From: Lentilitoribacter sp.
GTDB lineage: Bacteria > Pseudomonadota > Alphaproteobacteria > Rhizobiales > Rhizobiaceae
Direction: 5' to 3'
Length of the DNA: 64,000 nucleotides
Assembly: GCA_039986595.1 (NCBI GenBank)
Contig: JBDWQJ010000004.1
Location: forward strand, 621,385-685,384
Part shown: piece by piece, positions 1-64,000 of the stretch
How positions within the stretch are numbered: position 1 is the stretch's first letter
Layout of the letters: each line of letters begins with the position of its first letter
Notes under the pieces: model-generated
What the model was told of the DNA's origin: nothing
The model's input: only the letters and a program-made list of their open reading frames with translations
Databases searched by the model: none
Made by a program: the position numbers and the translations under genes

Positions 1-589
1 TCACATTAAGTACTCGGAGCTGGGCTAGTAATGGCAACATTGGAAGACCCACAATTGTGAAGAAGTCGCCTTCTATTTTATCAAATAACTGTACACCCTG
101 TTTTTCAAGTTGGTAGGCACCAACGGATGTTAAAACACTTTCACCTGCTTCAGATAGGTGTCTTCCGATAAATTCTGGGCTTAGATCCCGCATTGTTAAT
201 TCAGCAATAGAGACATGCTGCCAAATTGTTTCACCGTTTTGAGCGATTGAAACGCCGCTATTAAGTGTGTGAGTTTGGCCTGATAATTTTAATAAAGTTC
301 GTCGGGCCGCTTCCATGTTCTCGGGTTTATGAAACAGCTCGTCATTTAGTGAAAGTGTTTGGTCTGAACCAATGACATAAGCATCTGGGATTTTTTGTGA
401 AACATCTAATGCTTTTGCGCTTGCCAGGATAAGGGCTAATTCTTTCGGGGTAGCGCCTGTGCCTTCGATTGCAAGTTCAACGGCGCGCTCGTCTATATCC
501 GCGGGCTGGCAGGTAAAGTTTAGCCCAGCATTTTCCATAAGAGTTTTACGATGGATGCTTTGTGAAGCAAGTACAATTTTGTTATTCAT
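1..589 (-). CDS. maf: Maf family nucleoside triphosphate pyrophosphatase, 3' end runs off the window
   Basis: Hand translation from ATG 589: [23 protein letters not shown]...VIGSDQTL...HKP...LSGQTHTL...VGAYQLE...[17 protein letters not shown], all Maf motifs. No stop inside the window, so it is missing from the ORF track. Confidence 0.9.
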
Positions 590-1020
590 ATCTTGGAATA
601 CTCGACGATTTTTTTCAACGTTTGTGATTCTATTCAAGAGTCAATTTTTAACCGTTTCTTAACCACACTTTTCTTTAGCACCTGTTGAGCGCTTTGGATA
701 ACTTTGATTTTGAAAAAATTTTGGAAAAAGCCAGTGAATAAATTGGAAGTTATACACAATTAGCGTAGCTGTGAATTAAATCCAATTGATTTTGAAGTTT
801 TCCATTTAAGTTTGGGGACAAATTTCGTGAAAGCAGTAAACTATTGAAAAATATGTATAAATATAAAGAGTATTTGCATATCGATGAATACTGAGATGCG
901 ACAAGTTTGTGGATAGGCTGTTGATAGATTGTGCTGTATATATAATAACCAATCTTCACAGACTCTAATAAGAATAAAACAAAATACAAAAATTACTTAT
1001 ATATAGGCAGGGGTGGATAA
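590..1020. other. Chromosomal replication origin (oriC)
   Basis: AT-rich spacer upstream of hemE, the known oriC position in Caulobacter and rhizobia. DnaA box TTATACACA 750-758; 1-mismatch boxes at 659-667, 693-701, 733-741, 770-778, 908-916, 1012-1020; W-box-like TGGGGA 813-818; GANTC at 626, 638, 961; AT-rich tracts about 841-880 and 967-1004; parABS lies 4-9 kb away. Confidence 0.85.
648..663 (+). promoter_or_regulatory. CtrA binding site TTAA-N7-TTAAC in oriC
   Basis: TTAA CCGTTTC TTAAC, an exact match to the alphaproteobacterial CtrA consensus. Confidence 0.75.
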
Positions 1021-2052
1021 GTGTCCGAAAAGCGTAAATTGCTAAAAGTGCTAGATGGTGAAACCGTTTTTCCACCACCAATATGGCTCATGAGACAAGC
1101 GGGACGTTATCTTCCAGAATATCGTGCCACACGGAAGCAAGCACCTAATTTTTTAGATTTGTGTTACACACCAGACTTAGCTGTTGAAGTAACGATGCAA
1201 CCGATAAGACGCTATGGCTTTGATGCATCAATATTGTTTTCGGATATTTTGGTTATCCCAGACGCTCTAGATCGTAATGTTAGATTTGTAGCTGGAGAAG
1301 GTCCTAAAATGGATCCTATCGATCCTAAGGGTATTGATGCGCTTGATACAGACGGATTTTTAGAACATCTAGCACCTGTTTTTGAAACGGTGCATCGATT
1401 ACGTGGTGAGCTACCAGATGAAACAACACTTTTAGGTTTCTGTGGCGCACCTTGGACGGTTGCGACATATATGATTGCTGGCCATGGAACCCCTGATCAA
1501 GCACCAGCGCGTTTATTTTCTTACCAACATGAAGCCTCATTTATGAAGCTTTTGAATCTGCTTGCTGATATGTCAGCTGAATATCTAATCGCACAGATTG
1601 ATGCAGGTGCAGATGCTGTGCAGATCTTTGATTCTTGGGCAGGCGTTTTAGGTGAAACCGAGTTTGAGAAGTTCGCTGTGGCACCTGTGAAACGAATAAT
1701 CGATCAGGTACGCGCTCAACGTCCAAATGCTAAGATTATTGCATTTGCAAAAGGCGCTGGTGTTCTACTTCGTAATTATCGAACAGCGGTTGGTTCCGAT
1801 GGAATAGGGCTTGATTGGTCAGTACCACTAAGTTTTGCCAAGGAATTGCAAAAACAAGGAGCTGTTCAAGGCAATCTTGATCCAATGTTGATGATTGCTG
1901 GCGGTAAAGCACTTGATGATGGTATTGATCGGATAATGGAAGCATTATCTGACGGTCCGCTTATCTTCAATCTAGGACATGGTATTACACCGCAAGCTGA
2001 TCCAGAAAATGTAACGCGACTTATTGAACGTGTTCGGAGTTATCAAAAATGA
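1021..2052 (+). CDS. hemE: Uroporphyrinogen decarboxylase
   Basis: [33 protein letters not shown] motifs. Confidence 0.97.
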
Positions 2053-2570
2053 CCGAAGTAAATGCTAAATCCAAGAAAAAACCACTTGTTGCGATCGCCT
2101 CATTGGCGTTCATCGCGTTTCTGGCTCTAACTTGGAAAAACGAAGATTTTTATCTTTGGATCAAGGCACTTCATATTATTGCCGTGATTTCCTGGATGGC
2201 TGGAATGTTATATTTGCCACGTTTGTTTGTTTATCATGCGAGTGAAGATGCAGGATCAGCGGTATCTGAAAAATTCAAGGTAATGGAATATAAGTTACTG
2301 AAATTTATAATTAATCCGGCAATGATGGTGACATGGGGCGCAGGTTTGTGGCTCATGTTTAGTGGTCTTGTTGATTTAGCTGGATGGTTTTGGGTAAAGT
2401 TTATTCTTGTCTTAGTTATGTCCGGTACACACGGCTGGTTATCCAAATCACAAAAACGTTTTGCAACTGATGAGAATAAGCTTTCTGAGAAGCAATGGCG
2501 TATGGCAAATGAAATTCCGACCGTATTGATGATTGGAATTGTTATCATGGTAATTGTTCGTCCGTTTTAA
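2049..2570 (+). CDS. hemJ: Protoporphyrinogen IX oxidase HemJ
   Basis: [27 protein letters not shown] and NEIPTVLMI motifs; 4-nt overlap with hemE. Confidence 0.95.
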
Positions 2571-2715
2571 GACTGAATTGAAACGTGATCGGCTAAAATT
2601 TGCTCCCCTCTTGCGGTTTTGGACAATAATGGCTATTTAGGAGCTATATTTATCCGCCCGAGTCCTTCGGTCTAACCTCGCGGATGTGTTCTCATTCATA
2701 TTATCTGGATTTTTC

Positions 2716-3981
2716 ATGCAAGAAATGAAGCTGCAAGAGCTTAAAAGCAAAACACCAACCGAACTTTTGGAATTCGCTGAAAGCGTCGATGTTGAAAATG
2801 CAAGTGTTATGCGCAAACAGGAATTAATGTTTGCGATATTGAAAAAGCTTGCTGAACAAGATGTCGAAATCATCGGTCAAGGTGTTGTTGAAGTCTTACA
2901 AGATGGATTTGGCTTCATGCGCTCTGCAAGTGCGAACTACCTTCCAGGTCCGGACGATATTTATATCTCTCCATCGCAGATACGTAAGTTTTCATTGAAA
3001 ACCGGCGATACTGTTGAAGGTCCTATTCGTAGTCCCAAAGATGGCGAACGTTATTTTGCGCTTTTAAAAGTCAGTACAATCAACTTTGATGATCCTGAAA
3101 AGATCAGACACAAAGTTCATTTCGATAATTTAACACCGCTTTATCCGGATGAACGCTTCAATATGGAGCTTAATGATCCAACTAACAAAGATATGTCTGG
3201 TCGTGTGATTGATCTTGTGGCGCCTTTGGGTAAAGGGCAACGTGGTCTAATTGTTGCGCCACCGCGTACAGGTAAAACGGTTTTATTGCAAAATATTGCG
3301 CATTCGATCACTGCAAATCATCCGGAATGTTATTTGATTGTGTTGTTAATCGATGAGCGTCCGGAAGAAGTGACAGACATGCAACGTTCTGTGAAGGGTG
3401 AGGTTGTGTCATCGACCTTTGATGAACCAGCTGTTCGCCACGTACAAGTTGCTGAAATGGTTATAGAAAAAGCAAAACGTTTGGTCGAACATGGCCGTGA
3501 TGTGGTAATCCTGCTTGATTCTATTACTCGACTTGGCCGCGCGTATAACACTGTTGTTCCTTCATCAGGCAAAGTTCTGACAGGTGGTGTGGATGCAAAT
3601 GCTCTGCAAAGACCAAAGCGTTTCTTTGGCGCTGCCCGTAATATTGAAGAAGGCGGTTCACTTACGATTATAGCGACAGCGCTTATTGATACCGGATCCC
3701 GCATGGATGAGGTTATCTTTGAAGAGTTTAAAGGTACTGGTAACTCTGAGATGGTTCTTGATCGTAAGGTTTCAGACAAACGCATCTATCCGTCGATGGA
3801 TATTTTGAAATCTGGTACGCGGAAAGAGGATCTGTTGGTTCCGAAACAAGATCTTCAAAAGATCTTTGTATTGCGCCGTATTTTGTCTCCGATGGGTACG
3901 ACAGATGCAATTGAGTTCCTAATTGATAAGTTTAAGCAGACGAAAAGCAACCAGGAATTCTTTGATTCTATGAATACTTAG
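2716..3981 (+). CDS. rho: Transcription termination factor Rho
   Basis: [20 protein letters not shown] Walker [13 protein letters not shown]; start refined to ATG 2716 (421 aa). Confidence 0.98.
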
Positions 3982-4014
3982 AATGACTTAGTTATATTCT
4001 TATTGTAAAGGCGT

Positions 4015-5346
4015 GTGAAATTGAGCGAATTTGACACCATCTTTGCTTTATCCTCAGGTTCCGTACCTGCGGGTGTAGCTGTTATTCGTATCTCAGGTGC
4101 TAGGACTCGATTCGTACTCGAAACGTTAGGTGTTTCAAATCTTGTTCCTCGTATTGCGTCGTTAAAAACGATTCGGAAACAAAACAATCTGATAATTGAC
4201 AGAGGTTTGGTGTTGTTTTTCCCAAATCCACACTCATTTACAGGTGAAGATTGCGCAGAACTGCACGTCCATGGTGGCCGGGCTGTTGTTGATACATTGT
4301 TCGATGAATTAGCTTCATTGGAGGGCCTGCGGCTAGCAGAAGCTGGCGAGTTTACCAAACGAGCTTATGATAATGGGAAGATGGACCTGACAGAAGCTGA
4401 GGGTTTTGCTGATCTTTTGTCCTCTGAGACAGAAATGCAACGGAGATTAGCCGTTGAACAAGCTGATGGAGGCTTAAGGCGCCTCTATGATCGGTGGAAC
4501 GCAGAAATTCTAAGATCTCGTGCACTAATTGAAGCAGAATTGGATTTCTCAGACGAGGAAGATATCCCAGGTTCTGTGTCGGATCAGATTTGGAAAGACA
4601 TTTCTGGACTTATAAGTGAGATTAAACTTCATCTGACCAAGTCCAAGATTGGTGAAATCTCGCGTTCTGGGTTTTCTATTGTTATAGCTGGGGCACCAAA
4701 TGCTGGAAAATCGTCATTAATGAATGCGATTGCTGGTCGTGAAGTTGCTATTGTTTCAGATGAACAAGGTACCACAAGGGATGTTTTAGAAGTTCGGCTT
4801 GATCTTGAAGGTTTTTTAGTTGTTTTAAAAGATACAGCGGGTTTACGGGATACAGATAGCAAAGTAGAGCGTGAAGGTATTCGTAGGGCCAAAGATGAAT
4901 TGGATAATGCAGATCTAGTTCTTTATTTGATTGAACCTGGTTTCGAGCAACAAGGCAATGTTCTAGATCTTTCTGCGGTAGATAAATTTATAGTTATTGG
5001 TACAAAATCAGACATTGAAAATTCAATTTGGTCAATAAAAACAGATATTTGTATAACAACTGGTTCTTCTAAAGACCTTGATATTTTGCTGGATCTTATT
5101 AAAAAAGAATTAGCTATTTCAGATATTAAGGATGATCTTGTTGTTCCTACAAGACGTCGCCACATTGAATTACTTAATCGAGTTTTAACCGAATTGGAAT
5201 TTGCCTGTGAGCATGCAGATCTGCCGATCGAGATCAGAAGTGAACACTTACGCGTATCCCAAGATAATTTGGGTAGAATTACAGGCCGAGTTGATGTAGA
5301 AGACCTTCTTGGTGTTATATTTAGCGAGTTTTGTGTGGGAAAATGA
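4015..5346 (+). CDS. mnmE: tRNA modification GTPase MnmE
   Basis: SFTGED, GAPNAGKSSL, GTTRD, DTAGLR and C-terminal FSEFCVGK. Confidence 0.97.
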   Translation: MKLSEFDTIFALSSGSVPAGVAVIRISGARTRFVLETLGVSNLVPRIASLKTIRKQNNLIIDRGLVLFFPNPHSFTGEDCAELHVHGGRAVVDTLFDELASLEGLRLAEAGEFTKRAYDNGKMDLTEAEGFADLLSSETEMQRRLAVEQADGGLRRLYDRWNAEILRSRALIEAELDFSDEEDIPGSVSDQIWKDISGLISEIKLHLTKSKIGEISRSGFSIVIAGAPNAGKSSLMNAIAGREVAIVSDEQGTTRDVLEVRLDLEGFLVVLKDTAGLRDTDSKVEREGIRRAKDELDNADLVLYLIEPGFEQQGNVLDLSAVDKFIVIGTKSDIENSIWSIKTDICITTGSSKDLDILLDLIKKELAISDIKDDLVVPTRRRHIELLNRVLTELEFACEHADLPIEIRSEHLRVSQDNLGRITGRVDVEDLLGVIFSEFCVGK

Positions 5347-5359
5347 TTCACGTGAAACA
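5344..5359. other. parS site (TGATTCACGTGAAACA), overlaps mnmE stop codon
   Basis: 1 mismatch to TGTTTCACGTGAAACA; contains GATTC. Confidence 0.85.
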
Positions 5360-5376
5360 ATTAGATGTCTGATGAA

Positions 5377-5392
5377 TGACTCACGTGAAACA
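5377..5392. other. parS site (TGACTCACGTGAAACA)
   Basis: 2 mismatches to the palindrome; contains GACTC. Confidence 0.75.
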
Positions 5393-5401
5393 TTGTAACT
5401 C

Positions 5402-5417
5402 TGTTCCACGTGAAACA
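5402..5417. other. parS site (TGTTCCACGTGAAACA)
   Basis: Matches the TGTTNCACGTGAAACA consensus. Confidence 0.88.
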
Positions 5418-5445
5418 AAGACATCATTACTATATTAGGTGACTT

Positions 5446-7314
5446 ATGGATTATGATGTAATCGTCATTGGTGGAGGACATGCAGGTTGCGAGGCAGCAT
5501 CCGCGTCTGCGCGTTTAGGTGTCAAAACCGCACTTGTCACACATAAATTTGATACAATTGGTGTGATGTCTTGTAATCCAGCCATCGGAGGTCTTGGAAA
5601 AGGGCATCTAGTCCGTGAAATTGACGCTTTGGATGGCTTAATGGGTCGTGTCACCGATGATGCAGCTATTCAATATAGAATGCTTAATCGTCGTAAAGGT
5701 CCAGCCGTTCGGGGTCCAAGAACACAAGCTGATAGACGCTTATATCGCGAATCGATGCAAAAAAATATCAAACTTATCAATAATTTAGCTGTTATTGAGG
5801 GTGAGGTTGATGATCTTGTACTAACTGATGATAAAATCTCAGGCGTTAAAACAAAAGATGGGCGTATCTATAAATGTAACGCAGTCGTCTTAACGACAGG
5901 CACATTCCTTCGAGGTCTTATTCATATAGGGGATAAAAAAATTCCTGCAGGCCGGATGAACGAAGCCCCAGCTCTAGGTCTATCTGATAGATTAGAATCC
6001 TTAGGTTTGAAGCTCGAACGCCTAAAAACAGGAACACCAGCAAGGCTTGATGGGAAAACCATTGCTTGGGATCAGTTAGAAGAACAGGGACCGGATGAAG
6101 ATCCGGTACCATTTTCGTTTATGACAGATGAAATCAAGCAAAAACAAATACCTTGTGGGATTACACGCACAACGAAGGCTACTCATAAGATTATTGAGGA
6201 GAACATTTCCAAGTCTGCAATGTATTCAGGTCAAATCGAGGGAGTTGGCCCGCGTTATTGTCCGTCGATTGAAGATAAGATTGTCAAATTTGGCGATCGG
6301 GATGGTCATCAAATATTTCTAGAACCAGAAGGATTGGATGATGATACCGTTTACCCAAATGGAATATCGACATCTTTGCCGGAAGATGTGCAAGATCAAT
6401 TTATTAGAACTATTCCTGGGTTAGAAAATGTAACTATTTTGCAGCCTGGCTATGCGATTGAGTATGATTATGTCGACCCCAGAGAACTTAAACAGACTTT
6501 AGAGCTTAAAAAATTACCGAATTTCTTTTTAGCAGGGCAAATCAACGGCACGACTGGTTATGAGGAAGCCGGCGCACAGGGGCTTGTTGCTGGATTAAAT
6601 GCCGCGCGCAAAGCTATGGGTGGTGAAGAAATTATCTTTAGCCGTAGCTCTTCATATATTGGTGTGATGATTGATGATCTTACGACACATGGTGTGACTG
6701 AACCTTATCGAATGTTTACGTCCCGCGCTGAGTTTCGCCTAACCTTACGTGCTGATAATGCTGATTTAAGACTAACTCCGCTTGGGATCGAGATTGGTTG
6801 TGTGTCTGAATTGCGTCGTCAACGGTTTGAAAAGTGGCAGAACGATATTGATAACTGCAGAAACACGTTCGAAAGCTTGTCCTTGACCCCTAATGAAGCA
6901 GAAAATCATGGTTTTAAGCTGAATAAGGACGGGATACGCCGCTCAGCGTTTAAGTTACTCTCTTATCCTCAGATCGAGCTTGATGATATTTTAAAGGTTT
7001 GGCCTGAGCTGGCGCACTATGATCGCCATGTTTTAGAAACAGTGGAAATAGATGCGACCTATGCTGTGTATATGGATAGGCAGAAGAATGATATACGCAT
7101 TCAACAACGTGAAGAGGGTAGACTGATACCTGAGAACTTTGATTTCGATGTTCTTCCTGGTCTTTCTAACGAATTGAAACATAAGCTCAAATCTAACCGT
7201 CCAAAATCTATAGCCCGTGCTAATAAGATAGATGGTATGACGCCAGCTGCAATTGCGCTGATTTTAACCTACCTAAAAAGACACAATAGAAAAGACGCTG
7301 TAATTGCATCTTAA
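5446..7314 (+). CDS. mnmG: tRNA uridine-5-carboxymethylaminomethyl synthesis enzyme MnmG (GidA)
   Basis: [44 protein letters not shown] motifs. Confidence 0.98.
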
Positions 7315-7325
7315 TCGGATATTTC

Positions 7326-7949
7326 ATGTCAAAGAATTTTGAAGAGTCTGTGAATGTTTCACGTGAAACATGGGCGAGATTGCGTCAATACGCGGATGTT
7401 GTGCGCAAATGGCAAAAAACCATTAATCTTATCTCTCCAGCTACAGTCGGCGATTTATGGGACCGGCATGTTCTTGATAGCTTGCAGATATGGTCAATCG
7501 ATCCAAGTCCTAAAATATGGGTGGATATGGGTAGCGGTGCGGGTTTCCCTGGTATTGTCACCGCAATTTGCCTGGCAGAGCAAGGTTCAGGGTGGGTCTA
7601 TTTAATTGAAAGTAATCAGAAAAAAGCTGCTTTTCTTCGCAGTGTAATTGTTGAAACTGGCGCAAGAGCGAGTGTTCATCCGGTTCGAGTCGCTGATGCC
7701 TTTGATATTGCGCCTGAAATCGATGCTATATCAGCGCGCGCATTGGCATCTTTGGATGATTTGCTCGAGATGTCAGAGCCATGGTTTCTTCAGAATGAAA
7801 AATTATCCACATACCTCCACAAAGGTCGGGATTACCAGTTGGAAATTGAACTTGCCCGTAGTCGGTGGGCGTTTAATCTGGTAAAATATGATAGTCAGAT
7901 TCAAGATGGATCAGTAATTTTGCAAATTGATAGCCTCAAGAGACTTTAG
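7326..7949 (+). CDS. rsmG: 16S rRNA m7G527 methyltransferase RsmG (GidB)
   Basis: WDRHVLDS, DMGSGAGFPG, SARALA motifs; position between mnmG and parA. Confidence 0.95.
   Translation: MSKNFEESVNVSRETWARLRQYADVVRKWQKTINLISPATVGDLWDRHVLDSLQIWSIDPSPKIWVDMGSGAGFPGIVTAICLAEQGSGWVYLIESNQKKAAFLRSVIVETGARASVHPVRVADAFDIAPEIDAISARALASLDDLLEMSEPWFLQNEKLSTYLHKGRDYQLEIELARSRWAFNLVKYDSQIQDGSVILQIDSLKRL
7355..7370. other. Perfect parS palindrome inside rsmG
   Basis: TGTTTCACGTGAAACA, read in frame as (N)VSRET. Confidence 0.92.
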
Positions 7950-7986
7950 ACTAGTATTTTGTGGTTTTTGGTAAAAGTTGGGTGCA

Positions 7987-8781
7987 ATGTCTCAGATTAA
8001 AAACCGGATAATTACAGTTGCTAATCAAAAGGGTGGTGTTGGTAAAACAACAACAGCGATTAACCTTGCAACAGCTTTAGCTGCTATTGGCGAAAATGTG
8101 TTGATTGTGGATCTTGATCCGCAAGGTAACGCAAGTACGGGTCTTGGTATCGAACGCGCAAACAGAGATTTGTCATCTTACGATGTTTTGATGTATGAGG
8201 CTGAATTATCTCAGGCGTGCAAAAAGACCGCTGTTCCAAACCTGGATATTGTCCCATCTACTATGGATTTACTTGGTCTTGAGATGGAAATATCTAGCGA
8301 TAGTCAACGCGCCTTTCGTTTGAAGAAGGTTCTGAATACACCAGATGCCAGTCATTATGATTATATTCTTATTGATTGTCCGCCATCGCTAAATCTTTTG
8401 ACAATGAATGCAATGGCAGCTGCACATTCAGTCTTAGTACCGTTACAATGTGAGTTTTTTGCGTTGGAAGGTTTGAGCCAACTCCTTGAAACAGTTGGAC
8501 AAGTTCGTGATACATTAAACCCGGACCTTGAAATACAGGGTATCGTTATGACGATGTATGATTCGCGTAACAAGCTTGCGCATCAAGTTGTGGCAGATGT
8601 GCGCGAAAACTTGGGAGAAAAGGTGTATCACACGCTTATCCCTCGCAATGTTCGAGTTTCAGAGGCGCCTTCCTATGGTAAGCCAGCCATATTGTATGAT
8701 TTGGCGTGTTCAGGTAGCCAGGCCTATTTAAAATTGGCATCGGAAGTAATTCAGCGAGAAAGAAGCCATAAAGCTGCATAG
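7987..8781 (+). CDS. parA: Chromosome partitioning ATPase ParA
   Basis: NQKGGVGKTT, DLDPQGNAS, IDCPPSL, PLQCEFFALEG motifs. Confidence 0.97.
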   Translation: MSQIKNRIITVANQKGGVGKTTTAINLATALAAIGENVLIVDLDPQGNASTGLGIERANRDLSSYDVLMYEAELSQACKKTAVPNLDIVPSTMDLLGLEMEISSDSQRAFRLKKVLNTPDASHYDYILIDCPPSLNLLTMNAMAAAHSVLVPLQCEFFALEGLSQLLETVGQVRDTLNPDLEIQGIVMTMYDSRNKLAHQVVADVRENLGEKVYHTLIPRNVRVSEAPSYGKPAILYDLACSGSQAYLKLASEVIQRERSHKAA

Positions 8782-8814
8782 TTTGGCCCCATTTTTAAAA
8801 GATAGGTTTGTTTT

Positions 8815-9702
8815 ATGAGTGATGAACAATCAAAAAAACGTTTAGGTAGAGGCTTAGCTGCATTAATTGGCGAAATGGATAACGTCGATAACAACAAGCC
8901 TGCCAGTCAATCAAAAATTAGCCCCGATCAACAAATTCCGATTGAGTTTGTCGTTCGAAATGCTGAAAATCCACGACAAAATTTCGATCATGATGATTTG
9001 GTGGATCTAGCGCGTTCTATCCGTAAGCACGGAATTGTTCAACCAATCGTCGTTCGTCGTATTAATAATGACCGATATGAAATTATTGCAGGTGAACGAC
9101 GTTGGCGCGCGGCTCAACAGGCCGAACTTACTGAAATCCCTGTATTGGTTCGTGATGTTGATGATAAAACGGCTCTAGAGATTGCAATTGTTGAGAATGT
9201 TCAACGTGCTGATCTTAATCCGCTGGAAGAAGCATTGGGTTATGAGCAATTGATGTCTCATTACGGGTATACGCAAAATGATCTGGGTGAAGTGATCGGA
9301 AAAAGCCGCTCACATGTTGCAAATAGTCTGCGCTTGTTAAAATTACCAGATAGTGTTCGTGATATGTTGGTTGATGGAAGCCTATCAGCAGGTCATGCGC
9401 GTGCTTTGGTATCAACATCTAATCCACTTGCTTTAGCAAAATTGATCGTTGAAAAAGGATTATCCGTTCGAGACGCGGAGCGCCTGGCACAAGAAGATAT
9501 CAATGGCGCTTCTCAACAATCTGAGAAGAAAGAAACTTTCCAAAAAGATGCTGACACAATGGCACTTGAGAAAAGCCTCACAGATGTTTTGGGATTAAAA
9601 GTCCAGCTTGATCATAAGGGCGAAAAAGGAAAGTTGCAAATTAGTTATAAATCTCTGGAACAACTTGATTCCATTTGTAAACTACTTGGCGTTGCCGGTT
9701 AA
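8815..9702 (+). CDS. parB: Chromosome partitioning protein ParB
   Basis: LGRGLAALIG, GIVQPIVVR, IAGERRWRAA, ENVQRADL, HTH KSRSHVANSLRLL. Confidence 0.97.
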   Translation: MSDEQSKKRLGRGLAALIGEMDNVDNNKPASQSKISPDQQIPIEFVVRNAENPRQNFDHDDLVDLARSIRKHGIVQPIVVRRINNDRYEIIAGERRWRAAQQAELTEIPVLVRDVDDKTALEIAIVENVQRADLNPLEEALGYEQLMSHYGYTQNDLGEVIGKSRSHVANSLRLLKLPDSVRDMLVDGSLSAGHARALVSTSNPLALAKLIVEKGLSVRDAERLAQEDINGASQQSEKKETFQKDADTMALEKSLTDVLGLKVQLDHKGEKGKLQISYKSLEQLDSICKLLGVAG

Positions 9703-9712
9703 TTAATTAAAC

Positions 9713-10741
9713 TTATCGACTTAGTAAACAAACTCGCATAAGAGCTTGTCGCGCGATGCTTGTTTCAAGCGTCGCGTTACGACGCGTCTCCAAAATAGCA
9801 TTGGATATCTTGTCCATTTCAAGCCTAAGCTTTGCGCAGCTCCATTTGTTCAGTGCTTTTTCAAATACTGGCTTACGCTTAAAGTGAATAAACCTGCCTT
9901 GCTCAGCCATGACCTGGCTCGCGCGCTTATTTTTTGTTTCGACTTCAGAACGCATTAAATCGAGTTGCTGTAATTGGATCAAACAAGATCGCAGGATTAG
10001 AAATATAGGTGTTTTAGATGAGATTATTCGATTGAATGAACTATCTAAGCCATTGATATTACCAGATAAAATAGCATCAACTGTCTCATCAACCGATATC
10101 GATGACGCATCCCCAATTGCCGCTATGACATCATCTATGTGTATTTGTTCCTGCCCATGGCAATAAAGCATTAGTTTCTGGATTTCTCCGCGACTGGCCA
10201 AACGGTCACCACCCAAGAAAGTCAACAATAGTTGACGCGCATCCATATCCATACGCATATTCGCACTCGTCAACTCTTGATCAATTAGGTTTTGGAGCGC
10301 GCGACCATCATCAGCATAACAAGGGATCGCAACGGCAGGATTAGCTTTTTCAATGGTTTTGCGTAGCGAAGATGATTTTTTCAAATCGCCAGATTCAATT
10401 ATGACAGAAACACTATCGCCAATTTCTTCTATAACAGCGGTTAACGCGCTCACAAGCTTCTTGTCATTGGCTGCGTTCTTAATCCAAATTAGTCGCGAGC
10501 CACCAAAAAGCCCAATAGATCCAACTTCATCTGCTAATCGGCCAGGATCTGCTGATATTTCACTTGAGTCTAATCGTACAAGATTAAAATCATCGGAAAG
10601 ATCAACGCCGGTTTTCTTTGACAATTCGGACGCACGTTCGGATACCAATCCAGTATCAGGACCATAGATCAAAAATACACGATAGGGCAGATCAGCTCTT
10701 TTGATAAATCCGTCAAATTCGTGTGCTTTGATCTGTCCCAT
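9713..10741 (-). CDS. holA: DNA polymerase III delta subunit
   Basis: LIYGPDTGLV, SIGLFG, GDRLASRGEIQKL motifs; leuS-lptE-holA synteny. Confidence 0.92.
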   Translation of the reverse strand: MGQIKAHEFDGFIKRADLPYRVFLIYGPDTGLVSERASELSKKTGVDLSDDFNLVRLDSSEISADPGRLADEVGSIGLFGGSRLIWIKNAANDKKLVSALTAVIEEIGDSVSVIIESGDLKKSSSLRKTIEKANPAVAIPCYADDGRALQNLIDQELTSANMRMDMDARQLLLTFLGGDRLASRGEIQKLMLYCHGQEQIHIDDVIAAIGDASSISVDETVDAILSGNINGLDSSFNRIISSKTPIFLILRSCLIQLQQLDLMRSEVETKNKRASQVMAEQGRFIHFKRKPVFEKALNKWSCAKLRLEMDKISNAILETRRNATLETSIARQALMRVCLLSR

Positions 10742-10756
10742 GTGTGCCTAAATAAA

Positions 10757-11266
10757 TTATTTGCGCAATGCTGCTGATATATCTGCGTAAATCACATCAG
10801 CCAGTTCGCGACCAGCGCGATTTTCCGCATCTTGCAATGCTCGAATTTTAGCAAATTCTTGATCTGGTAGATCGTATTGTGATGTCACCTGGCGCTTTGC
10901 TTTGCGAATAACTTCGCCATCAGACAATCTAGAAAGCGTAAAGCTACCGGAAACAGTCATTCGACCAGCCGTAAAATTATTATCGGTACCTGCATCAAGC
11001 ACACCAGCTGCCGAGCTTGTGACATTTAAATCCAATCGATATTCAGCTGTGCCTGCCTGTGCGCCACCATTTAAAAATACCAATTGATTTCGTGTAACCT
11101 GTTCAATGCGTGTATCAGCTTGAGAAATATCAATAACAGCAATCGGTGCGCCCGAAACGGAGCTATATAGCGGCTTGACTTGGCAGCCAGCCAATAGAAC
11201 AGGGATGAACGTAGCTAGCGCAAGCGGTTTAACGATAGATTTGATCTGTTGGATATTAAATAACAA
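10757..11266 (-). CDS. lptE: LPS assembly lipoprotein LptE
   Basis: Lipobox LAGC followed by QVKPLY; lies between leuS and holA. Confidence 0.85.
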
Positions 11267-13874
11267 TATTCACAATCCTCTTTGGAACGACAATCAGTTT
11301 TCGCACAGGTTGACCATTGATTTTATCGGCAACAAAATCAAGTGCAAGAACAGCTTTTTCAATCGCGTCTTTGTTTGCATCGACGGCTATGGTTAACTCA
11401 CCGCGCTTCTTACCGTTGATTTGCACAGGATACGTAAACGAGTTTTCTGCCACAAGATCAGGATTAAATTGAGGCCATGCTGCGTTTGCAACCATACCCT
11501 CACACTTTAATTCTTGCCAACAGGCTTCTGCCAAGTGCGGCATCATTGGAGCGATCAATTGAATTAGGATTTCACTCGCTTCGCGAGATGCAGATTTGAT
11601 TGTATCATCAGCTTCGCCCTTAGCTACTTTTGCAAGCATAGGGGCAATTGCATTTACATATTCGTAAATACGAGCAACAGATTTGTTAAACCCAAGCTTT
11701 TCAAGATCTTCGCCAACAAGTTTCAGTGTTTTATGTGCTGCTTTCGAGATAGCATTGGCTTCTCCATCCAATGCAGAGGCGGGTTTTACATCACTAAGTT
11801 CAGCTGCTGCTTCTGAAATAATGCGCCAAATTCTCTGTACGAACTTATGTGCGGCCTCAACACCTGCTTCAGTCCAGATAACATCACGCTCTGGCGGGGA
11901 ATCTGACAACATAAAGAAGCGGGCTGTATCTGCGCCATAAGATGCAATAATATCATCTGGATCAACAACGTTCTTTTTGGATTTTGACATTTTCTCAATT
12001 GATCCGATTTCAACGAGTTCACCCGTATCATTCATCGTTGCAGAGCGAACGCCATCAACTTCTTTAATGTCAATCTCAGCCGGGGTAATCCAACCGTTCG
12101 GGCCTTTATAAGTTTCGTGAACTACCATCCCTTGAGTAAAGAGACCTTTGAACGGTTCTTTAATATCTAGGTGTCCAGCCTTTTGCATCGCGCGGGTAAA
12201 GAAGCGTGAATATAAAAGGTGAAGGATCGCGTGCTCAATACCACCAATATATTGATCAACTGGCAACCAGTGGTTTGCCATATCCGGATCAGTTGGATTG
12301 TCATTATTTGGATCTGTAAAGCGTGCGAAATACCAGGACGAGTCTACAAAAGTATCCATTGTATCTGTTTCACGGCGCGCATCTTTTCCGCAACAAGGGC
12401 AGGCGACATGACGCCATGTCGGATGACGATCAAGCGGATTACCTGGTTTATCAAAATTGATATCATCAGGAAGAATAACTGGAAGGTCAGCTTTAGGTAC
12501 AGGAACCGCGCCGCAATCATCACAATGAATAACTGGAATTGGGCAACCCCAATAGCGCTGTCGTGAAACGCCCCAGTCACGCAGTTTAAATTGTGTTTTC
12601 AATTCAGCTTGTGGTGCGCCATTAAAGTCTGTTTCACTCAGTTTCTTTGCGACCAAGTCAAAAGCTTCTTTTGGCTTCATGCCATTTAAAAACTCAGAAT
12701 TGATCATAACACCGTCACCGGTATAAGCTTCCTCTGTTACTTGGAAATTTGCCGCATCACCATCTTGCGGCATAACAACAGGTGTAACTTGCAATCCGTA
12801 TTTATTGGCGAAGTCCAAATCGCGTTGATCACCTGAAGGGCAACCAAAAATCGCACCAGTTCCGTATTCCATTAAAACGAAATTAGCGACAAAGACTTTA
12901 AGCTTCCAGTCTTTGTTAAATGGATGAACGACTTCAAAGCCTGTATCAAAGCCATGCTTTTCTGCAGTTTCTAATGCGGCAGCTGAAGTACCGACACGTC
13001 TACATTCCTCGCAAAATTCATTGAGTTCCGGATTTAATTTTGCAGCTTCTAGCGCTAACGGATGATCTGCAGCGATCGCCATAAAGGATGCGCCAAACAA
13101 TGTGTCAGGGCGAGTTGTGTAAACTTCAAGCTCAGCAAAGCCTTCAGGTGCTGTTTTCGCATCCAACTCCCAGCGGATTTGCAAGCCTTCTGATTTGCCA
13201 ATCCAGTTCTTTTGCATTAACCGAACTTTTTCAGGCCAGTTATCTAGCGTTTCAAGCGAATCCAACAAATCTTCCGAATAATCAGTGATGTTGAAGAACC
13301 ATTGTGTAAGATCACGTTGCTCAACAAGTGCGCCTGAGCGCCAACCACGACCATCGATCACTTGTTCATTTGCAAGAACCGTCATGTCTTCTGGGTCCCA
13401 GTTTACCTTCGCGTTTTTGCGATAAACCAAACCTTTGTCCAAGAAGTCGACAAATAGCTGTTGTTGCTTGTGGTAATATTCCACATCACATGTCGCAAAT
13501 TCACGTGACCAATCCAAAGACAATCCCATGGATTTTAATTGGCGGCGCATCGTGTCGATATTTTCATATGTCCAAGATTTAGGGTGCGTGTTGTTTTGCA
13601 TCGCAGCGTTTTCCGCTGGCATACCAAATGCATCCCAACCCATTGGGTGAAGGACATTAAAGCCTTTTGCGCGGCGATAACGCGCAACAACATCGCCCAT
13701 CGCATAGTTGCGAACGTGGCCCATATGAATGCGCCCGGAAGGATAGGGGAACATTTCCAGGACATAATATTTTTCGCGTTTGTCAGCATTATCTGTTTCA
13801 TAGATTTTATGCTCATCCCATACCTGTTGCCAATGCGGTTCAGATTGTCGCGGATTATAACGTTCAACGGCCAT
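11256..13874 (-). CDS. leuS: Leucine--tRNA ligase
   Basis: [31 protein letters not shown] motifs. Confidence 0.98.
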
Positions 13875-14050
13875 TAAATTGTCCTGTGGTGCTTTGTATT
13901 ATTACCTATCAGCGCAATTGCTGAAAATATTTTGTCGAGCAATAGCCGTGAAACTTTCCAATCGTCAACAGCTAAGCGGTTCATATTTGATAAAAGATGA
14001 TCTAAATAGACGAATATCTAATGTCATGCCCCACGTGTTGATTTGCAAAA

Positions 14051-14066
14051 TGTTTCACGTGAATCG
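14051..14066. other. parS site (TGTTTCACGTGAATCG) in leuS/yggS divergent spacer
   Basis: 2 mismatches; identical to the site at 17633; contains GAATC. Confidence 0.75.
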
Positions 14067-14081
14067 CTTAAGAGGTCCAAA

Positions 14082-14750
14082 ATGTCTGTTCAGGAAAATT
14101 TGCAAACTGTTCGAAAGAACATCGAAAAAGCGAAATCAAATGCGCTAAAGCCATCACAGCATCTTGAGCTGGTTGCTGTTTCTAAGACCTATGGTGCGGA
14201 TATCATCCAACAGGTGATAGATGAAGGTCAACGCATATTTGGTGAAAACCGCGTTCAGGAAGCGCAAGGTAAATGGCCGGAACTGAAATTGAAAAACGCA
14301 GATATCGAGCTGCATCTTATCGGGCCGTTGCAGTCGAACAAGACAGCAGATGCGTTGGAGTTATTTGACGTGATTGAAAGTGTGGACCGTGAAAAGATTG
14401 CGCGTTCGATAGCGAAAGAATCCCAAAAAATTGGAAAATGCCCAAGTTTGTTTGTGCAGGTCAATACTGGGCTCGAGGACCAGAAAGCTGGTATTGAGCC
14501 GGATAAAGCTGTCGATTTTGTTCGTTTTTGTAAAGACGAATTGTCGCTGCCAATTGTTGGACTTATGTGCATACCGCCGGCTGATGAAAATCCCGGACCG
14601 CATTTCGCATTGCTTTGTAAGCTGGTACAAGAGGCTGAATTACAAGATGTTTCAATGGGAATGAGTGGAGATTACGAAACGGCGATTGCTTTTGGCGCAA
14701 CGCATGTACGTGTTGGATCAGCAATTTTTGGGGCGCGCGACTATACCTAA
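14082..14750 (+). CDS. yggS: PLP homeostasis protein YggS
   Basis: LVAVSK, FGENRVQE, HLIGPLQSNK, SMGMSGDY, VRVGSAIFG; ATG 14082 follows RBS AGAGGT. Confidence 0.95.
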   Translation: MSVQENLQTVRKNIEKAKSNALKPSQHLELVAVSKTYGADIIQQVIDEGQRIFGENRVQEAQGKWPELKLKNADIELHLIGPLQSNKTADALELFDVIESVDREKIARSIAKESQKIGKCPSLFVQVNTGLEDQKAGIEPDKAVDFVRFCKDELSLPIVGLMCIPPADENPGPHFALLCKLVQEAELQDVSMGMSGDYETAIAFGATHVRVGSAIFGARDYT

Positions 14751-14841
14751 AACAATTTCAAAGCTTGAAACCGCTGTCATTTTCGTTCAATTGTGTGGTG
14801 CAACATAAGTTTAAATGAGCACAATTTGCGGGAGAGAGCAT

Positions 14842-16737
14842 TTGACCAGTATGTATCACTCAGTTTACGAGGCGTGGAAAAAAGATCCTGAAGGTTTTTG
14901 GGCAGAAGAAAGCAAAGCTATTGATTGGTTTGAGGAGCCGACAAATATCTTTGATGAAGACATGGGTGTTTACGGTCGGTGGTTTACCGATGGTGTCGTC
15001 AACACTTGTTACAATTGCCTCGATCGACATGTGCAAAATGAAAAGGGTGATAATGTTGCGCTGATTTATGACAGCCCGGTCACCAATACAGTCAAAAAGT
15101 TTACCTATAATGATCTCTTAGCGGATGTGTCCGCATTCTCAGCTGCGCTAAAGGCCAAAGGTATTGGCAAGGGTGATCGCGTTATTATTTACATGCCAAT
15201 GATCCCGCAAACTGTTGTAGCGGTGTTGGCTTGTGCGCGAATTGGTGCAGTTCATTCAGTCGTGTTTGGCGGTTTTGCAGCTAATGAGTTGGCGACAAGA
15301 ATTGATGATTGTGAGGCAAAACTTGTTGTGTCAGCATCCTGCGGTATCGAAGGTGCGCGCACTATTGCTTATAAACCATTGCTTGATGATGCGCTTGAGC
15401 TTTGTAAACATAAGCCAGTCGCGACGATTGTTTATCAGCGCGAGCAACTTGAAGCAGATATGGTTGATGGTCGTGACTTCGATTTTGATCAAGAACTTTT
15501 AAATCACAAAGGTGCTGATGTGCCATGTGAGCCGATGAAGGCGACGGATCCATTATATATCCTTTATACATCTGGTACGACCGGTCAACCTAAAGGCGTG
15601 GTTCGTGATAATGGCGGGCATCTGGTTGCACTCAATTGGACGATGCATAATATTTATGGTGTTAAGCCGGGTGAAGTTTTTTGGGCAGCATCTGATGTGG
15701 GTTGGGTGGTTGGTCACTCGTATATTATCTACGGTCCACTCCTATCTGGAAATCCTGGCATTCTCTTTGAGGGTAAACCTATTGGAACTCCTGATGCGGG
15801 AACCTTCTGGCGTATTATCTCAGAGCATAAGGTTAAATCACTGTTCACAGCACCGACCGCATTTCGTGCTATTCGTAAAGAAGATCCCGATGCTGAGTTC
15901 ATCAAGAAATATGACCTGTCGCATTTTGAAGCTTTGTTCTTAGCTGGTGAACGCGCGGACCCAGATACGATAAAGTGGGCGGAAGAAGTTCTAAAAGTTC
16001 CGGTGATTGATCATTGGTGGCAAACTGAAACAGGTTGGACAATTGCTGGCAACCCAATGGGGCTTGGTTTCTTGCCTGTAAAATACGGATCGCCTGCAGT
16101 GCCGATGCCAGGTTATGATGTTCAGATTGTCAATGATGAAGGCGAACAAATCGCAGCAAATGAGCTTGGCAACATTGTTGTAAAGCTGCCATTACCGCCC
16201 GGGTCAATGCCAACATTATGGAATGCAGAAGAACGTTTCATTGATGCCTATATGGCTGAGTTCCCCGGTTATTATAAAACCGCGGATGCAGGTTATATTG
16301 ATGAAGATGGATATCTTTATATCATGGCGCGAACGGACGACATTATTAATGTTGCGGGCCATAGACTTTCAACGGGCGGCATTGAAGAAGCGATCGCCTC
16401 ACATGATAGTGTTGCTGAATGTGCAGTGGTTGGTGTGACTGATAAACTAAAAGGCCAATTGCCGATTGGCTTTGTGGTCGTGAATTCATCTGTTGATCAA
16501 TCAGCTAAAGAAGTTGAAGCTGAAATTGTTGCGCAAGTTCGTTCTTTGATTGGCCCTGTGGCTGCGTTTAAATCTGTTATTCTGGTGCCGCGTTTGCCAA
16601 AAACCAGATCAGGCAAAATTTTGCGTGGAACCATGCAAAAGATATATGATGGTCTTGAATGGAAGATGCCGGCGACAATTGATGATCCTGCAATTTTAGA
16701 TGAGATTAAATCAGCCATTGATGTTTATCGCAGCTAG
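14842..16737 (+). CDS. prpE: Propionyl-CoA synthetase (acetate/propionate-CoA ligase family)
   Basis: YILYTSGTTGQPKG, DHWWQTETGW, LPKTRSGKILR; TTG 14842 follows GGGAGAG. Confidence 0.88.
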   Translation: MTSMYHSVYEAWKKDPEGFWAEESKAIDWFEEPTNIFDEDMGVYGRWFTDGVVNTCYNCLDRHVQNEKGDNVALIYDSPVTNTVKKFTYNDLLADVSAFSAALKAKGIGKGDRVIIYMPMIPQTVVAVLACARIGAVHSVVFGGFAANELATRIDDCEAKLVVSASCGIEGARTIAYKPLLDDALELCKHKPVATIVYQREQLEADMVDGRDFDFDQELLNHKGADVPCEPMKATDPLYILYTSGTTGQPKGVVRDNGGHLVALNWTMHNIYGVKPGEVFWAASDVGWVVGHSYIIYGPLLSGNPGILFEGKPIGTPDAGTFWRIISEHKVKSLFTAPTAFRAIRKEDPDAEFIKKYDLSHFEALFLAGERADPDTIKWAEEVLKVPVIDHWWQTETGWTIAGNPMGLGFLPVKYGSPAVPMPGYDVQIVNDEGEQIAANELGNIVVKLPLPPGSMPTLWNAEERFIDAYMAEFPGYYKTADAGYIDEDGYLYIMARTDDIINVAGHRLSTGGIEEAIASHDSVAECAVVGVTDKLKGQLPIGFVVVNSSVDQSAKEVEAEIVAQVRSLIGPVAAFKSVILVPRLPKTRSGKILRGTMQKIYDGLEWKMPATIDDPAILDEIKSAIDVYRS

Positions 16738-16792
16738 GATCTAAGCTAATTCTGGTTTAAACCTGCCTCATTGCTAAACACACCAAAGGGAG

Positions 16793-17581
16793 ATGACCTT
16801 GGTAAAGTCAGTTATTGTTACCGGTGCCGCGCAGGGCATTGGTTTTGCTATTGCCGAGCGGTTTATTAAAGACGGTGCTCAGGTCATGATCAGTGACATC
16901 AACGAGGCAAAAGTATTGGAGGCTCAAACAAAGCTATCGCCTTTGGGTGAGGTGGAAGTTTTTGTAGGCAATATCGCTGACCGCATTGATGTGCACAATT
17001 TGGTGGCTGAGACGCTTAGTGCTTTTGGTAAGATTGATGTTCTGGTGAATAATGCCGGTGTGGTTAAAGCTGGTGAATTTCTTGAAATCACTGAAGAAGA
17101 TTTCGATCAGGTCATGGATATCAATATCAAGGGTATGTTCTTGGCAAGCCAAGCGGTCGCCAAGCATCTTGTTTCACGTGTGGAACAGGGAGAAAAACCT
17201 GGGTCTATTATCAACATCTCTTCGGTTAATGACACGATGGTTTTGCCAACACAAATTGCCTATACCGTATCAAAAGGTGCTGTTAAACAGCTAACCCGTG
17301 TCATGGCCGTTTCGTTAGCGCCCTATGGTATTCGCGTAAATGGTATTGGGCCCGGTTCAATTAAGACAGAGATGTTGGCGACCGTGTTGGCGGATAAGGC
17401 TGCTGAGAATAAAATTCTTGAACGTACGCCGATGGGCCGAATAGGTGATCCCGCCGAAATCGCTTCTGTTGCGGCTTTTCTTGCGTCTAAAGATGCCAGC
17501 TATGTAACGGGTGAGATTATCTATACAGATGGTGGGCGTATGCCACTTGGTTATTCCATGCAGTTGGATGACGATAGTTAA
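16793..17581 (+). CDS. Short-chain dehydrogenase/reductase
   Basis: TGAAQGIG, NNAG, YTVSK, VNGIGPG motifs. Confidence 0.92.
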   Translation: MTLVKSVIVTGAAQGIGFAIAERFIKDGAQVMISDINEAKVLEAQTKLSPLGEVEVFVGNIADRIDVHNLVAETLSAFGKIDVLVNNAGVVKAGEFLEITEEDFDQVMDINIKGMFLASQAVAKHLVSRVEQGEKPGSIINISSVNDTMVLPTQIAYTVSKGAVKQLTRVMAVSLAPYGIRVNGIGPGSIKTEMLATVLADKAAENKILERTPMGRIGDPAEIASVAAFLASKDASYVTGEIIYTDGGRMPLGYSMQLDDDS

Positions 17582-17590
17582 ACTATCTGC

Positions 17591-17629
17591 AAAAGAAAAA
17601 GGCTGGCATTCGCAATGAAGGCCAGCCTT
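17591..17629 (-). terminator. Intrinsic terminator of DUF1013 gene
   Basis: AAGGCTGGC...GCCAGCCTT stem; minus-strand tail TTTTTCTTTT. Confidence 0.75.
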
Positions 17630-17632
17630 AAA

Positions 17633-17648
17633 TGTTTCACGTGAATCG
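17633..17648. other. parS site (TGTTTCACGTGAATCG)
   Basis: Identical to 14051-14066; lies between the DUF1013 stop and its terminator; contains GAATC. Confidence 0.75.
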
Positions 17649-17661
17649 TAATGTCAGCTGA

Positions 17662-18396
17662 TTAGCTGTTTTCTTCACTGTCTTTTTCAGCGCTATCATC
17701 TTCATCATCGCTTTTAAGTGATGACAAGCTAGCAAAGACCGAATCAGCATCGTATTCTTTATCCATATCATTTTCGGCTGGTTCTGTGGGTGTATTTAAG
17801 TCACCAGCAAATGTCTGCGTTTGTTCAGCAGGCATCAATGTTTCACCTTGAGCTGCAGGTTCCATAGCTGGACGGTTTTTCGCAGCTTTTTCAACTTCCA
17901 TGTCCAAATCAATCTGGGAACACAAACCAAGAGATACCGGATCCATTGGTGTAAGGTTTGCTGAATTCCAGTGCGTACGATCGCGAATTTGAGCGATTGT
18001 GTTTTTAGTTGTTCCAGCCAGACGAGAGATTTGCGCATCTTTAAGTTCTGGATGATTGCGCACCAGCCATAAAATCGCATTTGGGCGATCCTGACGTTTT
18101 GAAAGCGGGGTGTAGCGCGGACCCTTGCGCTTTTTCTCAGGTAGATGAACTTTAGAAGTTGAAAGCACCAATTTATGTGTTGGTGTTTCTTCACCTTTTT
18201 TAATCTCTTCGCGTGTCAATTGACCCGTTGAAATTGGATCAAGACCCTTAATACCTTGAGAGGCTTCGCCATCAGCTATTGCTTTAACTTCGAGCGGATG
18301 AAGCCTACAAAAAAGGGCAATCTGATCAAATGTTAGCGCCGTGTTGTCAACGAGCCAAATCGCTGTTGCTTTCGGCATGAGTAGCTGCTGTGCCAT
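17662..18396 (-). CDS. trcR: DUF1013 protein (TrcR-like cell-cycle transcription factor)
   Basis: MAQQLLMPKATAIWLVDNTALTFDQIA...RQDRPNAILWL...HWNSANL conserved alphaproteobacterial core with acidic tail. Confidence 0.8.
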   Translation of the reverse strand: MAQQLLMPKATAIWLVDNTALTFDQIALFCRLHPLEVKAIADGEASQGIKGLDPISTGQLTREEIKKGEETPTHKLVLSTSKVHLPEKKRKGPRYTPLSKRQDRPNAILWLVRNHPELKDAQISRLAGTTKNTIAQIRDRTHWNSANLTPMDPVSLGLCSQIDLDMEVEKAAKNRPAMEPAAQGETLMPAEQTQTFAGDLNTPTEPAENDMDKEYDADSVFASLSSLKSDDEDDSAEKDSEENS

Positions 18397-18600
18397 AGAC
18401 GAATCCTTTTCTTAAGCGTCGCGCCGGTTACGCGAGCCGTGGGGTAGTTTACCACAATTTCCGGAGAATTGCCTGAGCTTATAGCTAGATTTTTAACAAA
18501 TTGCAATTGGCGAGAAACAAAGAAAAATCTGTATTCGTTTTCGCAGTTATTTTGATTAAACAATATGGGGATGCGCAATGGTGATGCATAGTAGTTAGAT

Positions 18601-18843
18601 TTAAAAATCAATCGCGCGGCCATCAATCTCCCAGTCGCCAAATCGTGATGGATCAGCGCCGCCGCGACCACCAAATTCTTTGGCAGTTTCTTCGCGTTTT
18701 TCATCGGCTAACTTACGCCGTTCTTCAGCCTCAGCCAATGCGCGTTTTGCTACGTCTGAAAGTTCTTTTTTCACAACAACAACCTCTTCCTGAAAGAAGT
18801 TTTCATTATTTTGGTTATCGTGATTTTGCTTTTCAGTGCTCAT
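18601..18843 (-). CDS. DUF1674 small protein
   Basis: C-terminal KEFGGRGGADPSRFGDWEIDGRAIDF motif. Confidence 0.85.
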   Translation of the reverse strand: MSTEKQNHDNQNNENFFQEEVVVVKKELSDVAKRALAEAEERRKLADEKREETAKEFGGRGGADPSRFGDWEIDGRAIDF

Positions 18844-18881
18844 GGATATGGCCTTTCATAATCCGCAATGGTTTCATTGAT

Positions 18882-18910
18882 GTTGAAACTGACGTAATTT
18901 ACTACCATCT
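18882..18910 (+). promoter_or_regulatory. Candidate RpoH promoter of htpX
   Basis: GTTGAA-N16-ACCATCT resembles the rhizobial RpoH consensus CTTGAA-N15/16-CCTATCT; precedes a heat-shock protease. Confidence 0.4.
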
Positions 18911-18958
18911 TTACGTATATATATCATCATGTAGATCGATCAATGGAGTAAAACTAAG

Positions 18959-20011
18959 ATGAATATGGTCAAAACAGCAATGCTGATCGCTTTTATGACA
19001 GCGCTCTTTATGGGTGTTGGTTTTATGATTGGTGGTACCGGCGGTATGATGATCGCGCTGGTGATTGCAGCTTGTATGAACCTGTTTTCATATTGGAAGT
19101 CGGATAAAATGGTGCTCTCCATGCACCGTGCTAAAGAAGTAAGTCGACAAAACGCGCCCGAATATTATGGCATTGTTGAACAGTTGGCAGATCGCGCAGG
19201 TTTACCGATGCCCAAGGTCTATATCATCGATAACCCACAACCAAACGCATTTGCCACAGGGCGTAACCCAGAAAATTCCGCTGTTGCTGCAACAACCGGG
19301 CTTTTAAATGCTTTAACTCAGGAAGAAGTTGCTGGGGTAATGGCCCATGAATTGGCCCATATCCAAAATCGTGACACGTTGACGATGACAATAACGGCAA
19401 CTCTTGCAGGTGCTATTTCCATGCTAGGCAATTTTGCCATGTTCTTTGGTGGAAACCGAAACAACCCGCTGGGTTTTATCGGTGTGTTGGCAGCAATGAT
19501 TGTGGCTCCGTTTGCAGCGATGATTGTTCAAATGGCAATCAGTCGTACCAGAGAATATTCAGCTGACCGTCGCGGTGCTGAAATTTGTGATAATCCGATG
19601 TGGTTGGCCTCTGCGCTAGAGAAAATTGCAGCTGCCAGTGGCCGAACCGTCAATGAAGATGCCGAACGCAATCCGGCAACAGCACATATGTTTATTATTA
19701 ATCCACTTAATGGTCAGCGTGCTGATAATTTGTTTTCAACGCACCCTGCAACAGAGAATAGAATTAAAGCGCTTCGTCAGATGGAAGCAGAGTTTTCAAG
19801 CCAATATGATCAATATGAAGATGATAGATTTGACAAAGCTGATCGAGACGCGCATATGCGATCTACAACGACGCCATCTACAACGACACCTTGGGAACAC
19901 CAGCGTGAGCAGTATGAGAATAAGCGCCCGGAAAAGGATGTAAAACCCGACCCTGCGCCTAAATCAACTGATCTACCAGGACCATGGGGCCGAAAAGGCG
20001 CTAAAAAATAA
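18959..20011 (+). CDS. htpX: Zinc metalloprotease HtpX
   Basis: [24 protein letters not shown] motifs. Confidence 0.95.
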
Positions 20012-20023
20012 GGTTCGTATTCT

Positions 20024-21370
20024 TTGACTGATCACCAACGTCATTATGACAAACCGGGGCTTTCCTCGCGCCAGGCAGCAAGTAAGTTATTATCGGCTAT
20101 CATTGATAAAAAGACATCAATGGATGGGTTGTTGGATTTAAAGGGCGGAAACCCCGCTTACCTTGATCAATCTGATCAGGACCGTTTGTTGGTTAAAGCC
20201 ATTTTGCTTAGCACTTTGCGTAATTATCAGATTATCGAAAAATTCCTTGATCACCTGCTCGAAAAACCATTGCCTTCAGGAGCGGTATCGCTGCGTCATA
20301 TCCTGCGAATTGGTGCTGCGCAGATTTTATATCTGGATGTTCCTGATCATTCGGCGGTGGATTTGGCGGTTGAGCAAGCGAATATCGATCCTCGTAACAG
20401 ACGATTTGCCAATTTGGTCAATGCGATTTTACGCCGTATGGTTCGCGAGAAAGACAATATGCTGCCAAAACTTGGTGAGAAGACCGCCATGCTGCCGGAT
20501 TGGTATGCCAAAAAACTATCTAAGTCTTATGGTTTTAATAGAGCGCGCGGAATGATGCAGCTCATGTCAAAACCAGCACCTATCGATATCACCGTAAAAT
20601 CAGATGCAGATAGTTGGGCTGAAAAACTGGGTGGAACCAGGCTTACAGATTGGTCCATTCGTCTGGAAAAGCTTGACGGGCCGATCCAGTCGTTAGAAGG
20701 TTTTGATGATGGTGACTGGTGGGTGCAAGATGTAGCCGCATCTCTACCAGCGCGTTTGTTTGGTGACTTGTCTGGTAAGCGGGTTATCGACCTTTGTGCG
20801 GCGCCGGGGGGGAAAACCGCCCAATTGATCGCTGCAGGTGCTGATGTGACGGCACTTGATCGTTCAAAAAGTCGATTAAATCGTCTGAAAGAGAATTTAG
20901 AGCGTTTGCAACTAACCGCGCATATTGAATTATCTCGCATGGAAAAATACGAGACTGACGAGCTGTTTGATATGGCGCTATTGGATGCGCCTTGTTCATC
21001 AACTGGGACAATAAGACGTCATCCGGATGTTGTTTGGACTAAAGGTCTAGATGATATTACCTATTTGGCAGGTGTACAAAAAGGTCTGCTTGATCATGCA
21101 ATTACTTTGGTTAAGCCAGGTGGTCTTATTGTCTTTTCTAATTGTTCACTTGAGCCCGATGAAGGTGAAGACATGGTCCGGCAATATGTTGAAGAAAACC
21201 CAGACAAGGTTGAACTCATTTCTGTTGATGCGCAACTTTGCCAAGGCTTTGAAAGTGCTATTACGCAAGAAGGCTTTGTGCGCACGACACCTGACTTTTG
21301 CGTTAATGAAAACGAGCAATTGCAAGGTGTAGACGGATTTTTTGCTGCCATTCTTCGTAAAAAGCCATAA
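20024..21370 (+). CDS. rsmB: RsmB/NOP family RNA m5C methyltransferase with NusB-like N-terminal domain
   Basis: DLCAAPGGKT, DAPCSSTGTIRRHPD, SNCSL, DGFF motifs. Confidence 0.92.
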   Translation: MTDHQRHYDKPGLSSRQAASKLLSAIIDKKTSMDGLLDLKGGNPAYLDQSDQDRLLVKAILLSTLRNYQIIEKFLDHLLEKPLPSGAVSLRHILRIGAAQILYLDVPDHSAVDLAVEQANIDPRNRRFANLVNAILRRMVREKDNMLPKLGEKTAMLPDWYAKKLSKSYGFNRARGMMQLMSKPAPIDITVKSDADSWAEKLGGTRLTDWSIRLEKLDGPIQSLEGFDDGDWWVQDVAASLPARLFGDLSGKRVIDLCAAPGGKTAQLIAAGADVTALDRSKSRLNRLKENLERLQLTAHIELSRMEKYETDELFDMALLDAPCSSTGTIRRHPDVVWTKGLDDITYLAGVQKGLLDHAITLVKPGGLIVFSNCSLEPDEGEDMVRQYVEENPDKVELISVDAQLCQGFESAITQEGFVRTTPDFCVNENEQLQGVDGFFAAILRKKP

Positions 21371-21516
21371 ATCATCAGTTTTTGCTACCTAATCATTATA
21401 TCGGACTATTTTAAAACATTTGGTAATTCGTTAAGTATATCCTTTGGGATAGTTGCTCAATTTTGGACAGGATCGGCAACTTGGGAAAATATCGGCAAAG
21501 CTGATAGGGGATATTA

Positions 21517-23208
21517 TTGGTCGCAAGATCTTTGAAAGTCAGAGCGCCATTGAAGTTGTATTTTACGGAAACGTGGAAACGGCTGAACAGGCGGATCATA
21601 TTGGGCTGGATGTCACCACTAAGATTTAGTGGCTCGTCTCCTGATAGACTTATGCTCGCGCCTGTTGATCTTCGAACTTCAGATGCTTTTATTGCCAAGG
21701 AAATGGCATCGGGTCGCTTTCCACTTGCTGATAAAGTTATTGAAACAGACAGTACGACACCGTTTGAAATAGCATTGCCGCATGATGAGTTTTTCAACGA
21801 GTTGCATGGGTTTAGATGGCTTCGGCATTTGCGCGCAAGTGACGACGATGACACCAAATTTCTGGCGCAAAGCTTAGTTTCAAGCTGGATGGTCCATCAT
21901 GCGAAGCGCTTAAAAGGTCCTGCTTGGGAGCTTGACATTGTCTCAAAGCGGTTGATTTCGTGGTTATCTCATTCTCCAGTTATTCTCGCAGAAGCCGATC
22001 ATGATTTTTATAAGCGTTTTATGGCAAATATTGCGCTTCACGTAAGGTTTTTACGGTGTTCAGCATCGTCCCATCGAAATCCAACTTGGCGTTTACAAGC
22101 TCGTATAGCTGTTGCGATGGCTAGCCTTTGTCTCCCATCATCAAATACCTTGCTCAGATCAGCTGCAAATGCGCTTGATGAAGAATTAGAGAACCAGATT
22201 TTTGCAGATGGTGGACATGTCTCGCGTAATCCGCAAGTGGTTCTAAATATTCTGTCTGATTTGTTGCCGTTACGGCAGACTTATATCAATCTTGGTTCTG
22301 CTCTACCTTTGTCTATGTTGCCGGCAATTGATAGGATGTTTGTCGCATTGCGTTTTTTCCGACACTCAAGTGGTGAGATTGCTTTGTTTAACGGTGCAAC
22401 CCATGCATCGGCGAATTTTTTGATGTCGATATTGCAAAATGATGAAACAGGTGCTCAGTCGCCGGTTAATCTTCCACAAAGTGGTTTTACTAGACTTGAA
22501 GCGGGTAAAAGCATTGTGCTCATGGATAATGGTTACAGTCCAAAAGGTACGGTATCGCGCAAGGCACATGCAGGGTGTTTGTCATTTGAATTTTCAAATG
22601 GTGCCAATCGCCTGATCGTCAATTCTGGCGCACCTAGATTCCAAATATCCCGCTTTGGCGAGTTTGCGCGCCTAACAGCGGCGCATTCAGCACTGGTTAT
22701 TGAAAACACATCTTCATCACGTGTGTCAGATTCAGACTATTTGGGTTCGATATTTGTGCATGGTCCGAAAGAGATCATTTTGGAAGACCTCAGCAATGAG
22801 GAGCATATGGGTATTCGTGCTTCTCACGATGGTTATCTAAGTTCTTATGGACTTGTTCACCAGAGGCAGGTCCGGCTAGAAAGAGATGGAAAATCACTGT
22901 CTGGCCTTGATATACTTGAAACTCCGGATAGTGTGAAAAAATCAACGTCAGCTGGGCGGGATATTGATATTCGTTTTCACATTCACCCTTCTGTACAGCT
23001 TGAGCAGTTAACCGATGGTTCAATTCTGTTAAATACACATGATGGTGATCGCTGGATATTTAACGCCACCGTTAAACCCAAGATCGAACAAGATATCTTT
23101 TTTGCAGATGTTTTAGGTGCGCGCAGAAGTGAACAGATATTTGTTTCGTTTAATGCAAGTGAGCATCATCGTATTGCCTGGATCTTAAAGGCTGTTGAAG
23201 TCAGCTAA
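21517..23208 (+). CDS. Heparinase II/III-like protein
   Basis: DGGHVSRNP, HAGCLSFEFS, LIVNSG, TAAHSAL, ASHDGY motifs; conserved position between rsmB and purH. Confidence 0.8.
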   Translation: MVARSLKVRAPLKLYFTETWKRLNRRIILGWMSPLRFSGSSPDRLMLAPVDLRTSDAFIAKEMASGRFPLADKVIETDSTTPFEIALPHDEFFNELHGFRWLRHLRASDDDDTKFLAQSLVSSWMVHHAKRLKGPAWELDIVSKRLISWLSHSPVILAEADHDFYKRFMANIALHVRFLRCSASSHRNPTWRLQARIAVAMASLCLPSSNTLLRSAANALDEELENQIFADGGHVSRNPQVVLNILSDLLPLRQTYINLGSALPLSMLPAIDRMFVALRFFRHSSGEIALFNGATHASANFLMSILQNDETGAQSPVNLPQSGFTRLEAGKSIVLMDNGYSPKGTVSRKAHAGCLSFEFSNGANRLIVNSGAPRFQISRFGEFARLTAAHSALVIENTSSSRVSDSDYLGSIFVHGPKEIILEDLSNEEHMGIRASHDGYLSSYGLVHQRQVRLERDGKSLSGLDILETPDSVKKSTSAGRDIDIRFHIHPSVQLEQLTDGSILLNTHDGDRWIFNATVKPKIEQDIFFADVLGARRSEQIFVSFNASEHHRIAWILKAVEVS

Positions 23209-23359
23209 TATTAGCCCTTTTATTTGCCCAGCTGTTTTCATTTAACATGTTTTCATGTTAACGGATCGCCATCACCTTCATATTTTACTGGTTCCGCCAA
23301 AATTTAAAAAATTTTGCGCAGCTGGTACCGAACGAAATCTTACGTAGTCTGGAATAGCG

Positions 23360-24976
23360 ATGAGCATTCAATCTAAAAATTATCCTGCACCCGATCATGT
23401 TAAAGTTAAACGCGCCTTGTTATCTGTGTTTGATAAAACAGGTCTTATAGATTTTGCTAAAAAGCTCGCCGATCAGGGTGTTGAACTCATCTCAACTGGC
23501 GGTACTGCAAAAGCATTAAAAGATGCAGGCCTTGCATGTTCTGATGTTTCAGACATTACTAATTTCCCAGAGGTTATGGATGGTCGCGTTAAAACGCTTC
23601 ATCCCGGTGTTCATGGTGGTTTGTTATCTATCCGTGATGATGAAGAGCACCAAAAAGCTCAGTCGGAACATGATATTCCAGACATCGATCTTGCGGTGAT
23701 TAACCTTTACCCATTCGAAGAAGTTCGCTTTTCCGGCGGTGATTATCCCTCCATTGTTGAGAACATTGATATTGGTGGGCCTGCAATGATCCGTGCAGCT
23801 TCGAAAAACCATGCTTATGTGACAATTGTTACGCATCCTGATGATTATGATCGGGTTGGTGAAGCGATCAGCGAAAACGATGGTCAGACGCCCTATAAGT
23901 TGCGCCAGGAATTGGCAGCTTTAGCTTATGCGCGTACAGCATCTTATGATTCTGCGATTGCCACATGGTTTGCGTCAGAGCTTGGCCTTGATAATCCGCG
24001 TTATCGCGCTGTGGGTGGAACATTGAAAGATGTGATGCGCTATGGTGAGAACCCACATCAGTCTGCTGGTTTTTATGTTACGGGCGAGAAACGTCCAGGT
24101 GTCGCGACAGCCGAACTTTTGCAAGGTAAACAATTATCTTACAACAACATCAATGACACAGATGCTGCGTTTGAACTTGTTGGTGAGTTTGATCCGACCC
24201 GTGTTGCAGCATGTGCGATTATAAAACATGCAAACCCTTGCGGAGTTGCAGAAGGTGAAAACCTTAAAGATGCTTATGAAAAAGCATTTGCATGCGATTC
24301 AACATCAGCTTTTGGAGGTATTGTTGCATTTAACCGCGAATTGGATGCCGAAACCGCGCAAGCAGTGATCAAAATCTTTACCGAAGTTATTATTGCCCCA
24401 TCTGTGAGCGATGAAGCGCGCCAGATTATATCTGCAAAGAAAAACCTACGACTTCTTGTGACAGGTGGTTTGCCTGATCCGCGTGCTGATGGCATGACAG
24501 CTAAAACAGTTGCTGGTGGTATGCTGGTGCAAAATCGTGACAACGGCAATGTTGACGATGTTGATTTGAAAGTTGTGACCAAACGTGCGCCAAGCGATGT
24601 TGAACTTAATGACCTTAAATTTGCCTTCCGTGTGGCAAAACATGTGAAGTCTAATGCAATTGTTTATGTCAAAGATGGCGCAACGGTTGGCGTTGGTGCA
24701 GGCCAAATGAGCCGGATTGATTCATCACGTATCGCGGCGCGAAAAGCACAAGATGCCGCTGATGCCATTGGTTCAGACAATGTTTTAACCAATGGCAGTG
24801 TTGTTGCATCGGACGCATTTTTCCCATTTGCAGATGGTTTGATCTCAGCCGTTGAAGCGGGTGCGACAGCTGTTATTCAACCAGGTGGTTCTATGCGCGA
24901 CGATGAAGTGATTGAAGCAGCTGATAAAGCGGGTATTGCGATGGTCTTTACTGGAATGCGCCATTTCCGTCATTAG
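23360..24976 (+). CDS. purH: AICAR transformylase/IMP cyclohydrolase
   Basis: [42 protein letters not shown] motifs. Confidence 0.98.
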
Positions 24977-24998
24977 CCGTCTAAATAACTATAAAATT

Positions 24999-25035
24999 AA
25001 AGGTGAGGCTTTTGTTTTAAGGCCTCACCTTTTTT
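24999..25035 (+). terminator. Intrinsic terminator after purH (possibly bidirectional)
   Basis: AAAGGTGAGGC...GCCTCACCTTT stem with T tail, between convergent purH and gdh. Confidence 0.8.
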
Positions 25036-25038
25036 GTT

Positions 25039-28000
25039 TTATCCGCGGGATAAATCGGTTATCAGTCCGGCCGCGATTGTCAGTTTCGCAACGCTAGCAT
25101 CGCTGGAGCTGATTAGATCATTCACTTGACCCTGAACTTGCGCAATTCGCAGACTGTTTTCAGCTTCCCATGCATCTACAGGAGCTTCGCTATTTCTAAA
25201 TTTCACCAGAGCTGACGTTGATAACACGCGTCGTGCTTGTGATATTTCATCCAAGCTGCGAGAAAGCGCAAGTTTGTCATAAAAATCTGACACAACAACC
25301 TGATCCGCTGCATTGAGCAATCGACCGATGATCAATGCTTCTGTCACGCGGAAGAAAGCAGAAGATGCCTCATCTAAACTTGTTTGTGTGAGCGCGGATA
25401 TCTGGTTGATTTCAGGTATCAGAGTGCGAATATTTAATTCAGCAAGTTCTTTCGCAAGTTTCTTAGGAACGGATTGCGTAATGAGCCGTTCTTGCACTTG
25501 ATCAATGTGGTTTTGCATAAACTGAGGGAGATACTGACCCAGCTTTGGTCCCAATTCTTCACACGCATTTTGCAAACGCGGCACGGATGAAGATAAATCG
25601 CTATGAATAGCGTTGGTTTTTAGCGCCCATCCTGTAGTCTTAATCAAAGCATCACAGGTTTTTCCATAAAGCTTGTTCTGCAGCGTACCGTCGATTTTAT
25701 TGTCCAAATTATCGATTGCACTAAATATTGAATCAAAGAACAGTCCATCGCGGGATAAAATATATGCTTTGACGATTTCATCGGCAGATGCACCTGTTTT
25801 ATCTTGCATCTGAACGATTGTGGCAGGCCCACCACGGTTTATCGCGTCATTGACTATCAGCGTTGAAATGATTTCGCGGCGCAATCTATGTGACATGATA
25901 TCTTGCTCATTTGCTTTGAGCATTTTACCGGGGAAATAACTTACCAGCGTATCTTTGAAATAATCTTCATCTGGCAAATTACTATCAATCACATCGTCAA
26001 ACAGAACGATTTTTGCATAAGATAATAAGACCCCGATTTCAGGCCGGGTAAGAGAATTGCCACCGGCAAGTCTCTCCTGCAAGGTTACGTCATCTGGAAG
26101 AGTTTCAACCTGCCGATTGAGTTGACCGTTGTTTTCTAAGATTGTCATGAGACGGGCGAGTTCACCACCTGCGGTCACGCCCTGTTGTTGGACAAGCGAA
26201 ATTGCCAGCGTTTGCAGATAATTGTTTCGCAACACCAATTTTGACACATCATTGGTCATGGATGATAAAAGTCGATTACGTCTAGGCAGATCTAGCCTGT
26301 CTTCACGAATAGCATTTGCAAGCGCGATTTTGATGTTCACTTCCACATCGGATGAATTCACTCCAGCGGAGTTATCAATCGCATCTGAATTACATCTTCC
26401 GCCGTTTTGCGCATAGGAAATGCGAGCGCTTTGTGTAATTCCAAGATTTGCACCTTCGCCAATGACTTTTGCGCCGACTTGTGTCGCTGTTACTCGAATT
26501 GGATCATTGGCACGATCACCAACATCAGCATCGCTCTCGCTTTTATCACGGATATAAGTACCGATACCGCCAAACCATAACAGATCAACTTCTGCCTTTA
26601 GGATTGCAGTTAGAATTTGATGTGGTGAAGCATTTTTTGCGTCTATGTTCAGTAATTGAGCAACCTCTTTTGTCAAAGTAACTGATTTTTCTTGTCGCGA
26701 GATGATCATCCCGCCTTGAGACATCAATTCAGTATTATAGGACTGCCAAGACGAGCGATCGAGTTCAAACAATCGTTTTCGTTCCGCAAAACTGGTTGCA
26801 CAATCCGGATCAGGATCAATGAAGATATCTCGGTGATCAAATGCTGCAACGAGTTTGATTTTCTCAGACAATAACATGCCATTGCCAAACACATCGCCAG
26901 ACATGTCGCCTACACCAGCGACGGTAAACGGTTCGCTTTGAATATCGATGTTCATCTCGCGGAAGTGTCGTTTAACGGCTTCCCAGCCACCTTTTGCGGT
27001 AATACCCATTTTTTTATGGTCGTAACCAGCCGAACCACCTGATGCAAACGCATCATCAAGCCAAAAACCATGGTCTTGACTGATTGCATTGGCCGTATCT
27101 GAAAATGTTGCAGTTCCTTTGTCGGCTGCAACCACGAAATATGGGTCATCACCATCATGACGCACAGTGTTTTGTGGTGGTATTACATCATCGCCACTTA
27201 GATTATCGGTGATTGACAACATCGTAGAGATGAAGAGTTTATAAGCTTCGCGACCTGCATGAATAAATGCATCACGGTCGCCGCCGACAGGTAGTTTTTT
27301 AGGATAAAAACCGCCCTTTGAACCCACGGGCACAATCACGGCGTTTTTAACTTGTTGTGCTTTCACAAGACCCAAAACTTCGGTGCGATAATCTTCCGCT
27401 CGGTCTGACCAACGTAAACCACCACGTGCGACAGGGCCGAAACGCAAGTGAACGCCCTCAACATCTGCGCCGTAAACAAAGATTTCACGGAACGGGACAG
27501 GTTCGGGCAATCCATCAAGCTCACGCGGGTTGAATTTAAATGCGAGAATTGGATTTGGTCGACCGTTCTCCATAATTTGGAAATAATTACTGCGCAATGT
27601 GCCTAAAATAGCGTTGGACATACGCGTAATGATGCGGTCATCATCAAGACTTGGAACATTTTCAAGCGCTGAATTAATATTAGCTAAGATCTCACTTTGA
27701 GCGTTGGCCCTGTCGTTCTCTGAAAGACTAGGGTCAAACCTATTTTGGAATAGCATAAATAGATTTGCTGAAATTTCTGGATATTTTACCAAGGTTTCGG
27801 CGATATAACGTTGTGAATAGGTAATTCCTGCCTGACGTAAATACCTCGCATAGGCGCGCATAACTTTGGCTTCACGGACCGTTAGCCCGCTTGAGACGAC
27901 AAGATGGTTATAAAGATCATTGTCACTTAATCCTCGCCAGACATTTTTAAACGCTGCCTCAAGGCGGTCATGATCTCGTGCAATATCAAGATCTGTGTTG

Positions 28001-29811
28001 TTTGGTAGATTTAACTCCATGTCATGGATGATGACGGGTTTTGGTATGCCGTTATCATCTTTAACGTCAACCTCGTAGGTTTGCTCGCTAATGACGCCAA
28101 AGCCCAAATTTTCCAAAAGCGGCACACGACGCGATAGGCTTAAGGCTTCGCGCGCATGGAATATTTTCATTGAAATATGATCATCAAGATTGTCATCACG
28201 CTTTAAAAACGTAATGCGCATTTCATCGGTCTCGGTGCAGGCAATCAGATTTTCAAGATCAGCATAACTTTCGTCGGCCGAGAAGTGTTCTTTATAAGAT
28301 TGATTTACCGATAAGCGTAAAGCATTTTGGCCAGCGAGTTCATTAAATTGATCTTCCCAACGCGTGACGATAATTTGAACATCATGTTCGAGTTGCTTTT
28401 GGTCAAATTTTGGCGTTTTTCCACCTGATCTACCGATGATGAAATGTACCCGCGTGATGCTCTCATTTGGAAATGCGGGATAAAAGGCTGAAACCCTGTC
28501 ACCATAAACAGATTTTAAGTAATGACCGATTTTTTCTCGGACAATCGAATTATATTGATGTCGCGGCACATAAACCAAAATAGAAACATAGCGATCAAAG
28601 CGGTCGATGCGAGGAAGAACTCTTACCCGTGGTCTGTCTTCCATATCGTTGATCTGAACGCAAAACTCGTAAAGTAGTTTTGCATCGATTTGAAATAGAT
28701 CATCCCGCGGATAGGATTCAAGCGTATTCAGCAAATTCTTTCCGGAATGGCTATCCTGGTCAAAACCAAATTTGGCAATTACTTTGTTGATCTTGGTGCG
28801 AAGCAGCGGGATCTTTGTCACTGATGTTGAGTATGCGCTTGAGGTGAACAATCCAATGATGCGCAATTCGCCAGTGACTTCGCCTTTGGAATTATATCTT
28901 TTAACACCGATGTAATCCATGTAAGTGCGGCGATGGACAACCGAGCGCATATTGGCTTTGGTGACAATGATGTGATCTTTGCCTTCCAAAAATGCAACGA
29001 TTTCTGGGGTTGTCGTCACCACTTCTTTGCCCAAACGCAACACAGCTAAATCAGGATCAGACAAAATGCCTAAGCCTTTTTTTCCATCATGCTTGAGTTT
29101 GGAAACTTTTGCTGTGCTTGAATAAGTGTATTCGCGCATACCTAAAAGAGTGAAGTTCTTATCCTTTAGCCACTCAAGATAGGCAATAGCTTCCTGGCGA
29201 CCTTTGTAATCTTTCTTACTCGGTATATTTTCAATGTCTGAAATTGCTTTATCAATGGTCGATAGCATTGGGCGCCAATCGCGAACAGCATTGTTGACCT
29301 GTTTAAGAACATTGGCAATGCGTGATTTGAAATCAGCTGCTTCGGGTTTTGTAAATTGTGGTAGAACAATCTGGATATGGCTGACTTGCAGCTCATCACC
29401 TTCTTTATTATTGGCGTTACGAAGTTTCAGATTACCTTTTTCATCCCACAAAATAATTGGGTGCAATGACATGTAAATTTGTCTACCACCTGCGGTGACT
29501 TCCGAGATGACAGAATCATATAAAAACGGTTTGTTGACTGAAGTTATCGAGATAATTGATGTCGGTTTACCATCAACATGGATGTCTTCACTTTGACGGA
29601 TGTTGACCTTTGGAGTTTTGCCTGACCAGTTGTCAATTTCTGCGGCGCCAAATATGGCGATATCAGCCAGCATTTTCGGTAAAAACAGTGAAATATCATC
29701 GCTGTTTGTCGGGGCAAATATCTCAATTGGTAAGTGTCGTTTGGCCTTTTTGGATCTAAGTGCTTTTTCAGTTTCTAATATTAACTGCTTGAAGCTTGTG
29801 CCCGGTGTCAT
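25039..29811 (-). CDS. gdhB: Large NAD-specific glutamate dehydrogenase
   Basis: About 1590 aa; ARGGLRWSDR, VPVGSKGGF, VVAADKGTA, GYDHKKMG, GEGANLG; ATG 29811 follows GGGAGA. Confidence 0.95.
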   Translation of the reverse strand: MTPGTSFKQLILETEKALRSKKAKRHLPIEIFAPTNSDDISLFLPKMLADIAIFGAAEIDNWSGKTPKVNIRQSEDIHVDGKPTSIISITSVNKPFLYDSVISEVTAGGRQIYMSLHPIILWDEKGNLKLRNANNKEGDELQVSHIQIVLPQFTKPEAADFKSRIANVLKQVNNAVRDWRPMLSTIDKAISDIENIPSKKDYKGRQEAIAYLEWLKDKNFTLLGMREYTYSSTAKVSKLKHDGKKGLGILSDPDLAVLRLGKEVVTTTPEIVAFLEGKDHIIVTKANMRSVVHRRTYMDYIGVKRYNSKGEVTGELRIIGLFTSSAYSTSVTKIPLLRTKINKVIAKFGFDQDSHSGKNLLNTLESYPRDDLFQIDAKLLYEFCVQINDMEDRPRVRVLPRIDRFDRYVSILVYVPRHQYNSIVREKIGHYLKSVYGDRVSAFYPAFPNESITRVHFIIGRSGGKTPKFDQKQLEHDVQIIVTRWEDQFNELAGQNALRLSVNQSYKEHFSADESYADLENLIACTETDEMRITFLKRDDNLDDHISMKIFHAREALSLSRRVPLLENLGFGVISEQTYEVDVKDDNGIPKPVIIHDMELNLPNNTDLDIARDHDRLEAAFKNVWRGLSDNDLYNHLVVSSGLTVREAKVMRAYARYLRQAGITYSQRYIAETLVKYPEISANLFMLFQNRFDPSLSENDRANAQSEILANINSALENVPSLDDDRIITRMSNAILGTLRSNYFQIMENGRPNPILAFKFNPRELDGLPEPVPFREIFVYGADVEGVHLRFGPVARGGLRWSDRAEDYRTEVLGLVKAQQVKNAVIVPVGSKGGFYPKKLPVGGDRDAFIHAGREAYKLFISTMLSITDNLSGDDVIPPQNTVRHDGDDPYFVVAADKGTATFSDTANAISQDHGFWLDDAFASGGSAGYDHKKMGITAKGGWEAVKRHFREMNIDIQSEPFTVAGVGDMSGDVFGNGMLLSEKIKLVAAFDHRDIFIDPDPDCATSFAERKRLFELDRSSWQSYNTELMSQGGMIISRQEKSVTLTKEVAQLLNIDAKNASPHQILTAILKAEVDLLWFGGIGTYIRDKSESDADVGDRANDPIRVTATQVGAKVIGEGANLGITQSARISYAQNGGRCNSDAIDNSAGVNSSDVEVNIKIALANAIREDRLDLPRRNRLLSSMTNDVSKLVLRNNYLQTLAISLVQQQGVTAGGELARLMTILENNGQLNRQVETLPDDVTLQERLAGGNSLTRPEIGVLLSYAKIVLFDDVIDSNLPDEDYFKDTLVSYFPGKMLKANEQDIMSHRLRREIISTLIVNDAINRGGPATIVQMQDKTGASADEIVKAYILSRDGLFFDSIFSAIDNLDNKIDGTLQNKLYGKTCDALIKTTGWALKTNAIHSDLSSSVPRLQNACEELGPKLGQYLPQFMQNHIDQVQERLITQSVPKKLAKELAELNIRTLIPEINQISALTQTSLDEASSAFFRVTEALIIGRLLNAADQVVVSDFYDKLALSRSLDEISQARRVLSTSALVKFRNSEAPVDAWEAENSLRIAQVQGQVNDLISSSDASVAKLTIAAGLITDLSRG

Positions 29812-30083
29812 TTTTTGCAATCTCCCAATCTGCGACCGACAATACCGAACCCTAACAAAAGAAATGAAAATGGCGAGCTTATTAGTTGCAAACTTCGTGT
29901 TTTTTTCACTTCCTGAGGATTTTTAGATTGGAAATGGATGATTTTGATCAAAATGAGGTAATTTTTGTGTCAAAATTATCAAGTTGGCCCGCTTCTGGTT
30001 AAATTCGAATCGAATTTTTTATTGGAATTACTTCAAGCTTCAGAGTAGATAACCCAAAGGTCACCAAAAAGCGTCGGGAGTTT

Positions 30084-30332
30084 ATGATGAAAGATGATGA
30101 GGTATCACGAAAAGCCAAGCGTGAACTTGAGAAATTATCTGAAGATGGAGGGCTGCTAAACGCGCCTCGTTTGAAGAAAAAATCGAAAACAGTTCGCGGT
30201 CATTTTAGTGCCGATGATGTGGATGCAGATGATCCGGTTGAACTGTGGGGGACGAGAATTGCCCGCGGGTTATCTTTGATTGCATTTATCGCGCTATCGA
30301 TCTGGTTATATCTTAAATACTTCCAAAATTAG
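30084..30332 (+). CDS. Small conserved membrane-anchored hypothetical protein
   Basis: RBS GGGAG; DPVELWGTRIARG followed by a C-terminal hydrophobic helix; directly upstream of pdxY. Confidence 0.7.
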   Translation: MMKDDEVSRKAKRELEKLSEDGGLLNAPRLKKKSKTVRGHFSADDVDADDPVELWGTRIARGLSLIAFIALSIWLYLKYFQN

Positions 30333-30343
30333 GATAGAGTTTA

Positions 30344-31234
30344 GTGTCAGACACACCTTCTGTTAGCCCCCCGCAGCGTGTTCCAACTCATAAAGCTGTG
30401 ATTGTAATTTCTAGCCATGTGGTGCGTGGATCTGTTGGAAACCGTGCAGCTGTGTTTGCGCTTGAAGCGTTGGGTTTCCCTGTTTGGGCGTTACAAACGG
30501 TTACACTACCGTGGCACCCGGGACATGGATCTTCAACAAGGGTCGTACCAAATGCTCAGCAATTTGACGCAATTATTGATGATCTATGCGCTGCACCTTG
30601 GCTCCAAGAAGTTGGCGCGATCTTAACCGGTTATCTAGGTGATCCATCACAAGCAGCTTCTATTGCCAAGCTTGTTAATGCTGTGAAGGTGAAAACGCCA
30701 GATGCGCTTTATGTGTGCGACCCGGTAATAGGTGATTTAGGCGGTCTTTATGTGCCAGAAGCCACTGCCGCTGCAATAAAAGATGAATTGTTGCCGCTTG
30801 CAGATGTGACAACGCCAAATCAATACGAACTATCTTGGTTGAGTGGTCGCGATATAAAAAATAATCAAGACATTATCGATGCATCAAAAAATTTGGGGCC
30901 AAAGACCGTTTTAACGACATCAGCCTTTGCAATGATGCGAAATTCGATGGCTAATTTATTACATTGCAAGAATAGCAACATTCTTTCAGAGCATCGTCTC
31001 TTCAATTCTGCCATTAATGGTGCGGGTGATTTAACCGCAGCGTTGTTGCTAGCGCGAACACTATCAGGTTTTGATCAAGAGAAGACATTGCAATGGGTCA
31101 CGTCGAGTGTTTTTGAGATACTTAGCCAGACAAATAAATTTGGCCATAACGAATTAGTCCTTGAACAGGACATTTCTAGCCTTGTTCGACCGCAAGCAAT
31201 GGTCCAAATGCGGAAGCTGCATGATAAGAATTGA
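30344..31234 (+). CDS. pdxY: Pyridoxal kinase
   Basis: ISSHVVRGSVGN, VCDPVIGD, TTPNQYE, GAGDL motifs. Confidence 0.9.
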   Translation: MSDTPSVSPPQRVPTHKAVIVISSHVVRGSVGNRAAVFALEALGFPVWALQTVTLPWHPGHGSSTRVVPNAQQFDAIIDDLCAAPWLQEVGAILTGYLGDPSQAASIAKLVNAVKVKTPDALYVCDPVIGDLGGLYVPEATAAAIKDELLPLADVTTPNQYELSWLSGRDIKNNQDIIDASKNLGPKTVLTTSAFAMMRNSMANLLHCKNSNILSEHRLFNSAINGAGDLTAALLLARTLSGFDQEKTLQWVTSSVFEILSQTNKFGHNELVLEQDISSLVRPQAMVQMRKLHDKN

Positions 31235-31298
31235 TGGTTATTTGTAGATATTTTAATAGAAAACACGTTTTTTATTGATCTTCTTTTTGAATGGAATT

Positions 31299-31955
31299 AT
31301 GGCAACTCACATGCATACTTTTCCAAAAAACCTACTTAAAGGTTATGAAAACTTTATGTCCGGGCGCTATGATACTGATCAGGCGCGATATAAAGATTTA
31401 GCCAAAACAGGTCAAAAGCCACACACCATGGTCATTGCTTGTTGTGATTCACGCTCTGCACCGGAAGTTGTTTTTGATAGCGGCCCTGGTGAAATGTTTG
31501 TTGTGCGTAATGTTGCAAATTTAGTGCCGCCATATTCGCCGGACGATCAATATCATGGAACTTCAGCTGCGCTTGAATTTGCCGTGCAATCACTGAAAAT
31601 TCGACAGATTGTTGTTATGGGCCATGGCCGTTGTGGCGGTATTTCGGCAGCGCTTTCACGAAATGCTGAACCGTTATCTCCTGGCGATTTTATCGGTAAT
31701 TGGATGGAAATGCTAAAGCCGGCAGCTGAGGTTATTAAAGACACAAAGCATATGACAGACGCTGAGCGTCAAACGGTTTTGGAGCGCATTTCTGTTCGTA
31801 ATTCAATTGAAAACCTGCGGACATTCCCATGTGTTAAAGAGTTGGAAGATCGTGGATCTTTGAACTTACATGGTGCCTGGTTTGATATTTCATCAGGTGA
31901 ACTTTGGGTGATGGACCATGCAACGGGTGATTTTATCCGCCCTAATATGGCCTAA
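31299..31955 (+). CDS. Beta-class carbonic anhydrase
   Basis: CCDSR, VRNVAN, GHGRCGG zinc-ligand motifs. Confidence 0.93.
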   Translation: MATHMHTFPKNLLKGYENFMSGRYDTDQARYKDLAKTGQKPHTMVIACCDSRSAPEVVFDSGPGEMFVVRNVANLVPPYSPDDQYHGTSAALEFAVQSLKIRQIVVMGHGRCGGISAALSRNAEPLSPGDFIGNWMEMLKPAAEVIKDTKHMTDAERQTVLERISVRNSIENLRTFPCVKELEDRGSLNLHGAWFDISSGELWVMDHATGDFIRPNMA

Positions 31956-32013
31956 AAAAAATTATAACTCATAAAATAGATTATAAGCGTTCAATAGTTT
32001 GAGGGGAAAACTT

Positions 32014-32436
32014 ATGCGCGTTGCCGTTAAAACCGTTATCTTTGTGGGTGCATTAAGCAGTCTCTGCGTTTCTGCTTTTGCCCAAAACAACAAAACAGCT
32101 ATCAAACCGTGGTTTCAAGCTCTGTCGCCGGTTGATCGCGAGGTTATTTCAGAACTCTTAGCCGATGATGCGCAGATAGAGTTGAAAGACTACGACATCA
32201 CGCAGTCAAAAGAAGAGTTTGTCGAGGCATTGGATAATTGGGAAGAAGCAATTGAAAGCGGATCCATCGCCTTTAAAATAGACGAAGATGCTTCAAGCGA
32301 GGAAAATATAACGACTAAAGTGTGTTATAAATTTTCCTCAAATGAGCTTATGACTGTCGAAACTTTCGAATTTAGCGAAGGTATGATCGTCAAGTCTGTA
32401 CAGGAAACCATCGCAGACGATTGTGCTGAGTTTTAA
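32014..32436 (+). CDS. Secreted NTF2/SnoaL-like hypothetical protein
   Basis: RBS GAGGGG; signal peptide ending AFA; two Cys (VCY, DDCAEF). Fold assignment is from recalled similarity. Confidence 0.6.
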   Translation: MRVAVKTVIFVGALSSLCVSAFAQNNKTAIKPWFQALSPVDREVISELLADDAQIELKDYDITQSKEEFVEALDNWEEAIESGSIAFKIDEDASSEENITTKVCYKFSSNELMTVETFEFSEGMIVKSVQETIADDCAEF

Positions 32437-32451
32437 ACTCAGCTTTTCGTT

Positions 32452-33258
32452 TTATTTATCGATTTCAGCACCGATTGCTGCAATAGCCTTTTGGTACACC
32501 CCAGCTGCATTCCATGCCTTAATAGCCCGGAAATTAGTCTGACCAACTTGATATCCAGCGCCACGTTTCCAGCCTTTGCCTTTTAAGAAGTTTGCAGTTG
32601 ATGCAAGTGCATCAGCTTTTGAACTCAGGTTGAGACGGCGATTGCCATCACCATTGGCGCCATATTTTAAAACATTTGCTGGTAGAAACTGTGTTTGGCC
32701 AATTTCACCATGGGCTGCGCCTTTAAAGTTAGGGTCAAGCCAGCCTTTGTCGATCAGTTTTAACAGCGCGTAGAGTTGTGTTGTGAAGAATTCAGAGCGT
32801 CGGCAATCATATGATAGTGTGGCAACTGCTGATACAGTATGTTGATTACCGCTGAAGCGGCCAAATCCAGATTCCATGCCCCAAATTGCGATTAATACGC
32901 CTGAAGGAACGCCATATTTCTTTTCTAGGCGGTTAAATAGAGACGCATTTGTCTTTTTCAGCTTTTTGCCGCGAGAAATGATGGCTGGTGCACCACGTTT
33001 TTGCATGAACTGATTAAAGGATAGCTTGAAACTGCGTTGGTTCCGGTCAAGGCTAATTGTTTTCTTAGCATAAGATGCTTTTGCAAACGCACGATCCAGC
33101 GTTCTTTTTGATATTCCTTTGCCGGCTGCTTCTTTTTTAAATTCGCCAACCCATTTTGAGAAGTTACCTGACGTGTTGGAACAGCTTAACGCCAATGCTG
33201 GTGTTGAAAATGTCAAAGCTGCCAAAAGTGTAACTGCAATAGTAGATTTCTTGATCAT
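32452..33258 (-). CDS. Lytic murein transglycosylase (MltB/SLT_2 family)
   Basis: IWGMESGFG, HGEIGQTQFLP, DGDGNRR motifs; signal peptide. Confidence 0.9.
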   Translation of the reverse strand: MIKKSTIAVTLLAALTFSTPALALSCSNTSGNFSKWVGEFKKEAAGKGISKRTLDRAFAKASYAKKTISLDRNQRSFKLSFNQFMQKRGAPAIISRGKKLKKTNASLFNRLEKKYGVPSGVLIAIWGMESGFGRFSGNQHTVSAVATLSYDCRRSEFFTTQLYALLKLIDKGWLDPNFKGAAHGEIGQTQFLPANVLKYGANGDGNRRLNLSSKADALASTANFLKGKGWKRGAGYQVGQTNFRAIKAWNAAGVYQKAIAAIGAEIDK

Positions 33259-33395
33259 TGAACGCTCCCCGCGAGGTCTAAACCTTATCGAATCATTTTG
33301 GAATGAGCATAACTTAACCTAGAAAATAAAAAAACGACACTTCCATCTGATTGATTAAAAGCGCCGTTTTAATATGAATTGAGAATGATCGGTAT

Positions 33396-34421
33396 TTATG
33401 ATTTTGCTTTAATCAAACCACGATTTACCAATAGCTCAGCGATTTGAACCGTATTTAATGCAGCGCCTTTGCGTAAGTTGTCGGATACAACCCAAATGTT
33501 TAAGCCATTTTCAACAGTTGCATCTTCGCGGATACGAGAGATGTAGGTCGCATCTTCACCCGCGCATTCATATGGGGTGACATAGCCACCATCTTCGTGT
33601 TTATCGACAACTAGACAACCTGGCGCTTCGCGCAGAATATCGCGCGCTTCATCGGCTGTAATTTCGTTTTCAAACTCGATGTTGATTGATTCAGCATGCC
33701 CAATGAACACAGGGACACGAACCGCTGTGCAAGTCACTTTGATTTTTGGATCTAGCATTTTCTTAGTTTCTGCCAGAACTTTCCATTCTTCTTTGGTGTA
33801 TCCATCTTCCATAAAGACATCGATATGTGGAATGGCGTTGAATGCGATGCGTTTTGTAAACACGTTGTTTTCAATCGGATCTGCAACGAATACCGCGCGA
33901 CTTTGGTTAAACAACTCATCCATACCGTCTTTACCGGCGCCTGATACAGACTGGTAAGTCGAAACAACAATACGTTTGATGTTTGCTTTATCGTGAAGCG
34001 GTTTTAGTGCGACAACCAATTGAGCTGTTGAGCAGTTTGGGTTGGCAATGATGTTCTTTTTGGTAAATCCATCAATCGCTTCAGGGTTTACTTCAGGAAC
34101 GATCAAAGGAACTTCAGCGTCATAACGCCAGGCGGATGAATTATCGATAACGACACAACCTTGCGCGCCGATTTTTGGTGACATCTTTTTAGATACCGAA
34201 CCACCAGCTGACATGAGGCAAATGTCAGTTGTAGAAAAGTCGTGGGCTTCAAGATTTTTAACAACAAGCGTCTTATCTCCATAAGATACTTCTCTGCCAA
34301 CAGACCGCGAAGACGCGAGTGGAATGATTTCAGATGCGGGAAAGCCACGCTCTTCGAGAATATTGAGCATTTCGCGCCCAACATTGCCAGTAGCACCGGC
34401 GATTGCAATTTTAAAACTCAT
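33396..34421 (-). CDS. asd: Aspartate-semialdehyde dehydrogenase
   Basis: GATGNVG, DNSSAWR, NPNCSTAQL, TYQSVSGAG, DNLRKGAA; start ATG 34421. Confidence 0.97.
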   Translation of the reverse strand: MSFKIAIAGATGNVGREMLNILEERGFPASEIIPLASSRSVGREVSYGDKTLVVKNLEAHDFSTTDICLMSAGGSVSKKMSPKIGAQGCVVIDNSSAWRYDAEVPLIVPEVNPEAIDGFTKKNIIANPNCSTAQLVVALKPLHDKANIKRIVVSTYQSVSGAGKDGMDELFNQSRAVFVADPIENNVFTKRIAFNAIPHIDVFMEDGYTKEEWKVLAETKKMLDPKIKVTCTAVRVPVFIGHAESINIEFENEITADEARDILREAPGCLVVDKHEDGGYVTPYECAGEDATYISRIREDATVENGLNIWVVSDNLRKGAALNTVQIAELLVNRGLIKAKS

Positions 34422-34430
34422 TTTGAATGT

Positions 34431-34509
34431 CCTGTCTCTCTCCGCATTCTTGACCACTTACAACGTGGCCTCATCCCCGACTACCGGGGAGAGTGCGGCA
34501 GACGAGAGG
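34431..34509 (-). promoter_or_regulatory. Structured asd leader (three-way junction covering the RBS), candidate attenuator
   Basis: Stems TCCCCG/CGGGGA (34474-79/34485-90), CCAC/GTGG (34454-57/34465-68), CCGCA/TGCGG (34442-46/34494-98), plus an outer CCT-CTC-TCT pairing with AGAGAG..AGG that includes the SD-like AGG(A). Confidence 0.65.
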
Positions 34510-34511
34510 TG

Positions 34512-34604
34512 TTACGTTGTTTTTGTCGTCTTGATTGCCGTTTTGGCGATGGAATTTGAAAAAGAGAATTGCGCTGCAGACAAGCTGATGCTTGCTACAT
34601 TCAT
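34512..34604 (-). CDS. Putative asd leader peptide, 30 aa (MNVASISLSAAQFSFSNSIAKTAIKTTKTT)
   Basis: Hand translation ATG 34604 to TAA 34512; all 5 Thr and 3 Lys codons fall in the last 10 codons; too short for the ORF track. Confidence 0.7.
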   Translation of the reverse strand: MNVASISLSAAQFSFSNSIAKTAIKTTKTT

Positions 34605-34657
34605 CAAATTTAAATTTTGCAATTCAATTGAAGTCATTACAATTCTTTTTCTTACCT

Positions 34658-34680
34658 ATCGGGGCGGTTAATGCCCCGAT
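34658..34680. terminator. Hairpin downstream of leuB
   Basis: ATCGGGGC-N7-GCCCCGAT; the T tail is on the + strand, so termination of minus-strand leuB is uncertain. Confidence 0.5.
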
Positions 34681-34722
34681 TTTTAATAAGAGTCAATCTA
34701 GCTTAATGCGTTAAATGAAGGA

Positions 34723-35832
34723 TTAACCCAATAGAGATGCATATTCAGCCAAGATTGCATCACCCATCTCACTTGTTGAGATCTGTGTAGCGCCTTCTGA
34801 CATAATATCGCCAGTACGTTTGCCAGTGTCCAATACGTTGGCAATAGCTTTTTCAACCATGTTTGCTTCATCAACCATGTTAAACGAATAACGAAGACAC
34901 ATTGCAAATGAAGAGATCATGGCAATTGGGTTTGCAATGCCCTGGCCTGCAATATCAGGTGCTGAACCATGAACTGGTTCATAAAGCGCTTTACGGCTTC
35001 CGGTTTTTGCATCCGGTGCGCCAAGCGATGCTGATGGCAACATGCCAAGTGAACCTGTGAGCATTGCAGCAATATCAGAGAGCATATCACCAAACAGGTT
35101 GTCACAGACTATTACATCAAACTGTTTTGGCCAGCGAACAAGCTGCATACCGCCAGCATCAGCTAACATGTGGCTTAATTCAACATCTGAATAATTTGCG
35201 CCATGAGTGGCTGTTACAACTTCATTCCATAGAACGCCGGATTTCATCACATTGCGTTTTTCCATGGAGCAAACTTTGTTTTGGCGGGTGCGTGCCATTT
35301 CAAATGCAACACCTGAAATACGCTCAATTTCATATGTGTCATAAACTTGCGTATCAATACCGCGTTTTTGGCCATTACCAAGATCGATGATCTCTTTTGG
35401 CTCACCGAAATAAACACCACCGGTTAATTCGCGAACGATCAGAATATCAAGACCTTCAACAACTTCTGGCTTTAGTGAAGATGAATTTGCCAGCGCTGGG
35501 TAACAGATCGCCGGGCGAAGATTGGCAAAAAGCTCCATATCTTTACGCAAACGTAACAATCCAGCTTCTGGACGTGCTTCATATGGAACATCATCCCATT
35601 TAGGTCCGCCAACAGCACCAAATAGCACAGCATCAGCTGCCATGGCTTTATCCATGTCAGCATCCGAAATAGATTCTCCATGAGCATCATAAGCTGAGCC
35701 GCCAACAAGCCCTTCATCTGTTTCAAAGCCCGTATTTTGTTTGTCATTCATAAATGTGATGAACTTACGAACTTCGTTCATGGCTTCAGGGCCAATGCCG
35801 TCACCTGGAAGAAGGAATAATTTACGTGTCAT
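34723..35832 (-). CDS. leuB: 3-isopropylmalate dehydrogenase
   Basis: [36 protein letters not shown] motifs. Confidence 0.97.
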
Positions 35833-35868
35833 GGAAAATACCTATTCTATTTTGGTTGATTAAGTTGA

Positions 35869-36255
35869 TTATGAGCTTGTCTGGCGTAAGGCTGTGACCT
35901 CTATTTCAACTTTCATCTCGGGTTTAATAAGGCCGGCCACAATCATGGTCGCTGCGGGTTGAATGCCTTTGAAGAAATCTCCCAGGATTGGGAAAACGAT
36001 GTCGGCATATTCGGCCTTGGTGATGATGTAATTTGCTTTGATGATGTCAGAGCGTGCAAAGCCTGCATCTTTAATGGCTTGATCAATGGTTGCGAGGCAA
36101 TTTAACGTCTGGTCAGAAATCGCCTCCGGCATAACCATGGTTTTATAGTCATAGCCGGTTGTGCCAGAAACAAAGCAAAAATCACCCTGAACAACAGCGC
36201 GCGAATAACCCGCTGTTTTTTCAAAATCTGATCCAGTTGAGATTAGATTTCGCAT
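35869..36255 (-). CDS. RidA/YjgF family protein
   Basis: GYSRAV, VSGTTG, PAATM, EIEVTA motifs. Confidence 0.88.
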   Translation of the reverse strand: MRNLISTGSDFEKTAGYSRAVVQGDFCFVSGTTGYDYKTMVMPEAISDQTLNCLATIDQAIKDAGFARSDIIKANYIITKAEYADIVFPILGDFFKGIQPAATMIVAGLIKPEMKVEIEVTALRQTSS

Positions 36256-36298
36256 GTCATATCCTCAAAGTGATTTTCTGGTGCATTGTGTTATATGC

Positions 36299-36331
36299 GT
36301 TACGCCCAAGTTACGCCCAAGTTACGCCCAG
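36299..36331. repeat. 11-bp tandem repeat x3 at the leuD stop
   Basis: GTTACGCCCAA GTTACGCCCAA GTTACGCCCAG. Confidence 0.9.
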
Positions 36332-36927
36332 GGACGCGTATCACCCAATTTGCCTTCGTATGTGTCGATGGCTGCAGCTTTTTCTAAGGTAAGTGCAATA
36401 TCATCAAGACCATTAAGCAAACAATGTTTGCGGAACGGGTCGATATCAAATGAAATTGTACCGCCATCTGGACCTTTGATTTGCTGACTTTCAAGATCAA
36501 CAGTAAGTGTTGAGTTTGAACCGCGCTCTGCATCATCAAGAAGTTTTTCAAGCTCTTCAGCTGTGACAACAATTGGTAGGATGCCATTTTTGAAACAGTT
36601 ATTGTAGAAAATGTCTGCAAAGCTTGTTGAGATCACGCAGCGAATACCAAAATCTAGCAAAGCCCATGGCGCATGTTCACGAGATGAACCACAACCAAAG
36701 TTATCGCCAGCAACTAGAATTTCAGCATTGCGATAAGCTGGTTTGTTAAGTACAAAATCGGGCTTTTCAGAGCCATCTTCGTTAAAACGAGATTCGGCAA
36801 AAAGACCAACAGATAGACCTGTGCGTTTAATAGTTTTGAGGTAATCTTTTGGAATGATCATGTCTGTGTCAATGTTGATGACAGGATAAGGTGCTGCAAC
36901 ACCAGTGAGCGTTGTGAATTTTTCCAT
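36322..36927 (-). CDS. leuD: 3-isopropylmalate dehydratase small subunit
   Basis: [35 protein letters not shown]; ATG 36927. Confidence 0.97.
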
Positions 36928-37076
36928 TATTTTCATCCATATGAAGTTTGTAGCTGCGTTTACCAAACATATGTGAGAAAAAGAAGTGTTTTTTGAAATA
37001 AATAGCCATTTTCAGTGTTTTGATATCGTCAAGAACCGACTATTTGGTGCATGAGAAGATTAAAAAGTAGATAGAT

Positions 37077-38009
37077 ATGAGTGATAAAAGCCTGTCGAAT
37101 ATTAAGATCCCAGAAGCTGTGCGCCCCGTTCGGCCGCGACGGTCGGTGCTTTATGTGCCAGCTAATAACGAACGGGCGTTGGAGAAGTCACTTTCTTTGT
37201 CGTCCGATGTCATCATTTATGATCTAGAAGACGCGATCTTACCTGCTCAGAAAGCCACCGCACGGGAAACTTTACGCGCATTTTTAAACGATAAGTTCCC
37301 AAATGGTGTCAAAGACAGCAAAAAAGAGATCTTGATCCGAATAAATTCACTTTCCAGTGCATGGGGAAGCGAAGATTTGATAGCCGCGCGTGCGATCATG
37401 CCGTCTGCTATCTTATTGCCGAAGGTTTCTGAAGCCGATGACATTATCGAGGTCAATGATGCGTTGATTGAAATGGATACTTCGCCAGATTTGCGTTTAT
37501 GGGCAATGATTGAAACTCCACGAGGTATTTTAAATGTCGCTTCGATCGCAAGATATGCCCGAACGCCTGGTACAAGACTAGATTGTTTTATTGCCGGAAC
37601 GAATGATCTGGTCAAAGAAACGGGTGTTAAACCACAGGAAGGTCGCCCTTACCTATCCAATTGGCTCAGCCAAATTGTGTTGTCTGCTCGCGCTTATGGC
37701 CTTGATGTGATTGATGGCGTTTATAATGATTTTAAAGATGCATCCGGTTTTGAGCGGGAAAGCTTAGATGGCCGCTCGATGGGATTTGATGGCAAATCTC
37801 TCATTCATCCAAGCCAGATCAATTTTGCTAATGAAGCGTTTGGAATTGAAGAAGATGCATTAAACGAAGCTCAAGACATTATCGATGCATTCTCCGAAGC
37901 AAAGAATATTGATGCGGGTGTTATTCAACTCAACGGTAAAATGGTTGAGCGCCTTCATTTGGAAATGGCTGAAAAGCTTGTTGCAAAATCAAAATTGATA
38001 TCAAATTAA
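37077..38009 (+). CDS. HpcH/CitE family acyl-CoA lyase
   Basis: RRSVLYVP, DLEDA, IETPRG, GTNDL, GFDGKSLIHP motifs. Confidence 0.9.
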   Translation: MSDKSLSNIKIPEAVRPVRPRRSVLYVPANNERALEKSLSLSSDVIIYDLEDAILPAQKATARETLRAFLNDKFPNGVKDSKKEILIRINSLSSAWGSEDLIAARAIMPSAILLPKVSEADDIIEVNDALIEMDTSPDLRLWAMIETPRGILNVASIARYARTPGTRLDCFIAGTNDLVKETGVKPQEGRPYLSNWLSQIVLSARAYGLDVIDGVYNDFKDASGFERESLDGRSMGFDGKSLIHPSQINFANEAFGIEEDALNEAQDIIDAFSEAKNIDAGVIQLNGKMVERLHLEMAEKLVAKSKLISN

Positions 38010-38019
38010 GGTAATTACA

Positions 38020-38226
38020 ATGAAGCTATATCGTTTTTTATCTGGACCGGATGATTCAAGTTTTTGTCACCGCGTAACAGATGCGTTGAATAAGGGATGG
38101 ACCCTTCACGGATCGCCTGTTTATACGTTCAATCAGGCGGAAAACCATATGCAATGTGGTCAGGCTGTATGTAAAGACGTAGATGGCAAAACCTATTCGC
38201 CAGACATGAAATTGGGTGAACAATAA
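38020..38226 (+). CDS. DUF1737 small protein
   Basis: MKLYRFLSGPDDSSFCHRVTDALNKGWTLHGSP...CGQAV motif. Confidence 0.8.
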   Translation: MKLYRFLSGPDDSSFCHRVTDALNKGWTLHGSPVYTFNQAENHMQCGQAVCKDVDGKTYSPDMKLGEQ

Positions 38227-38310
38227 TCAACGCATCAAGTCAGCAAGATTTGTCAAACAAGGTAATGTTACGTCTTATTTGCGAGTGAAAATTGCGATAG
38301 GATACTGGTT

Positions 38311-39177
38311 ATGAACAAACGACAAAATGCCCAACACCTTTGGGTCAATTATCATGATCGGATGGAACGCGTTACAGATTACATCCTTAATAACCTTGAT
38401 AAAGACCTTGATCTAATGGCCTTGGCAGATATTGCATGTTTATCACCCTATCATTGGCATCGTGTTTATGCCGGGATGACGGGTGAAACAATCACGCAAA
38501 CAGTTAAGCGTCTCCGTTTACAGTTCGCGGGGCGTGATCTCATTTCGACTGATTTATCAATTGAAGATATTGGGAAACGTTACGGTTATCCCAATTTGCA
38601 ATCCTTCACGCGCATTTTCGCAGACCATTTTGAAATGCCGCCGGGCGAGTATCGTCATCGCGGTTATCATACGGTTTATGATGTTCCAAGCACTGAAAGA
38701 GATGCAAAAATGTATGATGTTGAGATTAAGACAATTGACGCTGTAACCCTTGCTGGCCTGCCGCATAAGGGGTCTTATATGGAAATTGGCGGTAAGTTTG
38801 AGCAAGCTGTTGGGCTCTGTATTGGCCAAGGCGCAATTCAAGATATGATTGCGATGATTGGGATTTATTATGACGACCCAGGCTCTGTTGCCGTTGATGA
38901 ATTGCGATCATTTGCCGGCGCAGTTGTTAGTGATGACCAAAGCGTTGAGGCGCCGCTAGAGGTGTCAAAAATCGATGGTGGGAAATACGCTGTTTTGACC
39001 CATAAAGGGCCTTATGGCGAACTATCTAAAGCCTATACATGGTTTTATGGAAGTTGGATCCCTGAAGCAGGACACGAATTTGCAGATGCACCGCCATTTG
39101 AGAAATATCTCAATAGTCCTCGTGATACGGCGCCAAGTGAGTTGATCACTGAAATTCATGTGCCGTTGAAGAACTAG
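38311..39177 (+). CDS. AraC family regulator with GyrI-like effector domain
   Basis: N-terminal AraC HTHs (ACLSPYHWHR, GYPNLQSFTR); C-terminal GyrI-like (HKGPY, PPFEKYLNSP). Confidence 0.92.
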   Translation: MNKRQNAQHLWVNYHDRMERVTDYILNNLDKDLDLMALADIACLSPYHWHRVYAGMTGETITQTVKRLRLQFAGRDLISTDLSIEDIGKRYGYPNLQSFTRIFADHFEMPPGEYRHRGYHTVYDVPSTERDAKMYDVEIKTIDAVTLAGLPHKGSYMEIGGKFEQAVGLCIGQGAIQDMIAMIGIYYDDPGSVAVDELRSFAGAVVSDDQSVEAPLEVSKIDGGKYAVLTHKGPYGELSKAYTWFYGSWIPEAGHEFADAPPFEKYLNSPRDTAPSELITEIHVPLKN

Positions 39178-39192
39178 ATTGGAACTGATGCA

Positions 39193-39612
39193 ATGGGTAA
39201 ATCTGTAGTTAGCTGGAGTGAAAAATATGAGATTGCGAATGCTAAAGGTCATGAAATAAAACCTGTCAATAAAGATATGATGGGCATGAAAGCTGGCCAA
39301 AAGATGCTCATCGCAACTCCTGAAATGGTGGCAGAAATTATTGCCGCCATTCCACAAGGACAGATCAAGGACACCAGTTTTTTGCGTGCGGAATTGGCAA
39401 AGCAGACAAATGTTGATGTTGTGTGCCCGCTTACAACCGGTATCTTTGTAAGGATAATCTGTGAAGCTTCAAATGAGGATGTTCAAAATGGTGCGAGCTT
39501 GTCTGAAGTGACACCGTTTTGGCGCGTTTTGGGTGAAAAAGCACCGGTTCGAAAGAAGTTATCCTTTGATCTTGAGCCTTATCTTACGCAGCAGCTCAAC
39601 GAAGCTGCGTAA
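39193..39612 (+). CDS. MGMT/ATL-like DNA-binding protein lacking the catalytic Cys
   Basis: IPQGQ, CPLTTGIF and TPFWRV in place of PCHRV. Confidence 0.6.
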   Translation: MGKSVVSWSEKYEIANAKGHEIKPVNKDMMGMKAGQKMLIATPEMVAEIIAAIPQGQIKDTSFLRAELAKQTNVDVVCPLTTGIFVRIICEASNEDVQNGASLSEVTPFWRVLGEKAPVRKKLSFDLEPYLTQQLNEAA

Positions 39613-39621
39613 GAAGATGAC

Positions 39622-40134
39622 TTAAGCTTTATTGATCGTGGTTTTCCCTAGGGTGTAAATTCCATAGGCGGCTATGAGAAAAGCCAACCCCGAAAAGACA
39701 GTGCGTGTCTGGTTCCAAAATTGCCATTCTTTTGAATAATTTTGCCAAATTGATTGCGCCTCTTCTGGCGATAATGGCAATTGAACCAGCGCGAGCTGCT
39801 CGTTCATCGGTACATTGATCATAAATGTTAAAATTGCACCGCCGAATAGATATACCAAGCCTGAGCATGCAAATATCGCCGCTAGTTTTTTAAGCTTCAT
39901 GGAGGCTGCAATACCAGCTGTTAAAAGTAGCGCTGGCGCGGTGCCAAAAAAGATAAACCCGAATATAATATTTCTCACCGATGCGTTCATGCCTTGCATG
40001 GCTTGAATGGCAACTTCGCTGGCAATTTGATCAAGCCCCCACATTGTTGAGCTAACCCAGGCATAGAAAAATCCAAATATGGCTGCGGCTAATAGCGTGG
40101 ATATGAAAGCCGATGTTCTGAGCAGTATAGTCAT
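39622..40134 (-). CDS. DUF1772 (anthrone oxygenase-like) membrane protein
   Basis: GFFYAW, QAMQGMN, NVPMNEQL, WQFWNQTRT motifs; four hydrophobic segments. Confidence 0.85.
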   Translation of the reverse strand: MTILLRTSAFISTLLAAAIFGFFYAWVSSTMWGLDQIASEVAIQAMQGMNASVRNIIFGFIFFGTAPALLLTAGIAASMKLKKLAAIFACSGLVYLFGGAILTFMINVPMNEQLALVQLPLSPEEAQSIWQNYSKEWQFWNQTRTVFSGLAFLIAAYGIYTLGKTTINKA

Positions 40135-40149
40135 GGTAATCTCCAAAAG

Positions 40150-40193
40150 CGTAATTTAGTGTACGTATTTACATATCCGTAATTTAATGTACG
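40150..40193. promoter_or_regulatory. Two candidate TetR operators
   Basis: CGTAATTTAGTGTACG (40150-65) and CGTAATTTAATGTACG (40178-93), each CGTA-N8-TACG. Confidence 0.65.
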
Positions 40194-40215
40194 ATATCTG
40201 TCAAGTGAGGTGATT

Positions 40216-40809
40216 ATGCGTGAAAGTGCACAAAGAGAGCGGCGGCGGTTAATTGAAGAGGCCGCCTATGAGCTGATTGATGAAAAGGGCTATGATAATA
40301 TTTCAATGCTCGCGATTGCCAAGCGTGCGAAGGCCTCCAATGAAACGCTTTATCGATGGTATGGCGATAAAAAGGGTTTGTTTCAGGCGATGGTGATCCG
40401 CAATGCGGATGATGTTTATGAAAGCCTTGTTGAAGATCTTGATCGTCAACGTGATCCCATGCAGATCTTAGAAGATGTTAGTTTGAAGCTATTGCGGCTT
40501 TTATCGAGCGACCGTGCGATTGCTTTAAACCGTGCTGCAGCTGCTGATCCGAGCGGTGAACTTGGCAAAGCGTTGTCTCAAGTCGGTCGTGAACGTGTAT
40601 TCCCTTCAATCACAAAAGTCCTTACTCAGATCAAAGAACAAGGGACATTTAGTGATTTGGAGATAGATGAATTAGGCAATCTCTATTTAAGTTTACTCAT
40701 TGGCGATCTACAAATTCGACGCGCGATTGGTGTGATGCCTGTTCCCAGTGAAGCAGAATTGAAAACTAAAACGCGTAAGGCGTTGGATCATTTATTGAAG
40801 TTTGCGTAA
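40216..40809 (+). CDS. TetR/AcrR family regulator
   Basis: N-terminal HTH AIAKRAKASNETLYRWYGDK. Confidence 0.92.
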   Translation: MRESAQRERRRLIEEAAYELIDEKGYDNISMLAIAKRAKASNETLYRWYGDKKGLFQAMVIRNADDVYESLVEDLDRQRDPMQILEDVSLKLLRLLSSDRAIALNRAAAADPSGELGKALSQVGRERVFPSITKVLTQIKEQGTFSDLEIDELGNLYLSLLIGDLQIRRAIGVMPVPSEAELKTKTRKALDHLLKFA

Positions 40810-40820
40810 TTTTTGCGGGT

Positions 40821-41945
40821 TTAACGCCATGCTCTTGGCCGAATGAGTTTTCCACTTTCGCGCTGTTCTTCGGTATGGGCAATCCAGCCAATCACGCGCC
40901 CAAAACCAAATAGTGTTTGGCCAGTTTTTGGTCGTAACCCAAGGCTTTTTTCCATTGCTGCTAGAGCAAAATCAATGTTGGGATATAGGTTATATTCCTT
41001 TTCAACTTGTTTTATGATTTCACTCCAACCATTGGGCATATCAAAATGTTTGAGCAACTCTTTAGCGCGGGGATCCATCTTGGGGTAAATCGGATGACCA
41101 AAACCGGGTGGATGTTTAATTCCCTTGATAAATTCGATCCGATCATCGTCTTTTTTCATCGCCGCGCGCCCGACCCACCAGCGTGTCATGGAAGTCATCG
41201 AGCCATGCCGGGTTCCAGAAAAACTGGCAAGTGCCGCTAAAATACAGGCTTCGGTACTAGCATGCGCGGATGCTGCAACACGCGCTGTGTATGCTGATGG
41301 ATTAAGTTCATGATCAGCGCATAAAACCAGACAACGGCGCGCAATATCTGCAAAATTATCATCCTCAGAGAAATAGTTTGCGAGTTGGTTATGAAATGGT
41401 TCGTCCGGTAGCGTTTCGATTTGGCAAATAGCTGCGAGCAGTGATTTGAGGATAAAACCGTTGCGCTCTGCTTCTTCTAGCGGATAATTCGTCGTTAAAA
41501 TATGTGTGGCTGCCGCTAACATGCGCACAAAGGCGTTTTTGCCTTCTATAGGCACAAACTTGAATTCAGGGTCAAAATTGAGATCTGTGTTAATCAACAA
41601 TTTGGCAACATTTTCATATGTCGCCTCTTTGGACATCTCAATTGCATCATAGCCTCTGTAATATAGTTTGCCTTCATCGATATGGCTGATTTCTGATTTT
41701 AAAACCGGCTCGCCCCAGCTTTGGGTGGATTTTGCAATGGCCCTGCGTGAACGTCCACGTTTTTTGCTGGCAAGTAGCGTTTCAACATCATGTGCATGAT
41801 AAAGACTTTTGCGTGCATCACCTTGTTGTGCATGGGCTCGCACCTTGCCGCGGCTGACATAAGCATAAAGCGTTTGGCGTGAAATATTGAGTGTTTCACA
41901 CACGTCATTTGCTGTTAGCGTAAAGACATCTTGATCTTTTTTCAT
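40821..41945 (-). CDS. HTH-citrate synthase family fusion protein
   Basis: N-terminal HTH (LNISRQTLYAYVSRG) followed by CS motifs ADHELNPS, GTRHG, PGFGHPIY, PNIDF, GWIAH; start ATG 41945. Confidence 0.88.
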   Translation of the reverse strand: MKKDQDVFTLTANDVCETLNISRQTLYAYVSRGKVRAHAQQGDARKSLYHAHDVETLLASKKRGRSRRAIAKSTQSWGEPVLKSEISHIDEGKLYYRGYDAIEMSKEATYENVAKLLINTDLNFDPEFKFVPIEGKNAFVRMLAAATHILTTNYPLEEAERNGFILKSLLAAICQIETLPDEPFHNQLANYFSEDDNFADIARRCLVLCADHELNPSAYTARVAASAHASTEACILAALASFSGTRHGSMTSMTRWWVGRAAMKKDDDRIEFIKGIKHPPGFGHPIYPKMDPRAKELLKHFDMPNGWSEIIKQVEKEYNLYPNIDFALAAMEKSLGLRPKTGQTLFGFGRVIGWIAHTEEQRESGKLIRPRAWR

Positions 41946-41949
41946 GTTG

Positions 41950-41981
41950 ATTATGTTGATCAATCTTGACGATCTGTCAAG
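41950..41981 (-). promoter_or_regulatory. Divergent promoter/operator with palindrome CTTGAC-N5-GTCAAG
   Basis: Minus strand TTGACA (41980-75), 19-nt spacer, CATAAT (41955-50); palindrome 41965-41981. Confidence 0.5.
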
Positions 41982-42028
41982 TTATCGAAATCCTTTCTTC
42001 AACAGTTCAGATTATGAAAGGTGTTCCA

Positions 42029-43384
42029 ATGGCGCTGCTTAAACCTATTTTAAACGCTCTCAACATGGATGATGATAGATGTCAGGCATCAATGATTCAC
42101 GTGAAAAACGATCATGTTGCATCGTCGGATGTGTTTGCGGTGACAGATCTTGCATCGAGTTCAATCGCGGCGGCTGGGTTGGCGCTGGTAAAATATGCCT
42201 TTGGTCCACAATATGAGGGTCAAGTTAGTGTTGATCAGCGTTTAGCTTATCTTTGGTTTGGTAGCTCCTTACGGCCACAAGGTTGGAAATTACTTTCTCC
42301 GTGGGATGATTTGGCTGGCGATTATCAAGCGCAAGATGGTTTTATTCGTCTACACACAAATGCGCCGCATCACCGCAATGTCGTTACCAAAATTTTGGGC
42401 AATTTAGATCGTGATCAGGTGGCAAAAAAGGTAGCGCTTTATCAAGCGGATGAACTCGAAGAGATGATTATTGAAAGTGGCGGTGCAGCGGCAAAAATGA
42501 TAAATAGTCAAAATTGGGCAACGCACCCTCAAGGGCACGCTTTATCAGATGAGCCGTTAATTGCCTGGCAGCATTTCAACGATGCGGAGCTTATACATGT
42601 CCCGCGCGGATCGCGACCTTTGGATGGTCTTAAAGTCCTTGATTTAACCCGTATTATTGCTGGACCTGTTGCAACGCGGTTTTTAGCTCATTATGGCGCA
42701 AATGTTCTGCGCATTGATCCTAAAGGTTGGGATGAAGGTGAGCATATTTTGGATATGACGCCGGGTAAATCCTGCGCAACACTTGATTTAAAAGACGCGG
42801 AAGATCTGGCGCGCCTAAAGACGCTCATTTCGCAGGCGGATGTTTTCATCCATGGTTATCGCGCCAATGCGCTTGAAAGTCTTGGGCTGGATGCTGCTGT
42901 TTTAAGAGAACTCAACCCTTCTTTGATTGATATTGCACATAATGCCTATGGCTGGTCGGGTCCTTGGCGCAATAGGCGTGGATTTGATAGTTTGGTGCAG
43001 ATGAGCTGCGGTATTGCTGCAAAAGGCATGGATGTTTCTCAAAGCCATAAACCGTACCCTATGAGTGTCCAGGCGCTTGATCATGCAACAGGCTATCTCA
43101 TTGCAGCGAGCGCGTTAATTGGCTTATCGCGATTGCGCGATCACGGCAAAGCGTGTTCTGCGCGTTTATCCCTAGCGCGCACGGCTGAGCTTTTGAAAAC
43201 CACAGAGTATGATCAGTTTGGTGTCAATTCCATGTCTGAGATGACTGATGATGTTTGCGCGCTGATTGAGAAAACTGCTCTGGGGCCCCTTAAGCGTCTA
43301 AAATCGCCGCTTATGATTGATGGTTTGAAACCTTCTTGGGCAAAACCTGCAAGCCTCTTGCATCAATCCCGTCCTGAGTTTTAG
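42029..43384 (+). CDS. Family III (CaiB/BaiF) CoA-transferase
   Basis: VLDLTRIIAGP, ADVFIHGYR, RRGFDSLVQ, ALDHATG (putative catalytic Asp); ATG 42029 follows AAAGGTG. Confidence 0.88.
   Translation: MALLKPILNALNMDDDRCQASMIHVKNDHVASSDVFAVTDLASSSIAAAGLALVKYAFGPQYEGQVSVDQRLAYLWFGSSLRPQGWKLLSPWDDLAGDYQAQDGFIRLHTNAPHHRNVVTKILGNLDRDQVAKKVALYQADELEEMIIESGGAAAKMINSQNWATHPQGHALSDEPLIAWQHFNDAELIHVPRGSRPLDGLKVLDLTRIIAGPVATRFLAHYGANVLRIDPKGWDEGEHILDMTPGKSCATLDLKDAEDLARLKTLISQADVFIHGYRANALESLGLDAAVLRELNPSLIDIAHNAYGWSGPWRNRRGFDSLVQMSCGIAAKGMDVSQSHKPYPMSVQALDHATGYLIAASALIGLSRLRDHGKACSARLSLARTAELLKTTEYDQFGVNSMSEMTDDVCALIEKTALGPLKRLKSPLMIDGLKPSWAKPASLLHQSRPEF
42093..42108. other. Possible distal parS-like site inside the CoA-transferase gene
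   Basis: TGATTCACGTGAAAAA, 2 mismatches; contains GATTC. Confidence 0.4.
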
Positions 43385-43421
43385 TTTAAAGTTTGGTGAA
43401 TGATATGCAGGAGCGAATGAC

Positions 43422-43658
43422 ATGGGTTTACAATTAAGTGATGAGCGGAAGTTAGATGTTGCCCGTGCATTAAGAGGTTTTTTCCTCGATGAATTTGATA
43501 ATGAGTTGAGCGAGTTTCAAGCAGCCGAAGTTATTGATTTTATGCTTAAACAAATCGGCCCCAGTCAATATAATCAAGCTATTGGGGATGCACGAAATTT
43601 CCTAATGGAGAAAATTGAAGAGCTTGATGTCACGCTTTATGAGCCTGAGATACGCTAG
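43422..43658 (+). CDS. DUF2164 small protein
   Basis: FFLDEFDNELSEFQAAEVIDF...GPSQYNQAIGDA motif. Confidence 0.8.
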   Translation: MGLQLSDERKLDVARALRGFFLDEFDNELSEFQAAEVIDFMLKQIGPSQYNQAIGDARNFLMEKIEELDVTLYEPEIR

Positions 43659-43733
43659 GCCTTAGAATCATTGTAAGGAATTTATTCCTCAAAATATGCT
43701 TGACTCTTTTTTGATCTTCTGGAATCTATATTA

Positions 43734-43748
43734 GAACAAATAGTGAAC
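43734..43748. promoter_or_regulatory. Alphaproteobacterial LexA (SOS) box
   Basis: GAAC-AAATAGT-GAAC, exact GAAC-N7-GAAC, 23 bp upstream of imuA. Confidence 0.85.
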
Positions 43749-43771
43749 ATAATGGAATAGGTGAACGTGCA

Positions 43772-44782
43772 ATGCGGGAGCATCAAACGCATGAAGACTT
43801 GGCGCGTGAAGACTTGGCGCGCGAGGATTTAAATTGTCTTCGGCATAAGATAGCAAAAATTGAAAAACGGTCGACGGCTCGTTTTGATGACACGTCTTTT
43901 GTAAAGTCAGCTGTAAAGCGTGAGAGCAAGGAGAAAAGCCTTGTTCCGCTTTCTGCACAATATGGAAATAGGAATAAAAATGATGTTCTTGGATTTGATG
44001 ATCCCGTTTTAGAAAAAGCGCTTTCTGGTGGGATAAACCTTGCTGCTCTCACAGAATTTAGATCACAAGAAACTCGGCAAACAGGTGCTGCAAGCGCGTT
44101 TACTTGGGTTTTAGCGCAGCAAATGCAAAGCTTTTTAAAACAAAAGCATAACGAAGATTTACCGATTCTTTTTATCAGTGAAACATCATCACGTCTTGAA
44201 GGTGGGCATATATATCCGCCTGGATTAGTCTCATTAGGTATTAATCCTGCAACATGCCTTTTTATACAGCCTCGTTCCCTACATGACGCGCTTTGGGTGG
44301 CAGAACTTGCAGCCAAACAAAAATCAGTTGCAGCAACGATTTTAGAAGTGCGTGGAAATCCGCAAAACCTTGATATGGCCGGAACGCGGCGTTTGCATTT
44401 AAGAGCGCAAAGTTCGGGACGACCGTTTTTTTTATTGCGGCAAGCAGGGCAAGAAGAAGCAACAGCTGCGCGTCTTCGTTTTGGTGTGCAATCAGCGCCA
44501 GCGGCATTACGAACACTGCCATCGCAAAAGATGTTTTCCAGCAGTCTTTCACGTCCTGCTTTTCAGATCACGCTAGAGAAAAGCAAAAACCCAGCGCCGC
44601 AATCGTTTATTTTGGAATGGAATAATGACAGCCACTCTTTTACCACAAGATATCAAGACATCTCTTCCAACCCAGTCGATTTTTCTCAAGAGCAATCGCC
44701 GGATATTGGCGGTAGCGTTTCCCTATCTGGCAACGGACCGGATCAAGCGTCTGAGATGGGGCGTATCCTGGCGTTTGGATAA
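43772..44782 (+). CDS. imuA: ImuA (RecA-like mutasome accessory protein)
   Basis: DALWVAE, LDMAGTRRLHLRA, ATAARLRF, LEKSK...FILEW motifs; first gene of the cassette. Confidence 0.85.
   Translation: MREHQTHEDLAREDLAREDLNCLRHKIAKIEKRSTARFDDTSFVKSAVKRESKEKSLVPLSAQYGNRNKNDVLGFDDPVLEKALSGGINLAALTEFRSQETRQTGAASAFTWVLAQQMQSFLKQKHNEDLPILFISETSSRLEGGHIYPPGLVSLGINPATCLFIQPRSLHDALWVAELAAKQKSVAATILEVRGNPQNLDMAGTRRLHLRAQSSGRPFFLLRQAGQEEATAARLRFGVQSAPAALRTLPSQKMFSSSLSRPAFQITLEKSKNPAPQSFILEWNNDSHSFTTRYQDISSNPVDFSQEQSPDIGGSVSLSGNGPDQASEMGRILAFG
43793..43831 (+). repeat. In-frame 15-bp tandem duplication in imuA
   Basis: GAAGACTTGGCGCGT GAAGACTTGGCGCGC GAGGATTTA, encoding EDLAR-EDLAR-EDL. Confidence 0.85.
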
Positions 44783-46298
44783 AACCCAAAGCGCGTTACA
44801 AAACCTTCCGCCTATGGTCTGTGTGGCTAAACAAAAGGGTGCTATGCGATTAGCCTCGCTTGATATTAGTGCTCAATCTCACAGATTGCGCGAGGGGCAA
44901 GGGGTTACCGAAGCGCGCGCGATATGTCCTGATCTTGATATTATCCCCAGTGATGATGCGGCTGATTTGGCATTTTTGAATGCGCTTGCTGATTGGGCGG
45001 ATCGTTATACGCCGTTGATTGGCATTGATGCACCTTTTGGCAAGCCGCAAGGGCTGTTTTTGGATATTACAGGTTGCGCGCATTTGTTTGGCGGTGAAGC
45101 TGAGATGCTTAAAGATATCATCTCTCGCTTTGACAAAATGGGTATTTATGCAACAGGTTCGATTGCTCCTACACCCGGTTTGGCTTGGGGGTTAGCTCGG
45201 CAACATGAACCTTGTGATTATGTTAGCGAAAATGTGATTATGAATTGGGACAATTTGGATGCGCGATTTCGCCAGTTTCCAATGGCCGCTTTGCGTTTAC
45301 CGCTTGATATGTTGTTAGCGCTTGATCGTGTGGGGCTCAAAAAAGTCAAAGACATAATGTCCGCTCCTCGAAAACCATTAATGCGGCGGTTTGGTCCTTT
45401 GCTTTTAAAGCGACTTGATCAGGCTTTGGGTCGGGAAGAAGAACCTGTTTCCCCGCGTTTGCCTGTCTCTGATTTATCCGTTGAGCGCCGTCTAGCTGAA
45501 CCAATTGGACGACAAGAAGATATCGAGACTTGTATTGAGCAACTATCAAATTCGTTGCGCTGTGATTTGGAAAAGCGCGGTCAGGCGGGGCAAGAGTTTA
45601 TGCTGTTGTTATTTCGTATGGATGGTGTTGTGCGCCAAATTATGATTGGCCTATCTGCGCCCTCTCGAGATGCAAAGCGTATTAAGGCGCTTTTTTCGCA
45701 AAAGCTGGCGGCAATTTATGATGAGTCTGACGCCGGGACAGGATTTGAAACAATCAGGCTTTGTGTCGTCCAGGCTGTTGTGAAGTCTGATGTTCAAGAA
45801 TCATTTGTAAACGGCAGTAATGTTCAGACCAATATGCATCAATTGGCCGATCAGATAACGGCGCGTTTGGGGAAAGATAGCGTTGTAAAGCCTGCTTTTC
45901 ATCAGAGTTTTATCCCAGAGCTGGCAGCATCTTTTGTGCCGGTTATTGAACATAAACAGTATGATGAAACAATTTTGCAAAACGATTATTATGAGCGCCC
46001 GATTAGATTGTTTTCAAACCCTGAACCTGTGACCGCAATTGCGGAAGTACCGGAAGGTCCGCCTATTCGATTTAAATGGCGGCGTAGTCAATATCAGGTT
46101 GCCCGCGCGGAAGGCCCAGAACGGATTGCGGCTGAATGGTGGATTGATGGTGAGAGTGCCCAAACGCGCGATTATTATCGCGTTGAAGATAAATCAGGGC
46201 GCAGATTTTGGATTTTCCGTCAGGGTCTTTATGAGCGTGAAACGCATTTATCTGATGGTTTATTACCGAAGTGGTTTATGCATGGATTATTTGCGTGA
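44625..46298 (+). CDS. imuB: ImuB (inactive Y-family polymerase)
   Basis: [25 protein letters not shown]-terminal [10 protein letters not shown]...RDYYRVED motifs. Confidence 0.92.
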
Positions 46299-49200
46299 AT
46301 ACGGCCACCTCACCATATGCCGAACTTGGTGTTGCGAGCAATTTTTCCTTTTTAAAGGGCGCTTCGCATCCTGAAGAATTGATCGTTCGTGCGGGCAAAA
46401 TTGGGCTAACGCATATTGGTCTTGCAGATCAAAATACAGTTGCCGGTGTCGTGCGTGCACATATGGCGGCAAAAGAAGCTGATATCATTTATCATCCTGG
46501 GTGCCGTCTTGTTTTTACCGATGGTACATCTGATATCTTGGCCTATCCAAAAAATCGTAAAGGTTGGGGGCATTTATGCCGTCTTTTGACAATTGGTAAT
46601 TTGCGATCTGAAAAAGGCAATTGTCAGCTATCACGTAATGATTTGGTCAGTTGGTCACCTGATCTATTATTTTGTGTGTTAGCAAAAACAGATGCGCATA
46701 ATGATCCGGATAAATTGAGCGAAGAACTTGAGTTCTTAAAAGCGCATATAAATGACAGATTATACCTAGCTCTGACCCCGCATTACGACGGGCATGATAA
46801 ATATCGTTTTGCCTGTTTATCAGAGCTGTCTGAAGAGACATCTATCCCATTAATGGCAAGCAATGATGTCTTTATGCACGAGCATGGTCGTCGTCCCTTG
46901 CGTGATGTGTTGTCGTCAATTGAACATCATAAGCCTGTTTATGATATGGGTTTTCTATTGTTTAAAAATGCAGAGCGTTATCTAAAATCAAGTGCAGATA
47001 TGAACCATGTTTTAAAGGCATATCCCCAAGCCATTACAAACTCTATAAAGTTTGCGGATCAATTAAGTTTTTCGTTGGATGAATTGAAGTATCAATATCC
47101 GGATGAAAAATTTGGAACCGGCACACCTCAGGAAACTTTAACTGAACTTGCTTATCAAGGCGCTAAGGATCGTTATCCAGATGGTGTTCCTAAAACGATA
47201 ATTGATCAAATTGAACATGAATTGGCATTAATAAAGCAGTTAGACTATGCGCCCTATTTTCTAACAGTATGGGATATTGTGCGTTATGCCCGCAGCCAAA
47301 ATATATTATGCCAGGGCCGTGGGTCTGCGGCCAATTCCACCGTTTGTTATTGCTTACAAATTACTGATGTAAACCCCAACAAAGTAGACCTTTTATTTGA
47401 GCGTTTTATTTCCCCAGAACGCAATGAACCACCTGATATTGATGTAGATTTTGAGCATGAACGGCGTGAAGAAGTTATCCAATATATTTACCGTAAATAT
47501 GGTCATGATCATGCAGGCCTTGCCGCAACGGTTGTCACTTATAGAGCGCGCATGGCAGCGCGCGAAGCGGGCAAAGCTTTTGGTTTGTCTGATGATGCTA
47601 TTTCTGGATTATCCGGTCTTGTTTGGGGGTGGTCATCAAAAAGCATCACAGAGCGTGAAGCCAAGGAAGCAGGTCTTGATATTAAGGATATCACAACGCG
47701 GCGGGTTCTTGATTATGCCTCGCAGTTGATCGGGTTTCCCCGTCATTTATCTCAGCATGTTGGTGGATTTGTCATCACCAGAGATCGGCTTGATGAAGTG
47801 GTGCCGTTGATGAATACGGCGATGGAAGGTCGCACTATGGTTGAGTGGGATAAGGATGATTTGGAAGCTTTGGGAATATTGAAAATTGATATTCTGGCGC
47901 TTGGTATGTTGTCATGTCTGGCGAAAGCTTTTGATCTTTTGAAAACCAAATATGGTATTTATAAAACGCTTGCGGATCTACAAGATGAAGATCAGATCGT
48001 TTACGATATGATCTGCGCAGCGGATACAGTTGGTGTTTTTCAAATTGAAAGCCGTGCACAGATGACGATGTTACCAAGGTTAAAGCCGCGGGAATTTTAT
48101 GATCTGGTGATTGAAGTTGCCATCGTCAGACCAGGTCCTATTCAGGGGGATATGGTGCACCCATATTTGCGCAGGCGACAGGGACTGGAACCTGTATCAT
48201 TTCCCAAGAAAGAATTGGAACAGGTCTTAGGGCGCACTTTAGGTGTGCCGCTTTTTCAAGAGCAAGCAATGAAGATTGCGATCGTTGCAGCTGATTTTAC
48301 CCCCGGGGAAGCAGATAAATTACGGCGTGCTATGGCAACGTTCCGCCGGGTTGGAACCATCCATACATTTAAGATGAAGATGATTAAAGGCATGGTCAAA
48401 AATGGATATGAGGAGGCGTTTGCCGAGCGTTGTTTCAAGCAGATCGAAGGCTTTGGTGAATATGGTTTTCCTGAAAGTCACGCCGCATCTTTTGCGCTTT
48501 TGGTTTATGCTTCTTGTTGGTTTAAAGCTTATTATCCTGATATTTTTGGCGCGGCGATTTTAAACTCTCAACCGATGGGTTTTTATGCACCATCGCAGCT
48601 TATTCGCGATGCACGTGAGCATGGGGTGGATGTCCGGCCTATCGATATCAATTATTCGAATTGGAATTGTATTTTAGAAGACGGTTCATTTGAACCTTCG
48701 ACCATGTCAAAACCTCGACGTTCGATGGCCCAAACAATCCGAACGGAATATGCGCTGCGCCTTGGATTCAAACAAATTAAAGGTTTGCGCGAAGGTGACA
48801 TGGATAAAATATCTGAATGCCGGGATACGGATGATAATGGTCACTACGATTCTGTGCGTGATCTTTGGTTGCGTACTGGACTTTCGTGTAAAATTTTGGA
48901 ACGTTTAGCAGAGGCGGATGCATTTCGGTCTATCGGCCTTGATCGCCGTGAAGCTTTGTGGGCGGTTAAAGCGCTTGATCAAACAACGCTTGATGATGAA
49001 GGATTGCTGTTTAAGAAGGATCACTCACCCATTGAAAAAGAAGCAGAGCTTTCTCTGCCTAGAATGCGGTTAAGCGAACAGGTGATTAATGATTATCGCT
49101 ATTTAAAACTCTCGCTGAAAGCCCACCCACTTTCATTTATTCGTCATCGATTGGCGGTTAGAAATGCTGTATTGCATGAAGATTTGCCTCAGGTGAGAAG

Positions 49201-49618
49201 CGGGCGGAATATTTCAGTGTCTGGTCTCGTGCTTGTGCGTCAGCGACCGGGTTCAGCCAAGGGTGTTATATTTCTAACATTGGAGGATGAGACAGGCGTT
49301 GCCAATGTGATTGTTTGGCCGAAGGTTTTTGAACGTTTTCGCAAGCTTATATTAGGCGGCAGGCTTTTACGTGTTCATGGCAAACTACAAAATGAATCTG
49401 GTGTGATCCATGTCGTTGCGCACCGTATTGAAGATCTGACATTTGAAATGGAAAGCCTAGAAACCCAGCATGATGAAAAAGATGAAAAGGACCTTAGTTT
49501 TATCAAAGGACAGAAGGTCAATTTATTGGGCGATAAAAGCACAATGCTTGCACAATCAAACTCATTGCGTGGAAAACGAGCCGGTCAGGTTATGCCAAAG
49601 GGTCGAAATTTCCATTAA
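46295..49618 (+). CDS. dnaE2: Error-prone DNA polymerase DnaE2 (ImuC)
   Basis: [41 protein letters not shown]; GTG 46295 overlaps the imuB stop. Confidence 0.96.
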
Positions 49619-49620
49619 AC

Positions 49621-50223
49621 TTAAAGAACGTCTCGATCTTTTAGGTCCTTGGCAAATTGCTCTGGTGATGTGAACAACAAACCATCAATCCTCAGCGCAA
49701 TAGCAGCCTCAACATTTTCCATTGTGTCGTCGATGAAAATACAGTCTTCTGGTTTGAGCTGGTTGCGCTCAAGCAGAAGCTGATAAATTTTAGGATTAGG
49801 TTTAATTATCTTATGTTCGCCCGACACAATTGTGTCGATAAAACTGTTTCCCAAATAAGGAAACATCTCACAAGCAACTGGCCATTTTTCATGGGAAAAA
49901 TTGGTGATCGCATAAAGCGGAATATTCTTTGCCTTTAACTGGTTGAGTATATCAACTGTTCCCGCAATTGGTCCTGGAACAGTTTCAGACCATCTGTGAT
50001 TAAATGCTTCAAAAATCGACGCATATTGCGGAAATTTTGTGCTTTGATTTCGAACACCTTCTTGAAAGCTTAAGCCACGATCAAGCTCTAGGTTCCAGTT
50101 GAAGAAATCCACTTCTTTGAGGAAGGTTTCAACCGCATCATGATTATTGAAGTGTTTTAAGAAAAAGGGGCGCACATCCCACTGAATGAGAACCTTGCCA
50201 ACGTCAAAGATGATATTTTTCAT
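49621..50223 (-). CDS. HAD family phosphatase
   Basis: FDVGKVL, ITNF, IKPNPKIY, FIDD motifs. Confidence 0.9.
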   Translation of the reverse strand: MKNIIFDVGKVLIQWDVRPFFLKHFNNHDAVETFLKEVDFFNWNLELDRGLSFQEGVRNQSTKFPQYASIFEAFNHRWSETVPGPIAGTVDILNQLKAKNIPLYAITNFSHEKWPVACEMFPYLGNSFIDTIVSGEHKIIKPNPKIYQLLLERNQLKPEDCIFIDDTMENVEAAIALRIDGLLFTSPEQFAKDLKDRDVL

Positions 50224-50496
50224 GAAAGACCAGAAAACTAGAGAAGACAGAATTATGTATTTATCAATTTCATGTGTCAGTTACAAAACAATTTCGAAGA
50301 AATTCATGATCACAAGCAAAATATACTGGCGACGATTGAAACAATGGTATATCAATTTCGCTCTTCTACAGGTCTGTAGCACAAGTTCCTATTGACAAGA
50401 TGCTACGTATTTATGATGCTGAGAAATACTTTGTACGGAGTTGGTAAAAATGTGCCTTGATCTAATTAAAACTCATAATATAGGGCATGAGTATAT

Positions 50497-51270
50497 ATGA
50501 GCGATGCTGATTACAGCTTGATCGCTGAAAACATTCATAAAAGTTTTGGAAGATTGGACGTGCTTAAAGGGATTTCGCTGCACGCTAAGCTGGGTGATGT
50601 CGTTTCTATCATTGGCAGCTCAGGCTCAGGCAAAAGTACATTTTTGCGCTGTGTAAATTTTTTAGAAATGCCAGATCAGGGACGTGTTGTTTTAGATGGC
50701 GAAGAAGTCATCATCCGAAAAGATAAAAACAACAAAACACTCGGCGTTGATGAGAAACAAATTCAAAGATTGCGCAGCCAACTCGGCATGGTGTTTCAAG
50801 GGTTTAATTTATGGTCACATATGACTGTCTTGCAAAACCTGATTGAGGGACCAATTCAGGTTTTAAAAGTTGATAAAGACGAAGCCGAAGCGCGCGCGAT
50901 GGATTATCTTGGCAAAGTGGGCATTGCTGACAAAGCAAATTCTTATGCAAGTCAGTTATCTGGTGGGCAGCAACAACGTGTGGCGATTGCACGGGCACTC
51001 GCGATGGAACCTAAAGCTTTGTTGTTTGATGAGCCAACATCCGCGCTTGATCCAGAATTGGTGGGTGAGGTTTTGCAAGTTATGCAGGGTTTGGCAGAAG
51101 AAGGCCGAACCATGATTGTGGTTACTCACGAAATGGGTTTTGCCAGAGATGTGAGCAATAAAGTATTATTTCTTCATCAGGGAATGATTGAAGAACAGGG
51201 ATCACCTGAAGAGGTGTTTAATAATCCGAAATCTGAGCGCTGTCGGGAGTTTTTGGCAAGTTCATATTAG
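50497..51270 (+). CDS. Polar amino acid ABC transporter ATP-binding protein (HisP-like)
   Basis: [33 protein letters not shown] motifs. Confidence 0.95.
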
Positions 51271-51293
51271 CGGGATAATAATAGGAGAAAAAC

Positions 51294-52031
51294 ATGAAAT
51301 TGATTAAACTTTTGGGTGGGGTTGCACTAGCAGCTGCATTTACAACATCTGCAATGGCTGACGGTCATGCTGTGCGTTTAGGTACAGAAGGTGCATATGC
51401 ACCTTATAACTTCATCAACGATGCTGGTGAAGTTGACGGTTTTGAACGCGAAGTTGGCGATGAGCTATGTAAGCGTGCAAAACTTGATTGTACTTGGGTC
51501 ACAAACGAATGGGATAGCATTATTCCAAACCTGGTTTCTGGCAACTATGATGCTATTATCGCAGGTATGTCGATCACGGCAGAACGTGATGAGGTTATTG
51601 ACTTCACACAGGAGTATTTCCCACCGGATCCATCAACATATGTTGCTGCAGCTGGTGCGAGTATGGACGCAACGAAAGGTAATGTTGCAGCTCAAACAGC
51701 AACAATTCAGGCTTCTTACGTTTCAGATAGTGGTGCGACACTTGTTGAATTTTCAACACCAGATGAAGTTGTTGCAGCTGTGAAAAATGGTGAAGTTGAT
51801 GCAGCTCTTGCTGATGATGCTTTTTGGCAAGATATTGTAAAAGCTTCCAATGGTGAGCTTGTTTTTGTTGGTGAGCCAATTGCAATTGGCGGCGGTATCG
51901 GCATGGGTGTTCGCGAGTCTGATACTGAGCTTAAAGACAAGCTAGATGCGGCAATTGCTGAAATCAAGGCAGACGGTACATTGTCGACAATGATCGCCAA
52001 GTGGTTTGATGGCCGCATGGTCAAATACTAA
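51294..52031 (+). CDS. Polar amino acid ABC transporter substrate-binding protein
   Basis: Signal peptide; GTEGAYAPYN, WDSIIP, AGMSITAER motifs. Confidence 0.93.
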   Translation: MKLIKLLGGVALAAAFTTSAMADGHAVRLGTEGAYAPYNFINDAGEVDGFEREVGDELCKRAKLDCTWVTNEWDSIIPNLVSGNYDAIIAGMSITAERDEVIDFTQEYFPPDPSTYVAAAGASMDATKGNVAAQTATIQASYVSDSGATLVEFSTPDEVVAAVKNGEVDAALADDAFWQDIVKASNGELVFVGEPIAIGGGIGMGVRESDTELKDKLDAAIAEIKADGTLSTMIAKWFDGRMVKY

Positions 52032-52042
52032 ACAACAAAATT

Positions 52043-52071
52043 ATAGGCCGCTATTTTAGCGGCCTATTTTT
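52043..52071 (+). terminator. Intercistronic hairpin after the binding-protein gene
   Basis: ATAGGCCGCTA-TTT-TAGCGGCCTAT followed by TTTT. Confidence 0.75.
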
Positions 52072-52090
52072 ATAAAGATGGCTCGCCTTC

Positions 52091-52954
52091 ATGTTTGAAT
52101 ATTGCGCAGATCCAAAAGTTCTTGAGGGTTTTTCCTGGTGGTCATGTTATTTGACAACCGGAAAGCATATGAATTTTTACACCAGCTTTCTTGTGGTCTT
52201 TGCGCTGTTAGCTATTTGCGTTCCGTTCATTTTATTATTTGGATTCACTGGCGCGTTGGCTCGGCGCTCTCGTATCGCGCCATTCCGCTGGTTTGGCCTT
52301 GCCTATACGTCGATGGTCCGCGGTATCCCCGATATCATATTTTTCCTGTTTGTCCCGATTGCACTTGATCAGGGAATTGAATATCTCAGACATCATGCGA
52401 AATGTTCTGAATGGACAGAACCTATTCGACAAGGCAATGATTTTGTCGTGTGTGCTGCGGCTAAAATGCCGCTTGGACCATCGCCGCAATGGGTACATGA
52501 AACCTACGGATTTTTTCTTGCAGCTTTAGCGTTTGCTATTGTGTTTGGTGCATTTGCGGCCAACACGCTACATGGTGCGTTAGCGGCTGTGCCAAAAAAC
52601 CAGTTAGAAACTGCGGCTGCATTTGGCATGTCGCGAAAGCAAACTTTTTGGCGTATTCATTTGCCACAAATGTGGGTCTATGCGCTTCCAGGTTTATCAA
52701 ATCTCTGGATGATTTTAATCAAGGCCACACCATTATTATTTTTACTCGGCGTTGAAGATATAGTCTATTGGGCGCGTGAATTGGGCGGTTCCAAAACCGA
52801 ACGCTTTGCATATCCGCATGGGGATTGGCGTTTGGGTTATTTCCTTGTGCTGCTGGTATTTTATTTATTGTTATCTTGGGTAAGCGAAAAAGTGTTTGCA
52901 CGTTTGAACTTTAGGGTTTCAAAAGGTCAAGCAATGATTGGAGATCAGGTATGA
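52091..52954 (+). CDS. Amino acid ABC transporter permease
   Basis: YTSMVRGIP, EAA-loop GQ-like NQLETAAAFGMS, LPQMWVYALPG motifs. Confidence 0.9.
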   Translation: MFEYCADPKVLEGFSWWSCYLTTGKHMNFYTSFLVVFALLAICVPFILLFGFTGALARRSRIAPFRWFGLAYTSMVRGIPDIIFFLFVPIALDQGIEYLRHHAKCSEWTEPIRQGNDFVVCAAAKMPLGPSPQWVHETYGFFLAALAFAIVFGAFAANTLHGALAAVPKNQLETAAAFGMSRKQTFWRIHLPQMWVYALPGLSNLWMILIKATPLLFLLGVEDIVYWARELGGSKTERFAYPHGDWRLGYFLVLLVFYLLLSWVSEKVFARLNFRVSKGQAMIGDQV

Positions 52955-53754
52955 GTTGTATGCAGACCATCTCTGATTACGGGTTGCGCGCACTTGGCCT
53001 TGGCGAGCGCGCATTGCCAAGAGCAGATATCACACTATGCGAGCAGGTTGTTCTGATTGGATCAGGTTTAATTTGGAACATCTACTTTGCAGTCATTGCG
53101 CTGTGTTTTGGTTTCTTTCTCGCCTCATCAGTTGCTTTTGCGCGAAATAGTTCAAATCCACTTGTTTGGCGACCGGCTGCATTTTTCATTTTCGTCATTC
53201 GCGGCTCACCGCTATTTATCCAATTCTTCTTACTGTATGAAGCGTTTGTTCTATTGCCGAAAATTGGAATAGACATCAATTTGATATTTGTTGAAATTAC
53301 GGTCGAAACGCGTTGGTTGACGCGCGCATGGCTTGGCGCGACGATTGTACTATTTTTAAACACCACAGCTTATACCGCGCAGATTTTTTATGGTGCTTTG
53401 CGCTCTGTTCCTAAAGGGGAAATAGAAGCTGGCAAAGCCATTGGCATGACAACAAAGCAGATTAATAAGCGCATCATTTGGCCGACAATGTTGCGATTAT
53501 CTTGGGCGTCATACACAAATGAAGCGATATTCTTACTTCATGCGACAGCGCTTGTGTTTTTCTCAAGTTTCCCAGCATGGCGCCAACAAGGTGATGCGTT
53601 GTATTTTGCAAGTTACTTTGCCGATAAAACGTTCAATCCGTTTGTGCCCTATCCAATTATTGCTGGTTATTTTATCGCGCTGACGCTGATTGTAATCATT
53701 ATATTTGGGTGGTTTAATCGTCGATTAAACAGGCACATTAGCAAAAATCATTAG
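52951..53754 (+). CDS. Amino acid ABC transporter permease
   Basis: IRGSPLFIQ, AYTAQIFYGAL, GEIEAGKAIGM motifs. Confidence 0.9.
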   Translation: MSCMQTISDYGLRALGLGERALPRADITLCEQVVLIGSGLIWNIYFAVIALCFGFFLASSVAFARNSSNPLVWRPAAFFIFVIRGSPLFIQFFLLYEAFVLLPKIGIDINLIFVEITVETRWLTRAWLGATIVLFLNTTAYTAQIFYGALRSVPKGEIEAGKAIGMTTKQINKRIIWPTMLRLSWASYTNEAIFLLHATALVFFSSFPAWRQQGDALYFASYFADKTFNPFVPYPIIAGYFIALTLIVIIIFGWFNRRLNRHISKNH

Positions 53755-53762
53755 TTTCAAAA

Positions 53763-54449
53763 CTAGACGACTTTACAATCGATGCTCCCTACGCCTTCAA
53801 CAAATCCTTGTATTAGATCACCGCGTTGAACCGGTCCAACGCCTGCAGGTGTTCCCGTCATAATGATGTCGCCGGCAGCCAATTCAAAAAGACCAGATAG
53901 ATAGGAAATTGTTTCTTCGACGTTCCAGATCATCTGTTCAATTTTTCCCGATTGTTTGCGTTCGCCATTGATATCAAGCCAGATTTCGCCAGTTTCAATA
54001 TGACCGCAAGTGTCAACCGGGATGATATTGGTGCAAGGCGCAGAATGCTCAAAAGCTTTGCCAATTTCCCATGGGCGGCCGAGCTTTTTCATCTCACCTT
54101 GTAGATCGCGCCGTGTCATATCAATGCCAACCGCATATCCAAAAATACAGGATTTTGCTTCCTCCAATGATAGATCAATTCCACCTTTTTTAAGCCCTAC
54201 GACCAATTCAATCTCGTGATGAACATCTTTGGTTTTCGCTGGATATGGAAAATCTGCATTGTCTAGCAGCAGGTTATTCGGGTTTTTTTGGAAAAAGAAC
54301 GGTGGATCTCGATCAGGATCATGGCCCATCTCACGCGCATGTTCAGCATAGTTTCGGCCAACGCAATAGACACGTCGAACCGGAAATGCCTGATCAGAAC
54401 CTTCAATTGGAATAAAGCTTTGCGGAGCTGGGTTGAAAATATAATCCAT
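53763..54449 (-). CDS. Fumarylacetoacetate hydrolase family protein
   Basis: YCVGRNYAEH, HHEIEL, DMTRRDLQ, KAFE, TGTPAGVG motifs. Confidence 0.92.
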   Translation of the reverse strand: MDYIFNPAPQSFIPIEGSDQAFPVRRVYCVGRNYAEHAREMGHDPDRDPPFFFQKNPNNLLLDNADFPYPAKTKDVHHEIELVVGLKKGGIDLSLEEAKSCIFGYAVGIDMTRRDLQGEMKKLGRPWEIGKAFEHSAPCTNIIPVDTCGHIETGEIWLDINGERKQSGKIEQMIWNVEETISYLSGLFELAAGDIIMTGTPAGVGPVQRGDLIQGFVEGVGSIDCKVV

Positions 54450-54529
54450 AAGTGTTTGCGATCCTTGTTTTTAGTCTTCGTGCCATAGCATCAATTGCCA
54501 GACACGAAAACAATCAAGTCAAAGATTGG

Positions 54530-54829
54530 CTAAATTTCCATCTCGCCAATGATCGCAGCCCAGCTCGCACCATGCATATCTCGGTCTCGGATAGAGCCTT
54601 GAATTTGCGGACGCGGCAGACTGATCTTCAACACATTAAGAGATGCAATTTCAAACCGTTTGAGCTCAGTTTCATCAACATCAAGTATATTGGCAATATA
54701 GATATTGGATAGATTTTCACACACATCTTGGAAGACGGTTTTCTCACCGCAAAAAATATCAATCGTCAGCCAAAAAGGTCCCGCGTTCTTTGATCGAACC
54801 TTTTCAGCTTTATCTCTAAGACGTGCCAT
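54530..54829 (-). CDS. DUF4387 family protein
   Basis: VRSKNAGPFWLTIDIF, KISLPRP, DRDMHG motifs; 14-nt overlap with the upstream AtuA-family gene. Confidence 0.85.
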   Translation of the reverse strand: MARLRDKAEKVRSKNAGPFWLTIDIFCGEKTVFQDVCENLSNIYIANILDVDETELKRFEIASLNVLKISLPRPQIQGSIRDRDMHGASWAAIIGEMEI

Positions 54830-56183
54830 TTTTCACCTCAATAACATCAAGCGAAAATGCATCCATGGGATGATCTAGTTGTAAGACATGGTTTAATCCA
54901 AATTCATAAACCGGCCCGACATCAATCTCAGCCGGAGAGAACGGAAATGCAAATGTCGGCACTTCTTCTTCCTTGGTTAGTGGATGATGCAACAAATAAG
55001 GATTGAGAATTTTGGCAATCTCTTTTGCCAGAGCCGCAGTTTGAGCAGTGACAATGCCCATCACGCCAATTTCAGATGCGGCAACTGGGTTTTTATCAAT
55101 GGATCCAAGCGTTGCGTTTTTTCCGATCAATCGCAGTTCGATATCAAAATCATCTTTTGTGAGATCCAAACGATCCAACACTTTAGCTGAACAAAGCTCG
55201 CTGATATCAGATGTCCATTGATCGATATGATCGACGTAATGGCTGTCGCGGACGAGTGCCATAATCATCACTTGATAACCTGTGATGCGTGAGCCCTCGA
55301 GCTTAACTGTGTAGTTATCAGATGGCACCCATTTTGCACCCTCAACGCGCACGGATTTTTGGTCGATGGCTGAATAGTTGGCCTCAGTTACATCCAAATG
55401 CCCACCTGGCTCATATAAAATGAACGGATTTGAATTCTCGTAAAGCATGTGTGCAGATACTGTGTGAGGTGTCGCCTTTGCATTATCTGCCATTGGGGTA
55501 ACAGTGAAACCTTCGTGATCAAAGTCAACCAGAATGACACCTGATTGCGGATTGGTTGCACAAAGTGCGCCGCATTCTGCAATCTTAGCTCCATGCCAAG
55601 CTGCTCCGGTGTGGCAATTATTTTGTATGGGAAGCGCTGCGATAATGGCGGTATCTGTTGTGCGCCCAGCAATGATAATATCAGCGCCTGTATTTAAAGC
55701 TTCAGTGATCTGTTCAACACCTGCGAGCGCGACGATATTCTCAAAAGTCTCAATATCATTTTCATGCAGCTTAGGTGCGTGTTCTAAAGGAGAAATTTTA
55801 TCTGATTTAAACGCGGTTTTGATGTCGGATTTGTCCTGCGAGGATTTGAGCACTGCGATTTTGACATTCTGTCCCAATTCATCCGCGATTTCCTTTGTAA
55901 TGTCGACAAGCCAATCAACAGCACTATCTGCACCACATGTTCCCGCCGTGCCAATGACAAGCGGAACGCCAGCTTCTGCGCGGGCTTCCATCAAACCTTT
56001 CCATTCAATTTTGGTCGAGCTTCTTGAATATTTTGAGATCCCGCACCCTAAATATGAGGGTCCGGAATCCGTTGAACCACCATCAATCGCGATAATGTCA
56101 GGCTTTGTAGCAATCGCTCGCTGCAAAGCCTGTTTGTCATAGTTCAGTCCTAATGCACCCGATGGTACAACTACTTTTGTCAT
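54816..56183 (-). CDS. AtuA family (DUF1446) protein
   Basis: DGGSTDSGP, GTAG, GADIIIAGRTTD, WHGAKIAECG, HMLYENSNP motifs. Confidence 0.85.
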   Translation of the reverse strand: MTKVVVPSGALGLNYDKQALQRAIATKPDIIAIDGGSTDSGPSYLGCGISKYSRSSTKIEWKGLMEARAEAGVPLVIGTAGTCGADSAVDWLVDITKEIADELGQNVKIAVLKSSQDKSDIKTAFKSDKISPLEHAPKLHENDIETFENIVALAGVEQITEALNTGADIIIAGRTTDTAIIAALPIQNNCHTGAAWHGAKIAECGALCATNPQSGVILVDFDHEGFTVTPMADNAKATPHTVSAHMLYENSNPFILYEPGGHLDVTEANYSAIDQKSVRVEGAKWVPSDNYTVKLEGSRITGYQVMIMALVRDSHYVDHIDQWTSDISELCSAKVLDRLDLTKDDFDIELRLIGKNATLGSIDKNPVAASEIGVMGIVTAQTAALAKEIAKILNPYLLHHPLTKEEEVPTFAFPFSPAEIDVGPVYEFGLNHVLQLDHPMDAFSLDVIEVKNGTS

Positions 56184-56186
56184 TAT

Positions 56187-57692
56187 TTAATCCGTAACGG
56201 CTTGAGGTTTTTTTAAGATATTGCGCAAGAACATTGGCGCAATGAAACCAGCAAATGCTGCAACCCAAAGTCCGATTGCAATCCAACTTGAGAAGAGATA
56301 ACTCGGATCACCATCAGATAATGTCATTGCTCTTCGCAACGCATCTTCCATGTTGCCGCCCAGCAAAATACCTAAAATGACAGGCACCGTCGGTACATCA
56401 AGTTTGCGAAGAAAATAACCTAGAACACCAAATCCGATCATAAGTAATAGATCGAAATAGCTGCCTGAGAGTGAATATATTCCAACGAAGGAAACCATTG
56501 TCACGCCTGGCAATAGAACCCATGCCGGAACAGTTAGGATTTTGACGAAAATCTTCACCATCGGAACATTCATCAAAAGCAAGACGATATTTGCAATTAA
56601 AAGCGAAGCGATTAATCCCCAAACCACATCTGGGTTTTCGCGGAACAATGTTGGACCGGGTGTAATGTTGAGTGTCATTAATAGCGCAAGCAACACCGCC
56701 GTTGTGCCAGAACCTGGCACCCCAAGCGTGAGCATTGGAACCAATGCGCCACCAGCTGCGGAGTTATTTCCTGCTTCAGGAGCCGCAACGCCTTTTGGTA
56801 CGCCTGTCCCAAATCCACCTTTTTCACCAGCGATAGATTTTTCAGTCATATAGGCCATAAACGAGCCCAATGATGCACCAGCACCTGGAAGCACGCCTGC
56901 AACAAAGCCAACAAGAGACGCACGGAGCATCGTCCATTTTGTCGCCATGATATCTTTCCATGGGATGCGGACTTTATCTAAAACTACGCCGATGGCAGAA
57001 CCTTTGCCGTGGTTTTCAATGAAGAAAAAAACTTCAGCAATTGCAAATAGGCCAACGATAGCAACAAGGAAATCGATCCCATCAAATAGGTGTAAATTTC
57101 CACCTGTTAGACGCGGTAGACCCGATGAGCTATCAACGCCGATCATTGCGATACCCAAACCAATGCAGGCTGCGATCGCGCTTTTTGCCTGATTGTTAGA
57201 CGCCATGCCGCCTAATGTACAAAACGCCAAAAGGTAAAGTGCAAAATATTCAGCTGGTCCAAATAAGAAGGCAACGCGTGCAAGGACAGGAGCAAGTAAC
57301 ATAAGGCCGATTGTTGCCAAAAATGCACCCACAAATGATGCCACCCCTGAGAGCACGAGGGCATCTCCCGCGCGACCTGCTTTGGCCATGGGGTAACCAT
57401 CCAATGTGGTCATAAGCGCAGGTTCATCACCTGGAATATTTAACAGAATTGAACTAATGCGGCCGCCATACATGGCGCCATAATAAACCGATGTCATCAA
57501 TACAAGCGCAGCTGTCGCATCAAGACCGAGTGTAAATGTGATAGGAATAAGTATCGCAACACCATTTGATGGCCCTAAACCAGGAAGTGCGCCGATAATT
57601 GTGCCTAAGAAGCAGCCAACAATCGCTAGCATAAGAGTGTATGGCGATAGAGCTACAGAGAATCCGAGCGCCAAATTGGAAAGAATATCCAT
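56187..57692 (-). CDS. tctA: Tripartite tricarboxylate transporter large permease
   Basis: GALPGLG, YGGRISSILLNIPG, PEAGNN, TLGVPGS motifs. Confidence 0.95.
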   Translation of the reverse strand: MDILSNLALGFSVALSPYTLMLAIVGCFLGTIIGALPGLGPSNGVAILIPITFTLGLDATAALVLMTSVYYGAMYGGRISSILLNIPGDEPALMTTLDGYPMAKAGRAGDALVLSGVASFVGAFLATIGLMLLAPVLARVAFLFGPAEYFALYLLAFCTLGGMASNNQAKSAIAACIGLGIAMIGVDSSSGLPRLTGGNLHLFDGIDFLVAIVGLFAIAEVFFFIENHGKGSAIGVVLDKVRIPWKDIMATKWTMLRASLVGFVAGVLPGAGASLGSFMAYMTEKSIAGEKGGFGTGVPKGVAAPEAGNNSAAGGALVPMLTLGVPGSGTTAVLLALLMTLNITPGPTLFRENPDVVWGLIASLLIANIVLLLMNVPMVKIFVKILTVPAWVLLPGVTMVSFVGIYSLSGSYFDLLLMIGFGVLGYFLRKLDVPTVPVILGILLGGNMEDALRRAMTLSDGDPSYLFSSWIAIGLWVAAFAGFIAPMFLRNILKKPQAVTD

Positions 57693-57693
57693 A

Positions 57694-58185
57694 TTAGTGT
57701 CCGCCTACAAATGGAATGAGAATAGTCAGCGCGTCCCAAAGGTCAGCAAATGAAGGGATTTTATAAGCCACAATATTGCCAAGTCCTAATGCGTATTTGA
57801 ACAGCGCAAACAAGACCAGTGCCAAACCTAAACCGCTAAGAGCAGCGTTTTTTATATTCGGGGAAATTTGATAGCTGATAATTCCGGCTGCGAACATAGT
57901 TGGCAAAATAAATCCCAATGGCGTAATCATAACGGCATAAATGGATAAAACTGCAACAGCAATAGCCATGTTTATCCATGTTGGCGACTGCGGCCATTCT
58001 GGGTTTGGATCTGGTTTAAAAATAAGAACTAGTGATGAAAGAGCGGCAATTGCGCCGATCAAAAATGGAAAAAGTTTCGGAAGAAACTGACCCGAAAACA
58101 GATTTGTCTGAATCTGAGTGGCAGCCGCGATATACGCGACTGCTGTGATCAGGGTAATCAGACCAAAAATACGGTCTGATGCCAT
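57694..58185 (-). CDS. tctB: Tripartite tricarboxylate transporter small permease
   Basis: Four to five TM segments between tctC and tctA; PKLFP motif. Confidence 0.85.
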   Translation of the reverse strand: MASDRIFGLITLITAVAYIAAATQIQTNLFSGQFLPKLFPFLIGAIAALSSLVLIFKPDPNPEWPQSPTWINMAIAVAVLSIYAVMITPLGFILPTMFAAGIISYQISPNIKNAALSGLGLALVLFALFKYALGLGNIVAYKIPSFADLWDALTILIPFVGGH

Positions 58186-59153
58186 TACTGGATAACCCCG
58201 AGTTCTTTAGACATTGCATTAATGTCTGAAACTAATCCATCAACATATGACTGGAAATCGCCACCAACTTTTGTAAATGGTGCGAGGCCATTTGCAGCCA
58301 TTGCTTCTGCCCATTCAGGACTATCGGCAACTTGTTGCAATTTACCTGCCCAGTCGTTGAACTGATCATCAGAGATACCTTTTGGCACATAAAGACCACG
58401 CCAGTTTACAGCAACAACGTCAAAGCCTTGCTCTTTTGCAGTTGGGATGTCGTCAAAACCTGGGACACGCTCATCTGTTAGAACAGCAATAACGCGAATG
58501 TCACCATTTGCTAGGAAGCTTACGATTTCAGACATGTCACCAGTCATTGCTTGTGTAAAGCCACCAACTGTTTGTGTGATCGCATCTGCGCCACCATCAA
58601 CACCGATATATTTTACTTTGGTGATGTCAGTGAAGCCAGCTTCTTTAAGAACCATCAATGGTTTGAGGTGATCAAAACCACCAACTGCTGAACCGCCAGC
58701 AAATGCAACTGAACCTGGATCTGCCAAAATAGCGTCCACAAGATCGTTCAAAGACTGGTATTTGCTGTCTGCAGCAACTGCGATTACGCCAGGGTCAGCA
58801 CCGATAGCGCCAACAAAGCGAACTTGGTCAGCTGTCATGCCTGCATAAGCATTTTGCGCAAGACGTGTTGTTGTTGCAGATGAAGCTGCGACGATCAAAT
58901 CAGCATCGCTGCTGCGTTCGCCGACAACGTGGTTGTAAGCCAAACCACCACCAGCACCTGGCATGTTGGTAACCTGTACAGGTTTATCAACGGCTTTGAT
59001 GTCATACATGATCTTACCGATTTGGCGACATGTGAAATCCCAACCACCGCCAGGGTTAGCTGGCGCAATACACTCAGCTGCAATTGAAGTTGTGAGCATT
59101 GCAGCACTTATAACCGCGCCGTATGCCGCGGTTTTCATAAACTTAAGTTTCAT
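58185..59153 (-). CDS. tctC: Tripartite tricarboxylate transporter binding protein
   Basis: CIAPANPGGGWDFTCR, NMPGAGG, NWRG motifs; signal peptide. Confidence 0.93.
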   Translation of the reverse strand: MKLKFMKTAAYGAVISAAMLTTSIAAECIAPANPGGGWDFTCRQIGKIMYDIKAVDKPVQVTNMPGAGGGLAYNHVVGERSSDADLIVAASSATTTRLAQNAYAGMTADQVRFVGAIGADPGVIAVAADSKYQSLNDLVDAILADPGSVAFAGGSAVGGFDHLKPLMVLKEAGFTDITKVKYIGVDGGADAITQTVGGFTQAMTGDMSEIVSFLANGDIRVIAVLTDERVPGFDDIPTAKEQGFDVVAVNWRGLYVPKGISDDQFNDWAGKLQQVADSPEWAEAMAANGLAPFTKVGGDFQSYVDGLVSDINAMSKELGVIQ

Positions 59154-59192
59154 TGATTCCTCCCAATGATAGGCATCCGCGTTTTTGCGGAG

Positions 59193-59233
59193 CTGACAAA
59201 GCTAACCACATAAAACTGTCATCTAGCTGACAC
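59193..59233. promoter_or_regulatory. CTGWCA repeats upstream of tctC, candidate response-regulator sites
   Basis: CTGACA 59193, CTGTCA 59216, CTGACA 59227 (last two 11 bp apart). Confidence 0.45.
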
Positions 59234-59276
59234 CGGTGAAAAGAATCATTTTGAGGAAAATTGTCGGGTTCTTAAT

Positions 59277-60356
59277 CTAGTTTCCGCGCAGGGCTGTATT
59301 CCATAGCGAGATGAAACGAGATCTTTTGACCTGATCAAGGTAGGCAATTAATCCCGGACCTATTGAAATCGGTCGCAATTGACTTCCCATACGATCGCGT
59401 AAGGTGGATGCGGTGTTACTTCCAAAGACATCGGGGTGAAGTGCTGGGAGTTTAACATCATTTGCCATCACCGCCTGACCGTTTTTTGACATCAAAAATG
59501 ATAACAGTGTTTTGCCAAGTTCCGCATTTGCAGCAGCTTGCGGGATGAGGGCAATGCGCGACATCACAATCGTATAATCTTCGAGCATGATAATCCCAAG
59601 GTCAGGGTTTTGACGCACCCAGTTTTCTGCGTAAGAGCCAACGATGTTATAACCTAATACAAAACGTCCATCTGATACGCGTTCTAGGATTGACGATGAG
59701 TTTGAATAGAGTTTGACCCCGGTTGAACCCATGGCGCTGACTAAATCCCAAATGTTACGATTGTGCTCTTGATCACGCGCAAGGATCAAAAATCCAAAGC
59801 CTGATCGCTCAATGTCATAAGTCGCGATTTTCCCATAAAATTCATCGTCATTGTTTTTTAAAAGCGCCACCAGATCAGAGCGGTTTTTGGGAGGCGAGAT
59901 CTTTTTAAAACTCGGCTTGTGATAAACCAAAACCGATGGCTCATAGGTTAAGCCAAAAGCTGAATTTCGCCATTTTGCCCAGCTTGGCCAATTATCAGTA
60001 TCTGCGTTAAAGCTGGTTTGCGCATAGCCGTCATTGACGAGTTTCACCTGTAAATCCATCGCTGATGATAAGACTAGATCAGCGGTTTTCTCTCCATTAT
60101 CGGTTTCGCGGATAACCCGCTCATATATATCGAGTGACTGAAGGTCTTCATATAAAATTGCAACATTTGGGTTTTGTTCTTGAAATGCAGCAATCAACGG
60201 TTTTGACGCATCTTCATCAAGGGATGAATATACTACAAGCGTTTGCACATTTGGTCCGTCATTAAATGCAGGAAAAAGGGTTTGCGCAGCTATAGGAGCG
60301 CAAGCAAGAATGCTTGCTATAATTCCAGCGATGATGAAATAAATTTTGGTTTTCAA
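59277..60356 (-). CDS. Orphan periplasmic binding protein (AfuA/Fe3+-type fold)
   Basis: Signal peptide; VVYSSLD, SSAMDLQVKL, RSGFG, GYNIVGSY motifs; TTG 60356 follows GAAGGGG (ORF extends to 60371); no adjacent ABC permease. Confidence 0.82.
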   Translation of the reverse strand: MKTKIYFIIAGIIASILACAPIAAQTLFPAFNDGPNVQTLVVYSSLDEDASKPLIAAFQEQNPNVAILYEDLQSLDIYERVIRETDNGEKTADLVLSSAMDLQVKLVNDGYAQTSFNADTDNWPSWAKWRNSAFGLTYEPSVLVYHKPSFKKISPPKNRSDLVALLKNNDDEFYGKIATYDIERSGFGFLILARDQEHNRNIWDLVSAMGSTGVKLYSNSSSILERVSDGRFVLGYNIVGSYAENWVRQNPDLGIIMLEDYTIVMSRIALIPQAAANAELGKTLLSFLMSKNGQAVMANDVKLPALHPDVFGSNTASTLRDRMGSQLRPISIGPGLIAYLDQVKRSRFISLWNTALRGN

Positions 60357-60425
60357 GAAAAACCCCTTCAAAAATCGATTTTACATTCAAAAAATATGTG
60401 TTTTATTGCTGCTTCGGGAGAAACA

Positions 60426-61097
60426 ATGCGTATTTTAGTCGTCGAAGACAATAAAAAACTTGGTCAAGGTTTGAAACACTTGCTCAATGACAGTAGTTTT
60501 GTTGCGGATTTGGTTGTGGATGGCGATGGAGCTCTGTCAGCTGCAGCGGCATTTAATTATGATCTCATCATTTTAGATTTAAGCCTGCCAGATATTGACG
60601 GTTTACAGGTTCTAAAAGAAATTCGTGCCAAAAGAAGTCTTGTTCCTGTACTTATCCTCACTGCCCGTGGTGGCCTTGATGATCGCATAAAAGGGCTTGA
60701 TATTGGTGCGGATGATTACATGTCCAAACCATTTGAATGGAGTGAGTTGGAAGCACGCATTCGCGCTTTGTTGCGCCGCTCGCAGGCTGTGAAAACTTCG
60801 CAACTTGAATTTGGTCAGATTAGCTTGGATCTAAAAACCAATCAGGTTTTTGCTAATGAAAAATCGATTGAGTTGCCAGCGCGCGAAACCAATGTGTTGC
60901 GTGAATTACTCATTGCCAATGGGCGTATTTTATCCAAGTCGCGGTTGATTGAGACACTATCGAGTTTTGACGAAGACATCAGTGAAAACGCAATTGAACA
61001 ATATATCTCTCGTTTGAGAAAGCGCCTTGTTACCTATGGTTTGACGATAAAAACTGCTCGTGGTTTGGGCTATTATTTGCAGATGCTTGAAGCGTGA
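60426..61097 (+). CDS. tctD: OmpR-family response regulator, TctD-like
   Basis: MRILVVED, ILDLSLPD, GADDYMSKPF, TARGLGY; ATG 60426 follows GGGAG. Confidence 0.85.
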   Translation: MRILVVEDNKKLGQGLKHLLNDSSFVADLVVDGDGALSAAAAFNYDLIILDLSLPDIDGLQVLKEIRAKRSLVPVLILTARGGLDDRIKGLDIGADDYMSKPFEWSELEARIRALLRRSQAVKTSQLEFGQISLDLKTNQVFANEKSIELPARETNVLRELLIANGRILSKSRLIETLSSFDEDISENAIEQYISRLRKRLVTYGLTIKTARGLGYYLQMLEA

Positions 61098-61098
61098 T

Positions 61099-62496
61099 AT
61101 GAGCGAACAAACCAAAACATATTCGTTGCGCCAAAGACTGCTGGTTTGGCTTTTATTACCATTGCTTATCATTGGTATTATTTCACTTATCGATGCCTAT
61201 AATTCAGCGCGTTTAACCGCAGATGAAATATCAGACAGGGTTCTTGCAGGATCAGCCTTAGCAATTGCCGAACGTATTTTCGTTAATGATGACGGGGATT
61301 TAGATGTTGATATACCCTATGTCGCATTAGAAATGCTAACGTCTGCAGAAGATGATCGCGTGTTTTATAAAATTGAGGGTGAGGCTGGTGAATTTATCAC
61401 TGGATATCGGAATTTAAATTTACCTCAATCCGTTGATAGATCAGAAAACAATCTTAAATTTTCTGATGCCGAATTTCGTAATTTCCCCATTCGTATTGCT
61501 GTTTTAGAAGGTGCAGCATCATCGAGCCAATCATCACTTGGATATCGTTTGGCGATTGCTGAAACGACCAATGGGCGAAATAAAATGGCGCAAGATATCT
61601 TAATCCGATCAGCTATCAGGCAAGGTTTTCTCATTTTAACAGCTGCAATTGCAGTTTGGTTTGCTGTCACCAGAGCGTTGCGCCCGCTTTACACAGTTCG
61701 AGATGCGATTGGGCGGCGTAGTTCTGATGATTTAAGGCCGATTTTACACGCAGTACCAAACGAAATTAAGGGACTGGTGACGACGACCAACGACCTTTTA
61801 AGTCGGATTGGGGCGAGTATTTCAGCGATGCGGAATTTTACTTCCAATGCGAGCCATCAATTACGAACGCCGCTGGCTGTTATGCGGACACAAGCGGAGA
61901 TCGCGCGCCGAGCAAAATCAGATGTTGATCGTGAGAAAGCGCTCACTCAAGTGGATGAGGCAATCAAAGATTCTGAAAAAATGATCTCGCGGTTGATGGT
62001 TTTAGCGCGCATTGATTCAGGTGCATTAGAGAACCTGCCAAATTTGAATTGCGATATTGCAGAAACCTGCAGGATGGTGTGTGCAGATATCATTTCTCAT
62101 CAAAAATTGGGTAATATTGATTTAGGTTATGAAGGTATTGACCACCTTTTGATCAAGGGAGATCCGGTTTTATATCGTGAGATGCTGCGTAATTTGGTTG
62201 AAAATGCGGTTAAGTATGGTGGTGAAAATATCCATATTACCGTCAGTTGCCGCAACATAAATGATCAATGTCAAATTGATATTGAGGATACTGGGATTGG
62301 TATGACCGCGCAGCAGAAAGTGGATTTGATGCAACGTTTCTCAAGCGGAGAATATTCCAAAAATGGCTCGGGTCTAGGTCTACCAATTGCGCGAGATATT
62401 GCACATTTGTTTGGCGGCGTAATGGAGCTTAAGAACCGAAAAGATGGCTCTGGGCTTGTGGTTTCACTGTTGTTTCCGCAATTGTTAGAGGCGTAA
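61099..62496 (+). CDS. tctE: Sensor histidine kinase, TctE-like
   Basis: Two TM segments, DRVFY periplasmic motif, ASHQLRTPL H-box, NLVENAVKY, EDTGIG, GSGLGL. Confidence 0.85.
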   Translation: MSEQTKTYSLRQRLLVWLLLPLLIIGIISLIDAYNSARLTADEISDRVLAGSALAIAERIFVNDDGDLDVDIPYVALEMLTSAEDDRVFYKIEGEAGEFITGYRNLNLPQSVDRSENNLKFSDAEFRNFPIRIAVLEGAASSSQSSLGYRLAIAETTNGRNKMAQDILIRSAIRQGFLILTAAIAVWFAVTRALRPLYTVRDAIGRRSSDDLRPILHAVPNEIKGLVTTTNDLLSRIGASISAMRNFTSNASHQLRTPLAVMRTQAEIARRAKSDVDREKALTQVDEAIKDSEKMISRLMVLARIDSGALENLPNLNCDIAETCRMVCADIISHQKLGNIDLGYEGIDHLLIKGDPVLYREMLRNLVENAVKYGGENIHITVSCRNINDQCQIDIEDTGIGMTAQQKVDLMQRFSSGEYSKNGSGLGLPIARDIAHLFGGVMELKNRKDGSGLVVSLLFPQLLEA

Positions 62497-62517
62497 GAGA
62501 TCAATTGTAAGGAGAAG

Positions 62518-62778
62518 ATGATGATAAATACTGATCTTTTAAAAGCTCTAGATTTTATCAAGTCTGGGAATTATCAAACCGGAGCTGATCTTGAAGCAGC
62601 CCATGCGATCTGTCAGGGCGGTGAGGGCATGGCAGAATATGATTGGGTTCACGCTTTTGTTCACCGTATTGAGGGCGATAGTTTCAATGCAGATTATTGG
62701 TATAAGCGCGCTGGTAAACCTGTATATGACGGCAGTTTTGAAGAAGAATGGCTTGAGATAAAGTCTGCTTTGACTTGA
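62518..62778 (+). CDS. Conserved hypothetical protein
   Basis: AHAICQ...WVHAFVHRIEGD..NADYWYKRAG motif; RBS AAGGAG. Confidence 0.75.
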   Translation: MMINTDLLKALDFIKSGNYQTGADLEAAHAICQGGEGMAEYDWVHAFVHRIEGDSFNADYWYKRAGKPVYDGSFEEEWLEIKSALT

Positions 62779-62846
62779 TGCGCGGAACAATCCGTTTTAA
62801 GGGTGAGGCAAGAGAATTACGAATGATAAATATGAGGAGCAAATAG

Positions 62847-63083
62847 ATGCAGTGTGTCTTTGTGCAGATTAGATGCAAGCCCGGTACAGGGTACAAAGTA
62901 GCTGACGAAATTGTCGCTCGAGAAGTTCATTCTGAATTATATTCGACCAGTGGTGATTTTGATCTACTTGTTAAACTTTATGTCGAAAAAGATGTCGATA
63001 TTGGCAAATATATCAATGATAATCTGCTTGATATTGCAGGTATTGAACGCACATTAACAACGCTGACGTTCAAGACGTTTTAA
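62847..63083 (+). CDS. Stand-alone Lrp/AsnC ligand-binding domain protein
   Basis: YSTSGDFDLLVK motif, no HTH; RBS GAGGAG. Confidence 0.8.
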   Translation: MQCVFVQIRCKPGTGYKVADEIVAREVHSELYSTSGDFDLLVKLYVEKDVDIGKYINDNLLDIAGIERTLTTLTFKTF

Positions 63084-63116
63084 ATTTAGCAACTAACACA
63101 TTAAAGGCATTACGTG

Positions 63117-63944
63117 ATGGCTGATTATACCCTGGCCTTTTTACTGATTTTGGCGGTCGCTATGTTGTGCACGGGCGCAATCGCTGGTGTTCTTGCTGGC
63201 TTATTAGGTGTCGGCGGCGGTATCGTCATCGTGCCAGTGTTGTTCATTTTATTTGATTATCTGGATATTCCGCCGCAAATCAGCATGCATATCGCGGTTG
63301 CGACATCATTAGCGACAATTATTCCAACGTCGATTTCATCTGCCCGTTCGCACCACAAAAAGGGTTCAATCGATCTGGATTTATTAAAATCCTGGGCGCC
63401 ATTGATATTCATTGGTGCGGCGATTGGCGGGGTGTTATCAAAGTATCTTGCCTCAACCAGTTTGACCTTGATATTTGGTGTGATTGCCTTGTTGGTTTCC
63501 ATTAATATGGCTTTGCCGAAGAAGTTGGTGATATCTGATGAATTGCCAAAAGGTGTTGTTGGTAAAGGTTTGCTTCCAAGCTTTATTGGCGGTTTTTCAG
63601 CGTTAATGGGCATTGGTGGTGGAACATTATCCGTGCCGATTTTATCTGCCTTTTCGTTTCCCATTCATCGCGCTGTTGGCACCGCATCAGCGTTTGGTTT
63701 GGTGATTGCCATCCCCGCCGTTATTGGATTTATTTGGTCTGGGTGGTCCGCGGATTTAAGGCCACCATATTCATTTGGCTATGTCAGCCTACCAGCTGCC
63801 GTATTGATCTTCTCAGTCAGCGTATTTACAGCTCCATTGGGGGCAAAGCTTGCGCATAGTCTCAATCCTGCAAATCTTAAAAAGGCATTTGCGTTGTTCT
63901 TGTTCATCACGTCTTTACGGATGTTATGGGTTGGATTGAGTTAA
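63117..63944 (+). CDS. TauE/SafE (TSUP) family membrane transporter
   Basis: GLLGVGGG, AVATSLA, GIGGGT, AVGTASA duplicated motifs. Confidence 0.9.
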   Translation: MADYTLAFLLILAVAMLCTGAIAGVLAGLLGVGGGIVIVPVLFILFDYLDIPPQISMHIAVATSLATIIPTSISSARSHHKKGSIDLDLLKSWAPLIFIGAAIGGVLSKYLASTSLTLIFGVIALLVSINMALPKKLVISDELPKGVVGKGLLPSFIGGFSALMGIGGGTLSVPILSAFSFPIHRAVGTASAFGLVIAIPAVIGFIWSGWSADLRPPYSFGYVSLPAAVLIFSVSVFTAPLGAKLAHSLNPANLKKAFALFLFITSLRMLWVGLS

Positions 63945-63948
63945 AGGC

Positions 63949-64000
63949 TCACGCTTTTAAGCGCAATATAGCTGATAGAGCGTTTCCATAATCTGCGATA
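63949..64000 (-). CDS. Possible 3' end of a gene entering from beyond the window
   Basis: Open frame IADYGNALSAILRLKA-stop convergent with the TSUP gene; too short to identify. Confidence 0.3.
   Translation of the reverse strand, partial: IADYGNALSAILRLKA

Follow-up and report, generated by a model that had tools for sequence, protein, structure and literature searches.

In the cat-86/cmlA and ermC leaders, a paused leader ribosome covers or frees a strand that pairs with the downstream ribosome-binding site (RBS), and no terminator is involved. The cat and erm leaders sense antibiotics through the nascent peptide. A related arrangement is the "LEU element" of Actinobacteria, a predicted leader-peptide system that sequesters the Shine-Dalgarno (SD) sequence. 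At tnaC, the ribosome at the end of the leader stands beside C-rich unstructured RNA, and regulation is Rho dependent without an intrinsic terminator; there, a ligand-bound nascent peptide causes the stall. The routes to lysine, diaminopimelate, threonine, methionine, and isoleucine branch at aspartate-semialdehyde dehydrogenase (Asd), and to our knowledge hardly any regulation of asd has been described in alphaproteobacteria.

The closest described leader is SEP5 of S. meliloti 2011, a small open reading frame (ORF) in the asd 5' untranslated region for which Hadjeras et al. (2023, PMC10117765) report six Thr and three Lys codons. Ribo-seq and Western blotting demonstrated its translation, and the authors, who described it as "possibly a leader peptide", saw its conservation as confined to Sinorhizobium and gave neither an RNA structure nor a mechanism (PMC10117765). 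This was the only report on homologues of the asd leader found in our literature search. The locus analyzed here carries a homologous leader ORF at an equal position, with a Thr/Lys cluster at its 3' end, and the Sinorhizobium loci L015 and L017 to L019 align with its element. It differs from SEP5 in ending on Thr instead of Val, in having a single purine tract, and in an extended helix between two of the segments defined below, r2 and r5. Whereas SEP5 was considered restricted to one genus, such a leader was present in 88 of the 92 loci examined here, in many genera and together with a putative multi-helix switch.

Like thrL (RF00506), trpL, and hisL, the asd leader combines a short ORF with tandem codons for end products (Thr/Ile in thrL; Lys/Thr/Ile here), a stop codon that adjoins segment 2, and mutually exclusive helices that begin inside the regulatory codons. 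Unlike these systems, it has neither a terminator hairpin with a U-run nor an Rfam match, asd is the sole regulated gene, the last structure abuts the RBS, and at least five segments interact, including those of a three-way junction. In comparison with the cat and erm leaders, the signal would be uncharged tRNA at Lys and Thr codons, the occluding helix closes an 89-nt junction and not a simple hairpin, and the SD is buried partly. In comparison with tnaC, no boxA or rut site is defined, and the proposed stall signal is codon starvation. Our results support the view that the stretch described here forms the RNA portion of an asd attenuator that depends on a ribosome in a Lys/Thr leader and probably tunes asd to the lysine and threonine supply. 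The anatomy of the element, its conservation, and its modeled energetics are demonstrated here; we infer from them that it regulates, with what sign, and that translation initiation is the output. The element is a terminator-less form of leader-peptide attenuation; its own family is barely described, and no new principle is involved.

Leader ORF and locus layout

The window, which is the whole 64,000-nt stretch of DNA analyzed, has a G+C content of 43.5%. The regulated gene asd lies on its minus strand at 33396..34421 (NCBIfam NF011456 and TIGR01296 equivalogs, E 3e-155), with the AUG start codon read from the sequence at 34421-19, and leuB was located on the same strand at 34723-35832 (NCBIfam equivalog match). 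A leader ORF of 41 codons, MTSIELQNLNLMNVASISLSAAQFSFSNSIAKTAIKTTKTT*, occupies 34512..34637 on the minus strand according to the ORF listing and the comparison with genus and family. It ends with the UAA stop codon at 34514-12, and a spacer of 89 nt separates it from asd. Because the congener G005 has no internal Met, the first ATG is considered to be the leader start common to the genus.

The leader tail reads AIC-K-T-A-I-K-T-T-K-T-T-UAA. Lys and Thr account for eight of the last 11 codons, and one Ile codon is added to them, which is the clustering of end-product codons expected of an attenuator. The regulatory codon run AAA ACG GCA AUC AAG ACG ACA AAA ACA ACG (K T A I K T T K T T; 34515..34544, minus strand) contains the two 5' arms of a helix termed B (34537-40 and 34526-31). 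The leader peptide showed no protein family match in the NCBIfam search. A genome-wide scan for small ORFs with a Lys/Thr-rich tail returned the asd leader alone, apart from one probably spurious candidate with a TTG start.

Alternative helices in the leader RNA

A first-pass annotation had described three helices, A, B, and C, in the minus-strand RNA, and all of its coordinates and bases were correct. The pyrimidine tract r2 (CCUCUCGUCUGCCGCA; 34494..34509, minus strand) starts 2 nt after the leader stop and forms the left arm of helix A, CC-UCUC-(G)-UCU-(G)-CCGCA (34509-34494). The right arm, UGCGG-AGA-GAGA-(CA)-GG, is provided by the purine tract r5 (UGCGGAGAGAGACAGG / GCGGAGAGAGACAGG; 34431..34446, minus strand), which holds the family motif GCGGAGAG(R)GACAGG and continues into the AGGA SD of asd (34430..34433, minus strand). 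This SD is located 8 nt 5' of the AUG, and its two G residues close the base of helix A. Two hairpins stand between the arms on the same strand. The segment r3 (CUCUCC) leads into P2 (UCCCCG GUAGU CGGGGA; r3 and P2 at 34474..34493), whose stems UCCCCG/CGGGGA lie at 34490-85/34479-74. P3 (GGCCAC GUUGUAA GUGGUC; 34452..34470) has its stems at 34470-65/34457-52 and is followed not by a U-run but by AAGAAUG; a U-run follows P3 in some Brucella and Mesorhizobium-type relatives.

Structure A with both inner hairpins, as proposed in the first-pass annotation, was the RNAfold minimum free energy (MFE) structure of positions 34410-34512 (103 nt), with -36.5 kcal/mol and a z score of -2.66, and only 1 of 200 shuffled sequences was as good. 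It was also the MFE structure of the longer segment 34410-34560 (151 nt; z -2.0). The mean pair probabilities in the ensemble were 0.83 for outer helix A, 0.95 for P2, and 0.94 for P3.

Helix B, as read from the minus-strand sequence, pairs CGGC (34540-37) and AGACGA (34531-26) with UCGUCUGCCG (34505-34496). Positions 34496-34505 thus belong to both A and B, and the two helices are mutually exclusive, as had been claimed, with the regulatory codons included in B. In the naked RNA, the mean pair probability of helix B was 0.014, and forcing it cost about 4.6 kcal/mol of ensemble free energy. Since helix B makes up about 1% of the equilibrium ensemble, it could act kinetically only. Considered as isolated duplexes, the segments of the window gave -13.3 kcal/mol for r1:r2 (B; r1 contains the regulatory codons), -16.3 for r2:r5 (A), -16.5 for r3:r4 (P2; r4 is its 3' arm), -12.8 for r3:r5, and -13.7 for r2:r4. 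Helix C gave -8.7 kcal/mol.

The proposed helix C, ACAACGU (34520-14) with ACGUUGU (34466-60), has its 3' arm (34460..34466, minus strand) inside P3 and was rejected as a functional pairing. Its mean pair probability was 0.000, and forcing it cost about 5.2 kcal/mol. A perfect complement of at least 7 nt between leader tail and spacer also arose in 65 of 2,000 shuffles (about 3%), as would be expected of a chance match.

The first-pass annotation had noted that no U-tract follows and had called intrinsic termination unlikely. This was confirmed: scanning 34300-34900 on the minus strand identified nothing terminator-like. In addition, cmscan (E<=10) of 33300-35900 returned no minus-strand Rfam match, including to Thr_leader RF00506 and to the Lactobacillales asd RNA motif, which we take to be RF01732.

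Conservation within the genus

The conservation of the helices was compared among eight genomes of the genus, namely, the window and seven other species that carry the region. Structure A with P2 and P3 was kept in all eight, with 94.7% of the pairs formed and three double changes. Two of these were found in P3 of G004, and the one in helix A is a 2-nt register slip in G005. Helix B was paired at 97 to 100%, with one compensation from G-C to A-U in G004. Helix C departed from pairing solely through unpaired cells: six of its seven pairs were gone in G004 without compensation, and its terminal pair was present in only two of the eight genomes. Helices A and B are real, beyond chance, and helix C is not.

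Synonymous sites from the AAG codon at 34532 to the stop codon were invariant in seven of the eight genus members. The invariance extended from this codon to the end of P2 except for three small spots: one base of the last Thr codon in G004, the CC within GCCG (34498-97), and two P2 bases on the side of the loop. Divergence was seen in the N-terminal half of the leader and in asd, down to 76 to 83% identity in the most distant congeners. Two further candidate pairings near the start of asd were rejected. A GAAUG/CAUUC hairpin around the SD, regarded as another possible sequestor, was not kept in G003 or G007, and a pairing of leader codons 12-14 (UGAAUGU) with the spacer between SD and AUG was not kept in the genus.

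Effect of helix A on the asd ribosome-binding site

The first-pass annotation had suggested that the position of the ribosome chooses between sequestration and release of the asd SD. In the thermodynamic model, an effect of 3 to 4 kcal/mol was obtained, but it was not all-or-none, and the sequestered element was mainly the upstream GGAGAG. The unpaired fraction of GGAGAG was 0.00 with A forced and 0.51 with B forced, and that of the AGGA SD was 0.48 and 0.59, respectively. The two G residues of the AGGA lie at the fraying end of helix A, whereas GGAGAG is fully buried.

The cost of opening the RBS was modeled as the opening of the region from SD-4 to AUG+12. It was 6.0 kcal/mol for the naked RNA and 6.9 to 7.5 kcal/mol with a ribosome footprint on the upstream Lys/Thr codons, and it fell to 4.1 kcal/mol with the A site on the last Thr codon, 3.2 kcal/mol with the A site on the stop codon, and 3.6 kcal/mol with helix B forced. 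In this model, helix A occludes the RBS moderately, and covering r2 or pairing it with another segment lifts the occlusion. If a stall on Lys or Thr codons simply freed the left arm so that A formed, starvation would repress asd, which is physiologically implausible.

The footprint-masked folding that the annotation had recommended was applied at each codon, under equilibrium conditions, to 88 leaders. Across these leaders, SD accessibility changed only a little, rising in some lineage types and falling in others. In the relatives with short leaders the effect was large; in L053, for instance, masking raised the SD accessibility from 0.25 to 0.70. In the Rhizobium-type relatives, the closing helix of the junction covers the SD itself, so RBS occlusion appears to be a recurrent output in the family.

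Leader family across Hyphomicrobiales

Eighty further asd loci with organism names were fetched via the Asd protein, and 92 loci were examined in total, 91 of them from Hyphomicrobiales. A leader ORF with Lys/Thr(/Ile) codons, with its frame and Lys/Thr-rich C terminus kept, preceded asd in 88 of the 92, and in these it ended 75 to 165 nt before asd (tail, e.g., ...SKTTAKTTTKTV*). The genera include Sinorhizobium, Rhizobium, Agrobacterium, Mesorhizobium, Brucella/Ochrobactrum, Phyllobacterium, Roseibium, Stappia, Aureimonas, Kaistia, and others. The family tail reads ...KTxAKTTTKTV*, with ...TTKTTKTTA* in Roseibium, and some genera have leaders of 10 to 12 codons, such as MTTIKTKTTI*. The leaders of most relatives end on Val and not on Lys or Thr. 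The Lys/Thr leader, once noted in S. meliloti, is therefore order-wide.

The conserved parts of the family are the leader tail, the pyrimidine tract, r3 with P2 and a variable P3, and the purine motif. The pyrimidine tract begins 0 to 3 nt after the stop codon (UUCCCUUGGCC, CGUCUCUGGCC; here CACCUCUCGUCUGCC). It is followed by the motif CUCUCCCCGG, which is complementary to GGAGAG, then by the G+C hairpin P2 and by the hairpin P3, whose sequence is unrelated in other genera although a hairpin is always present there. The purine motif GCGGAGAG(R)GACAGGAG places GGAGAG 21 to 27 nt 5' of the AUG in most loci.

Two long-range pairings that were absent from the first-pass annotation, r3:r5 and r2:r4, were conserved family-wide. 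In an unbiased search for complementary columns among 47 representatives, r3:r5 (CUCUCC:GGAGAG) was the most conserved long-range helix, with 91% canonical pairs. It showed lineage compensations in Aureimonas (GGGGCG/CGCCCC), Roseibium (CGGGGAG/CUCCCCG), Stappia (CCGGGGAG/CUUCCCGG), and the locus L085 (GGAGAGCA/UGCUCUCC). When 48 sequences were aligned over their full length with MAFFT, the P3 region did not align and RNAalifold was uninformative, and anchored and spliced alignments were used instead. In the spliced alignment, r3:r5 and r2:r4 together had 77.4% paired cells versus 72.2% after shuffling (0/500), with 42 versus 24 double-change cells. Helix B had 75.4% versus 71.0% (0/500), and 16 to 46% when it was slid. 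The register of helix A in the window had 66.3% versus 65.3% (53/500), so that the register itself is not conserved.

When cognate duplex partners were compared with swapped ones, r2:r4 had an advantage of -3.4 kcal/mol (42/47 representatives), and the values for B (-1.4) and A (-1.0) were within control noise. Against shuffled partners, helix B outperformed the expectation from composition, with z scores of -3.4 for the genus and -2.0 for the Rhizobium type, and B-type complementarity recurred with other sequences in other genera (GGCCAA/UUGGCC and CACCG/CGGUG). Against shuffled r5, r2:r5 had a mean z score of -0.27 and reached -1.6 in the genus, pointing to a composition-driven pairing in most lineages; slid controls showed that (CU)n/(GA)n tracts pair in several registers. 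Taken together, the conservation that the annotation had asked to be checked was found for A, P2, P3, and B in the genus and for B in the family, but not for helix C or for the window's A register family-wide. On comparative sequence evidence, the family appears to be a chain of alternative pairings, r1:r2, r2:r4 or r2:r5, r3:r4, and r3:r5, in which r2:r5 is extended in this genus into a predicted 14-bp helix. A separate idea, that P3 serves as a regulated terminator in the Mesorhizobium and Brucella types, was rejected along with antiterminators drawn by eye, as no consistent pairing was found.

Models for the regulation of asd

We tentatively favor a translational attenuator resembling those of cat and erm, operated by a ribosome that lingers on the terminal Lys/Thr codons. 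The expression of asd would thus be coupled to the charging of tRNA-Lys and tRNA-Thr without an intrinsic terminator. In the ground state, structure A, r2 would close the three-way junction with r5 and make the asd RBS about 3 to 4 kcal/mol harder to open. The tract r2 could be removed from r5 either by pairing with the Lys/Thr codons (helix B) or through coverage by a ribosome whose footprint, from the last Thr codons or the stop, would reach the base of A. When Lys or Thr is short, the ribosome would crawl over the terminal Lys/Thr codons and linger on the last ones, keeping the base of A open so that 30S subunits could start on asd. With a good supply, it would depart fast and helix A would reclose. 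A translational output is preferred mainly because of the accessibility shift in L053 and the coverage of the SD in the Rhizobium type.

Direct unmasking of this kind has the right sign and suits this genus, in which Thr occupies positions -1 and -2, as well as the short leaders; the upstream codons are left unused. The ribosome footprint falls on helix A from no more than the last one or two codons. With the ribosome stalled on the upstream Lys/Thr codons, which are equally conserved, r2 stays free and the RBS would become slightly more closed, which is the wrong sign for direct unmasking. Since the last sense codon is Val in most relatives, direct unmasking cannot be the general mechanism. 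The family-wide pairs r3:r5 and r2:r4 also play no part in it, the SD is half buried, helix B accounts for about 1%, and the A register is not conserved.

A classical multi-segment attenuator in the style of his and trp would use the upstream codons as well; we regard it as doubtful, although it deserves consideration. Helix B would be its "1:2" hairpin, a stall on the Lys/Thr codons would free r2, and pairing of r2 would be the ON state, through r2:r5 (helix A) in this genus and through r2:r4 in most relatives. The OFF state would combine B with a junction closed by the anti-SD-like CUCUCC (r3) on GGAGAG and the SD, so that A would act as an anti-sequestor. The layout fits, with the regulatory codons inside r1, and because the stop codon lies 0 to 3 nt 5' of r2, a terminating ribosome would mask r2. 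A stall at every Lys/Thr codon would have the physiological sign. The strength of r3:r5 as the most conserved long-range helix, with its lineage compensations, and the cognate-over-swapped advantage of r2:r4, the strongest observed, are both in line with such a chain. In Rhizobium-type leaders, the true SD lies under the r3 closing helix, and its accessibility rises from 0.32 to 0.40 when a ribosome masks r1. Judged by eye, L054 and L045 have an additional hairpin and a local anti-SD, giving the parity in which r2:r5 would be ON. The model of the window, however, points in the opposite direction, with an RBS cost of 6 to 7.5 kcal/mol with A against 3.6 kcal/mol with B forced, and no alternative structure was found here that buries the AGGA SD better than A does. 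Furthermore, r2:r4 is weak in the genus (-11.9 versus -18.9 kcal/mol for P2), and r2:r4 together with r3:r5 would form a pseudoknot, which is outside the scoring of the tools used. The same pairings might instead define an uncatalogued, order-wide, terminator-less five-segment RNA family whose output is masking of a decoy SD or occlusion of the RBS, a possibility that we consider speculative. CUCUCC would toggle between P2 and the GGAGAG "decoy" 21 to 27 nt 5' of the start codon, and the post-stop tract would alternate among three partners, namely, the regulatory Lys/Thr codons, the 3' strand of P2, and the decoy, perhaps within a pseudoknot (r2:r4 with r3:r5). Where the ribosome stands in the leader would then determine the purine tract left exposed.

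The absence of an intrinsic terminator on the minus strand would also suit Rho-dependent attenuation, which we consider unlikely. The A/C-rich, G-poor leader tail would form, together with r2 and r3, a Rho loading site beside the leader stop, similar to the arrangement at tnaC. While parked on the Lys/Thr codons, a ribosome would cover this site and the junction would hide the rest, resulting in read-through into asd; once the ribosome terminates and leaves, Rho would load and transcription would stop early in asd. Over the 66 nt of 34550-34485, C makes up 38% and G 15%, and 13 YC dinucleotides occur; the pyrimidine tracts are the most conserved parts. This scheme gives the right sign for a stall at any Lys/Thr codon in every lineage, without SD occlusion, which is weak here. 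Its evidence is nevertheless compositional, and Lys and Thr codons are rich in C and A by themselves. In addition, r2 and r3 are base-paired in every predicted state, and the covarying helices and the 21- to 27-nt spacing of the purine tract from the RBS are left unexplained. Composition could also account for the long-range helices as by-products of pyrimidine tracts facing purine, SD-like tracts, in which case the leader would be nonregulatory or would act otherwise, for example, through mRNA stability or as an arrest peptide sensing free Lys/Thr. The poor performance of r2:r5 against shuffled r5 in most lineages, the multiple registers of the (CU)n/(GA)n tracts with the A register unconserved in the family, and the retention of the C-terminal KTxAKTTTKTV at the amino acid level agree with this idea. 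We consider it very unlikely, as the synonymous sites of the leader tail and the whole block from r2 to P2 are invariant while the rest of the leader and asd diverge, and B, r3:r5, and r2:r4 beat the column shuffles. The leader encodes precisely those amino acids that the Asd pathway yields, an argument for sensing at the codon level.

The asd leader carries a conserved multi-helix RNA without an Rfam family, terminator-less in at least this genus. It offers a testable case of amino-acid-sensing attenuation that acts on translation or Rho, and it would give genome annotation a new cis-regulatory family in rhizobia, Brucella/Ochrobactrum, Mesorhizobium, and marine relatives.

Putative promoter region and transcripts

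Upstream of the leader, an inverted repeat, ATCGGGGC-N7-GCCCCGAT (34658..34680, strand not assigned), lies between a -35-like box and the leader ATG. It was terminator-like on the plus strand only and was kept in the genus but missing in other genera. The putative -35 box, TTGACT (34691..34696, minus strand), is part of the conserved motif ATTGACTCT, which was present upstream of the leader in every lineage inspected. The three raw-read runs searched contained no reads from the source organism. A low-depth contig from a run guessed to be RNA covers 34298-34633, with the leader and the first part of asd. Two runs of a Sinorhizobium relative yielded RNA contigs that begin 4 to 8 nt 5' of the leader ATG and reach asd; as these are assembled contigs, the 5' end read from them is only probable. 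The contig starts lie about 40 nt 3' of the TTGACT box. A promoter at the conserved box and cotranscription of the leader with asd are consistent, if weakly, with these contig ends.

Structural elements of the asd leader and its spacer in relatives

The spacer between the leader ORF and asd differs among relatives. In the asd loci of Brucella/Ochrobactrum (L061, L062, and L070) and of Mesorhizobium and Aminobacter (L087 and L092), the variable spacer hairpin P3 (window 34452-34470, minus strand) has a G+C stem and, after it, UUUUU or UUUUCUCC. Because of this arrangement, P3 could be an intrinsic terminator in these loci. In addition, their P3 loops keep a GGCC that complements the leader GGCCAA and the post-stop UUGGCC. 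In Aquamicrobium and Mesorhizobium microcysteis (L054 and L045), an additional hairpin of 25 to 60 nt is located between GCGGAGAG and asd, placing it between the purine tract and the ribosome-binding site. After this hairpin, 4 nt 5' of the AAGGAG SD, comes GCUCC or CUUCC, a short anti-SD. The additional hairpin and the anti-SD together suggest that the alternative-helix chain has one further link in these two loci. Across the leader family, the read-out may be transcriptional or translational depending on the lineage.

Leader start, upstream elements, and K/T codons

The most likely start codon of the leader is the ATG at 34637, which gives 41 codons (window 34512-34637, minus strand), and not the internal Met. 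The leader of a congener (G005) lacks the internal Met. Across the genus, the leader keeps (E/N)(L/F)Q(N/I)L(N/E) as an N-terminal motif. In a Sinorhizobium relative (L015), RNA contigs from two runs start at 965-969, directly 5' of the GAGGA SD that precedes the leader ATG (974). The motif (A/C)TTGACTCT, found upstream of the leader at 34691-34699 in the window, at 920-930 in L015, and at equivalent positions elsewhere, is kept in all lineages inspected.

A perfect 8-bp inverted repeat, ATCGGGGC-N7-GCCCCGAT (34658-34680, both strands), is kept within the genus and missing from other genera. Its function could be that of an operator, or it could terminate antisense or convergent transcription; it is terminator-like on the plus strand only, where T5 follows the repeat. 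The repeat is placed between the leader ATG and a -35-like TTGACT.

In seven of the eight species of the genus, the final six K/T codons (34515-34532) are invariant at their synonymous sites, including those at 34515-34525, which lie outside every supported helix. This invariance could reflect codon or tRNA-isoacceptor choice, or unrecognised pairing.

A second small ORF with a K/T-rich tail (LRKSKRRHISFSTWRIRTTTKTTNCTIKDT, TTG start) was found in the window's own genome on the minus strand of contig C7, with its stop at offset 132825 (script index) of the reverse-complemented contig. This ORF is probably spurious.

Follow-up and report, generated by a model that had tools for sequence, protein, structure and literature searches.

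The window, by which we mean the whole stretch of 64,000 nucleotides of Lentilitoribacter sp. DNA that was analysed, carries on its minus strand a short open reading frame (ORF) between leuB and asd (Table 1). The product of aspartate-semialdehyde dehydrogenase (Asd) is the last common precursor of lysine, threonine, methionine and isoleucine and of cell-wall diaminopimelate. An earlier note on this DNA had placed here a 30-codon ORF starting from ATG 34604 (the second ATG of the open frame), encoding MNVASISLSAAQFSFSNSIAKTAIKTTKTT and closed by TAA 34514-34512. It had given the distance to the asd ATG as 90 nt on the minus strand, and it had counted 5 Thr, 3 Lys and 2 Ile in the last 12 codons, with no Lys or Thr before them. 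The sequence confirms the distance and the counts (the remaining two of the final 12 codons are Ala). It also bears out the lack of an obvious Shine-Dalgarno (SD) sequence, a good SD being absent before ATG 34604 and before the upstream ATG 34637. The start itself has to be moved. ATG 34637 is kept within Lentilitoribacter, and one relative (L008) has TTG and no ATG at the position equivalent to 34604. Because 34637 is the start conserved in the genus, it is the likely start, which gives a leader of 41 codons. Its C-terminal end reads ...SIAKTAIKTTKTT (tail AKTAIKTTKTT), and eight of its ten terminal codons are Lys or Thr.

Table 1. Features of the leuB-asd region, with positions in the window
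Feature	Position	Strand	Remarks
leuB	ends 34725-34723	minus	upstream gene; NCBIfam equivalog TIGR00169, E 4.6e-135
TTGACT, -35-like box of putative leader/asd promoter	34691..34696	minus	TTGACT(C/T)TT at equivalent place in distant relatives and S. meliloti
CATTAA, weak -10 candidate	34673-34668	minus	17 nt after the TTGACT box
GC hairpin ATCGGGGCATTAACCGCCCCGAT	34658-34680	minus	between leuB stop and leader; kept in the genus
Leader ORF, MTSIELQNLNLMNVASISLSAAQFSFSNSIAKTAIKTTKTT	34512..34637	minus	41 codons + TAA; open frame from ATG 34637; ortholog of S. meliloti SEP5
Candidate Rho loading region	34482..34550	minus	C-rich, G-poor stretch of 69 nt: last 12 codons, stop and next 30 nt
Sensing codons AAA ACG GCA ATC AAG ACG ACA AAA ACA ACG (K T A I K T T K T T)	34515..34544	minus	conserved positions in 98 leaders
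P0, '1:2' hairpin	34496..34540	minus	CGGC (34540-34537) and AGACGA (34531-34526) pair with UCGUCUGCCG (34505-34496)
P1, long-range helix closing the three-way junction	34431..34509	minus	5' strand CCUCUCGUCUGCCGCA (34509-34494) pairs with 3' strand UGCGGAGAGAGACAGG (34446-34431)
P2 hairpin UCCCCGG-UAG-UCGGGGA	34474..34490	minus	CCCCGG..CCGGGG nearly invariant in all groups
P3 hairpin GGCCAC-GUUGUAA-GUGGUC	34452..34470	minus	hairpin at equivalent place in all groups
Purine box GGAGAGAG	34436..34443	minus	in the P1 3' strand; GCGGAGAG(GG) conserved in nearly all leaders
Probable asd Shine-Dalgarno AGGA	34430..34433	minus	8 nt before ATG; ACAGGAG at this place in relatives
asd, aspartate-semialdehyde dehydrogenase	33396..34421 (ATG 34421)	minus	gene that the leader would regulate; NF011456, E 2.7e-155; TIGR01296, E 7.9e-138

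Of the 168,638 frames that run from stop to stop over 12 aa or more in the 3.7-Mb genome, only three had a tail with at least 8 Lys plus Thr among the last 12 residues (Lys at least 2, Thr at least 3). The asd leader is one of the three and the other two sit inside other coding regions. The K/T-rich tail before asd is not due to chance. No second K/T leader was found before other aspartate-family genes in the window genome or in 201 family genomes, and profile searches of Pfam and NCBIfam matched neither leader peptide.

Upstream of the leader, the promoter consensus scan gave the TTGACT box no score, so that the leader/asd promoter is treated here as putative. The GC hairpin behind leuB overlaps the putative -10 of this promoter. 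It has a T-run on the plus strand with no gene converging, and it therefore scores as a wrong-strand terminator.

The expectation that relatives share a K/T-enriched short ORF (sORF) before asd was borne out. Such a tail stands upstream of asd in 25 of 30 relatives, with 6-10 Lys or Thr in the last 12 residues and the stop 80-120 nt from asd, and in 80 of 80 named Hyphomicrobiales loci; synonymous variation was seen, and the distance from leader stop to asd start is 75-165 nt across the relatives and named loci. Sampling of 110 Hyphomicrobiales loci gave 105 with a Lys/Thr-cluster sORF directly upstream of asd on the same strand. The named loci cover Sinorhizobium/Ensifer, Rhizobium, Agrobacterium, Neorhizobium, Brucella/Ochrobactrum, Mesorhizobium, Phyllobacterium, Chelativorans, Nitratireductor, Roseibium, Stappia, Pseudovibrio, Aurantimonas/Aureimonas and Kaistia, and the consensus of the tail is ..(S)KT(x)AKTTTKTV*, where the asterisk is the stop. 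Only 4 of 40 other alphaproteobacterial families (one genome per family) have a comparable tail, and the asd leader is therefore essentially a feature of Hyphomicrobiales. The exact pattern K-T-T-T-K-T-V-stop occurred in 56 of the 201 family genomes, once per genome and never twice, and the reversed-pattern control had zero occurrences in the same genomes. By this pattern of occurrence the asd leader is a single-copy element tied to asd.

Conservation of the leader peptide is confined to the tail, and the N-terminal parts are unrelated among the relatives and named loci. The length of the ORF ranges from 11 aa (MRMLTKTKTTI) to about 60 aa. A short variant of 11-24 codons, including the 11-aa form, was observed in seven loci (L010, L015, L069, L079, L092, L100 and L110); it stands 75-87 nt from asd with a different hairpin arrangement, and its tails are richer in Ile. 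In some lineages Ile and Met codons appear from the sequences to join the Lys and Thr codons.

A member of this group has been published. SEP5 of S. meliloti 2011 is a 39-aa sORF, MRPKGSSIAALNLPAHHAGPISHFSLARKTTAKTTTKTV, located between SM2011_c04408 and SM2011_c04410, in the 5' UTR of the gene adjoining SM2011_c04410 (Hadjeras et al. 2023, Microlife, PMC10117765). Its translation was seen by Ribo-seq (TE 0.57) and by Western blot of the tagged protein, and from its 6 Thr and 3 Lys codons the authors called it 'possibly a leader peptide' (PMC10117765). In their account its conservation is limited to Sinorhizobium and the gene behind it is an 'aspartate dehydrogenase'; the paper describes no RNA structure and no regulation test (PMC10117765). 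We found the SEP5 DNA at 100% identity in Sinorhizobium (L154 and L158), directly upstream of asd. SEP5 resembles the window leader in its position before asd, in the promoter box TTGACTCTT, in an ORF of about 40 codons, in its tail (ARKTTAKTTTKTV against AKTAIKTTKTT in the window), and in the downstream CUCUCCCCGG..CCGGGG hairpin and GGAGAG box, both of which are also present in the window. The two differ in the N-terminal peptide, which is unrelated, in the SD (a clear GAGGAA in SEP5, none in the window copy), in the end (TV-TGA in SEP5, TT-TAA in the window), and in the register in which the window S1, the CU-rich segment after the stop, pairs with the purine box.

The earlier note had supposed that a Lys+Thr leader on an alphaproteobacterial asd might be new. 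This holds only in part, since the Thr6/Lys3 cluster and the idea of a leader peptide were already given for S. meliloti, and with SEP5 the note's idea was in print for one species (PMC10117765). Beyond SEP5, no asd leader in Alphaproteobacteria came up in the literature searches, nor did a follow-up of SEP5 or anything on SMc04410. As far as we found, three points are undescribed, namely the conservation across the order, the RNA domain with P0, P1, P2 and P3, and the AAA bias described below.

Ninety-eight distinct leaders were compared codon by codon. Counted back from the stop, Lys stands at position -3 in 76 of them, Thr at -2 in 89, Thr at -6 to -4 in 76-83 and Lys at -7 in 67. The residues of the tail are the same across groups and the synonymous codons differ. 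About 100 leaders maintain the leader frame together with an in-frame start and the stop. Translation in the other two frames would give R/P/K/S or N/D/Q/H, and stops interrupt these frames in 9 and 23 sequences.

The choice of Lys codon in the last 12 leader codons is opposite to that of the neighbouring gene. Rhizobium-type leaders (L009-L063) have AAA:AAG at 92:13 against 22:753 in the asd genes of the same loci, and Mesorhizobium/Brucella-type leaders (L018-L108) have 73:2 against 42:604. Pooled, this gives 165:15 in the leaders of these GC-rich relatives and 64:1357 in the asd genes beside them. Among the KTTTKTV-stop matches, every one of the 112 Lys codons is AAA, though the search pattern permitted AAG. 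Leader Thr codons are likewise shifted, towards ACG. A codon read by a minor tRNA would be expected of a starvation sensor by analogy, and the rare CUA codons of leuL are the classical parallel. The extreme AAA bias would make these leaders a clean example of rare-codon tuning of a sensor.

The 90 nt between the leader and asd fold much better than shuffled sequences (z -4.35). After the stop, all groups share the same series of blocks, namely the CU-rich S1, a CU-rich S2 ending in CUCUCC, P2, P3, the purine box and the SD; the window copy carries all of them at 34509-34430. P2 is extended by CUC(U)/GAG in Lentilitoribacter, and one of its pairs is GC in 24 sequences and CG in 18. P3 differs in sequence by lineage and even within Lentilitoribacter (GGCCAC/GUGGUC, GCCACG/CGUGGC, ACACGA/UCGUGG), and 10 of its 11 pairs change on both sides in a 28-sequence alignment.

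P0 joins the Lys/Thr codons with the stop-proximal segment, and in the window P0 alone is worth -10.2 kcal/mol. The duplex has z about -3 in Lentilitoribacter and beats shuffles in 77% of the 98 leaders. Its outer pairs vary between genera and yet remain complementary (GGCCA:UGGCC vs CGGCA:UGCCG), and a pair of its inner hairpin covaries (CG 28, GC 16). Comparison of cognate with non-cognate duplex energies supported P0 and not the pairing of S1 with downstream sequence, with a segmentation that was faulty for Lentilitoribacter.

In P1, which is seen in the MFE structures, the 15-16 nt that follow the stop codon are joined to the purine box and to the beginning of the SD. At its foot, the GG of the asd SD pairs with CC 34509-34508. 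In the 28-sequence alignment 85.8% of P1 cells are paired and three pairs change on both sides, but the CU-rich and GA-rich composition of the strands alone gives a nearly equal duplex (z -0.44). P0 (34540-34526 : 34505-34496) and P1 share S1, so they are mutually exclusive helices, with the support for P1 weakened by composition. The purine box is also complementary to CUCUCC at 34493-34488, and S2 has two possible partners, the 3' flank of P2 and the purine box.

RNAalifold returned no structure for the global MAFFT alignment of all 98 leaders, and on a second alignment (A1) it gave a weak, partly implausible consensus. For this reason an E-INS-i alignment with a stated structure was used instead. 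With P0i+P1+P2+P3, 77.5% of cells are paired in the 28-sequence alignment, compared with 30-53% when the structure is slid, and the covariation score is 0.149 against 0.107, with none of 500 shuffles as high; both figures are for a structure that was derived from these same sequences.

Some lineages show additions to this domain. L061 and L070 carry an additional hairpin of 20-60 nt that separates the GGAGAG box from the asd SD, and in both the displaced SD region (CAAGG, AGAAG) has its complement in S1 (CCUUGG, CUUCUC). In Mesorhizobium/Brucella-type leaders (e.g. L084, L090) the palindrome GGCC is repeated: S1 contains it as UUGGCC, and it returns in the P2 3' arm and in the P3 loop. In this type S1 (CCCUUGGCC / UCUCUGGCC) is complementary to the P2 3' arm (GGCCCGGGG / GGCCGGGGA), and the groups differ here by a compensatory U-A/C-G exchange. 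Judged from these complementarities, the RNA could form a pseudoknot or a third alternative helix.

The earlier note had taken the leader for a ribosome-dependent attenuator of the thrL type. One part of this stands. Comparative evidence and the translation of SEP5 support a conserved regulatory ORF with Lys/Thr (and some Ile/Met) codons, and the element in the window is quite likely a real regulatory leader. The other part, attenuation as in thrL, does not stand. No intrinsic terminator of hairpin and U-tract was found between leader and asd in the window or in Lentilitoribacter, and a U-run is absent after the window P3. A permissive Rfam cmscan of 33900-35200 (E up to 10) gave chance matches on the other strand only, without a match to Thr_leader (RF00506), to another leader, to a riboswitch or to the L-box (RF00168). 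The thrL-type terminator attenuator is thus ruled out as a class by the missing intrinsic terminator in the genus, though the sensing end is alike. A his-like chain of helices (S1 with the P2 3' arm, P2 5' arm with P3 5' arm) was also considered as antiterminator, and it was rejected as a general model because it needs a pseudoknot and because P3 is terminator-like only in a minority of lineages.

Among the relatives, P3 has a U-rich run behind it in 8 of 28 leaders of the Mesorhizobium/Brucella type and in 1 of 34 of the Rhizobium type, and lineages may thus differ in their output. In L077, L078, L086, L093, L103 and others, about 65 nt beyond the stop of the leader, the P3 hairpin is GC-rich and runs into UUUUU(A/C), which resembles an intrinsic terminator; these belong to Brucella/Ochrobactrum, Phyllobacterium and some Mesorhizobium relatives. 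From their sequences, such lineages may use classical attenuation, which most others cannot.

The stretch that spans the end of the leader and the first part of the RNA domain (34482..34550) has 36% C and 16% G. The mean of the 98 leaders is 39% C and 20% G, a C/G ratio of about 2, and the remainder of the leader has the opposite skew (25% C, 38% G). This skew is consistent with a rut site and is no proof of one. The stretch is partly base-paired in the MFE fold, and the skew has other explanations, as the ACN/AAA codons and a requirement for complementarity to the purine box account for the C-richness equally well.

When the RNA was folded at equilibrium with a ribosome mask placed on each leader codon in turn, SD exposure showed no consistent change in any group. 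To reach the foot of P1, a ribosome has to stand on the stop or on the codon just before it, and this codon -1 is usually Val in the 98 leaders. The single RNA run labelled with the species gave no reads here, and the other runs that contain the sequence are DNA-like contigs. In S. meliloti RNA runs the leader and the 5' part of asd lie on one assembled contig with depth equal to the contig mean, which is uninformative on attenuation. In the S. meliloti annotation SEP5 is 'intergenic' and not 'on sRNA', and a terminated leader transcript is not listed there.

With a probability of about 0.55, the leader in the window is the local ortholog of a SEP5-type ORF, found throughout Hyphomicrobiales, that reports the charging of tRNA-Lys and tRNA-Thr to asd. 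It is quite likely that the leader has a sensor role, that the peptide itself is immaterial and that selection acts on the 8-9 terminal Lys/Thr codons directly before the conserved RNA domain. The leader probably raises Asd when Lys or Thr is short. Beyond the observed ORF, its conservation, its codon bias and the helices, we infer stalling, the direction of the switch and a role of Rho as follows. The Lys/Thr codons would form the 5' arm of P0 and the CU-rich S1 after the stop its 3' arm. A ribosome waiting for Lys- or Thr-tRNA would block P0 and thereby free S1, by the logic of all known leader-peptide systems, and the free S1 would join the purine box GCGGAGAGAG in the long-range P1, which encloses P2 and P3. 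A ribosome at the stop would cover S1, and an untranslated leader would form P0. When Lys and Thr are ample, the ribosome would finish and leave, the C-rich stretch of codons and S1/S2 would be naked, and Rho would terminate early. In starvation the parked ribosome and P1 would conceal this stretch, and RNA polymerase would read into asd.

For the output step we tentatively prefer Rho, because an intrinsic terminator is missing in the genus and because the Rho model gives the right direction, unlike an SD reading of P1. Against this preference, P1 touches the GG of the asd SD, and a naive reading would be that starvation closes the ribosome-binding site and does not open it. The complete picture, an order-wide and terminator-less two-amino-acid attenuator in which AAA codons, a three-way junction and a stalled ribosome would hide a C-rich Rho loading site before asd, is possible but rather doubtful as a whole. 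If true, it would be a mechanism so far documented only for non-biosynthetic uORFs (tnaC, bp2923 and the duf1127 uORF).

The same sensor could act on translation in the manner of ermC or cat, where P1 would mask the asd SD and a held ribosome would unzip the foot of the helix or redirect S1, so that 30S binds; in a variant for Rhizobium-type leaders, the CUCUCU segment before P2 would do the masking. Most lineages are without an intrinsic terminator, the well-paired P1 has a 3' strand that runs into the SD (CAGG of ACAGGAG), in the ensemble the SD region is paired to about 58%, and the lack of an annotated terminated leader RNA in S. meliloti also agrees with this output. For the 34 leaders of Rhizobium type, RNAalifold joins GCUCUCU to the AGAGAGC close to the SD, and the SD region pairs with the post-stop segment over 4.8 nt compared with 2.4 nt in shuffles. 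However, this pairing is not above shuffles in Mesorhizobium/Brucella-type leaders and in Lentilitoribacter, the ribosome masks gave no consistent rise of SD exposure, and masking the K/T codons frees S1 and should favour P1, which is the wrong direction. Moreover, the ribosome would need its A site on the last sense codon or the stop to reach the P1 foot, and codon -1 is mostly Val, not Lys or Thr. We regard a translational output as unlikely.

Regulation of mRNA stability would need no switch at all and would still have the right direction. RNase E scanning depends on the 5' end, and stabilisation of erm mRNA is known; a ribosome parked near the 5' end would block such scanning and prolong the life of asd mRNA on starvation, with the folded domain merely protecting or spacing. 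The leader lies near the putative 5' end given by the promoter box, and the failure of all equilibrium switch models fits as well. But the conserved, covarying P0, the complementarity of S1 and the box, and the need of the sensing codons to abut the stop would all be left unexplained, which makes this output very improbable. Hardly less improbable is a small protein with its own function, or a K/T frame that is a by-product of an A/C-rich RNA element such as a riboswitch or protein site. Tagged SEP5 was detected in the soluble fraction, the conserved P1-P2-P3 three-way junction could bind a ligand or protein, and the leader has no SD in Lentilitoribacter. Such explanations have to face a peptide that is conserved in its K/T tail alone and so variable in length, the maintained frame with its start and stop, the different residues and the stops of the alternative frames, and the absence of any Pfam, NCBIfam or Rfam family. 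Also, the chosen amino acids are exactly end products of the pathway fed by Asd.

Our preferred reading, a sensor of Lys and Thr charging with a Rho-dependent output, shares parts with known systems. Like E. coli thrL (RF00506), trpL, hisL and leuL, the asd leader is a short ORF with a run of codons for end products. As in the thrL type, the sensing codons are one arm of a 1:2 hairpin whose other arm has an alternative partner, and as in leuL a rare codon is chosen. In contrast to the thrL type, Lentilitoribacter and most lineages are without the hairpin-U-tract terminator and have a three-way junction instead of the 3:4 terminator; Lys would be sensed together with Thr, and the controlled gene is at a branch point and not in an end-pathway operon.

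Attenuation by ribosome occlusion, presumably dependent on Rho, has been described for the duf1127 uORF of S. meliloti, tnaC of E. coli and bp2923 of B. pertussis (PMC12218461). Together with Salmonella mgtL/mgtA, these uORFs lie at or overlap a C-rich, G-poor stretch, have no intrinsic terminator and set the accessibility of the stretch by the position of the ribosome, and the duf1127 case is from the same bacterial family. They differ in that they sense tryptophan, Mg2+/proline, copper or translation stress and not Lys/Thr charging, and in that at the asd leader the role of Rho is suggested by composition and the missing terminator only. The lysine riboswitch (L-box, RF00168) and feedback-inhibited aspartokinase likewise put the aspartate pathway under control of lysine, but there is no L-box at the asd leader, and sensing there would use tRNA charging and the ribosome in place of ligand binding.

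To our knowledge, the control of the Asd branch point is essentially undescribed in Alphaproteobacteria, and we know of no L-box riboswitches at asd in this class. If the charging of Lys- and Thr-tRNA is indeed read out jointly, this would amount to the multivalent control that physiology predicts. Since model rhizobia, Agrobacterium and Brucella carry the element, it is directly testable in laboratory strains, and the missing terminator makes it a good case for leader-peptide action without one. For annotation, about 100 unannotated or 'hypothetical' sORFs could be named, and the RNA family could join Rfam.

Downstream of asd, a T-rich terminator-like stretch lies at 33330-33395, and it is followed by a 268-aa ORF (32452-33258, minus strand) with a signal-peptide-like N-terminus. 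The window sequence was also found at 100% in very large PacBio runs labelled as eukaryote-sized 'organism A' and in 'algae metagenome' samples, and from this the bacterium is probably an associate of an alga or other host.

Follow-up and report, generated by a model that had tools for sequence, protein, structure and literature searches.

Bacterial regulators built on a whole enzyme fold are known, among them MocR/GabR, PutA and BirA. PutA and BirA are examples of trigger enzymes, which are both enzyme and transcription regulator. In the MocR/GabR/PdxR proteins, a GntR-type helix-turn-helix (HTH) is joined to an aminotransferase-fold domain, the whole enzyme fold acts as the effector sensor, and the gene is often divergent from its target. 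In the MerR family (MerR, SoxR, CueR, BmrR), an N-terminal winged HTH is followed by a coiled-coil dimerisation helix and a C-terminal effector domain, and the dyad operator is centred in a promoter spacer of 19-20 bp. As for the second protein considered here, canonical family III CoA-transferases (Frc, YfdW, CaiB, Rv3272, SUGCT) form interlocked dimers, organised around the usual order of domains in the family.

A further relevant system is that of Caulobacter crescentus, where CitB and CitC (CCNA_03757/CCNA_03758) are adjacent citrate synthase (CS) paralogues, present besides the housekeeping CitA (Bergé et al. 2020, eLife, PMC7083601). CitB, which complements E. coli gltA, functions as a citrate synthase, whereas CitC fails to complement and was treated as a putative citrate synthase; the text of that study nowhere ties 'helix-turn-helix' or 'DNA-binding' to CitC (PMC7083601). 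In one Caulobacter genome we found exactly one type-I CS and a divergent pair, formed by an HTH-less PRK12350-type CS and an HTH-CS fusion, with the conserved site described below between them. We infer that CitC is the HTH-bearing member of this pair.

The locus presented here, part of a 64,000-nucleotide window (the whole stretch of DNA that was analysed), has the same layout with a different partner: an HTH-CS fusion is divergent from a CoA-transferase instead of from a CS. As in MocR/GabR/PdxR, a DNA-binding domain is joined to an entire enzyme fold, and the fold appears here to retain its cofactor/substrate chemistry. This likeness is one of design and not of homology, the HTH being of the MerR/HTH_17 type rather than the GntR type and the enzyme folds being unrelated. 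The preliminary description of the locus took the fusion architecture to be functionally uncharacterised and, in support of this, our literature search found no report characterising it. Neither did we find a characterisation under the Caulobacter locus tags, or a report of a citrate synthase fold used as the sensor domain of a regulator.

The HTH-citrate synthase fusion protein

The fusion gene and its domains are as follows.

40821..41945, (-) strand: HTH-citrate synthase fusion gene, 374 aa, starting MKKDQD; a putative one-component regulator (ORF, Pfam, AF2)
41763..41918, (-) strand: MerR-type winged HTH, aa 10-61 (Pfam HTH_17)
40833..41717, (-) strand: complete CS fold, aa 77-371 (Pfam Citrate_synt, structure match)

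Both domains read from the sequence in the preliminary description were found by Pfam: HTH_17 with 33.7 bits (cut-off 27), and Citrate_synt (PF00285) with 178 bits over profile positions 3-357, the CS domain being about 60 residues short of the profile length. In the AF2 model (pLDDT 92), a helix-turn-helix with a beta-hairpin wing occupies aa 12-50, followed by two short helices at aa 51-63 and aa 67-77, then a linker of low confidence and the two-domain, all-helical CS fold. Residues 65-374 match whole citrate synthases at Z about 31 (to 1a59: VIA Z 30.9, 304 aa, rmsd 2.8).

The winged HTH is of the same type as that of MerR, SoxR, CueR and BmrR: it weakly matches a SoxR profile (E 0.036), and PF13411 (MerR_1) matches several homologues of the fusion. 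Its near-invariant core is TLYAYVSRG (T25-G33), all nine residues of which are invariant in 23 N-terminal segments and seven of which are invariant in 56 full-length homologues, the exceptions being Y29 and G33. The family differs from MerR in what follows, since the long antiparallel coiled-coil dimerisation helix is absent from the model and a CS fold of 300 aa stands in place of the small effector domain.

The catalytic-type motifs noticed at first, GTRHG (H247), GFGHPIY (H284) and NIDF (D325), are indeed present, and these three residues align with the catalytic His/His/Asp of solved citrate/methylcitrate synthases (6abx, 3o8j). In all, the CS domain retains H212, N215, H247, H284, R293, D325, F346, R350 and R369. 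Among the 56 homologues, which include every partner class sampled, N215 and D325 are kept in at least 90% and the other seven are invariant. Retention of the full triad is as compatible with an enzyme as with a sensor, and by sequence the prerequisites of both catalysis and regulation are there.

We consider it probable that the fusion is a one-component regulator controlling itself and the divergent gene, with the CS domain as its sensor. The best surviving alternative, which we regard as unlikely, is a true trigger enzyme, as suggested in the preliminary description: an active synthase or lyase acting on citrate, methylcitrate or citryl-CoA, with a flux that matters and a second role in regulating transcription. 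This would explain why the CS fold is complete and why the catalytic residues and the oxaloacetate-binding Arg are invariant or nearly so, given that non-catalytic sensors derived from enzymes often lose such residues. However, the fusion scores below the cut-off of all 21 CS and citryl-CoA-lyase models (NCBIfam equivalogs, TIGR01800), and far below it even in its best match (TIGR01800, 121 bits against 421), whereas the HTH-less partner citrate synthases of other loci pass NF009005 (440-477 bits, cut-off 332). The shortened CS domain, the type-I citrate synthase encoded elsewhere in the source genome, and the failure of CitC, probably a family member, to complement E. coli gltA (PMC7083601) also argue against a true enzyme.

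Distribution of the family and its partner genes

The preliminary description stated that the architecture recurs in bacteria, and we found at least 594 loci in species-representative genomes of several phyla. Among the alphaproteobacterial genomes sampled, 18 of 251 (about 7%) carry the fusion gene. We compared 81 loci from Alpha-, Beta- and Gammaproteobacteria, Acidobacteriota, Latescibacterota and Actinomycetota. The divergent arrangement recurs among them. In 50/81 loci, the commonest case, the fusion is paired with a second citrate synthase that lacks the HTH; in another 14 of the 81, spread over three separate clades of the fusion family, its partner is the CoA-transferase, and the other divergent neighbours include MFS, beta-lactamase-like and cupin genes. 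Such varied neighbours (CS paralogue, CoA-transferase, others) form the pattern expected of a local regulator.

An association of the fusion with the CoA-transferase, which the preliminary description proposed to examine by co-occurrence, is thus borne out in part. Its recurrence in three separate clades makes the pairing more than chance, but it is a minority arrangement and, in the reverse direction, the fusion gene adjoins only 3 of 29 permuted CoA-transferases (described below). This bears on a two-enzyme pathway, in which the CoA-transferase would make a citryl-CoA-like thioester and the CS-like domain would cleave it as a citryl-CoA lyase, the HTH being vestigial or serving autoregulation only. 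Beyond the recurrent pairing, such a pathway can draw on a weak match of the fusion to the citryl-CoA lyase model NF004869 (60.6 bits), yet we judge it very improbable: besides the low counts in both directions, the genes are divergent rather than co-transcribed, a citrate synthase is what the fusion is most often paired with, and few features of the family are as well conserved as the HTH and its candidate DNA site.

Note that members of the fusion family are routinely annotated as citrate or 2-methylcitrate synthase. Such labels can lead metabolic reconstructions and the counting of paralogues astray, as with the three 'citrate synthases' of Caulobacter.

The shared spacer and its conserved site

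The fusion and CoA-transferase genes lie head-to-head across a spacer of 83 bp (41946-42028), as initially described. This length depends on the CoA-transferase ATG at 42029, a start that four relatives share and that follows a Shine-Dalgarno-like AAAGG at a distance of 7 nt. The spacer contains the following elements.

41947..41970, (-) strand: operator-like site GTCAA-GA-TTGAT-CAACATA-ATCAA (regex and scoring over 81 loci, relatives, genome search)
41966-41970, (-) strand: half-site A
41959-41963, (-) strand: half-site B
41947-41951, (-) strand: half-site C
41975..41980, (-) strand: TTGACA, invariant in the window's clade (sequence, footprint alignment)
41966..41994, (+) strand: candidate CoA-transferase promoter, TTGACG, 17 nt, AATCCT (predicted from the sequence)

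The 24-bp site ends 1 nt ahead of the fusion-gene ATG. Its family-wide form, RTCAA-N2-TTGAT-N7-ATCAA, was found directly upstream of the fusion gene in 68 of the 81 loci by regex and in about 72-75 by scoring, regardless of neighbour or phylum. About 6-9 loci are without a clear site, some of them perhaps because of a misplaced start codon. Variants of the site include forms with N6 and N7 spacing. The same pentamer occurs three times, in dyad and direct arrangement, and at least 14 positions show near-2-bit conservation across phyla with different promoter consensus. Across four relatives, with proteins at 64-81% identity, the site stays invariant while the remaining spacer varies. The site is also retained where the upstream gene is co-directional (locus L046).

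The site is family-specific. The exact sequence has one copy in the 3.7-Mb source genome; with one mismatch allowed there were 11 further matches, compared to 2 for the reversed control, and with two mismatches allowed matches in the window were no more frequent than in shuffled sequence. The strict motif was present in 41 of the 251 alphaproteobacterial genomes, against 2 of 251 for the reversed control, and was nearly always single-copy. Of the 18 genomes with the fusion gene, 14 carry it, always directly upstream of that gene. It was also present in 27 genomes in which no fusion gene was detected at E 1e-40; some of these cases look like divergent family members, and others are a different recurrent sequence.

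Promoter-like elements overlap the site on both strands. On the (-) strand, the window's clade has TTGACA-19 nt-CATAAT-4 nt-ATG, with the GTCAA-N2-TTGAT dyad centred within it; the -35 element is not conserved family-wide. TTGACA may be the -35 of a fusion-gene promoter without a leader, or else a fourth half-site (TTGAC-N5-GTCAA). On the (+) strand, the TTGACG of the candidate CoA-transferase promoter is half-site A. The corresponding geometry (TTGAC/TTGAT, 16-18 nt, nAnnnT) was seen in 12 of 14 CoA-transferase loci and in 49 of 74 loci overall, against a roughly estimated chance level of 18%, so that in these 49 loci a plausible -35 of the partner promoter falls on half-site A. A sigma-70 scan found no promoter in the spacer, because it admits only 16-18-nt spacers and strict hexamers.

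The conserved site could be partly promoter rather than operator, as half-site A on the partner strand is the -35 consensus TTGAC, and TATAAT is frequent in the N7 stretch. That the element consists of back-to-back promoters only, with the HTH having another DNA target or none, is nevertheless scarcely credible despite these hexamers and the -10-like partner at 16-18 nt, since the near-2-bit conservation extends over phyla of differing promoter consensus, the pentamer is threefold, the element persists next to a co-directional gene, and it is single-copy and tracks the gene family instead of taxonomy.

As in MerR-family activators, the dyad lies inside or beside a putative core promoter, and the candidate fusion-gene promoter of the window's clade, with a dyad centred in its 19-nt spacer, may correspond to the MerR arrangement. 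This spacer is seen in the window's clade only. The family-wide dyad TTGAT-N7-ATCAA lies over the -10/start region and is not centred in a spacer, and at 12 bp the A/B dyad falls short of a classical MerR operator.

Proposed mechanism

The regulator reading proposed for the pair at the outset gains from the conserved, family-specific site in the shared spacer and from the recurrence of the divergent layout. Its other half, the sensing of an acyl-CoA made by the neighbour, we consider less likely. A general CS ligand (oxaloacetate, acetyl/acyl-CoA or citrate) would more likely be the sensed molecule than a neighbour-specific product, because the CoA-transferase is a minority partner (14/81), an HTH-less CS is the usual one, and the pocket is invariant whatever the partner.

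In the mechanism that we favour, a dimer, presumably joined through the CS-like domain, would present two MerR-type winged HTHs, and these would bind RTCAA-N2-TTGAT-N7-ATCAA at 41947-41970. Since the site overlaps both the start of the regulator gene itself, which is probably leaderless, and the -35 region of the putative divergent CoA-transferase promoter, its occupancy would control both genes, either by repression or by activation. The CS domain, with its whole oxaloacetate/citrate pocket and catalytic triad, would be the sensor: oxaloacetate plus acyl-CoA, or citrate, may close the two CS sub-domains as in real citrate synthases, and this movement would be relayed to the HTH domains. Turnover of the ligand may also occur.

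More tentatively, and with less confidence than we have in the regulator itself, the whole family may be a hitherto unrecognised sensor, found across phyla, that monitors entry into the TCA cycle; the CS site would read oxaloacetate/acyl-CoA by closure or turnover, and the MerR-type HTH, acting at one fixed operator, would switch on or off an auxiliary CS of the CitB type or, in lineages such as that of the window, a permuted CoA-transferase. If so, 'citrate synthase' genes in hundreds of species would be regulators. Should oxaloacetate or acetyl-CoA prove to be the ligand, the fusion protein would offer a natural biosensor where sensing is otherwise difficult. The defined 24-bp candidate operator, the candidate ligands and the genetics of Caulobacter citB/citC make direct tests possible. 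New here are the size of the family, the conserved 24-bp site, the usual partner and the rearrangement of the CoA-transferase.

The CoA-transferase and its downstream gene

The divergent partner in the window and the gene behind it comprise the following features.

42029..43384, (+) strand: family III CoA-transferase, domain-permuted, 451 aa (Pfam CoA_transf_3, PF02515)
42029..42607, (+) strand: N-terminal domain, aa 1-193, small-domain homologue (Pfam matches of homologues, motifs)
42608..43381, (+) strand: complete large (Rossmann-like) domain, aa 194-451 (structure match to 9zav)
43079-43081, (+) strand: codon of the catalytic Asp D351, in DHATG (alignment to Rv3272)
43422..43658, (+) strand: DUF2164 gene, 78 aa, 37 nt after the CoA-transferase (ORF)

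The DHATG motif pointed out in the preliminary description holds the catalytic residue: D351 aligns with the Rv3272 residue in which the wild-type chain (5yit) and the one titled D175A mutant (5yiy) differ, and it is invariant in 11 homologues. The protein also shares with canonical family III enzymes the large-domain fold (Z about 22, 250 aa) and an RRGFDSLVQ-type motif.

The domain order is different. In canonical enzymes the small domain interrupts the large domain, separating its two halves; this order (large-domain N half, small domain, large-domain C half) is not seen in the window protein, in which CoA_transf_3 profile positions 1-204 map to aa 198-391. In the AF2 model (pLDDT 87), the large domain matches 9zav (VIA Z 22.7, 250 aa, rmsd 2.4) over chain residues 49-428, skipping the small domain of 9zav. 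The N-terminal 190 aa of homologues match PF02515 positions 160/228-319 (E 2.9e-5, 5e-4 and 0.012), a match not found for the N-terminal part of the window protein itself, and GDY..DGWIRLH and HPQG motifs are conserved in this domain. The small-domain homology of this region rests on these Pfam matches together with motif and secondary-structure correspondence; a profile of the N-terminal domain had no significant match in the few canonical CoA-transferases of the loci examined. By these comparisons the CoA-transferase is predicted to be rearranged, with the small domain at the N-terminus and the usual inserted one gone from the large domain. The permuted form is structurally interesting because canonical family III dimers interlock around the normal order.

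The genomic contexts of the permuted form are very diverse. Its neighbours (histidine kinase, SDR, HlyD, ABC permease, MscS, GntR, EamA, IF-2B-like) are unrelated, and the idea that a conserved operon might give a clue to the substrate was rejected. The DUF2164 gene is possibly co-transcribed with the CoA-transferase. It follows this gene in the four relatives and is absent from all other CoA-transferase loci; being confined to the window's clade, it was rejected as a third component of the family module.

A MerR-type HTH is joined to a citrate synthase fold

The features at the centre of the analysis are as follows.

40821-41945, minus strand: open reading frame of the fusion protein, 374 aa
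aa 10-61 of the fusion protein: HTH_17 domain (Pfam)
aa 77-371 of the fusion protein: citrate synthase domain (Pfam)
41947-41970: conserved site, ending 1 nt before the fusion ATG
42029-43384, plus strand: family III CoA-transferase

A preliminary description had presented a 374-aa HTH-citrate synthase fusion with catalytic-type His/His/Asp motifs, head-to-head across 83 bp with a CoA-transferase that keeps DHATG, and each of these elements was confirmed. The best protein hit, 95% identical, puts the organism among the alphaproteobacteria, close to Lentilitoribacter. In the fusion protein, GTRHG, GFGHPIY and NIDF supply H247, H284 and D325, respectively, which in alignment match the catalytic His/His/Asp of citrate and 2-methylcitrate synthases with known structures. 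Among 56 homologues, H212, H247, H284, R293, F346, R350 and R369 are invariant, and N215 and D325 are conserved in at least 90%. Judged from alignment with canonical enzymes, these would be the oxaloacetate/citrate-binding and catalytic residues.

The citrate synthase domain is about 60 residues shorter than its Pfam profile. As modelled by AlphaFold2 (mean pLDDT 92, the 56 homologues as input), the fold is complete, and aa 65-374 align structurally with complete short citrate synthases (1a59: Z 30.9, 304 residues, rmsd 2.8 Å). The protein belongs to the citrate synthase superfamily but fits none of the curated enzyme families, scoring far under the cut-off of every curated model (TIGR01800: 121 bits vs 421).

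At its N-terminus the protein carries a winged HTH of the MerR type. The profile of this domain matches SoxR weakly (E 0.036), and its TLYAYVSRG stretch is invariant or nearly so among homologues. The likeness to the MerR family is in the HTH, but not in the architecture: the MerR coiled-coil is absent from the model, in which the HTH is followed by a pair of short helices, a flexible linker and then the citrate synthase fold.

A conserved site precedes the fusion gene

The motif RTCAA-N2-TTGAT-N7-ATCAA was first noticed in a spacer alignment of 13 CoA-transferase loci. By regular expression, 68 of 81 loci have it immediately before the fusion gene; scoring of the same loci gave the N7 form in 64 and an N6 form in 8 more, and two seeming misses arose where the start codon had been set too far upstream, beyond the site. 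The weight matrix, R-T-C-A-A-T-(C/A)-T-T-G-A-T-y-n-A-n-n-t-a-A-T-C-A-A-Y-a-T, is near 2 bits at most core positions. One pentamer occurs three times. The site is open to two readings: a pair of overlapping dyads (ATCAA-N2-TTGAT with TTGAT-N7-ATCAA), or three direct repeats about 10 bp apart, of which the middle one is degenerate.

The 3.7-Mb genome holds a single exact copy of the window's site. The strict pattern was found in 41 of 251 alphaproteobacterial genomes, nearly always once, against 2 for the reversed control. Of 18 genomes bearing the fusion gene (E ≤ 1e-40), 14 have it, each copy directly upstream of that gene. The window's close relatives share the block CTTGACA-N4-GTCAAGATTGATCAACATAATCAA-y-ATG without change, and differ freely in the part of the spacer nearer the CoA-transferase. 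A site that tracks the gene family across phyla, together with a recognition region (near-)invariant in the HTH, is what one would expect of a regulator and its operator, and gives strong comparative support to reading the fusion protein as a one-component regulator.

A further sequence that fits the strict motif, TCAAC-n-TTGATCCG-y-TGCATCAA, recurs in sampled genomes G459, G572 (C8), G435 and G515, in genomes or at positions that lack a neighbouring fusion gene; it probably belongs to the conserved coding sequence of some unrelated gene and yields false positives for the pattern. The Burkholderia/Paraburkholderia loci (L049, L054, L065, L066 and L070) have additional conserved blocks on either side of the site: AGTCTAGA, about 20 nt upstream, whose partner strand reads TAGACT, a candidate -10 for the CoA-transferase, and CATATATTGATTTCT, downstream within the 34-59-nt leader of the fusion gene, which holds a further TTGAT.

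The site is placed over candidate promoters

The CoA-transferase has two candidate ATGs. Since the one at 42029 is shared by four relatives and has an AAAGG ribosome-binding sequence ahead of it, the spacer measures 83 bp. On the other side, about half of the loci have no more than 10 nt between the end of the site and the predicted fusion start codon, and twelve have no more than 1 nt. This leaves no space for a ribosome-binding site, suggesting that many fusion genes are probably leaderless, with a core promoter that the site overlaps. For the window's clade, the minus strand reads TTGACA, 19 nt, CATAAT, 4 nt, ATG; the 19-nt spacer length is MerR-like, but this -35 is not kept family-wide.

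Half-site A (41966-41970) reads TTGAC or TTGAT on the partner strand. A -10-like nAnnnT follows it after 16-18 nt in 12/14 CoA-transferase loci and 49/74 overall, the chance level being roughly estimated at ~18%, and the site lies 43-69 nt from the CoA-transferase start codon in 12 of the 14. Given its position relative to the promoters, the site would be suited to negative autoregulation of the fusion gene and, for the partner gene, either to occlusion of the -35 or to activation from a position slightly upstream of that element, with the dyad centred near -46.

Partner genes vary and the pocket does not

With each species represented by one genome, a scan gave at least 594 fusion loci, from Alpha-, Beta- and Gammaproteobacteria, Acidobacteriota, Latescibacterota, Binatota and Actinomycetota. 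The divergent upstream partner was scored in 81 (80 fetched loci plus the window).

Divergent partners of the fusion gene
50/81: second citrate synthase without HTH
14/81: CoA-transferase of the window's type
17/81: varied (MFS transporters, beta-lactamase-like, cupin, methyltransferase, DUF2332, GntR)

The HTH-less partners score above the NCBIfam NF009005/PRK12350 'citrate synthase' cut-off. In the fusion-protein tree, the CoA-transferase partner appears in three separate, well-supported clades: the window with locus L001; an Achromobacter/Bordetella/Pandoraea/Methylobacterium/Terriglobales group; and Burkholderia/Paraburkholderia. Members of the clade that contains the window, whose fusion proteins are 64-81% identical, show synteny of the pair and of its wider neighbourhood. 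The reverse association is weak: of 400 Pseudomonadota genomes sampled, 34 have this CoA-transferase type (the window's own not counted), the fusion gene adjoins it in only 3 of 29 fetched loci, and its remaining contexts are unrelated to one another.

Two loci, L053 and L078, encode near-identical fusion proteins (branch lengths ~0.08) beside the same beta-lactamase-like neighbour, and both carry the variant site GTCAATCTTAAATCAAC. Their sources are MAGs labelled Alphaproteobacteria and Flavobacteriaceae, which suggests recent transfer or, alternatively, a binning error.

Pocket residues are identical whether the partner is a citrate synthase, a CoA-transferase or another gene, so the effector should be common to the whole family. 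The obvious candidates are ligands of citrate synthases: oxaloacetate, acetyl- or other acyl-CoA, citrate and CoA. In real citrate synthases the two domains close upon oxaloacetate, and a similar closure could plausibly be the signal relayed to the HTH. Of the earlier proposal, a one-component sensor of the neighbour's acyl-CoA, the regulator survives through the conserved site and the HTH, and the tie to the CoA-transferase product gains no such support. Its trigger-enzyme version, in which the protein catalyses as well as regulates, seems unlikely to us; retention of the complete triad would allow catalysis. As a probable one-component regulator whose sensor would be an enzyme fold, the fusion protein resembles in design both MocR/GabR-type chimeric regulators and trigger enzymes.

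Our literature search, which also covered the Caulobacter locus, found no paper on the HTH-citrate synthase fusion. The one relevant experiment tested the adjacent Caulobacter paralogues CitB and CitC in an E. coli gltA mutant, which was complemented by CitB but not by CitC (PMC7083601); a search of that text found no mention of an HTH or of DNA binding for CitC. One fetched Caulobacter genome has exactly one type-I citrate synthase and a divergent HTH-less/HTH-bearing pair, and CitC is therefore very likely the fusion.

The CoA-transferase is domain-permuted

Pfam covers only positions 1-204 of the family III profile, at aa 198-391, and finds zero matches in the N-terminal part of the window's enzyme. 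The N-terminal 190 aa of homologues match profile positions 160/228-319, and this region holds the small-domain motifs GDY..DGWIRLH and HPQG. In the model (pLDDT 87), aa 194-451 by themselves match the entire large domain of solved enzymes, omitting the inserted small domain (Z 22.7, 250 aa). Profile order, motifs and superposition therefore identify a domain-permuted family III CoA-transferase. Its catalytic Asp is intact: the Asp of DHATG aligns with that of M. tuberculosis Rv3272 replaced in a chain titled D175A mutant.

Surrounding genes

37077-38009, plus strand: CitE/HpcH-family C-C lyase
39622-40146, minus strand: anthrone-oxygenase/ChrI-like membrane protein
40210-40809, plus strand: TetR-family regulator, convergent with the fusion gene
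43422-43658, plus strand: DUF2164 gene, 78 aa
43772-44782, plus strand: imuA-like
44625-46298, plus strand: imuB/Y-family polymerase-like
46271-49618, plus strand: 1115-aa open reading frame

The lyase lies 3 kb from the fusion gene; its nearest models, citE and RipC, are both under cut-off. Its block is syntenic in relatives, where (L125-L128) a 68-aa DUF1737 gene is called beside it. AraC-GyrI, unassigned, anthrone-oxygenase-like and TetR genes stand between this block and the pair, and the last two, which adjoin (39622-40809), look like a separate small regulatory pair. The DUF2164 gene, 37 nt past the CoA-transferase, is conserved in the window's clade only. The cassette directly downstream (43772-49618) looks like an SOS mutagenesis imuA-imuB-dnaE2 module, and its imuA/imuB part is syntenic in relatives.
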